Shown one piece after another: positions 1 through 6,906 of a stretch of 6,906 bases of DNA. The notes beneath the pieces are model-generated. The model had not been told where the DNA came from, ran no database searches, and saw nothing but the letters and a program-made list of their open reading frames with translations. Positions within the stretch are counted from its first letter, which is position 1. Every line of letters starts with the position of its first letter. Both the position numbers and the translations under genes were made by a program. Where the stretch lies: IMG/VR virus record IMGVR_UViG_648276671_000005; one strand, given 5' to 3'. This DNA comes from a virus (lineage: Duplodnaviria > Heunggongvirae > Uroviricota > Caudoviricetes).

Positions 1-218
1 ACGCCGTTAAGCTCAATACCATCACGGCGCATCACCTCAGCAACAACACGCGCGTAATTTTCGGCTATCACGCTGTCCGGCTGCGTGGCCTCCTGTTCGC
101 CAGCCTGCTGGCTGATTCCGGTAATACTGCGGATTATCCCGAGCGCTTCGGTCTCGGTCATGGTCATGGTCATGGTCATGGTCATGGTCATGGTCATGGT
201 CATGGTCATGGCCTCCAT
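1..218 (-). CDS. Partial CDS (3' end beyond window start) of unknown function with an N-terminal (Met-Thr)9 repeat
   Basis: Minus-strand frame is open from ATG at 216-218 to position 3 with no stop (my manual translation: MEA(MT)9ETEALGIIRSITGISQQAGEQEATQPDSVIAENYARVVAEVMRRDGIELNG...). A strong Shine-Dalgarno AAGGAGGA (complement of 231-238) lies 12 nt upstream of the ATG. Same strand as every other gene here. Not in the ORF track because it has no stop in the window. Frame choice is uncertain: five of six frames are open across the repeat. Confidence 0.4.
   Translation of the reverse strand, partial: MEAMTMTMTMTMTMTMTMTMTETEALGIIRSITGISQQAGEQEATQPDSVIAENYARVVAEVMRRDGIELNG
156..209. repeat. 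Perfect tandem hexanucleotide repeat (GGTCAT)9, i.e. (ATGACC)9 on the minus strand
   Basis: Direct reading: nine uninterrupted GGTCAT units at 156-209, flanked by GGTCTC (150-155) and GGC. Encodes (MT)9 in the favoured minus frame, (HD)9 in the ORF-track 37..315 frame, and (GH)/(VM) on the plus strand. Confidence 0.95.
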
Positions 219-454
219 AGTGATGGCGGGTCCTCCTTGTGGGGTGCCCTGCCACGGGGCGGGAGCATCGCGGAAAAAGGCTAGTTTTTGCATTTTTATT
301 CGTCATCACCACCAATGCAATATATTGATATGACTTGATGTTTTATTTTTCGGTGTCGATTTCGATTGTTTTTTGTTCATCACTGACGCATAACGCCCAC
401 CAGCGCAACGCTGAAAGCCAGTCAGTAAACTGGCTTCGGTCATTGTGCACTACG

Positions 455-998
455 TTACTTGTCTTTATCCGGCTGAAACTTATCAGGCACATTTCCGGTA
501 GTTTCCATCAGATAATCGGACAGCATTCGCGGGATGTTTTCATCAAGTTTTGTGCATGCGTTACAGGCTCTGACAACTTCTTTTTTCAGGCCATCCAGCA
601 TGACGGGGGTCATCTGTGGGAAGCTCCTTTGCATAGTAAGCGGGCAGGCTGTCCATGATTGATGAAATCTGACTCGCCAGTTTTGAAAGCGCGTACATGC
701 AAAACTCTGTATCAATCACGTCACCGCGATCGCGCTCGTTTTTAAGTTCCTGCGCCTCCGCCTGTGCTGTCAGTAATCTGATCCTGACTCGTAAGAGTTC
801 ATCATCATCAATCTCGCCTTTGTCGTTTGTAAGCTGGCTAATTGCATTGTTAACCCTATTGTCTATCACGCTGGCAACATCATAAAACGCCTCACGGCCT
901 TTACGTTCAATGGGAGTCACTCCCCACTTGTCGAATGCTGTAGCACTTACCCGGCAGCTTTGCGCCATGGTTTTTTTGTTCATCAGGTGCGATTTCAT
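455..998 (-). pseudogene. Lambda Nu1-like terminase small subunit (terS), interrupted by a +1 frameshift at a C5 run (G5 on plus strand, 605-609)
   Basis: ORF 561..1001 (N-terminal part) contains LTAQAEAQELKNERDRGDVIDTEFCMYALSKLASQISSIMDSLP, matching lambda Nu1 [45 protein letters not shown]. ORF 455..715 in the +1 frame contains MLDGLKKEVVRACNACTKLDENIPRMLSDYLMETTG, matching the Nu1 C-terminus FLKRDIIKAMNKAAALDELIPGLLSEYIEQSG. Removing one C from the run GACCCCCGTCATG joins them into an approximately 178-aa protein (Nu1 is 181 aa). Start taken at ATG 996-998 (MKSHLMNKK...); ATG at 983 is an alternative. Could be a real inactivation or a homopolymer sequencing error. Confidence 0.75.
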
Positions 999-1120
999 CA
1001 ATATCCCAACTTGGTCAAGGTTTCAGGTTGGTGTGTTGGTGTTATCTTTCCCTTTTTATTCATGGAGATAGAGCAAACAACAAAACCACCACCACCACCC
1101 TGAAAAAGCTCATAAATAGC

Positions 1121-1151
1121 GAAAAACCGCGAGGTCGCCGCCCCGTAACGG
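1121..1151. other. Lambda-type cos site (cosN core; 12-nt cohesive-end sequence GGGCGGCGACCT at 1132-1143 on the minus strand)
   Basis: Minus strand reads TTACGGGGCGGCGACCTCGCGGTTTTTCGCTATTTATGA, near-identical to the lambda cosN region GGGCGGCGACCTCGCGGGTTTTCGCTATTTATGAAAA as I recall it. It lies about 135 bp upstream of the Nu1-like gene, as in lambda where cosB separates cosN from Nu1. Confidence 0.75.
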
Positions 1152-1175
1152 GTCCATATGCCGGAAAGGACCCGT

Positions 1176-1198
1176 AAAAAAAGCCGGATTTCTCCGGC
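1176..1198 (-). terminator. Rho-independent terminator after the capsid operon
   Basis: Minus strand: GCCGGA-GAAA-TCCGGC followed by TTTTTTT (A7 at 1176-1182 on plus strand), starting 7 nt past the stop of the 137-aa gene. Confidence 0.7.
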
Positions 1199-1204
1199 CT
1201 TGTC

Positions 1205-1618
1205 TCAGATGGTTTTCAGTATGCGATCGATGTCGCCATCATCGCCCGGGTTTCTGCCAGCGTATGCCATACCAGCTGATACGGCTTTCGGGCTGTGCAT
1301 GTCCATAAAGTTTTCAAAGGCTGCGGTAAGCTCTGGTGCAACCTTCTGGCGTTCCTGCTCTATGGTCATGCTAAGGATGCTTTTAGCCGTACCAACATCG
1401 ATACAAGGCACGTTTGCCATTGCACGTAACAGCGGCTGATAGTCGCCAGATTCATCAAGCGCCATAATCGCATCAGAGCGCGGCTTGTCCTTCTCTTCCA
1501 GGCTGTTAAGTTGATATACGGCCTCGTAGGTTGATAAACCTCTGTCAGCCATTGCCCGCGCTTCGGCCTTAAATTTACTCGCCAGCGGTAGCGTCATGAT
1601 GCTTTCATTCGTTGCCAT
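1205..1618 (-). CDS. Hypothetical protein (137 aa), last gene of the capsid operon
   Basis: ORF-track ORF with SD GAGGGA 5 nt before the ATG (complement of 1619-1630), 12-nt gap after the gpD-like gene, terminator directly downstream. No family recognised by eye; no obvious match to lambda FI. Confidence 0.65.
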   Translation of the reverse strand: MATNESIMTLPLASKFKAEARAMADRGLSTYEAVYQLNSLEEKDKPRSDAIMALDESGDYQPLLRAMANVPCIDVGTAKSILSMTIEQERQKVAPELTAAFENFMDMHSPKAVSAGMAYAGRNPGDDGDIDRILKTI

Positions 1619-1630
1619 CGTTCCCTCTGC

Positions 1631-1966
1631 TTATCGGGCCAGTGGCTGAACGGATACGCCAGAACCCGCAAAGGCGGCGCATTTTTTCGCATCGGTGTCG
1701 ACGCTCTCAGGCCAGTTAACGGCGGCGATATTAAATATCCCCGTCTTATAGCACTGTGCTGATTTCTGCGTCGACGTGTCAACGGGGTACGAGGTCAGAT
1801 AAACAGCCTTGCCAGATTCCTGACCATCCCACGGCTTAAACTCGCCATTGTCCGCCAGCATCAGCGGGGTAAATTCCTGAATAACTCCAGCATCAGCGGC
1901 AAAATGTACCAGCGTCGTGGATACCTGCTGACTGCCTGCAAATAACTCAATGTATGGAGTGTTCAT
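1631..1966 (-). CDS. Head decoration protein, lambda gpD-like (111 aa)
   Basis: TPLMLADNGEFKPWDGQESGKAVYLTSYPVDTSTQKSAQCYKTGIFNIAAVNWPESVDTDAKKCAAFAGSGVSV aligns with lambda gpD [75 protein letters not shown]. Length matches gpD (110 aa). SD GGGGGA upstream. Confidence 0.8.
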   Translation of the reverse strand: MNTPYIELFAGSQQVSTTLVHFAADAGVIQEFTPLMLADNGEFKPWDGQESGKAVYLTSYPVDTSTQKSAQCYKTGIFNIAAVNWPESVDTDAKKCAAFAGSGVSVQPLAR

Positions 1967-1977
1967 AGAATCCCCCG

Positions 1978-3033
1978 TTAAGCAATTTTGACGGTAACAA
2001 ATTTGCGAATATCTGCCGGTACCGGCTGCGGTGCGCTGTGCGTCTGCACGTACTCAATCGCCGGATCGCCATCCTCAATCCAGTTTTTCGGGTAGTACAT
2101 GTTTTGCGTTGCGCCAGTTCTTACCGCTTCCGGATCCATAATCGCACCATAGGCCACCAGCCCTTTATTGTTAGTGTTGCCCAGGACAAGCAAATCAGGC
2201 TCAAGGAAATATTTTTCGGTGCCATCGCTGTCGGTGTATTTGCCGGAATAGACGATAAGGGCCAGATCACCCAGATAGCCTTTAAAGCTCACCACTTCGC
2301 CCAGGTTTTTACAGGCCAGCTCTGCGGCGGATTCTGAACCACGGGAAAGATCGTACAGTTCACGGAATTTTTTAAAGCTGCGTAACGTGCGCCATACCTC
2401 AGCGCCCATAATCATGACGTTGGCGGGGCAACCAGCCTGATCGGTGTATAGTTCGATGTCATAGATTGGATCGTGTGTTTCCTTATCTGCCTCAGACCAC
2501 TTTTTGCCCGATCCCTGCGTAATGATGTTTTTAGTCGGGATTTTCCAGTCGATTTCGTATCTATTTATTCCTTCGCCCTCAATGATGTTTTTTCCGGTCG
2601 TGACCGCATTCACCGCCAGCCATTCTATGCGAGCTTTAATAGCGTTTACCTGGCGGCGCATGTTGCCAGTAATCAGGCGCATACGGCGATAAGTTGGATC
2701 GTTAAGCTGTGCCGGATCTTCTCCAGCCATGCGCATGATGGTTTTTGATGGATCGATTTCGTGTTTTGGTTTCATGTAGCCAGGGCGGATAGTGCTTGTT
2801 TCGTACCCTTTATCGCGCTGAACCTGACTCCCCACCATAGGCGAACAAAAAGCCGACATGGTGACTTCTTCAATATCCAGGGTATCTAACATGATGTCCT
2901 GCGTGTTGAAGGTTGCCACGTTCGGGAAAAACAGCGACGTAAACAGCGGACTGAATTTAAATTCCGAAATATCCCCACGATTCAGGTACGCGAAAAGCTG
3001 GTTAGTGTTAAGTGCCGTTGCTTTGCCTGTCAT
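1978..3033 (-). CDS. Major capsid protein, lambda gpE family (351 aa)
   Basis: Co-linear similarity to lambda gpE across the whole length: FKFSPLF vs FKFDPLF; RPGYMKPKHEI vs TPGYVKPKHEV; EDPAQLNDPTYRRMR vs EDPQNLADPAYRRRR; NIITQGSGKKWSEADKETHDP vs NNITQGSGTEWSKRDKSTYDP; VSFKGYLGDLALIVYSGKY vs VSYKGMYGDVAIVVYSGQY; VLGNTNNKGLVAYG vs VLGNTQARGLRTYG; YPKNWIEDGDPAIEY vs YPKNWVTTGDPAREF. gpE is 341 aa. Confidence 0.9.
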   Translation of the reverse strand: MTGKATALNTNQLFAYLNRGDISEFKFSPLFTSLFFPNVATFNTQDIMLDTLDIEEVTMSAFCSPMVGSQVQRDKGYETSTIRPGYMKPKHEIDPSKTIMRMAGEDPAQLNDPTYRRMRLITGNMRRQVNAIKARIEWLAVNAVTTGKNIIEGEGINRYEIDWKIPTKNIITQGSGKKWSEADKETHDPIYDIELYTDQAGCPANVMIMGAEVWRTLRSFKKFRELYDLSRGSESAAELACKNLGEVVSFKGYLGDLALIVYSGKYTDSDGTEKYFLEPDLLVLGNTNNKGLVAYGAIMDPEAVRTGATQNMYYPKNWIEDGDPAIEYVQTHSAPQPVPADIRKFVTVKIA

Positions 3034-3239
3034 TATTCACCCCCATGAGTCTGATTCATGCCCAGCGCCGCGCGTAAATAGGCGCGTACCTGCCAGCCTG
3101 TTGACGGCTCAACCATCGCCAGCGGCTCAAGTCCTGCCGCAATGCCTGCTTTTACGTTCTGCTGGTGGCGTTCCTTGAGCGCCTCCACGATGTCTGGGCT
3201 TATGTAAACTGTCACCCCGCCTTTTTTCTCTTCTGCCAT
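3033..3239 (-). CDS. Small hypothetical protein (68 aa from ATG at 3239; 79 aa if the GTG at 3272 is used), translationally coupled to the capsid gene
   Basis: Its stop overlaps the gpE-like start as TAATG (3031-3035). The ORF-track start at 3272 is a GTG inside the palindrome; the internal ATG at 3237-3239 (MAEEKKGG...) has a GAGGAA SD upstream and is preferred. No recognisable family. Confidence 0.5.
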   Translation of the reverse strand: MAEEKKGGVTVYISPDIVEALKERHQQNVKAGIAAGLEPLAMVEPSTGWQVRAYLRAALGMNQTHGGE

Positions 3240-3266
3240 AGTCGGAAATTCCTCTTTGACGTTAAA

Positions 3267-3298
3267 AATCACAACTGGATGTTCATCCAGTTGTGATT
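3267..3298. promoter_or_regulatory. 32-bp perfect palindrome (15-bp arms, 2-bp centre): candidate operator or 5'-leader hairpin for the capsid operon
   Basis: AATCACAACTGGATG-TT-CATCCAGTTGTGATT; arms are exact reverse complements, checked base by base. Directly abuts and overlaps the putative -10 element and lies about 30-60 bp upstream of the first capsid-operon start codon. Confidence 0.6.
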
Positions 3299-3323
3299 AT
3301 AATCATGATTTCATTTTACGCAA
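3296..3323 (-). promoter_or_regulatory. Putative sigma70-type promoter for the capsid operon
   Basis: Minus strand: -35 TTGCGT (complement of 3318-3323), 16-nt spacer, -10 TATAAT (complement of 3296-3301); the palindrome begins at the -10 and covers the predicted start-site region. Sequence pattern only. Confidence 0.35.
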
Positions 3324-3408
3324 TAATATTGAGTTGTATTGCAAATTGTGAAATGATTTCCGGCAACAGTAGTCACCATACTGTTAGATAAAAGCCTCAT
3401 ATGCAAAA

Positions 3409-3445
3409 GCCCGATAAGACCCTCTGACCTTATCGGGCTTTTTTT
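3409..3445 (+). terminator. Rho-independent terminator oriented on the plus strand (possibly bidirectional)
   Basis: GCCCGATAAG-(10-nt loop)-CTTATCGGGC followed by TTTTTTT (3439-3445), preceded by AAAA. On the minus strand only TTTT follows the stem. Confidence 0.5.
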
Positions 3446-3452
3446 GGGGCAT

Positions 3453-3474
3453 AAAAAAGCCGGACTTCTCCGGC
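3453..3474 (-). terminator. Rho-independent terminator after the ssb operon
   Basis: Minus strand: GCCGGA-GAAG-TCCGGC followed by TTTTTT, 17 nt past the ssb stop. Nearly identical to the hairpin at 1176-1198 (one loop difference). Confidence 0.7.
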
Positions 3475-3490
3475 TTCTGTTACTCGTTGC

Positions 3491-3913
3491 TTAAAACGGT
3501 ATGTTATCCCCGTACGGATCATCGTTACCCGCCTGTTGTTTTGCCCTGTTCAGTGCGTCAGTAGCCTGCCCTTGCTGGCCTTTTTTGCCGCCCGGTCGCG
3601 CCGTTCTCGCACTGATTACGCTGTCTGCGATAACCTGCCAGCCCTGCCGCGTTTCGCCGTTCTGGCCTGTCCACTGGCTTACCTGCATGTTACCCGCCAC
3701 GCTCACCAGTTCGCCTTTGTGGTGTTTTGCCAGCGCATCGGCCTGTCTGCCAAACGCCAGGACGGATAACCACATCGTCGCCGTTCCGTCATCTGCCTGG
3801 CTGCACGGAAGGGGGACCGCCATACTAGCCATCGTCATTTGTGTACCCTTGCTGGTGGTCTTTAACTGCGGGTCAGCCACCAGCCGCCCGTAAGCCGCTA
3901 TCTGTGCTGTCAT
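3491..3913 (-). CDS. ssb: Single-stranded DNA-binding protein (SSB), 140 aa
   Basis: OB-fold region WLSVLAFGRQADALAKHHKGELVSVAGNMQVSQWTGQNGETRQGWQVIADSV resembles E. coli SSB [52 protein letters not shown]. Gly/Gln-rich linker and acidic C-terminal tail DDPYGDNIPF (compare SSB DFDDDIPF). Confidence 0.85.
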   Translation of the reverse strand: MTAQIAAYGRLVADPQLKTTSKGTQMTMASMAVPLPCSQADDGTATMWLSVLAFGRQADALAKHHKGELVSVAGNMQVSQWTGQNGETRQGWQVIADSVISARTARPGGKKGQQGQATDALNRAKQQAGNDDPYGDNIPF

Positions 3914-4155
3914 GCTGTCTGCTCTCCGGTTTTAACGTTGATGGTTGTCACCTGTTCCGCTTCGGCAATCTCCCGTTCTGTCAGCGTGGCAAAGTTTGCA
4001 GCTGCCGTTGTCATGAATGCGCTAATCAGTTCGGGATGTGCTTTCGCATATCCTTCCCCGGCGTTGCGGTCGATGATTTTTATCGACACTCTTAACCAGT
4101 GTTCCGTCAAATCAAGGGCGTGCGATTGTGATTTTTTTGTGTGCTTCGCTGTCAT
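3910..4155 (-). CDS. Hypothetical protein (81 aa), first gene of the ssb operon
   Basis: ORF-track ORF whose stop overlaps the ssb start as ATGA (3910-3913); sits directly downstream of the iteron/ori region. No family recognised. Confidence 0.55.
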   Translation of the reverse strand: MTAKHTKKSQSHALDLTEHWLRVSIKIIDRNAGEGYAKAHPELISAFMTTAAANFATLTEREIAEAEQVTTINVKTGEQTA

Positions 4156-4202
4156 AGGCTTTATCTCACAGCAGTAAATTAAAATTTTTGCGTTTTAACC
4201 CT

Positions 4203-4430
4203 TCACCTGTTCACCTTTTGATATTTTCCATTTAAATTCATACTGTTAAGTGGTGAACAGTTTCACAAAAACTATTCACCAACTGTTCACCACTGTTCAC
4301 CCTTGAAGCTCAATAAACAACCAAAAAGGTGAACAGTGAATAGTTTGGTGAACAGTTCATAAATAACTGTTCACCCTATAATATACTGATATAAAAGATA
4401 TTTATGACAGGGTGAACAGTGGTGAACAGT
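4203..4430. repeat. Iteron array, putative origin of replication (nine perfect 9-mers GGTGAACAG/CTGTTCACC in both orientations)
   Basis: Forward GGTGAACAG at 4252-4260, 4328-4336, 4347-4355, 4411-4419, 4421-4429; reverse CTGTTCACC at 4207-4215, 4283-4291, 4293-4301, 4367-4375; plus degenerate copies (4273-4280, 4336-4344). Flanked by an AT-rich stretch at about 4170-4250. Starts immediately after the replication-protein stop. The core TGTTCACC is, as I recall, the P4 ori/crr type I iteron bound by P4 alpha. Confidence 0.8.
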
Positions 4431-4442
4431 TATTCCATAAGT

Positions 4443-6260
4443 TTAATTTTTGCTGTCGTCATTAGTGACCGATACACATGATGGCATCCAGTCTTCTGAT
4501 TCCTCCGTCAGTGTCACGTTTGAACGCAAACCGTGCTTCGTTTTCCGTTTCATATACTCCCTGCCATATTCCGCCATTGCCCCCGGCATATCTTTACCGA
4601 AGCGCGTCAGTGTTACAGGTTTACCAAACCCATGTGCCCTCATATAAGCCAGATAGGCATGATAGAGATACCTGCGTGGGCTGAATGGCACAATTTCAGC
4701 ATTACCCACTAACAGGCCATCACACATTACCGACGCCATGAGATAGCCGCAGAAGTCCACCAGCGAATCCCCCTCTCGCTTTATCGCCAGTGCTTCTTCA
4801 GATTTCTGCTGCTCATATAACAGGCGTCTGGCTTCGTCCTGGTCAGCAAACCGTGTAAGCAGATGGCGAATCACTACCGCCAGCTCACCTTCTATTTTTT
4901 CCGCCAGCATTGGATCGCGTTCGTTCTCCGGTACAACTTCCGAAAAATTGAATATCACCCGACGACGTGAGATCCCCCCGCTGCGGTCACTGAATGACAT
5001 GGCGTTATTGTTAACCGCCAGCACTACTGCCGGAATACGCGTTGAGTAGGGGGCTTTGTGTTTCGGGTCAATTGCCACCTTGTCACCGCCTGTAATAGCC
5101 TTAATCCCTGCCCCATCACCAGCGTAGCGGGTCATATCCGGCATGATAATCAGCGAAAAGCCAACCACTAACGCGCGTTCCCTTGCATCTTCCAGCGCCT
5201 TCATGCTTGCCGATACTGTGTTGGCCTTACCCGCCAGCATGGTGCAAATCTCCGCCATCACGCTTTTACCACTTCCCCCTGGACCTGTTACCTCAATGAA
5301 TAACTGCCAGTCGTACCGGTTCGCCAGCACCATGAATAATGCAGCCAGTACGCGATCCGCCTTGCGGTCATTCTCAGCCACCGAACGGCGTAACCACTTC
5401 CAGAAATTCGGCGCATGTGTTGCCAGCGTTTCCCCCTCTGCTGGTGGGCTGAAAGGTAATTCACTGGCAATTAACAACCAGTCGTTTTTGTTATGCTCCC
5501 GAAAATTACCTGTTCTGGTATCAAATACCCCGTTACTGAATCCAATCAGGTTACGGGCTGTATTCCCCATTACAGGCAAACTTAACTTCATGGTATCGAC
5601 CGCCGATTTAATGGCGTTCTGCGAATAGCTGATCTCCGCATCAATGAAAATCTGCGCCATAGCTCGCTGTAATTCTTTATCCTGTACTGGCTCCCATACA
5701 ACGCCGTTGTAATGGTGAACAGTGTCAGAGTCAGCATGAATCGCCAGTTCACCGCCATAATGTGCCAGGAGAACTTCGCCGCGTTGACTTGCTCCCATCT
5801 GGTTAAGCGCCAGTGATGAAGCGTTATCGTCTTTTACCCGCTCTTTTTTCTTTACAGGCAGTTCAACTACCTTTTTCTTTTCCGCCAGCTCTGCCCGTTC
5901 ACGTTCCAGATATTCGCGCCAGTTCTCCCGTTTCTGGCTGTGCATTCCTTCAGGATAATAATCAGCATCCCTGACACCTGCCGCTGCCAGTTTCTGCCCG
6001 ATGGTATTAACAAGCCCCGGACGCAATAACCCCGCCTGATAGAGACGCACGCGATAGCGTCCGTCCGGTACGATTTGCAGGTTGTCCAGTTCGGCAAGTT
6101 GTTGCTCTCCAAGCCAGACAGGAGGCACGTTATCGCCAGCCAGTCGCCCGTCCTGTTCCTGCCACTGCTTCGCATGTGCCCACGCATCACTACCCGCAAA
6201 AATGATGACTTCCGTCATTTTGTCACGTGGCTGGTGTTTTAAATTTGGCGCTTTTTTCAT
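4443..6260 (-). CDS. P4 alpha-like replication protein (D5-N / SF3 helicase, putative primase-helicase and origin-binding protein), 605 aa from ATG 6260
   Basis: Walker A motif GPGGSGKS (in EVTGPGGSGKSVMAEI) and Walker B-like LVVGFSLIIMPD; size and layout typical of phage/plasmid P4-family primase-helicases; iterons immediately downstream. The ORF-track start at 6275 is GTG; the ATG at 6258-6260 (MKKAPNLKHQ...) overlaps the upstream stop as ATGA and has a GGAG SD. Confidence 0.85.
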   Translation of the reverse strand: MKKAPNLKHQPRDKMTEVIIFAGSDAWAHAKQWQEQDGRLAGDNVPPVWLGEQQLAELDNLQIVPDGRYRVRLYQAGLLRPGLVNTIGQKLAAAGVRDADYYPEGMHSQKRENWREYLERERAELAEKKKVVELPVKKKERVKDDNASSLALNQMGASQRGEVLLAHYGGELAIHADSDTVHHYNGVVWEPVQDKELQRAMAQIFIDAEISYSQNAIKSAVDTMKLSLPVMGNTARNLIGFSNGVFDTRTGNFREHNKNDWLLIASELPFSPPAEGETLATHAPNFWKWLRRSVAENDRKADRVLAALFMVLANRYDWQLFIEVTGPGGSGKSVMAEICTMLAGKANTVSASMKALEDARERALVVGFSLIIMPDMTRYAGDGAGIKAITGGDKVAIDPKHKAPYSTRIPAVVLAVNNNAMSFSDRSGGISRRRVIFNFSEVVPENERDPMLAEKIEGELAVVIRHLLTRFADQDEARRLLYEQQKSEEALAIKREGDSLVDFCGYLMASVMCDGLLVGNAEIVPFSPRRYLYHAYLAYMRAHGFGKPVTLTRFGKDMPGAMAEYGREYMKRKTKHGLRSNVTLTEESEDWMPSCVSVTNDDSKN

Positions 6261-6556
6261 TTCTGCTCTCTCCACGCGGCAATCATGTTTTTCAGTTCCT
6301 GTAGTTTTTTATCCACATTCACACGTGACACATGGTTATTTCTGGAAAGCGGGATTTCCCGCCTGAATCTGCTAATAAAGATCTCCACGTTCAGCGAACT
6401 ATGAAATGAATAGCCATCACGAATAAAATACACACGGTCAAACATTATCGATTTTACTGTTACTCTGTTGCCGTTCTTATCCCGATAAATAGCGCCGGGG
6501 ATAATTTTGGGATGTGCATAACCGCTGGCAGTCAAGCCAGATAAATACGTTCTCAT
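6257..6556 (-). CDS. Hypothetical protein (99 aa), translationally coupled to the replication gene
   Basis: ORF-track ORF with ATG at 6554-6556, SD GGGGA about 9 nt upstream; stop overlaps the replication-protein ATG (ATGA). Unknown function. Confidence 0.55.
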   Translation of the reverse strand: MRTYLSGLTASGYAHPKIIPGAIYRDKNGNRVTVKSIMFDRVYFIRDGYSFHSSLNVEIFISRFRREIPLSRNNHVSRVNVDKKLQELKNMIAAWREQK

Positions 6557-6562
6557 GATTAT

Positions 6563-6906
6563 TTATCCCCGATTTGAATCAGTATTCGCTTTCTTTATGG
6601 CATTTAATGCATCTGTGGCATTTTCAATGGTGCACCGTAACGAAATATCAAAATGTCCAAGCATTGCCAGTAACAAACCGATATTACCCATATCAATGCG
6701 CATGGCCTTTTCGTCATAGTCCTCATTTTCTGACGCATGCCACATCAGGCTACCAATTGACGCAACGGCCATTGATATATTGTCAGTCGCCCCATCCGCA
6801 GCGGAATAAACCTTTTTAGCAATATCATGCTCACAGTTAAAATGCGGATTAATCAGGTACTGGTAATTTGACATATCAGGCAAGTGGCACACCCCCTGAC
6901 GAATAC
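6563..6906 (-). CDS. Hypothetical protein, probably 5'-partial (frame open to the window edge)
   Basis: ORF-track ORF 6563..6892 begins at a GTG; the same frame has no stop through 6906, so the true start may lie beyond the window or at the internal ATG 6872-6874. Unknown function. Confidence 0.4.
   Translation of the reverse strand, partial: IRQGVCHLPDMSNYQYLINPHFNCEHDIAKKVYSAADGATDNISMAVASIGSLMWHASENEDYDEKAMRIDMGNIGLLLAMLGHFDISLRCTIENATDALNAIKKANTDSNRG

Follow-up and report, generated by a model that had tools for sequence, protein, structure and literature searches.

A published type of Escherichia coli PICI combines a P4-like replication module with lambda-like cos, terS and capsid genes

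A P4-like replication module stands next to lambda-like cos, small terminase and capsid genes in a 6,906-nt stretch of DNA (the whole of which was analysed and is called the window here). This combination raises the question of whether the locus represents a satellite of a new kind, as the first-pass annotation had proposed on the grounds that it did not recognize such an arrangement from described P4-like, phage-inducible chromosomal island (PICI) or cf-PICI families. The window covers the half of a classical Escherichia coli PICI that runs from replication to packaging; PICIs of this kind, described since 2018, are satellites of lambda-like phages. Its arrangement is real and already published, and is thus not new, because its genes are ordered as in EcCICFT073, an E. 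coli PICI described earlier. The sequence comparisons further suggest, with a probability of about 0.9, that the window comprises the right-hand two thirds of a classical Gram-negative PICI of the EcCICFT073/EcCIIHE3034 family, of the TerS-encoding type named 'PICI Type A' by SatelliteFinder. The features of the window are listed in Table 1.

Table 1. Features of the window
Feature	Coordinates	Strand	Evidence or description
orf109, conserved island gene	6563..6892	-	phrog_15327, E 5.6e-71
DUF4222 protein	6257..6556	-	Pfam PF13973, E 3e-18; 3' end overlaps pri start
Pri/Rep, 610 aa	4443..6275	-	Toprim-like domain (residues 1-146), D5_N, SF3 helicase, P4-alpha-type origin-binding winged helix
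Replication origin	4208..4428	.	9 exact TGTTCACC iterons and 1 one-mismatch copy, both orientations, in AT-rich spacer directly downstream of pri
orf81, conserved	3910..4155	-	phrog_1231, E 2e-49
Single-stranded DNA-binding protein (SSB)	3491..3913	-	Pfam SSB, E 4e-16; TIGR00621
Two terminator-like hairpins closing the replication operon	3405..3478	-	folds of -16 kcal/mol (z -3.9) and -23.1 kcal/mol (z -4.5), with a U-run after each
Perfect 15-bp palindrome with U-run, right after TATAAT, ahead of the capsid operon	3267..3298	-	fold -20.8 kcal/mol, z -6.0
Small ORF, first in capsid operon, 68 aa from the relatives' ATG	3033..3239	-	phrog_3255, E 1e-42
Major capsid homologue, lambda gpE family	1978..3033	-	PF03864 (Phage_cap_E), E 3e-52
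Head decoration homologue, lambda gpD family	1631..1966	-	PF02924 (HDPD), E 3e-18
orf137 (137 aa), homologue of lambda scaffold Nu3/gpC C-terminal domain	1205..1618	-	phrog_1999, E 7e-62
Terminator-like hairpin closing the capsid operon, touching cosQ	1172..1197	-	fold -18.6 kcal/mol, z -3.5, then U7
cos1	1128..1173	-	cosQ GGGTCCT (1173-1167) and cosN GGGCGGCGACCT (1143-1132), identical to lambda and to EcCICFT073 cos1
Putative island-specific cosB	1002..1101	-	GGTGG run at bp 45-58 from nick
Small terminase gene terS, Nu1 family	455..1001	-	PF07471, phrog_57; split by +1 frameshift near 645
cos2-like site, in the opposite orientation to the genes	224..387	+	GGGTCCT-N22-ACG/GGGCGGGAGCAT/CGCG, core 228-272, with ~115 nt of phage-like flank
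Last island ORF, 5' part only, leaves window	1..221	-	phrog_1561 family, assigned through homologues; 79% identical to IHE3034 homologue

All ten ORFs of the window lie on the minus strand, and the co-directional block of a P4-like alpha-type helicase, iterons and the island's own SSB was confirmed by Pfam and PDB matches and by exact iterons. Pri/Rep matched D5_N, DUF5906 and Pox_D5 in Pfam; its residues 150-600 are 50.7% identical to residues 320-771 of P4 alpha, and residues 502-598 matched the P4 alpha origin-binding domain (PDB 1KA8, E 1.8e-24). The earlier description of this protein needs one correction, as the P4 alpha primase domain (residues 1-319) is missing and a 146-aa Toprim-like domain is found instead. 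The iteron TGTTCACC is the octamer of the P4 ori/crr type-1 repeats, all 11 exact P4 copies of which are located in crr and ori, and its total in the window was matched by none of 200 shuffles. Its place directly downstream of the replication gene resembles that of P4 crr, and the EcCICFT073 ori downstream of pri has been shown to be functional (PMC6092414). The DUF4222 gene occupies an equivalent position in EcCICFT073, Nissle, O157 and IHE3034-type islands, and orf109 had no match in Pfam, NCBIfam or PADLOC.

Purifying selection acts on the gpE-like, gpD-like and Nu3-C-terminal-like genes, which are organized as one operon. The first two had been recognized before as a capsid and decoration pair, which the Phage_cap_E and HDPD matches bear out, and the corresponding EcCICFT073 genes (c1499 and c1500) have been described (PMC6092414). 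The capsid protein shares 43% identity with lambda E along its whole length and no more than 47% with any phage capsid, which argues against a recent capture, and it is 94% identical to c1499 (dN/dS 0.10-0.14). The decoration protein is 37% identical to lambda D and 96% identical to c1500 (dN/dS 0.05-0.11), and the small ORF is 93% identical to its EcCICFT073 homologue (dN/dS 0.2-0.3). The absence of portal, protease and large terminase genes from the window, as initially reported, still holds; the reported absence of a scaffold does not, since orf137 is a homologue of the Nu3 C-terminal domain. Residues 117-200 of lambda Nu3 also match phrog_1999 (E 2.7e-26), tblastn aligned orf137 with a phage-21-type Nu3 (36% identity, E 2e-4), and the EcCICFT073 homologue of orf137 is 95% identical. 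The palindrome ahead of the operon, a putative operator or leader terminator, is kept in five related islands, and the EcCICFT073 copy has changed once, on both sides.

On the packaging side, the cosN core, previously called near-exact, proved to be exact, and the small terminase is Nu1-like once its reading frame is repaired. An 80-nt stretch at cos1 is 84% identical to lambda cos, and similarity to both lambda and EcCICFT073 ends about 30 nt past cosN. The adjoining putative cosB, which may be bound by TerS, moves with terS as one cassette that is present in 766 of the 5426 complete E. coli genomes; parts of the window were matched in 2697 of them. The break in terS is a 1-nt insertion private to the window copy, which corrects the first reading, and a 99.7%-identical allele lacks the frameshift, which represents either a read error or a broken TerS route. 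The repaired TerS (180 aa) is 36% identical to Nu1 (E 3e-34) and 47% identical to N15 gp1, and its full-length alignment with these proteins includes the C-terminal TerL-binding part. Compared with lambda, cosQ and cosN are identical, whereas the lambda cosB (R3-I1-R2-R1) is unrelated to the putative cosB of the window, terL is absent, and E precedes D in the island but follows it in lambda. Moreover, a site missed in the first reading lies downstream of terS and belongs to another lambdoid packaging class: this cos2-like site is 86-88% identical to the segment immediately upstream of terS in the lambdoid phages mEp460 and phi458. Related islands have a second inverted cos at the equivalent position, and both cos1 and cos2 have been published for EcCICFT073 (PMC6092414).

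No integrase, alpA or att site was found within the 6,906-nt window, and its PICI membership is based on relatives with 96-99% identity. The integrase and alpA genes are present in these relatives, outside the part corresponding to the window. The satellite character that the first-pass annotation had inferred is supported by near-identical and related loci (98.8% and 95.9% DNA identity), which are islands of about 11 kb. They encode a tyrosine integrase and an AlpA-type regulator and contain direct repeats that are imperfect. The complete relatives (about 11.3 kb), which lie between phoQ and roxA, follow the order int-alpA-pri-capsid-terS. An alpA-type HTH gene and an icd-like gene occur in them besides int, DUF4222, pri, ssb and the capsid, decoration and terS genes, and imperfect repeats of 58 nt, separated by 11,278 bp, mark their ends. 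Portal, terL, tail and lysis genes are absent from these islands, and a search of phage records found none that holds the whole block; these results therefore give no sign of a full lambdoid prophage. PICI families have been defined in several studies (PMC6092414, PMC6739421, PMC10085698, PMC10111431). SatelliteFinder 'Type A' consists of int, alpA, pri-rep, capsid and terS, with 97% of such elements in E. coli (PMC10085698), and 21 of 29 reference Gram-negative PICIs have a capsid gene (PMC10111431). Together with EcCICFT073 and the IHE3034 island, these data contradict the claim that described families lack this arrangement.

Strain IHE3034 carries the TerS-encoding E. coli PICI EcCIIHE3034 (Fillol-Salom et al. 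2018, PMC6092414), which has the same order of pri, small ORF, SSB, small ORF, capsid, decoration, 137-aa ORF, cos, terS and last ORF. Its DNA is 90.6% identical to the window over 2994 nt that correspond to the capsid operon, cos1, cosB and terS, and protein identities reach 87% for TerS, 93% for the capsid, 97% for decoration and 91% for SSB. It differs from the window in an attachment site near clpS, a pri-ori allele with GGTAGACA-type rather than TGTTCACC iterons, a cos2 segment other than the mEp460 type, and an intact terS. With resident prophages, the IHE3034 and 18098 islands yielded at most 110 transductants (PMC6092414). EcCICFT073, the model Gram-negative PICI (PMC6092414, PMC6739421), is located at phoQ/roxA, a site shared with the relatives of the window, and resembles the window in overall gene order, in two inverted cos sites around a packaging-specificity gene and in the ori downstream of pri. 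A stretch that begins ahead of the capsid operon and extends through cosN is 92.3% identical in DNA, and protein identities outside that operon are 88% for orf81 (as in IHE3034), 71% for SSB and 49% for Pri. The place of rppA (144 aa, redirecting the helper TerS) in EcCICFT073 is taken in the window by a Nu1-type terS of full length, and similarity between the two genes was undetectable. Further differences of EcCICFT073 include its cosB, a perC gene, another iteron for Pri, and a lambda-type cos2 instead of one of the mEp460/phi458 class.

Several other explanations were weighed against a classical PICI. The first-pass annotation had favoured a cos satellite of a new class, with a shell assembled from its own gpE-, gpD- and scaffold-like proteins and with portal and tails taken from the helper. 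The operon with a full-length HK97-fold capsid gene, its conservation and its distance from phage capsids are in keeping with this idea, and the published deletions concern EcCICFT073 and not a TerS-type island. On the other hand, the architecture is that of a published classical PICI, the portal, protease and terL genes of capsid-forming PICIs (cf-PICIs) are absent, and deletion of c1499 or c1500 from EcCICFT073, with 94-96% identity to the capsid genes of the window, had no effect on transfer or interference, the island being found in phage-sized heads (PMC6092414). An own shell is thus not established, and this explanation appears unlikely. A decayed lambdoid prophage retaining only head and terminase genes could account for the lambda-family genes, the lambda cos and the frameshifted terS, but it is very unlikely: the relatives form separate islands of 11.3 kb that have an integrase and repeats of their own and sit at sites shared with PICIs, the order E-D-scaffold-cos-terS differs from that of lambda, the capsid genes are distant from those of all phages yet conserved, at low dN/dS, from island to island, a replicon of its own belongs to the element, and the same layout occurs in hundreds of genomes.

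A P4-like satellite depending on a P2-type helper would explain the helicase and origin-binding part, the identical iterons, and the distant P4-type integrase and ORF88/AlpA homologue of the relatives. It is nevertheless extremely improbable, as tblastn detected no homologues of sid, psu, delta, epsilon or cI in the window or a complete relative, no copy of the 19-nt P2/P4 cohesive end is present (best match with 7 mismatches), and capsid, decoration, terS and cos are of lambdoid type; P4 membership was thereby rejected. That the window belongs to a cf-PICI has almost no probability. Such elements, including EcCIEDL933 (bioRxiv 10.1101/2022.09.08.507074), are alike on the int-alpA-rep side and also carry capsid and terS, and a related Pri (74.5% identical) occurs in the cf-PICI-like record vB_KppS-Ant. 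In contrast to the window and its complete relatives, cf-PICIs encode portal, protease, head-tail connectors, HNH and TerL and build their own small capsids, and the vB_KppS-Ant capsid is of a different, HK97-precursor type. Membership was refuted by the missing core genes.

For the classical PICI, a life cycle can be proposed from homology. A lambdoid helper would switch on alpA and cause integrase-driven excision, as shown in EcCICFT073. Pri would then be loaded at the iterons downstream of its own gene through the P4-alpha-type origin-binding domain, an anatomy that is seen in the window, and together with the island SSB would replicate the island into concatemers. The Nu1-type TerS may bind the putative cosB beside the lambda-identical cosQ and cosN and recruit the gpA-type large terminase of the helper through its Nu1-like C-terminus. 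After cleavage at cosN, the island DNA would enter heads made by the helper, which would also provide portal, protease, connectors and tails, and the inverted cos2-like site may permit packaging by another lambdoid lineage.

Two minor features were also observed. The hairpin motif that closes the capsid operon recurs after SSB in L002 (repeat D4). In addition, the last ORF contains an (ATGACC)9 repeat at 156-209, translated as MEA(MT)9ETEALG..., with nine copies in the window versus three in AR_0077.

Judged by its sequence and gene content, the window is the replication-to-packaging part of a classical Gram-negative phage-inducible chromosomal island (PICI), in the sense of Fillol-Salom 2018 and of PICI Type A in SatelliteFinder. 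The first-pass annotation, in which a P4-type replication module was seen joined to lambda-type cos, terS and capsid genes in one co-directional block, is confirmed with four corrections. All 10 ORFs, whose families were assigned with Pfam and PHROGs, lie on the minus strand. Features of classical PICIs found in the window include a primase-replicase gene that precedes an iteron origin, a small terminase gene with a helper-type cos (though terS is frameshifted here) and a major capsid homologue. Outside the window, a tyrosine integrase adjoining roxA and attachment repeats were found in relatives of 96-99% identity, and relatives also encode an HTH product 47% identical to P4 ORF88. The latter is the excisionase/transcriptional regulator of P4, and its homologue in the relatives was taken by us as the AlpA-type regulator. 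Complete relatives measure ~11.3 kb, within the ~10-15 kb of classical PICIs.

Features of the replication-to-packaging region (window positions)
Feature	Position	Strand	Family
orf109	6892-6563	-	phrog_15327
DUF4222 protein	6556-6257	-	
Pri (replication protein), 610 aa	6275-4443	-	
Iteron-bearing AT-rich spacer	4428-4208		
orf81	4155-3910	-	
SSB	3913-3491	-	
Terminator-like hairpins (two)	3478-3405	-	
Small ORF	3239-3033	-	
Capsid gene, gpE family	3033-1978	-	PF03864
Decoration gene, gpD family	1966-1631	-	
orf137	1618-1205	-	phrog_1999
Terminator-like hairpin	1197-1172	-	
cosQ + cosN (cos1)	1173-1128	-	
terS, Nu1 family	1001-455	-	
cos2-like site (core 228-272)	224-387	+	
Last ORF, continues beyond the window edge	from 221	-	

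Parts of the window were detected by megablast in 2697 of 5426 complete E. coli genomes, 13 of which cover at least 80% of it (best identity 98.8%). In strain CFIAFB20120266, the block (95.9% identity) lies inside an island between phoQ and roxA, which carries genes for a tyrosine integrase, an HTH regulator, an Icd-like protein and a DUF4222 protein, together with pri, ssb, capsid, decoration, orf137, terS and the last ORF, and has imperfect direct repeats of 58 nt at its boundaries, 11,278 bp apart. Islands of the same kind are present in Nissle 1917 and O157:H7, and the phoQ/roxA attachment site is common to these and to EcCICFT073, the model Gram-negative PICI of strain CFT073. Neither the window nor the complete relatives contain portal, terL, tail or lysis genes. 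The proposal that the block belongs to a satellite is thus supported by the relatives, in which the integrase, repeats and island size that the annotation had suggested looking for in the flanks were recovered; no phage record carries the block, the placement that had been named as counter-evidence. On the other hand, the suggestion that the arrangement is new does not hold, since EcCICFT073 has the same gene order and such islands have already been described (Fillol-Salom 2018/2019; de Sousa 2023; PMC10111431). The PICI core comprises int, a regulator, pri-rep, capsid morphogenesis genes and terS (de Sousa et al. 2023, PMC10085698), and 97% of elements that contain all five core genes occur in E. 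coli (PMC10085698).

The replication side could be assigned in some detail. Pri has the Pfam domains D5_N, DUF5906 and Pox_D5, and its residues 150-600 share 50.7% identity with residues 320-771 of P4 alpha; the P4-family primase C-terminal NCBIfam model scored under its cut-off. Residues 502-598 match PDB 1KA8, the solved origin-binding domain of P4 alpha (E 1.8e-24). The N-terminus was modelled from a shallow alignment, the homologue search having returned close enterobacterial fragments only. In the spacer downstream of pri, the octamer TGTTCACC occurs in nine exact copies and one copy with a single mismatch, in both orientations, and its window-wide count was equalled by none of 200 shuffles. 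In the P4 genome, all 11 exact copies of the octamer fall within crr, just downstream of alpha, and ori. These iterons, together with the matches to alpha and 1KA8, speak for a genuine P4-type replication module, and the claim that the element has its own SSB is likewise upheld by Pfam and NCBIfam. Iteron-bearing stretches were also compared between the window (4208-4428), the EcCICFT073 locus L003 (3990-4290) and two loci of related islands (L013, 515-815; L007, 16915-17210). Among related PICIs, the pri-ori cassette has two or more specificity alleles, with TGTTCACC used in the window and in the related island L002 and GGTAGACA in the islands of CFT073, IHE3034 and Nissle. Because the iteron of the window is identical to that of P4, cross-talk or incompatibility with P4 is possible.

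EcCICFT073 occupies the phoQ/roxA site with the gene order of the CFIAFB20120266 island. Its protein identity to the window is 94% for the capsid (c1499), 96% for decoration, 95% for orf137 and 93% for the small ORF, and 88%, 71% and 49% for orf81, SSB and Pri, respectively. At the DNA level, a stretch of 92.3% identity begins upstream of the capsid operon, includes cosN and breaks off at the very point beyond which EcCICFT073 has its own cosB and rppA, whereas the window has another cosB and terS. The TerS-encoding IHE3034 island is 90.6% identical to window 3444-454 over 2994 nt, terS included, and 766 of the 5426 complete genomes carry the cosB-terS cassette. In strain AR_0077 (locus L012, NZ_CP026755.1), the segment with terS, cos2 and the last ORF is 99.7-100% identical to the window, whereas the capsid/decoration pair is a different one, an HTH/excisionase-like gene replaces orf137, the replicase is of the DUF927 type and the attachment site is clpS-cspD. 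This mixture of shared and different segments shows module exchange among islands.

At the packaging site preceding terS (cos1), the cosN core, previously described as near-exact, proved to be exact (GGGCGGCGACCT at 1143-1132) and is accompanied by cosQ (GGGTCCT at 1173-1167), both being identical to lambda. An 80-nt stretch shares 84% identity with lambda nt 48468 to 45, and this similarity ends ~30 nt past the nick, indicating that the cosB of the window differs. In the adjacent putative cosB, bp 45-58 from the cos1 nick are occupied by a GGTGG run, at the distance from the nick at which R3 is located in lambda and N15 (PMC9026076). At 1079-1100, GGGTGGTGGTGGTGG occupies the lambda/N15 R3 position, and cos1 of EcCICFT073 (L003 ~7600-7630) has the inverse, CACCACCACCAC; these might be the recognition sites of TerS and RppA, respectively.

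The assignment of terS as a Nu1-like small terminase is correct over the full length of the protein, but the gene is frameshifted in this copy. A single extra base near 645 (CTGCCCGCTT vs CT-CCGCTT-type alleles) breaks it into two ORFs, and its removal yields a protein of 180 aa that aligns end-to-end with lambda Nu1 (36% identity, E 3e-34); the alignment also covers the C-terminal region by which the lambda protein binds TerL. The closest phage relative of the repaired protein is N15 gp1 (47% identity). In the frameshifted gene, the N-terminal product measures 146 aa and the C-terminus is out of frame, and the truncated TerS would be devoid of the TerL-binding end. The AR_0077 allele is intact and 99.7% identical, so the frameshift is private to this sequence; over window 1-1149, one SNP, the terS indel and 36 nt within a hexanucleotide repeat are the sole differences between the two. 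The frameshift reflects a sequencing error or else a lesion that recently inactivated the gene. The truncated TerS is close in length to RppA (144 aa).

Downstream of terS, a second cos-like site (cos2) is inverted with respect to the genes. It consists of GGGTCCT-N22-ACG, GGGCGGGAGCAT and CGCG in succession, plus ~115 nt, with the cosQ-to-cosN spacing of lambda. The segment is 86-88% identical to the stretch just upstream of terS in the lambdoid phages mEp460 and phi458, whose TerS shows no relation to Nu1 by BLAST, and no second lambda-type cosN was found in the window at up to 3 mismatches beyond chance. cos2 of the window is of a type other than that of lambda. An inverted second cos occupies this position in all related islands compared; four of them carry a lambda-type site, the window and AR_0077 an mEp460-type one. 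EcCICFT073 also has two cos sites, with ori after pri (PMC6092414). The element is an ordinary member of a family of satellites, known since 2018, that occurs commonly in E. coli, and its value lies in being a well-resolved case of modular shuffling within the PICI family, in which a P4-specificity pri/ori allele, an EcCICFT073-type capsid operon, an IHE3034-type cosB-terS cassette and a heterologous second cos are combined.

The gpE-like and gpD-like pair was verified by Pfam matches and by identity to lambda gpE (43%, full length) and gpD (37%); identity of the capsid protein to any phage capsid of the collection is at most 47%. Purifying selection acts on both genes (dN/dS 0.10-0.14 for capsid and 0.05-0.11 for decoration). 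Portal, protease and large terminase are indeed absent from the window according to Pfam and PHROGs, but the reported absence of a scaffold needs revision. The product of orf137 belongs to phrog_1999 (E 7e-62), which is also matched by residues 117-200 of lambda Nu3, corresponding to the gpC C-terminus as well (E 2.7e-26), and its residues 49-131 are 36% identical to the Nu3 region of phage-21-type phages (tblastn, E 2e-4). These matches identify orf137 as a homologue of the C-terminal ~85 residues of the lambda scaffold Nu3/gpC, a homology of which no mention was found in the PICI papers. In relatives, orf137 is annotated as 'hypothetical' or 'head-tail connector'.

Several other assignments were considered and rejected. 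In the window and a complete relative, tblastn with all P4 proteins matched nothing but residues 320-771 of alpha, a distantly related int and ORF88; sid, psu, delta, epsilon and a P2-type cos were not found, and the best match to the P2/P4 19-nt cohesive end in the window has 7 mismatches of 19, which argues against a P4-like satellite. The island has capsid and decoration genes, and the portal, protease, head-tail connectors, HNH and TerL of a cf-PICI are absent from the window and the complete relatives. Against a prophage remnant, the block is in no phage record, the islands are discrete and recurrent, and the capsid and decoration genes are under purifying selection. EcCICFT073 RppA redirects the helper TerS (PMC6739421), Rpp proteins of this packaging type forming heterodimers with it. 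Identity of the terS product with an Rpp protein was rejected: RppA has no BLAST match in the window, a search of the TerS sequence against the RppC chains in PDB gave no real match, and the gene is a full-length Nu1 homologue.

For a classical PICI, experiments in EcCICFT073 provide the model. A lambdoid helper would turn on alpA, followed by island excision and replication from the pri-ori cassette, and the helper terminase would package concatemers at cos into helper heads. In the present island, the specificity factor would be a full Nu1-type TerS, presumably acting on the adjacent island-specific cosB, and its Nu1-like C-terminus is predicted to recruit the helper TerL. Helper-dependent induction, packaging and high-frequency transfer have been demonstrated for EcCICFT073 only (PMC6092414, PMC6739421), and no efficient helper was found for the TerS-encoding islands of IHE3034 and 18098 (PMC6092414).

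A major capsid gene is present in 21 of 29 reference Gram-negative PICIs (PMC10111431). EcCICFT073 goes into phage-sized capsids (PMC6739421), and deletion of its putative capsid gene c1499 or head decoration gene c1500 altered neither interference nor transfer (PMC6092414), in tests that covered the Rpp-type EcCICFT073 only, with lambda, phi80 and its resident prophage. On a role for the gpE-like genes of PICIs, a search of the literature from 2022 on gave nothing beyond these 2018 deletions. This raises the question of why capsid, decoration and scaffold-like genes are retained by most Gram-negative PICIs, when the one model tested can dispense with them. It seems improbable, although conceivable, that TerS-type classical PICIs are intermediate capsid formers, in which, with the true helper, the conserved operon of gpE-like, gpD-like and Nu3-C-terminal-like genes builds or remodels the shell around the helper portal and protease, and are in addition mobilised through two cos sites by two lambdoid lineages. 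In the dual-cos part of that reading, a lambda/N15-type cos1 with its own TerS may be paired with an mEp460/phi458-type cos2.

Additional scans yielded little. No Rfam score came near any gathering threshold and no tRNA was detected in the window, PADLOC gave no match for nine window proteins, and with NCBIfam, SSB alone exceeded the cut-off and the small ORFs received no names. Pfam at E up to 10 gave nothing useful for orf137, the Pri N-terminus, orf79, orf81 and orf109. The hairpins were found by RNA folding and had been missed by a simple promoter/terminator scan. A perfect 15-bp palindrome with a U-run (3267-3298) lies between a -10-like TATAAT (~3302-3297) and the capsid operon. It is conserved across five related islands, the EcCICFT073 version carrying one change on both sides, and may serve as operator or leader terminator in the control of late expression.

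In strain A33 (locus L001, NZ_CP028742.1 4253978-4284487), three tandem islands of this kind occur at a spacing of ~10.6 kb, and each possesses an integrase of its own. Many of their genes are flagged as frameshifted, which suggests an assembly of low accuracy. In the last ORF (minus-strand start 221), the hexanucleotide repeat (ATGACC)9 at 156-209 lengthens the N-terminus (MEA(MT)9...), and each unit brings one in-frame ATG. In AR_0077 there are 3 copies, and the span is 36 nt shorter in many near-identical genome copies, so the ATGACC copy number varies.

Follow-up and report, generated by a model that had tools for sequence, protein, structure and literature searches.

The window, by which we mean the whole stretch of 6,906 nucleotides analysed here, carries genes that all lie on the minus strand. 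From left to right, the genes and the other large features are the following:

1-218, minus strand: 5' part (72 codons) of the repeat gene (phrog_1561), which continues past the left end of the window
455-998, minus strand: gene of a Nu1-like small terminase (TerS-like)
1127-1173, minus strand: cos1, lambda-type
1205-1618, minus strand: Nu3-like scaffold gene, head module
1631-1966, minus strand: lambda D-like decoration protein gene, head module
1978-3033, minus strand: lambda E-like major capsid protein gene, head module
3491-3913, minus strand: SSB gene, replication module
3910-4155, minus strand: ORF of 81 aa, replication module
about 4204-4435: iteron-rich origin with about ten GGTGAACAGT iterons in both orientations, just 3' of the primase gene
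4443-6275, minus strand: gene of a D5-type primase-helicase of 610 aa
6257-6556, minus strand: gene of a DUF4222 protein
6563-6892, minus strand: ORF of 109 aa, replication module

The head module (1205-3033) gave matches to PF02924 and PF03864 of Pfam and to phrog_1999, together with a C-terminal match to phrog_53. In the replication module (3491-6892), the SSB and DUF4222 genes were identified with Pfam and the primase-helicase by its D5_N, DUF5906 and Pox_D5 domains. The TerS-like gene was scored on the intact copy of the relative L001 (NZ_CP069517), which matched PF07471 (E = 9.6e-23) and phrog_57 (E = 1.2e-51); in the window copy, a single additional base (C645, plus strand) shifts the frame, and in the alignment this base was present in the window alone. 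A PDB search with the TerS-like protein, made to test for Rpp, gave no match, and the protein was not assigned as Rpp.

The cos1 site, between the scaffold gene and terS, consists of a cosQ heptamer GGGTCCT (1173-1167), a 23-nt spacer and the core GTTACG-GGGCGGCGACCT-CGCGG, whose cohesive end (1143-1132) is identical to that of lambda. The promoter and terminator scan yielded nothing that exceeded the expectation from shuffling; it had flagged cosN1 as terminator-like, and this led to cos1. A search of positions 1-1300 against Rfam at permissive thresholds gave sub-threshold chance matches only.

Near-identical DNA was present in complete genomes of E. coli. The order of the island is integrase, regulators, D5-type primase with the iteron origin, SSB, head genes, cos1, TerS-like gene, inverted cos2, repeat gene and att. 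In L001 and L030, the island covers about 10 kb from the tyrosine integrase to the repeat gene and lies between nfeF and tRNA-Ile/mug, while other copies sit between clpS and cspD. The integrase is located outside the window and was found at the end of the island in a near-identical relative. The window itself contains the element's own primase with an iteron origin directly 3' of it, which is the arrangement that is the rule for phage-inducible chromosomal islands (PICIs), where the origin directly follows the primase or replication initiator gene (PMC6092414). The island has cos sites and, as packaging genes, only those of the capsid, decoration, scaffold-like and TerS-like proteins; genes for the large terminase subunit, portal, tail and lysis are absent. 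By its gene content and order, the element is an EcCICFT073-type PICI of about 10 kb in which the repeat gene comes last.

The left end of the window, where the repeat gene meets the inverted cos2, holds the following smaller features:

156-211, minus strand: (GGTCAT)9 array
212-216, minus strand: GGAGG, the probable native Shine-Dalgarno sequence (SD)
216-218, minus strand: upstream in-frame ATG (ATG 218), in the context ATG-GAG-GCC
228-234, plus strand: cosQ-like heptamer GGGTCCT of cos2, placed by alignment with the lambda end junction
231-238, minus strand: AAGGAGGA, separated from ATG 218 by a 12-nt spacer and overlapping cosQ2
252-273, plus strand: cosN-like core CCACG-GGGCGGGAGCAT-CGCGG, with a predicted 12-nt cohesive end at 257-268
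291-293, minus strand: ATG chosen by some gene callers (ATG 293), which adds the extension MQKLAFFRDAPAPWQGTPQGGPAIT-MEA... and reads through cos2

The initial annotation had taken AAGGAGGA, located 12-13 nt from ATG 218, for a strong SD. The comparison with lambda corrects this reading: AAGGAGGA is the complement of plus-strand TCCTCCTT at 231-238, which overlaps the cosQ heptamer, and the alternative SD, GGAGG, is conserved in L003, a homologue that has no upstream cos. The cos2 heptamer is identical to that of lambda, which starts 30 nt before the lambda right end and which we take to be bp 48473-48479. The lambda counterpart of the cosN core is TTACG-GGGCGGCGACCT-CGCGG, and the spacer between cosQ and cosN is 22 nt in cos2 rather than the 23 nt of lambda. 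The site extends from about 224 to 335 and faces rightwards to the TerS-like gene, which cos1 also faces, the two inverted sites bracketing terS. Positions 205-359 aligned, with mismatches, to an O157:H7 prophage (L008) between its lysis and terminase genes, the closest phage matches to cos2 were the cos regions of mEp460, phi458 and Stx phages, and positions 224-311 recurred in E. coli genomes at hundreds of intergenic sites that carry no annotation. By these sequence criteria, cos2 is a predicted lambda-type cos site. What looks like a strong ribosome-binding site on one strand can turn out to be a packaging signal of the other. The cos site at 224-311 falls inside the interval 150-300 to which the initial annotation had referred.

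The repeat starts only 18 nt from the cosQ heptamer, and it could be imagined as belonging to the cos2 packaging signal at the level of the DNA, as a noncoding element for terminase or IHF binding or for spacing. We consider this very improbable. No repeat stands beside cosQ in cos1, in either cos site of EcCICFT073, in the satellite L006, in the O157 prophage L008 or in lambda, and the sequence of cos2 is identical while the copy number of the repeat ranges from 1 to 9. The repeat moreover opens a conserved ORF and is in phase with it.

The array was found to be as perfect as first described. Tandem Repeats Finder detected a single array, with the consensus GGTCAT, a period of 6, 9.3 copies, 100% matches and no indels. 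A 54-nt perfect hexamer array cannot have arisen by chance in 6.9 kb, because it comprises about 48 dependent bases, for which the probability at any one site is near 4^-48. On the minus strand, the array is (ATGACC)9 at 209-156 and codes for (Met-Thr)9. The minus-strand translation of positions 218-1 is MEA(MT)9ETEALGIIRSITG..., which is open to the left end of the window, and the ten in-frame ATGs that had been proposed are all present in the sequence, one upstream and nine within the repeat.

The Met-Thr frame on the minus strand had been the favoured one from the outset, with an immediate stop on leftward extension or a plus-strand gene given as the observations that would speak against it. 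The extension revealed no immediate stop and no plus-strand gene. The Met-Thr frame reaches a conserved stop in L001, L002 (NZ_CP027219) and L028; the core of the gene is 94 aa, which is the length of the hypothetical protein annotated in L001 and L002, and the intact gene with nine repeat copies, seen in L028, codes for 113 aa when counted from ATG 218. Six homologues with differences at the DNA level were then compared codon by codon. The differences at the three codon positions of the Met-Thr frame numbered 195, 157 and 375, an excess at the third position, and synonymous changes accounted for 253 of 538 differing codons in this frame; the two shifted frames had 66 of 516 and 53 of 512, and they carried 3 to 7 stops in the homologues. 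All database proteins were in the Met-Thr frame. Because of the synonymous excess in this frame and the stops in the shifted ones, the minus-strand Met-Thr frame is, on comparative evidence, the true coding frame.

Other frames of the array do form ORFs mechanically, of 92 and 82 aa, and the initial annotation had mentioned a His-Asp or Gly-His repeat that would suggest a metal-binding tract. The candidates were the His-Asp frame (minus-strand ORF 37-315), the Gly-His frame and a plus-strand Val-Met ORF (85-333). We give next to no probability to any of them being real, since they are interrupted by those 3 to 7 stops in the homologues, where their changes are almost wholly non-synonymous, and since they are used by no database protein or annotation; HD or GH sequence is also absent from the repeat-free homologues. 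All three were ruled out by the stops and the non-synonymous change.

The protein of the repeat gene belongs to phrog_1561, a family to which PHROGs assigns no function. Its residues 8-101 match positions 1-93 of the 93-position profile (169.6 bits, E = 2.7e-50), and the first profile position falls on the last Met-Thr. There were 912 homologues at E ≤ 1e-3, and the family is narrow, with 35 representatives at 50% clustering (exhaustive HMMER search, 1.84 billion representatives). No member was found in the GTDB species-representative genomes scanned. The protein matched nothing in Pfam or NCBIfam, had no meaningful match in PADLOC, and gave no match among PDB sequences even at E ≤ 10. The AlphaFold2 model, made from a shallow alignment of 20 sequences, has three helices and a basic C-terminal tail (mean pLDDT of 75.7); in Foldseek searches of PDB and BFVD with this model, nothing reached E ≤ 0.001. 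The homologues are always the last gene at the packaging end of the island. In other satellites, this position is right after terS without a cos site (L004), after the gene of the large terminase subunit (L005 and L007) or after a lambda-type cos site (L006).

The members of the family that lack the repeat start with MTE[A/S/T]E..L..IR, encoded by DNA of the type ATGACAGAA, and MTE.E is the N-terminus of the family. An N-terminus MTE[AST]E was present in 63 of 120 relatives; small duplications (MTMTE, MTITE and MTRMTE) occur elsewhere, while the (MT)n extension is confined to one sublineage (MEA/MED...ETEALGIIRS). Since the family N-terminus and the phrog_1561 profile both begin at the Met in question, the array is, judged from this alignment of N-termini, an amplification of the first two codons (ATG-ACC) of the repeat gene itself.

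The position of the start codon was examined with the help of L003. Its leader, which it has in common with the window, reads CATCAC..TGGAGGCC and is followed by ATGACA-ATGACC-GAA, so that the region around the start is CATCACCCTGGAGGCC-ATGACA-ATGACC. PGAP places the start of L003 at the ATG located 8 nt past GGAGG. Because GGAGG is kept in this cos-less homologue, with a start 8 nt downstream, the GGAGG at 216-212 is probably the native ribosome-binding site of the repeat gene. In the window, GGAGG is located 2 nt from the first ATG of the repeat, 8 nt from the second and 14 nt from the third. Spacing and conservation together lead us to infer that the well-spaced second ATG is the canonical start when two copies are present, and that larger copy numbers add extra Met-Thr pairs after it. 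The ATG at 218, which had been put forward as the start, keeps a plausible role as a second candidate by virtue of its distance of 12-13 nt from AAGGAGGA, but L003 has a CTG in its place. From either start the tract is most likely translated, which would give (MT)8 or MEA(MT)9 in the window.

Some gene callers begin farther upstream, at ATG 293. The Met-Thr frame is open up to this codon (293-291), and database versions of the extended protein reach 126-133 aa. Inspection of the sequence before ATG 291-293 revealed no SD, and in a prophage copy of the same cos-borne frame a stop follows after 31 aa, for which the MQKLAFFRDAPAPWQGTPQGGPAIT (MQKLAFF...) extension was rejected as real coding sequence. 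ATG 293 is probably not a real start, and the extension would represent cos DNA in which this frame is open by accident.

PGAP, on the other hand, starts the gene at the last ATG of the array in L001, L002, L032 and L033, the codon with which the N-terminus of the family and the phrog_1561 profile also begin. With such a start the protein would be MTETEAL..., and the array would be an untranslated leader whose growth lengthens the 5' UTR. We find this decidedly improbable, since from three copies upwards no SD is near enough to the last ATG, which with nine copies stands 50 nt from GGAGG. The upstream in-frame ATGs are well spaced (8 or 12-13 nt), and, with no stop after them, a ribosome that starts there would have to translate the tract. 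The choice made by PGAP is driven by homology. The PGAP annotation, under which the array would be such a leader, counts against a coding variable-number tandem repeat (VNTR).

The comparison of copy number (n) across related genomes, which had been suggested as a check, showed extensive variation, with n = 1, 2, 3, 4, 5, 6 and 9 found overall. Among the best 60 E. coli genome matches to positions 1-345, where n was read off span lengths, three copies were the most frequent (30 matches), followed by two (24), five (4) and six (2); E. coli genome matches to positions 1-1100 included n = 4 as well. The exact-flank scan of IMG/VR gave n = 2 (6), 3 (3), 4 (1) and 5 (1), that of metagenomes gave n = 2 (3), 3 (1), 4 (3) and 9 (1, which is locus L028), and the database proteins had n from 1 to 4. 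The n = 9 allele had two occurrences in all, the window and L028, whose island is a different mosaic with 95% identity over positions 1-1174 and no counterpart of the window's head module.

Among the fetched loci, five values of n (2, 3, 4, 5 and 9) were found between flanks that were identical to those of the window over 338 of 338 bp (200 upstream and 138 downstream). Five values between identical flanks indicate that the repeat tract is evolving much faster than the surrounding DNA. Near-clonal groups of assemblies had one n each (the 7 named strain 167, NDM3 to NDM6, and E14, E16 and E32). The E. coli isolates NDM2 (n = 3) and NDM5 (n = 2) have the same insertion site, and several of their proteins differ, which makes them different island variants. 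The tempo is that of a VNTR, and high-rate phase variation is not obvious from these groups. The proposal that the tract is a length-variable contingency site was therefore borne out as far as length is concerned, with n from 1 to 9; its other part, adaptive switching, was not supported: the 6-nt unit cannot shift the frame, and near-clonal sets share one n.

Taken as a whole, these results lead us to regard the array as a genuine in-frame coding VNTR that is neutral or at most mildly modulatory, a reading to which we assign a probability of about 75%. The ancestral state would have been GGAGG-CC-ATGACx-ATGACC-GAx, in which one ATGACx unit served as the spacer between GGAGG and the real start. 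Slipped-strand amplification of ATG-ACC would then have built the array. On the expanded array, ribosomes would still meet the second ATG at 8 nt from GGAGG, or use ATG 218, and the length of the N-terminal Met-Thr extension would follow the copy number. Because each 6-nt unit brings its own ATG, slippage would alter neither the frame nor the distance between SD and ATG. This upholds the earlier statement that slipped-strand changes keep the frame and modify N-terminal length, but not the accompanying one that they modify start-codon spacing, which stays constant in a 6-nt register from GGAGG. Most likely, the array is no on/off contingency switch and its effect is neutral or mild.

Folding predictions bear on whether the effect is strictly neutral. 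The RNA of the array was predicted to pair with itself through its CAUG palindromes, and the predicted stability of the repeat alone increased from 0 kcal/mol (n ≤ 3) to -3.8 (n = 5), -7.2 (n = 6) and -12.6 kcal/mol (n = 9). In the predicted ensemble at n = 9, every AUG was paired save the central one. Since the predicted self-pairing strengthens with n, copy number could affect translation, and this speaks against strict neutrality.

A stronger form of the same idea is that the array acts as a translational rheostat or contingency tract, in which n tunes the amount of protein or the N-terminal isoform by way of a CAUG:CAUG hairpin. Populations of the satellite would then harbour variants that express the last gene at different levels, in a reversible and heritable manner. 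It agrees with the multiple start codons stressed by the initial annotation, with an array far more variable than its flanks and with a self-hairpin whose predicted stability rises with n. The first two AUGs were mostly paired in the predicted ensemble from n = 3 upwards, and the 201-nt leader plus repeat folded better than its shuffles (z = -3.15). However, these arguments for tuning are thermodynamic predictions only, in which GGAGG itself was about 80% paired at every n and thus showed no dependence on n at the SD. A 6-nt unit is incapable of on/off switching (PMC2651432), and near-clonal genomes have the same n. Of the EcCICFT073 genes located past ori, each expressed singly, c1503 (rppA) was alone in blocking lambda (PMC6739421), which is weak negative evidence, by analogy, on the function of the homologue. 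We consider tuning by n unlikely. More specifically, the hairpin might hide the AUGs close to the SD, and slippage during the replication burst of the satellite might then give graded expression, or different N-terminal lengths, of a protein encoded beside cos that affects packaging or the interaction with the helper phage; we hold this model to be improbable. Should n really set expression, the array would be an uncommon example of a regulatory repeat built on the initiation codon.

Under the preferred reading of a neutral coding VNTR, the array would be a fast-evolving marker for following one family of phage satellites of E. coli. It also calls for caution in annotation, since this gene is made to begin at one of three codons, the last ATG, ATG 218 or ATG 293, depending on the gene caller. 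The repeat gene belongs to the region of EcCICFT073-type PICIs that is least understood, where it is the conserved last ORF behind the inverted cos2.

EcCICFT073 is the prototype of the Gram-negative cos-type PICIs (PMC6092414, PMC6739421), for which induction by a helper phage, high-frequency transfer and the function of both cos sites were demonstrated (PMC6092414). Its end consists of a lambda E-like capsid gene, a D-like decoration gene, the gene of a 137-aa protein, cos, the small packaging-specificity gene rppA, an inverted cos and a homologue of the repeat gene, and the window has the same layout; both islands also share the D5-type primase with the origin 3' of it. Three differences were found. 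EcCICFT073 has rppA where the island of the window has the Nu1-like TerS gene. Both of its cosN sites are lambda-type, whereas the cos2 cohesive end of the window (GGGCGGGAGCAT) is of the kind found in mEp460 and Stx prophages. Its homologue of the repeat gene, the last ORF, beside phoQ, carries one ATGACA at its start and no array.

Six-base-pair VNTR loci serve in the MLVA typing of E. coli; among the MLVA papers of the library searched, none gave GGTCAT or ATGACC as an E. coli locus. Unlike other hexanucleotide VNTRs, the ATGACC unit is made up of the start codon and the second codon, and it is borne by a satellite, beside a cos site. Coding hexanucleotide simple sequence repeats (SSRs) alter the protein sequence and not its phase (PMC2651432). 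Those of Haemophilus influenzae (PMC2651432) resemble the array in having a perfect 6-nt unit within an ORF, so that dipeptides are gained or lost without a frameshift. Presumed replication slippage is common to the coding hexanucleotide SSRs and the ATGACC array.

The contingency loci of Haemophilus and Neisseria carry tetranucleotide repeats just past alternative starts, such as the CAAT repeat of lic1. Like these loci, the ATGACC array is located at the extreme 5' end of its gene, comes with several ATGs and is hypervariable in length, and its tract mutates faster than the surroundings. However, the units of the Haemophilus and Neisseria loci are not multiples of three, and a change in their number switches the frame, with on/off or strong/weak expression as a result, whereas the ATGACC unit keeps both frame and spacing. 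Its length does not switch expression by frameshift or spacing, and a graded effect through RNA structure is predicted only. By this comparison, the array is an ordinary in-frame VNTR with two mildly unusual traits: its unit consists of the first two codons of the gene, start codon included, and a cos site of the phage satellite lies directly beside it.

The Nu1-like small-terminase (terS-like) gene of the island is flanked by a pair of cos sites (cos1, cos2), which are inverted relative to each other and whose predicted cohesive ends are not the same.

Features of the window (strand where assigned)
224-335, plus: cos2, predicted cohesive end GGGCGGGAGCAT
455-998, minus: Nu1-like TerS gene, with one additional base, C645 (plus strand)
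1085-1099: (ACC)5 / (GGT)5 run in the presumed cosB1 region, which is located between cosN1 and the terS start
1127-1173, minus: cos1, predicted cohesive end GGGCGGCGACCT, identical to that of lambda
1176-1200, minus: GC-rich hairpin with a T-run, GGCCGGAGAAATCCGGCTTTTTTT, immediately 3' of the scaffold-like gene and ahead of cosQ1
4204-4435: AT-rich gap in which the iteron GGTGAACAGT occurs about 10 times, in both orientations

The extra base C645 breaks the TerS gene into two ORFs (561-1001 and 455-715). The region around it reads GACAGCCTGCCCGC in the window, whereas it reads GACAGCCT-CCCGC in the related islands of two E. coli genomes (L001 and L002) and of a metagenome locus (L028). Either this island carries the gene as a pseudogene, or the frameshift reflects a sequencing error. 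Comparison with the same three loci showed no nucleotide-level match to the head module (1175-3490; scaffold-like, decoration and capsid genes), while the identity of the modules flanking it was 95-100%. These islands are mosaics, and their head-gene alleles are exchangeable.

The public gene calls for the repeat gene (database proteins P0001-P0047) exist in three conflicting versions. The PGAP call starts at the last ATG and gives 94 aa, a second call starts at ATG 218 and gives about 101-113 aa, and a third starts at ATG 291-293, is read through the cos site and gives 122-133 aa; the metagenome-derived protein sets hold mostly the longest versions. Left of cosQ in an O157:H7 prophage (L008, 2480-2500), the sequence CTGAAAGCCATGACG, compared with window positions 205-218, is similar to the (A/C)TGGAGGCCATGACC of the island, so that the phage-satellite homology barely enters the gene's first ATGAC. 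This edge may be an old recombination junction.

The hairpin at 1176-1200, which was not among the pattern-scan output for the window, is likely an intrinsic terminator that sets the cos1-terS unit apart from the head genes. The (ACC)5 / (GGT)5 run could belong to the elements that the packaging specificity protein of the island recognizes. The iteron-bearing gap lies directly 3' of the D5-type primase gene and is very likely the replication origin, a placement that matches the description for Gram-negative PICIs.

The cos2 site is similar to the cos regions of mEp460, phi458 and Stx prophages, and with its cohesive end differing from that of cos1 the satellite may be able to use two helper families. 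The prototype EcCICFT073 also has the hairpin seen at 1176-1200 of the window, carries CACCACCACCAC at the position equivalent to the (ACC)5 / (GGT)5 run, and shows the same inverted cos arrangement. However, both of its cosN are lambda-type, whereas in the island studied here the cohesive end of cos2 differs from the lambda-identical one of cos1.

Follow-up and report, generated by a model that had tools for sequence, protein, structure and literature searches.

The lambda Nu1-type small-terminase gene (terS) found in the window, that is, in the whole 6,906-nucleotide stretch of viral DNA analyzed here, is broken after codon 119 by one extra base at 642-645. The case is of a known kind, in which a widely annotated satellite gene has a private lesion or an error. 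Our preferred reading, to which we give a probability of about 0.5, is that the mutation is real, very recent and private, that it abolishes the function of the gene, and that the satellite is at the onset of decay. The features on which the argument turns are as follows.

455-998, minus strand: terS (lambda Nu1-type small terminase, PICI-type satellite); ancestral extent of 180 codons and a stop, plus one extra base
561-998, minus strand: written open reading frame (ORF); 145 aa in total, of which 119 are native and 26 out of frame (AYYAKELPTDDPRHAGWPEKRSCQSL), then a stop
455-640, minus strand: C-terminal codons now out of frame; 61 codons, residues 120-180 (LTMQRSFPQMTPVMLDGLKKEVV...DKDK), and a stop; match lambda Nu1 134-181
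642-645: private 1-nt insertion after codon 119; plus strand GCGGGCAGG, against GCGGG-AGG or GCGG-CAGG in relatives
605-609: G5 run (minus strand ACC CCC, Thr-Pro); wild type, with the same C5 in intact genes
1002-1098, minus strand: candidate satellite-specific cosB, between cosN and terS; no similarity to lambda cosB
1132-1143, minus strand: cosN cohesive-end sequence GGGCGGCGACCT, identical to lambda
1161-1178, minus strand: cosQ-like segment TTTACGGGTCCTTTCCGG, 18/18 identical to lambda

The gene, its satellite and the cos region

Two overlapping open frames lie on the minus strand of 455-1001, at 561-998/1001 and at 455-715. The first gives the written product, which ends at 561 and has 145 aa if the ATG at 998 is its start, or 146 aa if the TTG at 1001 is; the second carries the remainder of the Nu1-like protein. 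The written 146-aa ORF scores 56.8 bits against Pfam PF07471 (Phage_Nu1; cut-off 30), compared to 81 bits for an intact relative. Once repaired, the protein finds PHROG 57, the family of the terminase small subunit, across residues 1-173 (E value 6.7e-51), and is 36-37% identical to lambda Nu1 in an alignment of residues 6-166; its closest phage protein is N15 gp1 (47% identity by tblastn). A preliminary description had proposed a Nu1-type small-terminase gene broken by a single-base frameshift, and both points hold, the first from the Pfam, PHROG and lambda alignments and the second from the one +1 indel relative to intact relatives. It had further predicted that a one-base deletion would give a protein of about 178 aa; the full-length frame is indeed restored, but at a length of 180 aa. 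Close relatives of the terS segment are present in about 760 complete E. coli genomes, where they are annotated as a 543-nt 'terminase small subunit', and the family retrieved by protein search is predominantly 180 aa long, with large clusters of up to 659 contigs. In these relatives the three-part protein is encoded in a single frame, which in the window is interrupted. From this homology, the gene at 455-998 is identified as the Nu1-type small terminase of an enterobacterial PICI-type satellite.

The window also encodes a D5-type primase (D5_N, DUF5906, Pox_D5), an SSB, a lambda E-like capsid protein (Phage_cap_E) and a D-like decoration protein (HDPD). It ends before int and alpA, and an integrase and Phage_AlpA are found at the expected positions in a full-length relative (L005). 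One full-length copy, of about 11 kb, lies between phoQ and roxA. The full-length annotated relatives have no terL, portal, tail or lysis genes; after terS they have only a 93-94-aa ORF (PHROG 1561), followed by chromosomal genes, and no cognate large terminase. That no large-terminase gene follows terS is explained by the element being a satellite, which must borrow TerL. An int / AlpA / primase order, a capsid homologue together with terS and a size within 10-15 kb are the features of PICIs, and the same gene order has been described for Gram-negative PICIs of the TerS-encoding kind (PMC6092414, PMC10085698). As read from its gene content, then, the element is a Gram-negative PICI with a lambda-type cosQ/cosN, a cosB of its own and no large terminase; up to six copies of it occur per E. 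coli genome. The preliminary description had missed this placement of the gene in a phage satellite. We rejected a capsid-forming PICI, given that portal, protease, terL and connector genes are all missing. A tblastn search of 50,697 phage records for a helper with a matching TerS C-terminus gave no match of at least 60% identity, the best being N15 at 47%.

The closest described counterparts are the TerS-encoding PICIs (E. coli IHE3034 and 18098, Fillol-Salom 2018; de Sousa et al. 2023), which have the same int-alpA-pri-(ssb)-capsid-decoration-terS order, a size of about 11 kb and no tail or lysis genes (PMC6092414, PMC10085698); the 1-nt insertion is found only in the window's copy. Two TerS-encoding E. 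coli islands have been tested for transfer, and none was seen (PMC6092414). The concept is also that of the SaPI TerS, a satellite protein that gives packaging specificity using the TerL of the helper (PMC6739421), but SaPIs use pac (headful) packaging, an unrelated TerS family and Gram-positive hosts, whereas the element in the window is cos-type and its TerS belongs to the Nu1 family.

Several other features of the element were recorded. Between the decoration gene and cos, a 137-aa protein is encoded on the minus strand (1205-1618) that matches PHROG 1999 and has a weaker match to the head-maturation-protease family PHROG 53 (E 1.3e-8), confined to the 75 C-terminal positions of that family; this pattern is the one expected of a Nu3-like scaffold domain, and RefSeq names the protein 'hypothetical' or 'head-tail connector'. 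Two relatives (L001 and L002) have a different, 384-nt HTH gene in its place. PICI replication origins lie downstream of the primase gene, and because the two intergenic tandem arrays found at 4270-4301 (AACTGTTCACC x 3) and 4407-4430 (ACAGTGGTGA x 2.5) are located there, just downstream of the primase gene, they are probably iterons. At 156-211, a perfect hexanucleotide repeat, (GGTCAT) x 9.3, reads (ATG ACC)n on the minus strand, that is, (Met-Thr)n, at the start of the small conserved PHROG 1561 ORF, which is cut off by the left end of the window. The number of copies varies, being 3-6 in relatives, and adds in-frame start codons.

The terS gene lies directly downstream of cosQ-cosN-cosB. 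On the minus strand, the lambda cos junction can be aligned to 1099-1178, with few mismatches in the cosN region of about 45 bp; past the cohesive end, the next 30 bp or so are a near-match, and similarity to lambda is lost after about bp 45. Counted from the cohesive end, terS starts with its ATG at bp 146; lambda has the start codon farther away, at bp 191, and N15 (bp 89) and the rpp gene of PICI-C (bp 102) have it closer (PMC9026076). The position that corresponds to R3, at bp 48-65 from the cohesive end (PMC9026076), is covered by a tandem repeat, (ACC)5/(GGT)5 at 1085-1099, and the cosB candidate contains a 13-nt inverted repeat (1021-1033/1093-1105). We regard 1002-1098 as a candidate for the cosB function; the combination of a lambda-like cosQ/cosN with an unrelated cosB suggests helpers with a lambda-type TerL. 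Compared to lambda gpNu1 and N15 gp1, the repaired protein is homologous over nearly its whole length, and the gene has the same place just downstream of cosQ-cosN-cosB, with cosQ and cosN nearly identical to those of lambda; here, however, no large-terminase gene comes next, cosB is unrelated to lambda's, and the window's copy has its final 61 codons out of frame.

A private insertion: mutation or sequence error

In an alignment with three intact relatives, the only indel is at window 642-645, and pairwise blastn against five relatives gave the same site. The minus strand reads AGCCTGCCCGC in the window, and AGCCT-CCCGC or AGCCT-GCCGC in the relatives (plus-strand versions GCGGGAGG or GCGGCAGG), whose two alleles are synonymous codons, CTC and CTG, for Leu118. 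A 100-nt query centered on the site matched 652 complete E. coli genomes, none of which has the insertion; 29 records came closest, at 99.0% (99/100, one gap), and none was identical. Exact patterns with the inserted allele had no match in GTDB representatives, metagenomes or IMG/VR. With a control pattern that accepts either length, 34 contigs were recovered from the viral set and 21 from the metagenomes, and each of these 55 has the shorter form, that of the intact gene; the GTDB representatives gave no match even to this control, which makes that set uninformative for the insertion. A look-up of the exact 145-aa product returned no record. The interruption is private to the window sequence: it occurs in no other sequence, contrary to the scenario, considered in the preliminary description, of related elements uniformly carrying the same interrupted frame.

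Frameshifted or truncated terS singletons do appear in public data, as judged by the protein search, but they are rare, their positions differ, and none is the allele of the window. The rare broken versions are P0027, P0031, P0069, P0070, P0078, P0085-P0087, P0090 and P0096; one rare terS frameshift, on four contigs, is in the A6 run of GGCCTGAAAAAAGAAG.

Sequencing error, decay and a truncated TerS had all been named beforehand as explanations, and they proved to be the right set to consider. For a real mutation we counted the rare frameshift alleles at other positions of terS, as well as the situation in the closest good relative, E. coli 06-00048 (L008), which is 99.4% identical over 6.1 kb. 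There, terS is split by an IS21-family element (ISEc10; L008 3173-6061), an independent inactivation; since the terS of the nearest relative is split in this way, loss of terS is evidently tolerated. The window, moreover, has a private record of its own. Position 911 has a private non-synonymous substitution, Val30 to Ile in the N-terminal part (0 of 593 matching complete E. coli genomes), and up to six more private substitutions lie in 3290-4280; with private substitutions present, the private history of the lineage has been long enough for indels to arise as well.

A second private insertion, AG at 6883-6884 (GGCAAGTGGC against GGCA--TGGC in relatives), is found in none of 474 matching complete E. 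coli genomes, where the best identity is 98.1% (105/107). It turns the ATG start of a conserved 106-aa gene (PHROG 15327) into CACTTG and also shifts the last codons of an overlapping Icd-like gene. The count of two private indels against one to about seven private substitutions is compatible with both mutation and error.

Error is the main competitor. The extra base would then be a sequencing, consensus or assembly artefact, with terS intact (180 aa) and functional in the organism; we hold this to be a serious possibility, somewhat short of even odds. The insertion is a singleton, absent from the E. coli genomes and from the three public collections alike, and its product is recorded nowhere. 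With two private indels in the same 6.9 kb, sequence quality may be at issue. The coding DNA downstream of the shift, although out of frame, is unchanged, its 186 nt being identical to those of the intact AR_0077 gene, which fits an artefact and a very recent mutation equally. The inserted allele, TGCCCG, resembles a blend of the common alleles TCCCG and TGCCG, and such a blend could arise by consensus error over collapsed multi-copy elements. Error-prone assemblies of the element do exist, as in strain A33, where nearly every gene is flagged as frameshifted. Long homopolymers, on the other hand, are the usual place for indel errors, and neither private insertion is in one; apart from these two sites there are no indels relative to the closest good relative over 6.1 kb, and the private substitutions, untypical of errors, show real divergence.

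The A33 sequence deserves a separate mention: its 18.5-kb locus (L004) holds at least three copies of the island family, head to tail in one chromosome region. Compared to the window, most of its indels are deletions of one base.

The truncated product

The shift follows residue 119, which is equivalent to P133 of lambda. As judged from the alignment, the product keeps the DNA-binding region and most of the oligomerization region, the first two parts of the protein being whole or largely so, and the 61 C-terminal residues that are lost correspond to the TerL-binding part of lambda Nu1; the earlier view of a 145-aa product deprived of the C-terminal part that binds the large terminase in lambda is upheld. 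Lambda TerS binds TerL via its C-terminal part, and binds it poorly when the last 30 residues are missing (PMC9026076 section 1.2; PMC6739421). In the mechanism that we propose, the N-terminal part of the intact 180-aa protein would bind the cosB of the satellite and its C-terminal part would recruit the large terminase of the helper phage, which would cut the lambda-type cosN and package satellite DNA. With the extra base at 642-645, translation would yield 119 native and 26 junk residues and no TerL-binding part. The written product should not recruit TerL, and loss of function is the expected outcome.

Within terS (window 455-610, alignment columns 400-573), a mosaic structure was also observed: the Nissle-type allele is near-identical to that of the window up to about codon 130 and then strongly divergent over the C-terminal part. 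This suggests that C-terminal (TerL-binding) modules are exchanged, and these are perhaps matched to different helpers.

The 145-aa product could instead be functional, as an Rpp-like decoy that would still bind DNA and oligomerize but, having no TerL-binding end, would pair with the TerS of a helper or a co-resident element and redirect or block packaging. Rpps are proteins of 135-154 aa that have a winged-HTH and a dimerization domain and are devoid of the TerL-binding end (PMC6739421, PMC9026076), and the truncated product resembles them in its length and presumed domain content; the cos site next to it is intact. The parallel with RppA/B/C of EcCICFT073-type PICIs extends to the setting, a satellite protein beside a lambda-type cosQ/cosN with a satellite-specific cosB, and to the missing TerL-binding end of the product (PMC6739421, PMC9026076). 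The ancestral protein differs, however, in being a 180-aa Nu1 homologue, expected to recruit TerL directly rather than via a phage TerS, and the short form is a private frameshift, not a conserved design. A decoy is hard to reconcile with a singleton allele whose 26-residue junk tail is conserved nowhere, and the truncated forms known from public sequences are individually rare, with breaks at different positions.

Sequence similarity to the solved Rpp structures is likewise missing. A phmmer search with the intact 180-aa protein against all PDB chains, a set that presumably includes the deposited RppC structures, gave no match at E <= 0.01 and unrelated chance matches at E <= 10. We rejected an identity with Rpp on this absence of a PDB sequence match and on the ancestral protein being a full-length Nu1 homologue, Rpps being 135-154 aa long. 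All told, a functional decoy is very unlikely. The fuller version, in which the 145-aa product is expressed as an Rpp-type decoy or dominant-negative protein and gives a snapshot of how Rpp-like proteins originate from small terminases by C-terminal loss, is most improbable.

Placement of the shift and its meaning

ORF logic alone is unable to place the shift, because both frames are open across 561-715; the 180-aa frame is regained whichever single base is deleted from the true lesion down to the premature stop (561-563), and it is homology that places the shift. The preliminary description had put it in the G5/C5 homopolymer at 605-609, as a slip from G4 to G5. Homopolymers are common indel sites, and deleting one G there does reopen a 180-codon frame (with ...SLPAYYAKELPTDDPVMLDGL...), just as deleting the base at 644 or 645 gives a 180-aa protein (with ...SLPLTMQRSFPQMTPVMLDGL...). 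The two repairs differ in the 12 residues between the sites. Repair at 642-645 aligns LTMQRSFPQMTP with LSVQRRFPELEN of lambda Nu1 and scores 109 bits against that protein. The G5 repair replaces this Nu1-homologous segment with the spurious and unrelated AYYAKELPTDDP, has a single match to lambda among the 12 disputed residues, to which the whole difference in score is due, and falls to 96 bits; it would thus make 12 wrong residues.

The G5 run itself is wild type. Its motif, GACCCCCG, is the same in the window and in the two closest of the three intact genes, and Nissle has TACCCCCG; the C5 run is unchanged in all three, Nissle included, and the motif, ATG ACC CCC GTC, codes for Met-Thr-Pro-Val. 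Among 63 fetched loci, most intact 180-aa genes have the ACCCCCG run, so that comparing relatives for G4 or G5, as had been advised, would mislead. Found in intact, annotated 180-aa genes, and with the sole indel about 36 nt upstream on the gene strand, the homopolymer is scarcely credible as the origin of the split.

A programmed +1 ribosomal frameshift yielding both a short and a full-length TerS would take advantage of the two frames open across 561-715, but programmed sites are conserved, and none of the 652 E. coli genomes or the 55 other contigs has the interruption, every relative encodes the protein in one frame, and no known shifty motif is seen at 642-645; without conservation, we rejected this explanation, which is next to impossible.

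The case illustrates that the nearest homopolymer can be the wrong frameshift site when both frames are open over 150 nt. For annotation, the gene is a frameshifted PICI terS with its lesion at 642-645, and beyond correct annotation the finding matters little. If the lesion is real, as in the reading that we prefer, this copy of the island has probably lost its own packaging specificity. It would then be transferred only when an intact TerS of the same cosB specificity is supplied in trans, and its state would represent a normal step in the decay of a satellite.

Follow-up and report, generated by a model that had tools for sequence, protein, structure and literature searches.

The minus strand at 1024-1174 is probably the primary cos site of a phage-inducible chromosomal island (PICI) that encodes its own small terminase subunit (TerS), and this TerS would recruit the large terminase subunit (TerL) of a helper phage. 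The window, by which we mean the whole 6,906-nt stretch of DNA analysed here, is the right half of a Gram-negative PICI. An earlier note, written from the letters of this DNA, had proposed that packaging specificity is redirected to "the element"; that element is a phage satellite and encodes a Nu1-family TerS of its own, a setting for packaging redirection (PMC6092414, PMC6739421). Features are collected in Table 1. Positions within the cos site, cos1, are counted in bp, where bp 1 is the first G of the cohesive-end 12-mer at window 1143 and bp n lies at 1144-n.

Table 1. Coordinates of features in the window
Feature	Position	Strand	Remarks
DUF4222 protein	6257-6556	-	
D5-type primase	4443-6275	-	
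Iterons GGTGAACAG	4207-4429	both	10 copies, of which 9 are exact and one has a mismatch; directly downstream of the primase gene
SSB	3491-3913	-	
gpE-like major capsid protein	1978-3033	-	
gpD-like decoration protein	1631-1966	-	
137-aa protein	1205-1618	-	no assigned function
Hairpin GGCCGGAGAAAUCCGGC-UUUUUUU	1180-1201	-	inverted repeat; RNA fold -19.1 kcal/mol, z = -3.5
cos1	1024-1174	-	
cosQ-type element CGGGTCCTTTCCGG	1161-1174	-	identical to lambda and PhiR5_1, spacing to cosN unchanged
cosN cohesive-end 12-mer GGGCGGCGACCT	1143->1132	-	exact match to lambda and 21
cosN right flank CGCGGTTTTTCGCTATTTATGAG, bp 13-35	1109-1131	-	columns invariant or nearly so
R3-position box, core TGGTGGTGGTTTTGTTGTT at bp 50-68	1076-1099	-	invariant columns, 11 sequences from 5 genera
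Block TATCTCCATGAAT, bp 74-86, I1 (IHF) position	1058-1070	-	conserved TATC....TGAWT columns
R2-position box CAACACACCAACCTG (family consensus CAATACACCMACYTG), bp 106-120	1024-1038	-	conserved columns
terS, Nu1-family small terminase subunit	455-998, ATG at 998	-	Pfam Phage_Nu1 PF07471, PHROG 57
cos2	227-420	+	convergent with cos1 across terS; 86-88% identity to mEp460 and phi458 cos regions
cos2 cosQ-like element	227-234	+	
cos2 12-mer GGGCGGGAGCAT	257-268	+	
cos2 IHF core CAATATATTGATA	318-330	+	perfect core, in mEp460-type cosB

A lambda-type cut site on the minus strand

Sequence comparison places a lambda-type cos, comprising cosQ, the 12-mer and its right flank, at 1098-1177 on the minus strand, in the same orientation as terS. 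A 48-nt pattern built from lambda (CGGGTCCTTTCCGG-N8-C-NN-GTTACG-GGGCGGCGACCT-CGCGG) matched the window once and without a mismatch, at 1127-1174 (minus strand); none of 200 shuffled sequences matched it. The cosQ element aligns with that of lambda without gaps, is conserved across satellites of five genera, and is separated from the 12-mer by 17 bases. In lambda, cosQ is the signal for packaging termination. The right flank of cosN spans the position annotated as IHF site I2 in the phage 21 record.

A BLAST search of 50,697 phage records returned 101 records, among them lambda, 83.8% identical across window 1099-1178, and PhiR5_1, 95.8% identical across window 1110-1180. When the site is aligned with lambda (DE3 record), 21 and PhiR5_1, the invariant columns run from cosQ to ...CGCTATTTATGA / TTTATGA. 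Beyond TTTATGA the likeness to these phages collapses until the first small-terminase codons; similarity to the three ends about 40 bp before the terS start. The description of the 12-mer and its flanks in the earlier note as near-identical to lambda cosN is borne out by both the zero-mismatch pattern and the lambda/21 alignment, and its placement of the 12-mer at 1132-1143 is confirmed, read from 1143 to 1132 on the minus strand. The conserved range of 1121-1151 that it gave captured a genuine match and understated its extent, which is really about 1098-1177 and includes cosQ. Its view that the DNA from cosN to terS differs from lambda also agrees with the alignment, in which likeness is lost past the cosN flank.

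Just upstream of cosQ, the hairpin and T-run at 1180-1201 are probably the terminator of the capsid-gene operon; a consensus terminator scan did not call this hairpin and flagged cosN itself instead. Separately, the 12-mer at bp 1-12 of cos1 differs among islands that share one cosB (L035-L114, L015, L024, L027-L029), where GGGCGGCGACCT, GGGCGTCAGGCG, GGGCGGAAGGCG, GGGCGGAGACCT, GGGCGGCAGACG and others occur, as though cosN and cosB had each been fitted to a different partner.

Two conserved boxes between cosN and terS

Relatives of TerS were gathered by protein rather than by DNA motif, from Escherichia, Enterobacter, Citrobacter, Kosakonia and Superficieibacter, and the upstream regions of 11 sequences from these five genera were aligned. 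A contig search with one TerS as the query gave no loci, and a repeat search with the TerS alignment as the query gave only 5. Past the cosN flank, three blocks are conserved in the five-genus alignment amid drifting sequence. The first, GGTGGTGGTKTTGTTGTT, occupies bp 51-68 (window 1076-1093); the second, TATC....TGAWT, bp 74-86 (window 1058-1070); and the third, CAATACACCMACYTG, bp 106-120 (window 1024-1038). The third is inverted relative to the first, the pair forming an inverted repeat at 1021-1033 / 1093-1105 (TTTCAGGTTGGTG / CACCACCCTGAAA).

The positions of these blocks equal those of R3, I1 and R2 in phage 21, whose record annotates R3 at bp 50-65, I1 at bp 72-86 and R2 at bp 107-122 (bp 1 being record position 167). 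R3 lies at bp 50-65 in lambda and at bp 48-60 in N15 (PMC9026076). The layout is thus one of boxes at the R3 and R2 positions and a block at I1, in sequences that are not lambda's and with no R1. Against the IHF consensus YAANNNNTTGATW, the I1-position block matches at 6 of 9 positions here versus 8 of 9 in related prophages, and an IHF site at this position was dropped as a claim. Spacing is tightly kept: from bp 1 to the terS ATG there are 148 bases in 27 of 30 distinct E. coli IMG/VR sequences, the exceptions being one of 145 and two of 168, the latter only since the TerS match starts 20 nt further in. Furthermore, TTGTTGTT begins at bp 61 in 63 of 64 IMG/VR loci. A scan of the interval from cosN to terS revealed no sigma-70-like promoter for terS.

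The earlier note had picked out a (CCA)n run and a GT-rich repeat in this region, and both are present, detected by Tandem Repeats Finder as (ACC)5 at 1085-1099 and two copies of GTTGGTGT at 1027-1042. It had read them as low-complexity sequence; they are instead the most conserved cosB blocks over five genera. Because they are conserved in the alignment and sit at the R3 and R2 positions, we interpret these two stretches as boxes. The R3-position core is preceded by two variable GGT units at bp 45-50. These two cosN-proximal units vary by substitution, and only three units and TTTTGTTGTT are conserved. A hypermutable (GGT)n microsatellite was considered as the main reading and rejected, since length variants make up only 3 of the 31 distinct cos sequences from E. 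coli and the proximal units change by substitution.

Length variants do occur. One IMG/VR sequence is without one GGT unit in the R3-position box. Two contigs with identical TerS (P0026), L018 and L019, are set apart by two GGT units, or 6 bp, of this box; in L018 the box lies 6 bp nearer cosN with TerS unchanged, which is hard to square with a strict spacing rule.

TerS is a Nu1-family protein of the N15 type

TerS aligns with lambda gpNu1 over its full length (36% identity, E = 1e-33, residues 6-166 versus 3-180, BLASTP), and by this homology retains the C-terminal region that in lambda binds TerL. The closest phage TerS is N15 gp1, at 45.5% identity. The two parts of the protein have different kin. 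Its DNA-binding domain is 57% identical to those of N15 and a class of N15-type E. coli lambdoid prophages (the L007 class), versus 24-27% for lambda, 21 and PhiR5_1; its C-terminal part is 53% identical to PhiR5_1 and 50% to the L007 prophage. An N-terminal domain of the form LNK..MA.S...S..AFDKWGV with a short wing is common to N15, Pseudomonas MD8, the L007 class and the satellite. The check proposed in the earlier note, an alignment against lambda, phi80, HK97 and 21, would miss this closest relative.

An AlphaFold2 model of TerS from a 26-sequence alignment was of low confidence (mean pLDDT 61, pTM 0.34), with elements in the order strand-helix-helix-hairpin-long helix, and a Foldseek search of this model against the PDB gave no match at E <= 0.001. 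In the window, a G3/C3 run near 642-644 has one base too many, which disrupts the terS frame and yields pieces of 146 and 86 aa; intact TerS would be 180 aa, and relatives are 178-181 aa. The frameshift may be a sequencing error, given that the matching assembly, E. coli A33, is rich in 'frameshifted' annotations.

The kinship with N15 extends to the DNA. In N15, the segment at bp 48-60 that scanning mutagenesis identified as R3-N15 (PMC9026076) has the sequence GAGGTTGTTGTTT. Prophages of the L007 class, which are common (431 IMG/VR hits), carry GGTTGTTGTTT at bp 51-61, TATCTAATTGATA at bp 74-86 (the block with 8/9 of the IHF consensus) and, at bp 110-118, ACAACAACC in inverted orientation, followed further on by a third box. 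The satellite cosB lies in register with this prophage cosB, at 76% identity over window 1025-1179, and has GGTGG in place of GTTGT and no third box. The satellite thus displays the xAFDKWGV helix and the G/T-triplet R3 at about bp 48-68 that mark the N15-type class, in a variant with GGT for GTT. Its boxes are related to, though diverged from, the GGTTGTTGT boxes of N15 and of this class of E. coli lambdoid prophages. Given this homology, the satellite cosB was inherited from a phage lineage and then modified rather than being the element's own invention. The redirection of packaging pictured in the earlier note is partly borne out, by the lambda-type cut site, the non-lambda cosB and the satellite's own TerS; a specificity different from that of N15-type helpers is a prediction.

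Box and helix go together across loci. The TerS helix SAT-AFDKW pairs with GGTGGTKTTGTTGTT in 64 of 65 satellite loci and with ACACCMAC in all 65, and the helix SVQ-AFDKW pairs with GGTTGTTGTTT in 74 of 75 loci and with ACAACAAC in all 75; no mixed pairs occur in the 140 loci. As the pattern reflects two clades and not many independent changes, we treat it as an association rather than proof of co-evolution.

These comparisons also bear on the main rival to recognition by the satellite's own TerS, namely mimicry, in which cosB would be read directly by an N15-type helper TerS of the L007 class and the satellite terS would be redundant or interfering. The shared register and 76% identity of the two cosB regions, the 57% identity of the DNA-binding domains with their common AFDKWGV helix, and the abundance of candidate helper prophages are all as mimicry would have it. 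However, the boxes differ consistently (GGTGG versus GTTGT) along with the helix (SAT versus SVQ), without a mixed case, and full-length terS is maintained in several genera, apparently under selection. We consider mimicry unlikely.

The window is the right half of a PICI

All genes of the window lie on the minus strand. Upstream of cos1 are the primase, iteron origin, SSB, gpE-like capsid protein and gpD-like decoration protein, consistent with the Gram-negative PICI architecture described in PMC6092414. The iteron GGTGAACAG has 13 matches window-wide versus 1.4 expected, and its cluster at 4207-4429 is a probable iteron origin of replication. In a cleanly annotated relative (L002), the whole element spans about 11 kb from a tyrosine integrase to terS, between roxA and phoQ, and contains int, HTH, Icd-like, DUF4222, primase, SSB, capsid, decoration and terS genes. 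By the L002 gene set, size and location and by the primase and iterons of the window, the element qualifies as a Gram-negative PICI, a class defined (Fillol-Salom 2018) by int, an AlpA/HTH regulator, a primase with an adjacent ori, a size of about 10-15 kb, the lack of tail and lysis genes, and an att site of its own.

To gauge how widespread this cos is, a 276-bp query spanning the terS start, cosB, cosN and cosQ was used. Of 5426 complete E. coli genomes, 767 contain at least 80% of the query, so that about one in seven carries a TerS-type cos, and the cosN/cosQ part taken by itself occurs in 4665. E. coli A33 is 100% identical over the query. In that genome (L001, 4256978-4281487), three island copies lie head to tail, each int ... 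terS, with many disrupted genes; the triple copy is either a true tandem integration or an assembly artefact. Two further observations concern islands of this kind. A perfect (GGTCAT) repeat of 9.3 units at window 156-211 encodes, on the minus strand, (Met-Thr)n at the start of a ~93-aa gene downstream of terS; L024 has two units and L002 none. Loci L008-L014 show the helper-embedded PICI arrangement, as in PMC10111431.

The disrupted genes of the A33 copies and the terS frameshift could mean that the island is a decaying relic, its cos intact in sequence yet no longer used. Islands encoding TerS are known in E. coli strains IHE3034 and 18098, and in the single published test they were not mobilised, with no transfer after mitomycin C induction of their own strains (PMC6092414). 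Decay of this kind would nonetheless have to leave cos1 identical in 3 IMG/VR loci and the boxes invariant across the family, and a single-base homopolymer frameshift in an assembly full of such calls suggests a read error. A dead relic is accordingly less likely than mimicry, and we rate it as improbable.

A second, inverted cos and exchangeable cassettes

On the plus strand, cos2 faces cos1 across terS (Table 1). It is intact, not degenerate, and of the mEp460 type. Of the 69 related IMG/VR loci having enough sequence, 38 possess such an inverted cos2, its phage-type cosB being 21-like in 16, 'CAGATCC'-type in 13 and mEp460-like in 9.

The slot between the two cos sites, compared over window 227-1180 and L006 5280-6160, holds alternative genes, terS here and rpp in the related island L006, where a 146-aa protein at the terS position matches RppC (6HLK) with E = 2e-31. 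This Rpp-type island has ACCACCACC at bp 55-63 of its cos1 and N15-like GGTTGTTGT boxes in its cos2. Rpp proteins have 139-154 aa, a winged HTH and no TerL-binding C-terminus. An Rpp identity was rejected by direct comparison with RppC in the PDB, which neither the 146/180-aa nor the 137-aa product matches, in contrast to the L006 protein.

The shared slot raises the alternative that TerS acts as RppA-C do, forming a heterodimer with the helper TerS that blocks helper packaging and retargets the complex. That rpp occupies exactly the same place in related islands fits this idea, as does the dimerisation of Nu1-type DNA-binding domains (PMC9026076). Yet TerS has no sequence match to RppC, has a profile that matches lambda TerS 1-98 only weakly, and, unlike Rpp, keeps the region that binds TerL in lambda. 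We give such a heterodimer little credence and place it, too, below mimicry.

With the satellite's own TerS as the preferred reader of cos1, TerS-type islands can be pictured tentatively as a two-door module, a joint proposal that we hold with less than even confidence in all its parts. Here cos1 would be open to the island's own TerS only, with R3 and R2 boxes changed from GTTGT to GGTGG and matched by a change of the helix start from SVQ to SAT. The other door, cos2, would carry an exchangeable helper-type cosB, mEp460-like here and 21-like or 'CAGATCC'-type in relatives, to be read by the unmodified helper terminase, and terS and rpp would be swappable cassettes. If true, the module would offer natural matched swaps of TerS/R-box specificity for the study of Nu1-type DNA reading.

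Proposed packaging pathway

From the anatomy of cos1 and the homologies of TerS, we infer the following course, in which box binding, TerL recruitment, the cut and the direction of packaging are predicted steps. Helper-induced excision and replication would come first. The satellite TerS would then bind both inverted boxes, the one at the R3 position (GGTGGTGGTTTTGTTGTT, bp 50-68) and the one at the R2 position (CAACACACCAACCTG, bp 106-120), with the DNA probably bent at the conserved block that separates them. Its lambdoid-like C-terminal half would recruit the helper large terminase (gpA family); with the C-terminal TerL-binding region retained, as in lambda, the satellite TerS should need no bridge through the helper TerS. 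The helper TerL would nick the lambda-type cosN to leave 12-nt 5' ends GGGCGGCGACCT (1143->1132), and packaging would proceed leftward through terS and stop at the next cosQ/cosN of the concatemer.

Discussion

The union of a lambda-type cut site with a private recognition region in E. coli PICIs was already published between 2018 and 2022. In EcCICFT073, each of the two cos sites joins lambda-like cosQ/cosN to a foreign cosB, and RppA-TerS reads cos1 (Fillol-Salom 2018 and 2019, PMC6092414, PMC6739421); an R3 equivalent has been proposed at bp 48-65 in Rpp-type islands (Murialdo & Feiss 2022, PMC9026076). With islands of lambda-like cosQ/cosN and foreign cosB, and islands encoding TerS, already in print, our finding to that extent restates known biology. 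The TerS-type solution can now be pictured, with its conserved boxes at the R3 and R2 positions and its N15-class kin; a literature search of incomplete coverage found no description of the cosB of TerS-type islands or of a link to N15.

Because PICIs spread virulence and defence genes among enterobacteria, the way in which they are selected for packaging shows which phages spread them. The box and helix differences between satellite and prophage provide a ready test of how Nu1-type proteins read cosB, and they are a possible guide to the design of private packaging signals for cosmid or PICI delivery vectors.

Among known systems, EcCICFT073 belongs to the same class of element, with the same succession of E-like capsid, D-like decoration protein, 137-aa gene, cos, specificity gene and inverted cos, and its cos1 likewise combines lambda-like cosQ/cosN with a cosB unlike lambda. 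The Rpp-type relative L006 shares a triplet-repeat box at the R3 position (ACCACCACC). In contrast to the Rpp type, specificity here is encoded by a gene for a full-length TerS of the Nu1 family, the triplet repeat lies on the opposite strand (GGTGGTGG), and a second box is present at the R2 position, whereas searches of Rpp-type cos sites found no repeated R sequences (PMC9026076).

N15 and the N15-type prophages share with the satellite the type of DNA-binding domain and G/T triplet boxes equally far from cosN, and the prophage class has I1 and an inverted R2 at the satellite coordinates. The satellite departs from this class in its boxes, which read GGTGGTGG..TTGTTGTT and GGTGT instead of GGTTGTTGT, in its SAT rather than SVQ helix, in the absence of R1, and in a cosN-terS distance of 148 rather than about 230 bases. 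In N15 itself R3 is the only R box, and the 12-mer is another one. Lambda and 21, arranged as cosQ-cosN-I2-R3-I1-R2-R1-Nu1, agree near base for base in cosQ, cosN and the flank, and in layout, orientation and box positions; they differ in unrelated R-boxes, a TerS DNA-binding domain at 24-27% identity and the presence of R1. Finally, the TerS of staphylococcal islands (SaPIs) offers an analogy, in that a satellite small terminase acting with a helper large terminase selects satellite DNA (PMC6092414). That system is headful (pac) and uses another protein family, in contrast to the cos with a defined cut site described here.

Follow-up and report, generated by a model that had tools for sequence, protein, structure and literature searches.

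Identity of the element

Next to a cos site, a stretch of viral DNA of 6,906 nucleotides (the window) carries a compact group of genes that resemble phage head genes, and this raises the question to which element they belong and what they do for it. The first-pass annotation had placed them in a phage satellite, and this context was borne out. The window operon is 94% identical on the DNA level to c1498-c1501 of EcCICFT073, including the promoter, the leader hairpin, the terminator and cosN, and the CFT073 accessions AAN79967 and AAN79968 agree with the homologues of the 68-aa protein and of the capsid protein, respectively. EcCICFT073, from E. coli CFT073, serves as the model of the Gram-negative PICIs (Fillol-Salom et al. 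2018, 2019); its helper-dependent induction, replication and high-frequency transfer are experimentally established (PMC6092414). The window island is integrated beside the chromosomal phoQ gene, in the same interval as EcCICFT073, and neither of the two lies inside a prophage. In a 96%-identical relative (L002), a distance of 11,278 bp separates the att repeats, which lie between phoQ and roxA.

The layout is also that of a PICI, i.e., unidirectional int, alpA and primase/rep genes with the origin 3' of the primase gene. The primase in the window matched D5_N/DUF5906/Pox_D5 (Pfam) and PHROG 864 (2e-192), and iterons are found at positions 4270-4430. The integrase and alpA-type HTH genes lie just outside the window span and were seen in L002. 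A helper-type cos is combined with an unrelated cosB and an adjoining Rpp/TerS-like gene, as is typical for PICIs. The island has the size (10-20 kb) and the specific att site of a small island and lacks most head genes; no tail or lysis genes were found in the island (layout as in L002), and portal, protease and large terminase genes were found neither in the window nor in the full islands of relatives. Immediately upstream of the operon, where the first-pass annotation had regarded portal, protease or scaffold genes as an argument against its own reading, no portal or protease gene is present; the neighbours are genes for an SSB and the primase upstream and a Nu1-like gene downstream. Rfam and tRNA scans revealed nothing, and NCBIfam models had no matches either. 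Because of the DNA identity, the agreeing accessions, the phoQ-side site and the island layout, it is essentially certain that we are dealing with the capsid morphogenesis operon of a Gram-negative PICI from the EcCICFT073 family. Such PICIs are helper-dependent phage satellites.

The operon is thus a rediscovered module that has already been described, and not a new system. "Capsid morphogenesis" is listed as a core PICI component by SatelliteFinder, and a capsid gene is present in 21 of the 29 reference Gram-negative PICIs (PMC10111431). The complete operon was detected in 594 of 5426 complete E. coli genomes (about 11%), and the same four genes are annotated (RefSeq features) under every match listed among these nearly 600 genomes.

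Structure of the operon

The operon (3352-1176, minus strand) forms a transcription unit of its own, which consists of a putative promoter, a leader hairpin with a U-run, four genes and a terminator, and which is followed by a lambda-type cosN (Table 1). From the sequence, the operon had been proposed to stand alone, with a promoter/palindrome and a terminator belonging to it, adjacent to cos and with E preceding D, and the analysis agreed on each point: promoter-like hexamers, a stable leader fold, a terminator and an exact lambda cosN were detected, and the gene order of lambda and phage 21 is Nu3, D, E. The previously noted coupling of the 68-aa ORF to the capsid gene is also present, in the form of a TAATG stop/start overlap. 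The remaining two gene junctions are 11-12 nt long, and each contains a Shine-Dalgarno motif.

Table 1. Features of the capsid operon and its surroundings (positions in the window)
Feature	Position	Strand	Remarks
Tandem intrinsic terminators (two)	3473-3450 and 3442-3404	-	after the SSB gene; folds -15.9 and -23.5 kcal/mol, z = -4.7 and -4.0, U-run each
Putative promoter region	3296..3352	-	TTCACA-18-TATTAT at 3352-3323 (consensus scan); overlapping TTGCGT-16-TATAAT at 3323-3296 (by eye); conserved dyad ATTGC-N7-GMAAT
Leader palindrome/hairpin	3264..3297 (palindrome 3297-3268)	-	perfect 14-bp stem, 4-nt loop in the predicted fold, then TTTTT
68-aa ORF	3033-3239	-	ATG start; extendable to GTG at 3272 (79 aa); annotated as 68 aa in RefSeq relatives
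Capsid gene	1978-3033	-	351 aa
Decoration gene	1631-1966	-	111 aa
Fourth gene	1205-1618	-	137 aa
Operon terminator	1176..1199	-	GGCCGGAGAAATCCGGC then T7; surrounding 46-nt segment -18.6 kcal/mol, z = -3.5; identical in CFT073
cosN cohesive end	1132..1143 (1143-1132)	-	exact lambda sequence GGGCGGCGACCT
Nu1-like small-terminase homologue	561..1001	-	context, outside the operon; Pfam Phage_Nu1 3e-15; PHROG 57 3e-37

The tandem terminators are predicted to end the upstream SSB replication unit and to insulate the capsid operon from it. In L002, the first of them is a 23-nt direct repeat, with 96% identity, of the terminator 3' of the 137-aa gene. The motif RTTGC-N3-AAR-TGMAAT-N5-TTAWAAT occurred once upstream of each matched capsid operon and nowhere else in the 84 fetched loci, and in an alignment this motif is unchanged between E. 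coli, Salmonella and Pluralibacter. The Kosakonia locus (L054) did not appear among the loci with this motif.

The leader palindrome occurs only once in the window. Its fold has a free energy of -20.8 kcal/mol (z = -5.7), and none of 200 shuffled sequences was as good. Between the window and CFT073, a C:G pair of the stem is changed to T:A in a compensatory manner. The leaders of Salmonella and Pluralibacter have retained the hairpin and the U-run, with different stem sequences or positions, and the hairpin is weak in one metagenome locus (L010). The hairpin is probably terminator-like or operator-like, and it would gate expression either as an attenuator that needs antitermination or as an operator. 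A blastn comparison of the leader with 50,697 phage records showed no similarity to late promoters, and inspection by eye of the region just 3' of the Q gene of the CFT073 prophage revealed nothing obviously leader-like. Antitermination by a Q-type factor of the helper was considered and set aside as an idea only, as the leader has no likeness to phage late promoters.

Downstream of the operon, the flank of cosN matches the left ends of lambda and phage 21 for about 30 further bases (about 40 nt), and cosB is unrelated, which agrees with the published description of EcCICFT073. The Nu1-like gene has 30% identity to phage 21 TerS. In the window it is frameshifted by one extra C compared to L002 and L001. 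By position, it is the counterpart of Rpp.

Capsid and decoration proteins

The 351-aa protein matched the Pfam family Phage_cap_E (PF03864) over residues 26-349 with E=3e-52 and 178 bits, far above the gathering cut-off of 22.9 bits, and PHROG 29 ("major head protein") with 5e-110. Its identity to the capsid proteins of Gifsy-1 and of phage-21-type lambdoid phages is 46-47% over 96-98% of its length, and that to AAN79968 is 94% (dN/dS 0.10-0.14). The alignment with the E proteins of lambda and phage 21 is colinear from end to end, without loss of a domain, and the differences are confined to two 4-residue insertions near the N-terminus and one extra residue. By these matches the 351-aa protein, the homologue of c1499, is a full-length major capsid protein of the lambda gpE family. 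In two assemblies of Pluralibacter relatives the capsid gene is split.

The 111-aa protein, the homologue of c1500, matched the Pfam family HDPD (PF02924, lambda gpD) with 3e-18 and 66.3 bits (gathering cut-off 29.1 bits) and PHROG 49 with 1e-27. It is 45% identical to phage 21 D, has a dN/dS of 0.09-0.11, and is assigned on this basis to the head decoration proteins of the lambda gpD/phage 21 SHP family. Accordingly, the profile searches, which the first-pass annotation had named as a possible refutation, confirmed its gpE-like and gpD-like ORFs as members of the capsid and decoration families.

The two small proteins

The remaining two proteins had both been described as unknown. This was upheld for the 68-aa protein, which has no homologue of known function, and had to be revised for the 137-aa protein, in which a homologue of Nu3 was recognised.

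Alignment of the 137-aa protein with Nu3 proteins by hhalign yielded a probability of 96% (E=1.5e-9), and BLASTP aligned its residues 49-131 with residues 115-192 of phage 21 Nu3 (E=3e-10; 36% identity in the C-terminal part). It also matched PHROG 53, the protease/scaffold C-terminus, with E=1e-8, and in a tblastn search of the 50,697 phage records its sole matches were the C-termini of Nu3 or gpC of phage-21-type phages. The protein contains one Nu3 repeat and the FENFMDMHSP tail motif, and what it has in common with Nu3 is confined to the last repeat and the tail, while the N-terminus (IMxLPLASKF) and the C-terminus (IDRILKTI) are specific for the family. From these alignments the 137-aa protein, the homologue of c1501, is a shortened homologue of Nu3-type internal scaffolding proteins. 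This assignment is the addition of the present analysis; in the supplement of the EcCICFT073 paper c1501 is given as 137 aa (PMC6092414). Nu3 genes are read in the frame of the protease gene C and occupy its 3' part, whereas the 137-aa gene is free-standing 3' of D, in an island without a protease gene. The AF2 model is all-helical, with confident residues 1-90, a flexible tail and a terminal helix at 127-136. Searches with this model against PDB and BFVD gave nothing significant, and no Pfam or NCBIfam model matched the sequence. An exhaustive HMMER search of 1.84 billion representatives returned only nine proteins, including one divergent full-length relative and one Nu3-like protein. The dN/dS is 0.21-0.34.

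It was also considered whether the fourth gene is Nu3-like in every genus. This was not the case: the proteins of Salmonella (68 aa) and Pluralibacter (77 aa) reached hhalign probabilities of about 1% or less. The fourth gene is therefore not conserved across genera, as these proteins have no detectable similarity to Nu3.

The 68-aa protein, with AAN79967.1 (c1498) as its CFT073 counterpart, matched PHROG 3255, which is annotated as unknown function, with E=1e-42. Its homologues are confined to PICIs of Enterobacteriaceae, and neither tblastn matches in the phage records nor sequence or profile matches in PDB were found. It is PICI-specific and may be a regulator or an assembly factor. The AF2 model has a beta-alpha-alpha topology (pLDDT 74), and Foldseek gave no match with an E-value below 4. 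The matches to the Pfam families RHH_1 (E=0.22) and BrnA (E=0.12) were both below threshold, so that only the topology of the model suggests a ribbon-helix-helix protein; the 68-aa protein is possibly a regulator of this kind. Identity with lambda gpW was rejected, because no alignment was obtained, and so was an origin as part of Nu3 (hhalign probability below 1%). The dN/dS is 0.21-0.30. The Kosakonia locus has no ORF of at least 55 aa at the position of the 68-aa gene.

Selection and relatives

Across all four genes, dN/dS was 0.09-0.34 in two comparisons, with dS of up to 0.35. Judged by these ratios, all four genes are under purifying selection, and a function appears to be maintained. 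The translational coupling and the leader are also kept across genera. In Salmonella (L008) the same module adjoins a fragment of helper gpA, and in the helper-embedded Kosakonia relative it lies inside a lambda-type E gene. Scans of genome contigs otherwise returned mostly lambda contamination and ordinary lambdoid prophages. The capsid, the decoration and the 137-aa protein are all closest to head genes of the phage-21 type, the type that is carried by the prophage beside the CFT073 island.

Possible function of the operon

The function of the operon has been addressed in published experiments with EcCICFT073. When lambda served as helper, only DNA of phage size was packaged (Fillol-Salom et al. 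2018, PMC6092414). Deletion of c1499 (capsid) or c1500 (decoration) changed neither the interference with lambda nor the transfer by the native helper (PMC6092414). When the post-ori genes were expressed singly from pBAD18, only c1503 (rppA) inhibited lambda (PMC6739421), and deletion of rppA brought the lambda plaque titres back nearly to the island-free level. The objection that the operon was disrupted in every published EcCICFT073 experiment (c1501::tetA or c1499::cat) was rejected, because the primers put tetA just 3' of the c1501 stop codon and left the four ORFs intact (supplement, PMC6092414); it applies only to the cat derivative. The Pasteurella PICI PmCI172 also encodes a capsid homologue, and it makes small capsids (PMC6092414).

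Enterobacteria exchange virulence and defence genes through PICIs at high frequency, and the operon is a core marker of SatelliteFinder, yet the published experiments gave no phenotype. With a gene for a Nu3-type scaffold the operon would be a shell-building kit and not a lone capsid homologue, which offers a concrete, testable hypothesis. Tentatively, with a probability of roughly 0.4, we propose that it encodes a matched set of capsid, decoration and scaffolding proteins, which assemble on the portal and the protease of the helper and are redundant with the helper capsids. The operon is an insulated cassette with terminators on both sides and with diverged homologues of E, D and Nu3 in this order, the first encoding a full-length capsid protein with the HK97 fold. 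After helper induction, the short scaffold may chaperone polymerisation of the island capsid protein on the helper portal and protease, and the island decoration protein may then lock the expanded shell. The helper terminase would fill the shell from the adjacent island cos; in relatives, an Rpp-type protein, whose gene follows directly downstream, redirects it to this site. The shells would probably be helper-sized, with about four copies of the 11.3-kb island making one lambdoid headful. As helper capsids could do the same job, the operon would be redundant in the laboratory, and this redundancy fits the published null phenotypes. It would matter when the supply of helper capsids is limiting, incompatible or interrupted, as in the helper-embedded relatives. 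The earlier idea of assembly on the portal and the scaffold of the helper would accordingly apply to the portal, which the island lacks, and not to the scaffold, of which the island encodes a homologue.

Several observations argue against such a kit. The null deletions of c1499 and c1500 (PMC6092414) would also be explained by a decaying module, the capsid gene is split in the two Pluralibacter assemblies, and the fourth gene is variable across genera. Neither of the small proteins gained support from structure searches, the Kosakonia module lacks both an ORF at the 68-aa position and a match to the leader motif, and the leader has no similarity to phage late promoters. It is, however, very unlikely that the operon is a non-functional relic of captured head genes that is passively carried, to which the split capsid gene, the variable fourth gene and the missing deletion phenotypes would also point. 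All four genes have low dN/dS values (0.09-0.34 at dS of up to 0.35), the four-gene set is present under every listed match among nearly 600 genomes, and coupling and leader are kept across genera.

The first-pass annotation had instead proposed capsid-size redirection by analogy with Ccm, which is the field's default guess. The island capsid protein and the short scaffold would then build small T=3 or T=4 shells, or force the helper protein into them, with room for one or two copies of the island but not for the helper genome. In line with this, the capsid homologue is accompanied by a shorter scaffold that has a helper-type C-terminal region and one repeat, compared to three in phage 21 Nu3. 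The two 4-residue insertions sit near the N-terminus of the capsid protein, and the 11.3-kb island would amount to about 80-90% of a T=3 lambdoid shell (own scaling estimate). CpmB reportedly competes with the scaffold of phage 80alpha, and the short island scaffold may, by analogy, resemble this behaviour. PmCI172 is a precedent for a capsid homologue together with small capsids (PMC6092414). However, the number of scaffold repeats alone predicts nothing, because lambda Nu3 has a single repeat and yet forms T=7 shells. In addition, the tetA-marked EcCICFT073 with its four intact ORFs gave only phage-sized DNA with lambda, and deletion of the capsid or the decoration gene of this near-identical operon did not relieve interference (PMC6092414). 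Redirection as originally stated is not supported by these results, the small-capsid idea is weakened as tested with lambda as helper, and we regard it as unlikely. Poisoning, i.e., co-assembly of the island capsid, scaffold or decoration proteins with helper proteins that spoils the helper heads, has little probability. Homologues with about 45% identity can cross-bind, and phage 21 SHP reportedly decorates lambda heads; capsid assembly is a common target of satellites (reviewed in PMC6893505). However, single over-expression of the post-ori genes did not reduce lambda plaques, unlike that of rppA (PMC6739421), and interference was not relieved by deletion of c1499 or c1500, whereas deletion of rppA restored the titres. 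It is quite unlikely that the module is a spare part that replaces interrupted or missing helper head genes, chiefly for PICIs embedded in helper late genes. The modules beside the gpA fragment in Salmonella and inside the E gene in Kosakonia would fit, and the Williams laboratory has described 201 elements of this kind within E and suggested that they serve as a backup (PMC10111431). On the other hand, the window island and EcCICFT073 lie beside phoQ, outside of a prophage, and the interrupted helper gene is restored by excision anyway. With 46% identity to helper E and with its own D and scaffold, the module looks self-sufficient and not like a drop-in for a single helper protein.

The matched shell-building set could also be taken further. 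EcCICFT073-type PICIs might be "half-way" capsid-forming satellites, which build their own shells on stolen helper portal and protease, perhaps smaller ones with the right (phage-21-type or other) helper, and whose operon is turned on when a factor encoded by the helper reads through the leader terminator. This is improbable at present. If true, such islands would bridge the classical PICIs, which use helper proteins only, and the cf-PICIs, which steal tails only, and the intact operon in about 11% of the complete E. coli genomes would be accounted for.

Comparison with known systems

The closest known system is EcCICFT073, which has the four genes in common with the window operon, in the same order and with the same lengths (68, 351, 111 and 137 aa). 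The two islands diverge 3' of cosN, where CFT073 encodes RppA (144 aa) and the window contains the frameshifted Nu1-like gene, and upstream, where a PerC-family gene is present in CFT073 and the SSB gene in the window island. With lambda and phage 21 the operon shares homologues of E (43-47% identity), D (45%) and the C-terminal part of Nu3 (36%), and the window likewise has a lambda-type cosN that adjoins a Nu1-like gene. In contrast to these phages, the genes run in the opposite order (E, D, Nu3'), there are no genes for portal, protease, large terminase, W, FI and FII, and an additional 68-aa gene without a phage homologue is present. Phage 21 Nu3 is nested in the protease gene and has three repeats, whereas the window scaffold is free-standing and has one.

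The E. coli satellite P4 carries, next to cos, genes for the decoration protein Psu and the size-determining scaffold Sid. In this case, however, the proteins are unrelated to those of the window, Sid is a scaffold of the external type, and P4 lacks a capsid gene. The cf-PICI EcCIEDL933 shares with the window-type island the int-alpA-primase left half and an own HK97-fold capsid protein (Alqurainy et al. 2023). The gene set of the cf-PICIs further includes portal, protease, head-tail connectors, HNH, TerS and TerL, and they make small capsids, whereas these genes are absent here; own portal, protease, head-tail connector and large terminase genes were found neither in the window nor in full relative islands. 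In the work of de Sousa et al. (2023), the capsid genes of PICIs and those of cf-PICIs fall into separate clades. Ccm of SaPIbov5 and CpmB of SaPI1 are similar by analogy only, i.e., as a satellite capsid homologue and a helper-related satellite scaffold, respectively. They remodel the helper capsid protein into small shells, while the EcCICFT073 operon gave none with lambda (PMC6092414), and in the window operon capsid, scaffold and decoration proteins are encoded together.

The capsid operon and its island

According to the ORF listing, all substantial genes of the 6906-base window lie on the minus strand. The first-pass annotation had proposed a stand-alone capsid operon of four ORFs beside cos, and every particular of this proposal was borne out by the ORFs, the Pfam and PHROG matches, the terminators and the cohesive-end sequence. 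The four ORFs lie within coordinates 1205-3298; the genes for the 68-aa and the 351-aa protein share a TAATG overlap, and the remaining two junctions are 11-12 nt long. About 40 nt of the flank of the cohesive-end sequence are the same as in lambda and phage 21 before the sequences diverge. A 23-nt direct repeat (96% identical in the relative island L002) is present in the terminator after SSB (3450-3473) and in that after the 137-aa gene (1176-1199). Because the same terminator repeat stands at both ends, the capsid operon is a bracketed cassette, and the repeat could be a substrate for exchange or loss of the module.

Features of the window in minus-strand order, and att repeats of the relative island L002
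Feature	Coordinates	Strand	Remarks
109-aa ORF, then DUF4222 protein		minus	first genes, 5' to 3'
D5-type primase, 610 aa	4443-6275	minus
Iterons AACTGTTCACC x3 and ACAGTGGTGA x2.5	4430-4270 (4270-4301 and 4407-4430)	minus	AT-rich gap just 3' of primase gene
81-aa ORF, then SSB gene	SSB 3491-3913	minus
Two strong terminators	3473-3404	minus	set operon apart from SSB
68-aa protein	3239-3033	minus	PICI-specific
Capsid protein, 351 aa	3033-1978	minus	Pfam Phage_cap_E, E=3e-52; PHROG 29, 5e-110
Decoration protein, 111 aa	1966-1631	minus	Pfam HDPD (lambda gpD), 3e-18
Nu3-type scaffold homologue, 137 aa	1618-1205	minus
Operon-ending terminator	1199-1176	minus
Exact lambda cohesive-end sequence	1143-1132	minus	thirty-two bases past operon terminator
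Nu1-like gene	561-1001	minus	after lambda-type cos site
Last ORF		minus	incomplete, crosses left window end
att direct repeats	L002 8352-8409 and 19630-19687

Megablast matched the window to E. coli chromosomes. In strain CFIAFB20120266 (L002) the island is complete. It lies between phoQ and roxA, its flanking att repeats are spaced by 11,278 bp, and its order is integrase, HTH (alpA-type), Icd-like, DUF4222, primase, SSB, the four genes, cos, a small-terminase-like gene and a further ORF. At 45 kb, four copies of the island correspond to one lambdoid headful, in agreement with the published finding that packaged DNA is of phage size. In E. coli CFT073 this interval beside phoQ is occupied by EcCICFT073, the model phage-inducible chromosomal island (PICI) of Gram-negative bacteria (PMC6092414). 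The operon of the window and that of CFT073 are 94% identical in DNA, from promoter and leader through the coding regions to the terminator and cosN, and divergence starts only after cosN. Exact look-up identified the CFT073 68-aa protein as AAN79967 (c1498 by consecutive numbering) and the 351-aa protein as AAN79968 (c1499); c1501 is given as 137 aa in the supplement of the 2018 paper (PMC6092414). Of 5426 complete E. coli genomes, 594 have the 2.1-kb operon in full, most of them with 90-95% identity, and among the matches listed the annotation beneath each showed the same four genes. The region is thus securely assigned as an EcCICFT073-type PICI capsid operon, a module already described. 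In E. coli A33 (L001, NZ_CP028742.1) the island is present in three tandem head-to-tail copies with many frameshifted ORFs; either the array is genuine or the long-read assembly is of low quality.

The fourth gene encodes a scaffold homologue

The 137-aa protein had been put forward as an unknown and as a candidate assembly or size-determination factor; it is no longer an unknown, being identified as a homologue of Nu3, the lambda-type scaffolding protein. In a tblastn search of 50,697 phage records its sole matches were the Nu3 scaffolds of phage-21-type lambdoids, i.e., the C-terminal part of protease gene C. BLASTP against phage 21 Nu3 gave E=3e-10, the C-terminal columns of the PHROG protease/scaffold family matched at 1e-8, and profile-profile comparison with Nu3 gave a probability of 96% (E=1.5e-9). 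Phage 21 Nu3 has a roughly 40-residue repeat three times, followed by FEHFMANHSP, whereas the island protein has a single repeat followed by FENFMDMHSP, enclosed by invariant termini (N-terminal IMxLPLASKF, C-terminal IDRILKTI). The AF2 model is all-helical, with residues 1-90 confident and a floppy tail with a terminal helix; fold searches with it were uninformative. As a Nu3 homologue, the protein completes an island set of capsid, decoration and scaffold proteins.

The 68-aa protein is limited to these PICI islands. A tblastn search of the phage records found no homologue, and its resemblance to ribbon-helix-helix proteins was below threshold.

A conserved leader precedes the operon

The leader is strikingly conserved among E. 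coli, Salmonella and Pluralibacter islands and consists, in order, of an ATTTCA box, a TTGC...TGCAAT dyad, an invariant TTATAAT, a hairpin, a U-run and a Shine-Dalgarno sequence. The composite motif occurred once upstream of each matched capsid operon and nowhere else in 84 loci; a blastn search of the 50,697 phage records found no similarity to phage late promoters. The hairpin is perfect in the window (z = -5.7), differs from that of CFT073 by a compensatory C:G to T:A pair, and is rebuilt in other genera from different sequence or at a different distance. The conserved motif, the compensatory pair and the rebuilding argue for a functional hairpin, which may be a leader terminator that requires read-through or an operator overlapping the start site.

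Relatives in other genera

The fourth gene is variable between genera, and its Salmonella and Pluralibacter versions had no detectable likeness to Nu3. Two independent assemblies of Pluralibacter gergoviae (L006/L007) have the capsid gene split into ORFs of 179 and 170 aa and the genes for the 68-aa and decoration proteins intact; this island also has a weak Lambda_tail_I-like gene. Relatives of the capsid module occur in helper-embedded PICIs of Salmonella (L008/L009) and Kosakonia sp. S29 (L054); the Salmonella one (L008) adjoins a gpA ATPase fragment, and the Kosakonia one lies inside a lambda-type E gene, the 3' part of which follows the island. At this Kosakonia locus no ORF of at least 55 aa was found at the position of the 68-aa gene, and the leader motif was unmatched. 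A scan of genome contigs (L011-L084) gave many matches that had one and the same identity to the query, 43%. They came from tiny contigs of low coverage in unrelated taxa (Bacillus relatives, Actinobacteria, Bacteroidetes) and have the look of lambda DNA that contaminates public assemblies.

Further features of the window

At 156-211 the first two codons (Met-Thr) of the last ORF are expanded into a perfect hexamer array, (ATGACC)x9.3; in the CFT073 and O170:H18 relatives this ORF has a single hexamer copy and starts with MTEAE... As each unit contains an ATG, the repeat number could alter translation initiation as well as the N-terminus. Downstream of cos, the Nu1-like small-terminase homologue, which by position we take to be the Rpp counterpart, has one extra C in a C-run (about 640-650) compared with two relatives. 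The frameshift replaces the last ~45 residues, and the normal C-terminus carries on in ORF 455-715; either the extra C is a sequencing error or this packaging-redirection gene is inactivated. The gap 3' of the primase gene is the reported location of PICI replication origins.

Possible function of the operon

The first-pass annotation was largely right. In Fillol-Salom et al. (2018), c1499 is designated as a capsid protein and c1500 as a head decoration protein. The same study had already drawn the analogy to Ccm on which the suggestion of small capsids was based. Its test of EcCICFT073, the one published, was negative, as the DNA packaged with lambda as helper was all of phage size (PMC6092414). 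Interference persisted when c1499 or c1500 was deleted, transfer by the native helper was unchanged, and for c1499 the authors state that no phenotype could be found (PMC6092414). That all tested islands had a broken operon was considered and rejected; the c1501::tetA primers put the cassette just after the stop codon. A capsid gene is present in 21 of 29 reference Gram-negative PICIs and is dispensable for transfer (PMC10111431), and "capsid morphogenesis" is a core PICI component in SatelliteFinder, thought to modify hijacked capsids (de Sousa et al. 2023). No later work on the function of the module was found in the literature searched.

The scaffold assignment, the selection evidence and the conserved leader are the new elements here, and they sharpen the question of what the operon does. 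Our preferred reading, held with a probability of about 0.4, is a matched shell-building set, which would assemble on the portal and protease of the helper and would be filled from the cos site next to the operon. This set would be redundant with helper capsids, and such redundancy would fit the null phenotypes together with the strong purifying selection. Size redirection might be confined to other helpers, but this is unlikely in view of the phage-sized DNA with lambda and the deletions without effect. It is rather doubtful that the genes are spare parts for helper-embedded lifestyles, a use to which the Salmonella and Kosakonia relatives would point. Poisoning of helper heads is improbable: when each post-ori gene was expressed from pBAD18, c1503 (rppA) alone inhibited lambda (PMC6739421, 2019). 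A non-functional relic is hardly to be expected either, as all four genes are under purifying selection (dN/dS 0.09-0.34, dS up to 0.35).

CFT073 carries near EcCICFT073, at icd, a lambdoid prophage with phage-21-type head genes, and the capsid, decoration and scaffold proteins of the island are all closest to the head genes of this phage type. The order of the three island genes is opposite to that in the phages. The island capsid protein has its full length, is colinear with E of lambda and phage 21, and differs from them in length only by one extra residue and by two insertions of 4 residues each near the N-terminus.

Follow-up and report, generated by a model that had tools for sequence, protein, structure and literature searches.

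The 6,906-nucleotide stretch of viral DNA analysed here (hereafter the window) carries a 32 bp perfect palindrome (3267–3298, minus strand) just ahead of a group of phage head genes, and the question raised by this locus is what acts at the palindrome and with what effect on those genes. An earlier note, made from the sequence, had read it as the operator of a dimeric regulator overlapping a promoter-like -10 element, and had favoured a regulator encoded by the element or by a helper phage. We propose that the core of the palindrome (3273–3292) is probably where LexA, the SOS repressor of the host, binds as an operator on the promoter of a four-gene head operon; the position of the site, its score as a LexA box and its conservation pattern all point this way.

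Judged by its sequence, the window belongs to the EcCICFT073 type of E. coli PICI. All of the substantial open reading frames are on the minus strand, and from right to left (Pfam and PHROG assignments) there are genes for a DUF4222 protein and a D5-type primase/helicase (4443–6275), then iterons, a small ORF, ssb (3491–3913), the intergenic region with the palindrome, the head genes, and a Nu1-like terminase gene. The head genes begin with orf68 (3033–3239; 68 codons; phrog_3255), which corresponds to c1498 of EcCICFT073 and is followed by genes for a lambda gpE-like major capsid protein (c1499; 1978–3033; PF03864, E = 3e-52; phrog_29), a lambda gpD-like head decoration protein (c1500; 1631–1966; PF02924, E = 3e-18) and, last, orf137 (c1501; 1205–1618; 137 aa; phrog_1999). 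The predicted orf137 product also matches positions 494–568 of the 583 in phrog_53, and is similar to the scaffold portion at the C-terminus of head maturation proteases. We considered a role for orf68 as a ribbon-helix-helix autoregulator and found it unsupported, as its AlphaFold model is of moderate confidence (pLDDT 72) and has no PDB match at E ≤ 0.001.

The intergenic region is widespread, with blastn matches in 870 of 5,426 complete E. coli genomes, and the annotated neighbourhoods have the Gram-negative PICI layout of int, an alpA-type HTH gene, an icd-like gene, DUF4222, pri/rep, ori, ssb and the head module. EcCICFT073 is itself among the matching islands (NC_004431.1, 1377930–1388654), and the nearest genomic match is an island of E. 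coli 06-00048 (L001), with 99.6% identity over a 468 bp query (window 3033–3500). The Nu1-like small terminase homologue is an intact 146-codon ORF in the window (561–1001, minus strand); in L001 it is split by the IS21-family element ISEc10 (L001 4078–6966). In many relatives, including EcCICFT073, O157 islands and a Salmonella island, a PerC-family regulator gene lies between ssb and the head-operon promoter (L003 9810–10082, L005 3462–3710, L179 9960–10208 and L091 3482–3760); it is absent from both the window and L001. The iterons (GGTGAACAGT) occur in direct and inverted orientation in a dense field at about 4200–4444, directly downstream of the primase/helicase gene, and this is where a PICI replication origin is expected.

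The head genes are bounded on both sides by predicted intrinsic terminators. One follows the orf137 stop codon (1176–1199, minus strand; GGCCGGA-GAAA-TCCGGC and then seven Ts, -14.4 kcal/mol), and two strong ones follow ssb (3405–3474, minus strand), at 3453–3474 (-15.9 kcal/mol) and 3405–3442 (-23.5 kcal/mol), separating the replication module from the head-operon promoter. These flanking terminators predict a transcription unit of orf68, capsid, decoration and orf137. The earlier note had placed the palindrome upstream of a capsid operon; the operon does contain the capsid gene, but the first gene is the 68-codon ORF (ATG at 3239), with the capsid gene next at 3033 and all of the genes on the minus strand. 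The 22-mers at 1177–1198 and 3453–3474 are 95% identical (AAAAAAGCCGGA(T/C)TTCTCCGGC), such that one terminator cassette is used twice in the island.

Published RNA-seq of CFT073 at 37°C versus 23°C (PMC12890032, supplement) agrees with these operon boundaries. The genes c1498–c1501 (L179 10463–12497) shift jointly, being 2- to 5-fold up at 37°C, with significant log2 fold changes of +2.24 for c1498, +2.05 for c1499, +1.45 for c1500 and +1.17 for c1501, whereas neither ssb (+0.24) nor c1503 (+0.33) changes significantly. The flanking island genes and sulA are flat. As the operon rises about 4-fold at 37°C while sulA does not, there is a temperature-linked input that is not SOS, and repression of the operon is not absolute. 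A search for LexA-binding (EMSA, ChIP) and SOS datasets from island-carrying strains found none, and this two-temperature comparison was the one transcriptome that it yielded.

Upstream of orf68 there is a sigma-70-type promoter (TTGCGT-16-TATAAT, minus strand) that relatives from E. coli, Salmonella and Pluralibacter all retain. The -35 hexamer (TTGCGT, 3318–3323) is TTGCAn in relatives, its TTGC being invariant in 45 haplotypes, and a 16-nt spacer separates it from the -10 hexamer (TATAAT, 3296–3301), which is TAAAAT in the L004-type clade. The last three nucleotides of the -10 are the first three of the palindrome. Because GATTATAATC is itself palindromic the -10 hexamer reads identically on both strands. 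As a conserved TATAAT at a fixed distance from a conserved -35, it behaves as a true -10. Transcription is predicted to start at about 3289. The 3' arm of the palindrome is followed by a T-run (3264–3268; five Ts here and six or seven in relatives) that is conserved even in relatives lacking the palindrome, and then by a Shine-Dalgarno region for orf68 (AAAGAGGAA, 3249–3257) whose GAGGAA is invariant in all haplotypes. The order on the minus strand is thus ssb terminators, -35, -10, palindrome, T-run, AAAGAGGAA and the ATG at 3239. A candidate promoter farther upstream (TTCACA-18-TATTAT) with a Q-type antitermination leader was discarded, as it is not conserved in Pluralibacter or Salmonella; the region does not present the set of elements that mark a lambdoid Q-type late promoter (a Q-binding element, a -10-like pause element and a downstream terminator), and our search of the phage collection turned up no similar sequence.

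The two 15-nt arms of the palindrome (3267–3281, AATCACAACTGGATG; 3284–3298, CATCCAGTTGTGATT) are complementary at 15 of 15 positions and separated by 2 nt. The window has no longer inverted repeat of the hairpin type, and its 300 first-order Markov shuffles gave maxima of typically 7–8 bp and never above 12 bp. The earlier note was thus right that the arms are far longer than chance would give and that the palindrome overlaps the -10/+1 region of the promoter, sharing 3 nt with the TATAAT and spanning the predicted start, and with this size and position we agree that an operator for a dimeric repressor is its best reading. The Rfam scan of the whole window gave no match near the palindrome, and two genome-contig scans with orf68 and the capsid gene as queries yielded no confirmed loci. 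Comparison with relatives, described below, indicates that most of them have an imperfect quasi-palindrome, of which the window shows the perfect form.

The SOS box of the gammaproteobacteria is a 20 bp imperfect palindrome with the consensus TACTGTATATATATACAGTA, in which an invariant CTG and CAG are placed 10 bp apart. The 20-mer at 3273–3292 (AACTGGATGAACATCCAGTT in the coding-strand reading) has this CTG-N10-CAG frame, with CTG at 3290–3288 and CAG at 3277–3275 (minus-strand reading), and the frame is kept in all of the box-bearing E. coli, Salmonella and Pluralibacter variants. We scored sites by the Berg-von Hippel heterology index (HI), using a symmetrised count matrix from 18 E. coli LexA boxes (PMC3009722, Table 4). 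The window 20-mer has an HI of 7.34, which is inside the range of the 18 published boxes (1.8–12.2) and close to ruvA (7.27), cho (7.03) and lexA (7.01), with uvrD (8.41), ftsK (9.09), dinB (10.09) and polB (12.23) having higher indices. No other site in the window has an HI of 14 or less, the next best having 17.4, and neither 406 kb of lambda-like phage loci nor 2 Mb of Markov sequence contains a site that reaches 7.34. Random perfect palindromes of the same 9+2+9 form score as well at a frequency of 1.4–3.2e-4.

The box has G at position 6 (CTGG rather than CTGT), a minority state among known boxes, and the published set of 18 includes ruvA (CGCTGGATATCTATCCAGCA) and cho (CACTGGATAGATAACCAGCA), which have CTGG...CCAG half-sites. 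With a matrix omitting the G-at-position-6 boxes (ruvA, cho and dinG) the window site has an HI of 8.0, equivalent to one random match per 1.5 Mb, and it still outscores ruvA, cho, uvrD, ftsK, dinB, dinG and polB. The SOS boxes of ruvAB and cho (ydjQ) share with it the CTGGAT...(A/T)CCAG half-sites in the CTG-N10-CAG frame, and CTGGAT-GAAC-ATCCAG in the window differs from CTGGAT-ATCT-ATCCAG of ruvA at the four central bases. Unlike those boxes, the window site is a perfect palindrome, extends 6 bp farther on each side, and sits on the promoter of mobile-element head genes rather than of a DNA-repair gene. The box begins 3 nt past the TATAAT and covers the predicted +1, and a position over the -10/+1 is typical of tightly LexA-controlled genes (PMC8072944). 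By all of the sequence-level criteria tested, from the spacing and score to the placement at the promoter and the conservation described next, AACTGGATGAACATCCAGTT qualifies as a candidate LexA operator. The likeness to the LexA box, which had been described as only loose, is therefore understated: the core scores on a par with validated boxes, its half-sites are those of the ruvAB box, and variation spares the positions critical to LexA.

Conservation was examined in about 180 promoter-bearing loci from E. coli genomes, IMG/VR contigs, and Salmonella and Pluralibacter assemblies, with some contigs present twice. In 45 E. coli haplotypes the box positions 3–8 and 13–18 are fixed, with the sole exception of a CCAG to ACAG change toward the consensus, and variation is confined to the flanks and centre of the box and to the outer arms; the positions critical to LexA are likewise unchanged in the Salmonella and Pluralibacter relatives. 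This constraint profile, with a fixed core and free flanks and centre, is the information profile of a LexA box. The inner CTGGAT...ATCCAG is unchanged apart from a G to A change beside the centre and the CCAG to ACAG change in three haplotypes; both of these one-sided changes improve the LexA score. Positions 6–8 of the outer arms vary freely (CAA/TTG, TAA/TTA, TAA/TTG, GAG/TTA, GAT/TTA, GGA/TTA, GGA/TCC and GAG/TTC). The HI values of natural box-bearing variants are 6.1–10.2, including those of Salmonella (8.83; inner repeat CTGGATAAATATCCAG) and Pluralibacter (9.07). In Pluralibacter the box (CTGGATGTTTGTCCAG) lies 12 nt farther downstream, clear of the -10, and has lost the outer arms with CTG-N10-CAG intact. 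About 10% of the related islands (the L004-type clade and L101) have no box and retain the promoter, T-run and ribosome-binding site, so that LexA control would be dispensable.

The protein acting at the palindrome might instead be some other dimeric regulator, from the satellite or from a helper phage, the choice favoured in the earlier note, and a site over the -10/+1 would suit any repressor. The island encodes small uncharacterised proteins, some relatives have the PerC-family gene just upstream, and a second palindrome at the -35 leaves room for at least one further factor on this promoter. Both the LexA-box score and the conservation pattern point to host LexA rather than to such a protein: the invariant positions are those critical to LexA and the variable ones those that it tolerates, and an unrelated palindrome would score this well as a LexA box by chance at a frequency of about 2e-4. 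A search for further copies of the palindrome had been suggested as a check on its nature; the half-site has no additional copies anywhere in the window, and when 50,697 phage records were searched by BLAST with the promoter and palindrome there was no counterpart of the palindrome, only weak 37-nt matches of the T-run/Shine-Dalgarno segment to unrelated phages. Nor does any candidate gene co-vary with the presence of the box, the box-less L004-type islands sharing the gene set, and orf68 has no DNA-binding fold match. We regard an operator for another regulator as improbable. The earlier note also suggested a stable 5' RNA stem. Such a stem might stabilise the mRNA or control orf68 translation; in its favour, the region lies between the promoter and the ribosome-binding site, and the predicted mRNA would open with a small CUGGAU/AUCCAG hairpin. 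But an RNA beginning about 7 nt past the -10 retains only this 6 bp hairpin, whose stability (-6.3 kcal/mol, z = -0.9) is that of shuffled sequences; the hairpin is clear of the Shine-Dalgarno sequence, Rfam gives no match, and the L004-type clade keeps the untranslated region and ribosome-binding site without any hairpin. Such a role seems to us very improbable.

A more substantial alternative is that the full 15 bp hairpin and its U-run form an intrinsic terminator, insulating the operon from upstream read-through, and that RNA started at the promoter escapes because it lacks the 5' arm; this could coexist with LexA control. Read-through RNA of the full palindrome has a folding energy of -19.6 kcal/mol (z = -6.6), and next to it comes U5 here and U6–7 in relatives, a stable stem-loop and U-run as in intrinsic terminators, and RNA from the predicted start would retain 6 bp with the U-run 8 nt off the stem. 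Three stem pairs are changed on both sides among 17 haplotypes, with a fourth in L235, and ten G-U cells pair solely on the sense-strand RNA. Yet pairing in the 17 distinct haplotypes is 92.5% versus 91.1% in shuffles (9 of 500), arm position 6 is unpaired in nine of them, and the one-sided core changes move toward the LexA consensus and not toward pairing. In Pluralibacter the outer arms are not kept and a 7 bp hairpin is left, and in any case two strong terminators are already present upstream. Relatives without the hairpin still have the T-run and the 3'-arm sequence, so neither is specific to a terminator. Unlike in intrinsic terminators, the 5' arm holds a conserved -10 and lies upstream of the predicted start, and the long stem is moderately G+C-rich and mismatched in most relatives. 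We consider this function, or any such function of the hairpin, unlikely.

The LexA box itself leaves two features unaccounted for, the 6 bp extension of each arm and the two-sided changes in the outer arms (GGA/TCC, GAG/TTC and AATTA/TAATT). Template-switch mutation is known to homogenise quasi-palindromes and can yield apparently compensatory changes without selection. In L070 the arms of the palindrome are intact but its 2-nt centre reads TT instead of AA, the mark that inversion or template switching across a hairpin would be expected to leave; this fits mutational homogenisation of the quasi-palindrome. We conclude that outer-arm pairing is maintained weakly and is not the main constraint on the site, and that either selection for an insulating terminator or template-switch mutation could explain it. 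The outer 6 bp of each arm, outside of the LexA box, are best explained as a quasi-palindrome extension, which could be neutral and generated by template switching, or could be a secondary terminator for read-through transcripts. A combined element, in which the LexA operator is nested within a terminator hairpin whose 5' arm holds the operon's own -10, would take the outer-arm re-pairing as selection for an insulator; we find this doubtful. Were it true, transcripts from the replication module would be stopped and those from the SOS promoter would pass, and the head operon would answer only to LexA.

Returning to LexA control as the preferred reading, we infer that LexA binds at 3273–3292 and that the operon is SOS-inducible from the predicted start. 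In an undamaged cell a LexA dimer over the -10/+1 would hinder RNA polymerase and keep expression of orf68, capsid, decoration and orf137 low; upon DNA damage, RecA-stimulated self-cleavage of LexA would free the promoter. This release signal is the same one that induces lambda-like helper prophages, and the satellite head proteins would thus be made during helper induction. To our knowledge, the one accepted trigger of Gram-negative PICIs is a helper signal acting on alpA, and we know of no repressor identified for them. If LexA control is correct, part of a Gram-negative PICI listens directly to the host SOS response. Our search of the Gram-negative PICI literature found nothing on this promoter or on LexA, and as far as that search went LexA control has not previously been reported in Gram-negative phage satellites.

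The closest point of comparison is with SaPI operon I, the packaging operon, which is LexA-controlled according to those passages of PMC6092414 and PMC6739421 that cite Ubeda 2007. As these sources present it, a satellite morphogenesis or packaging module is in both instances placed under the host SOS repressor, apart from helper-dependent excision and replication. The systems differ in that SaPI operon I has a Gram-positive host and LexA consensus and contains terS/cpm/ptiA-type genes, in contrast to a gammaproteobacterial consensus and a gpE/gpD-like head module here, and LexA control was demonstrated experimentally in the SaPIs, again as reported in the same passages, whereas for the E. coli PICI it is a prediction from sequence. 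By analogy with this account of the SaPIs, the head operon would be wired as the SaPI packaging operon is, and the two would apparently have converged on this control.

EcCICFT073 shares with the window both the gene order and an identical 20-mer box, set in a perfect palindrome (AATCATAACTGGATGAACATCCAGTTATGATT) upstream of c1498–c1501. It differs at arm position 6, where it has T/A rather than C/G, and in the PerC-family gene that separates ssb from the promoter. With the identical site in this model island, the prediction is directly testable there. As points against or limiting the proposal, deletion of c1499 or c1500 gave no detectable phenotype even with mitomycin C induction (PMC6092414), and the whole c1498–c1501 block can be replaced in engineered islands with transduction retained (PMC10460865). 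A LexA box would give these genes, which are widespread in hundreds of E. coli genomes without a known phenotype, an expression condition, and might provide engineered PICIs with a compact SOS-responsive promoter.

LexA-like boxes are also present between int and alpA in several islands (L002 15317–15336, L004 14311–14330, EcCICFT073 [L179] 4289–4308 and L003 14935–14954). Those of L002 (TACTGGTTTTCTGTACAGCT, HI 9.62) and L004 (TACTGGTTTTTTGTACAGTT, HI 7.89) are at the int stop codon; in the copies in EcCICFT073 (TACTGTTTTTTTATACACTG) and an O157 island one critical triplet is mutated. Induction of alpA in EcCICFT073 is helper-dependent and SOS-independent in published work, and the mutated triplet fits this non-inducibility by SOS.

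The second, smaller palindrome covers the -35 (3308–3324, minus strand). It is degenerate in the window (ATTGCGTAAAATGAAAT) and perfect in most relatives as ATTGCA-N5-TGCAAT, and it is kept in divergent clades without a LexA box. It occurs once per island, at this promoter only (e.g. L002 9277–9291 and L093 3911–3925), apart from L101 where it occurs twice (2173–2187 and 2205–2219), and is absent from lambda-like phage loci. This pattern suggests that a second regulator acts on the head operon. We considered whether AlpA or a different island regulator might use the small palindrome and did not retain the idea, as in four whole islands the alpA regions lack the motif, and a reading of TTGCAC-N4-TGCAA as a sigma-54 promoter fails on the GG/GC spacing.

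Finally, a tandem repeat of GGTCAT in about ten copies (150–215) lies within a minus-strand ORF (37–315), where its translation is a series of His-Asp dipeptides; the conserved hypothetical gene at this end of the island could thus contain a tract of variable length.

Follow-up and report, generated by a model that had tools for sequence, protein, structure and literature searches.

For this E. coli phage satellite, a PICI related to EcCICFT073, the origin of replication is almost certainly the repeat array at positions 4156-4442. The window (i.e. the whole stretch of 6,906 bp that was analysed) carries it directly downstream of the gene for a 605-aa alpha-like SF3 helicase. Judged from sequence comparisons, it is very probable that this integrative PICI has its origin at 12 sites recognised by the C-terminal winged-helix domain of that helicase. 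The origin assignment is based on the colinearity of the array's modules with ori and crr of phage P4, and on a position and architecture equal to those of the tested EcCICFT073 origin. The C-terminal domain was proposed as the reader of the repeats because it matched PDB 1KA8 and covaried with the iteron word among relatives. Both the likely ori and its reader domain had been put forward in a first-pass annotation, and both proposals gain support from these comparisons.

All plausible genes of the window lie on the minus strand. The array (4156-4442) is strictly intergenic: it is bounded by the 605-aa gene, whose stop codon is at 4443-4445, and by an 81-aa ORF with its ATG at 4155. Its GC content is 33%, against 49% in the window. 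The 9-mer CTGTTCACC had 10 exact matches in the window, nine of them inside 4207-4429, whereas dinucleotide-preserving shuffles of the window displayed a mean count of 0.03 and none out of 200 reached 10. The first-pass annotation had reported these nine exact copies in about 230 bp with entirely correct coordinates. The strings that it quoted at 4281-4301 and 4411-4430 as tandem pairs in both orientations are exact, and the AT-rich stretch that it mentioned is also found, as spacers of 19-20% GC. The conserved unit, however, is the octamer TGTTCACC rather than the full 9-mer, whose 5' C is lineage-specific and mostly replaced by G in the Klebsiella, Citrobacter and phage Ant copies.

The tenth 9-mer copy lies within the 605-aa gene (5714-5722), where it spells the conserved residues T-V-H-H. 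An inverted partner with one mismatch (5746-5753) is located 32 bp off. Near-identical E. coli versions of the gene had this copy at the corresponding position, and the Ant and Klebsiella genes lacked it; an internal binding site was thus not retained, and the copy is probably coincidental.

Together with three degenerate copies, the nine exact ones amount to 12 sites in 4156-4442, organised as two inverted modules of about 100 bp (Table 1). Each module consists of three tandem iterons, one inverted iteron, a spacer of about 35 bp (19-20% GC) and two tandem iterons. The reverse complement of the distal module displayed 72% identity with the proximal one (z = 11.9 against shuffles). Start-to-start spacings between successive sites were 8, 44, 21, 11, 10, 34, 9, 10, 21, 43 and 10 bp. 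Within modules, sites of the same orientation were 10-11 or 21 bp apart, i.e. about one or two helical turns, and the starts of inverted neighbours were separated by 21 or 43-44 bp. Among all 30-mers of the window, the least stable one (4376-4405, dG -27.0 versus a mean of -41.0 +/- 3.4) was found in the proximal spacer, and the third least stable one (4221-4250) in the distal spacer.

The A/T tract at the distal edge (4170-4199) was kept across genera despite differing downstream genes; possible roles are bending, unwinding or promoter activity. In the distal spacer, CCATTTAAAT (4228-4237) agrees at 8 of 10 positions with the P4 'ori type 2 repeat' (CCACTTAAAG / TCATTTAAAG), a single copy that could be due to chance. 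Scans of 3850-4700 revealed neither a sigma-70-like promoter nor an intrinsic terminator. No DnaA box (at most one mismatch) was found in 4156-4442, no IHF site was detected in the array and no Rfam family matched the window.

Table 1. Coordinates of the array, its modules and the neighbouring genes in the window. Iteron orientations are those of TGTTCACC.
Feature	Position	Strand	Remarks
Element-encoded SSB	3491..3913	-	Pfam SSB, E = 4e-16; two genes downstream of the origin
81-aa ORF	3910..4155	-	Directly downstream of the origin; phrog_1231 (PHROG without assigned function)
Intergenic origin region	4156..4442		Two inverted iteron modules and flanking A/T tracts
Distal A/T tract	4170..4199		In gene orientation: AAACGCAAAAATTTTAATTT
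Gene-distal module	4200..4301	-	Reverse complement of proximal module
Distal module iterons	4200-4207 (degenerate), 4208-4215, 4252-4259, 4273-4280, 4284-4291, 4294-4301	+, +, -, +, +, +	4273-4280 reads TATTCACC
Degenerate copy CCTTCACC	4200-4207	+	Two mismatches
Distal AT-rich spacer	4216..4251		19% GC; second candidate unwinding site
Degenerate copy TATTCACC	4273-4280	+	One mismatch
Palindrome centre	4302..4327		31% GC; between the two iteron triplets
Gene-proximal module	4328..4428	+	Order - - - / + / 35-bp spacer / - -
Proximal module iterons	4328-4335, 4336-4343 (decayed), 4347-4354, 4368-4375, 4411-4418, 4421-4428	-, -, -, +, -, -	
Decayed copy GTGAATAG	4336-4343	-	2-bp deletion
Proximal AT-rich spacer	4376..4410		20% GC; candidate DNA-unwinding site; counterpart of the P4 ori 35-bp spacer
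Exact copies of CTGTTCACC	4207, 4283, 4293, 4367	+	
Exact copies of CTGTTCACC	4252, 4328, 4347, 4411, 4421	-	
605-aa Pri-Rep / alpha-like gene	4443..6260	-	Pfam D5_N, SF3 helicase (DUF5906), Pox_D5 C-terminal domain
C-terminal origin-binding domain (aa 501-598)	4467..4760	-	Matches PDB 1KA8
Putative wing segment (aa 566-590)	4491..4565	-	GREYMKRKTKHG-LRSNVTL; proposed specificity determinant
N-terminal 150-aa domain	5811..6260	-	Occupies the position of the P4 alpha primase region

A clear relationship was observed with the cis-acting sites of phage P4. In the P4 record NC_001609, 16 'ori type 1 repeats' are annotated: ori contains six, and each 120-bp crr unit, of which there are two, contains five. 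Of these 16 repeats, 11 are exactly TGTTCACC and the remainder are one base off. The core had therefore been correctly named, at first pass, as the P4 alpha binding octamer. Conservation extended beyond the octamer when the comparison with ori and crr, also suggested there, was carried out. P4 ori (9310-9413) aligned column for column with the proximal module, with shared spacings of 10, 21/22 and 43 bp (73% identity, z = 11 against shuffles), and the reverse complement of the distal module displayed 70% identity with it (z = 12.8). Both modules were also colinear with the P4 crr units, at 65-69% identity (z = 7-9). Both replication genes are on the minus strand, the proximal module being oriented as P4 ori and the distal one as crr.

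The initiator is likewise related to that of P4, although not over its full length. As in the P4 system, where TGTTCACC octamers occur in both orientations, the array is accompanied by an SF3 helicase ending in a winged-helix origin-binding domain homologous to that of alpha. Residues 150-600 of the 605-aa protein and residues 320-771 of P4 alpha were 51% identical over 452 aa, with a nearly gapless alignment. Residues 502-598 matched PDB 1KA8 (E = 1.8e-24), an entry published under the name 'phage P4 origin-binding domain' and described as a winged helix with a conserved tyrosine pair in helix 2 (PMC2777425). The earlier assignment to the P4 family thus holds for the helicase and the C-terminal domain and does not hold for the primase region, which is replaced by an unrelated domain of 150 aa. 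Whereas alpha displays Zn_Ribbon_Prim and Toprim domains, Pfam recognised neither in the 605-aa protein. No DnaG-type primase (Zn ribbon, Toprim) was recognised: residues 1-150 are devoid of cysteines and hhalign gave a probability of 0.1 between this domain and the Toprim region of alpha. No sequence-level relative of the N-terminal domain was found by hhalign or by a PDB profile search. The 'DNA primase' annotation carried by these proteins is probably misleading. The ATG of the gene (6260) overlaps the stop codon of an upstream DUF4222 gene (ATGA).

The element also encodes its own SSB, whose C-terminus (..DDPYGDNIPF) is similar to the acidic tip of E. coli SSB. In E. coli, this tip recruits replisome partners, a property that could matter for a replicon whose initiator is devoid of primase.

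The window matched islands in E. coli chromosomes, each about 10.5 kb long, in which the genes succeed one another as int, HTH/AlpA, Icd-like, DUF4222, pri-rep, array, small ORF, SSB, lambda E-like capsid, D-like decoration and Nu1-like. Enterobacterial PICIs were defined by five components, i.e. int, an AlpA-type regulator, pri-rep, a capsid-morphogenesis gene and terS, gathered in about 10 kb and transcribed in one direction (PMC10085698). This organisation was found in the close relatives from E. coli A33 (L002) and CFT073 (L085) and in a circular record (L086, see below), the window itself spanning pri-rep to the terS-like gene on a single strand. P4-like satellites display sid, psu, delta and epsilon in addition to alpha, alpA and int (PMC10085698). 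The element lacks the first four and possesses lambda-type E, D and Nu1-like genes as well as an SSB gene, and a classification among P4-like satellites was rejected. The 4156-4442 region itself was matched 1,067 times in complete E. coli genomes, 670 of the 5,426 genomes having at least one match, and no annotated feature was present under it among the matches listed (complete E. coli genomes, RefSeq).

EcCICFT073 (strain CFT073) is syntenic with the element over the Icd-like, DUF4222, pri-rep, ori, small ORF, SSB, capsid E and decoration D genes, the SSB gene occupying the same position. The Pri-Rep proteins are 49% identical over their full length and have the N-terminal domain in common. 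A gap of 288 bp 3' of its pri-rep displays the same two-module scaffold of 12 sites. The two elements differ in the iteron word, T(G/A)TCTACC instead of TGTTCACC, and the C-terminal domain diverges accordingly. A conditional plasmid with pri-rep and ori of EcCICFT073 replicates, and replication is lost once either is deleted (Fillol-Salom et al. 2018, PMC6092414). More generally, Gram-negative PICIs have their origin directly 3' of the initiator gene, where AT-rich DNA is flanked by sets of iterons (PMC6092414). In the window, the first iteron is located 15 bp past the stop codon of pri-rep, likewise immediately 3' of it in the relatives examined, and the two inverted modules comprise spacers of 19-20% GC around a centre of 31% GC. 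Since position and architecture agree, the array is regarded as the counterpart of the tested EcCICFT073 origin. The TGTTCACC allele may already be drawn in Fig. 2a of that study (Fillol-Salom et al. 2018, PMC6092414).

The same data bear on the possibility that the array is a mere crr-like cis enhancer and that initiation takes place elsewhere in the element. Like P4 crr, the array stands directly downstream of an alpha-type gene; its distal module has the orientation of crr units and is bordered by an A/T tract similar to the one edging each of them. Yet, both modules are slightly nearer to P4 ori than to crr (70-73% versus 65-69%) and, in EcCICFT073, the equivalent region suffices for replication together with pri-rep (PMC6092414). 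Moreover, a search of the full 10.5-kb element, and of 4 kb on either side in relatives, revealed no other TGTTCACC cluster. As the element lacks a second cluster, an accessory site of the crr type is unlikely, and we consider this explanation highly improbable. P4, on the contrary, requires two separated cis elements, ori and a distant crr, where the element displays a single exact octamer cluster, so that the P4 mechanism is not transferable unchanged to the origin proposed here.

Two relatives stood out by their genomic state. At least three copies of the element, each of about 10.5 kb, followed one another head to tail in E. coli A33 (L002, NZ_CP028742.1, 4256978-4281487); many of their genes were marked as frameshifted, possibly a consequence of sequencing errors in such repetitive DNA. 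The second one (L086, NZ_CP148328.1) is a complete PICI deposited as plasmid pZ1323HEC0475-3, a circle of 10,790 bp for which no plasmid replicon typing was listed. Its gene and array are as in the window, with 280 of 287 array positions identical. The half from int to the array displayed 93.5-100% identity to the window per 200-bp block; beyond the stop codon, it took no more than about 300 bp for identity to reach background level. L086 and the window differ in the head module, which in L086 has a ClpP-like protease/capsid fusion, and the mosaic junction coincides with the distal edge of the iteron array. This circle is suggestive of, without proving, a module that supports extrachromosomal replication; it could also stem from excision or from circularisation at assembly, without being a stable replicon.

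Several observations concern the remainder of the window. A perfect hexanucleotide microsatellite, (GGTCAT) x 9.3, occupies positions 156-211 in a minus-strand ORF with a strong AGGAGG ribosome-binding site, whose product starts MEA(MT)9ETEALGIIRS... and which continues beyond the left window edge; the length of this in-frame Met-Thr repeat could vary between strains. A 137-aa ORF (1205-1618, minus strand), for which RefSeq relatives give either 'hypothetical' or 'head-tail connector', matched the C-terminal end of head-maturation-protease phrog_53 (positions 494-568 of 583). This is the region where the lambda Nu3 scaffold overlaps gpC, and the product may be a scaffold protein. If so, the element would supply capsid, decoration and scaffold proteins and no portal, protease or large terminase. 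Finally, the 146-aa 'terminase small subunit' (561-1001, minus strand) matched the C-terminal half of Nu1 only (profile positions 77-147 of 164), its 60 N-terminal residues being unrelated to the DNA-binding domain of Nu1.

A total of 80 loci of relatives were retrieved from bacterial genomes and a subset was examined in detail. In the latter, the array systematically started within a few tens of bases past the stop codon with the same scaffold, and the iteron word was essentially missing from the remainder of each locus. Iteron columns were more conserved than spacer columns (0.925 versus 0.754, Mann-Whitney p = 4e-10) in the 11 TGTTCACC-type arrays compared, which came from six genera. Six word types were found on this single scaffold: TGTTCACC, TGTCTACC, TCTCCACC, TGTCCGCC/TGTCCACC, TATCTACC and TATACAC. 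It was considered whether different words enforce incompatibility between co-resident elements; this was rejected, as several same-word copies coexist in single genomes.

The iteron word tracked a short segment of the C-terminal domain (aa 566-590) across relatives. From P4 to Zobellella, TGTTCACC-type proteins displayed an uninterrupted [KR]x[KRH][TS][KN]xG[ILM][RQ]xN in this segment. Specific insertions of 1-5 residues characterised the TGTCTACC, TCTCCACC, TGTCCGCC and TGTCCACC types (the L007 and L012 segments contain ..KRKQCTRGPDKGRTISN..), and a divergent loop without insertion the TATCTACC type. For pairs with at least 85% helicase-core identity, segment identity was 82% between same-word and 39% between different-word proteins, these pairs, from which the covariation p-values also derive, being non-independent. 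The most telling pair came from Kluyvera ascorbata (L004) and K. georgiana (L012), with 100% identical helicase cores (window aa 296-480), 37% identity in the segment and different words, which indicates, at the sequence level, a recent swap of C-terminal domain and ori as a unit. Likewise, DNA identity between the window and L007, which has a different iteron, was 88-98% over most of the helicase core and collapsed at about 4580, where the segment starts. By canonical winged-helix topology and the tyrosine pair in helix 2, this segment should be the beta-hairpin wing; the assignment relies on topology because the AF2 model of the C-terminal domain was poor (pLDDT 41). Since L082 and L079 displayed near-identical segments and different words (TATACAC and TGTTCACC, respectively), the wing is not the sole specificity determinant.

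These relatives are also informative about the genes that follow the array. The latter lies directly upstream of the 81-aa ORF, and no terminator separates this ORF from pri-rep, so an operator or promoter could be imagined for the downstream operon (81-aa ORF, SSB and capsid genes), bound by Pri-Rep or another regulator. Against this stand the lack of a sigma-70-like promoter in the above scan (3850-4700) and the position of the mosaic junction at the distal edge of the array. Furthermore, the array was kept in front of ProQ/PerC (L007), HTH/M78 (L019) and the protease-capsid fusion (L086), as well as in front of HK97-type head genes, including the capsid gene, in phage vB_KppS-Ant. As a main function, this explanation is very unlikely, although a secondary regulatory role beside that of origin is possible. 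A packaging (cos/pac) recognition site for the small terminase was also envisaged, as the element encodes a Nu1-like protein and terminase small subunits bind repeated sites. Its probability is negligible: the array is about 3.2 kb away from the Nu1-like gene, covaries with the helicase C-terminal domain and not with the packaging module, and is shared by Ant and L086 despite their different head and packaging genes. Both the operator and the packaging explanations are disfavoured by the constant association of the array with the helicase gene, irrespective of the genes that come next. As for chance or decaying repeats without function, for which nothing more than the few degenerate copies could be invoked, they hardly deserve consideration in view of the shuffles, of iteron positions conserved across genera while spacers drift and of a scaffold constant across six words.

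In its layout, the array amounts to two inverted copies of a module found singly in ori and in duplicate in crr of P4. Upon induction and excision, the protein would bind the iterons via its C-terminal domain and oligomerise on each module. One or both of the 35-bp spacers (about 20% GC), which lie between oppositely oriented iterons, would then melt, and two helicase rings could load in opposite orientations, leading to bidirectional theta replication. Head-to-head double hexamers were documented for related D5-type helicases (PMC12137749). Priming is probably host-dependent because the 605-aa protein is devoid of a recognisable primase active site; the host primase (DnaG) might fulfil this task, possibly aided or recruited via the element SSB.

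Iteron origins downstream of PICI pri-rep genes and P4 type I iterons are already published, and the understanding of how such origins work is unchanged by our findings. A literature search for the octamer TGTTCACC with 'iteron' returned no match, and the octamer alone yielded unrelated papers among the matches listed. Three points may be new, namely the homology at module level between PICI origins and P4 ori/crr, the series of covarying wings and iterons, and the lack of a primase domain. A broader reading, for and against which we see about equal grounds, is that PICI origins and P4 ori/crr derive from one ancestral module, that module and initiator wing form a swappable specificity cassette (at least six words, with a readable wing-to-DNA code) and that Pri-Rep is an origin-binding helicase with a dead TOPRIM remnant and no primase. 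If true, the single ancestor would contradict earlier publications, in which the origin organisation of PICIs is regarded as unique and P4 and PICIs as having evolved independently. The origin is placed here on a satellite family occurring in about 12% of complete E. coli genomes and left unannotated in the RefSeq matches examined, and two satellite families usually treated as independent are linked via origin module and initiator domain. The matched initiator/iteron variants, some of them with identical helicase cores, could be used for the study of wing-DNA reading or as orthogonal replicons.

Among known systems, plasmid iteron replicons (RepA, pi, TrfA) also display repeated initiator-binding sites beside AT-rich DNA. 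The array differs from them by its 8-bp sites in both orientations instead of direct repeats of 17-22 bp, by an initiator that is a helicase and not a member of the RepA family, and by the lack of DnaA boxes in 4156-4442. It was not assigned to these replicons on these grounds, and their copy control by handcuffing is not implied for it; the label 'iteron-controlled' given at first pass should accordingly not be read in the sense of plasmid copy control. Palindromic origins are also used by SV40 large T antigen and poxvirus E5/D5, which are SF3 helicases with their own origin-binding domain (PMC12137749); the inverted symmetric sites found here are compatible with head-to-head double-hexamer loading, although the origin sequences are unrelated. 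Phage P4 displays three tandem type 2 repeats, in contrast to the array, which contains no such set. In P4, ori (one module) and crr (two direct modules) are 4.5 kb apart, whereas two inverted modules abut here; by virtue of their colinearity with those of P4, the window has back to back what P4 separates by 4.5 kb. Ziegelin et al. reportedly found in 1993 that alpha binds both ori and crr, looping the intervening DNA; if so, the adjacent modules of the satellite would provide the same juxtaposition directly.
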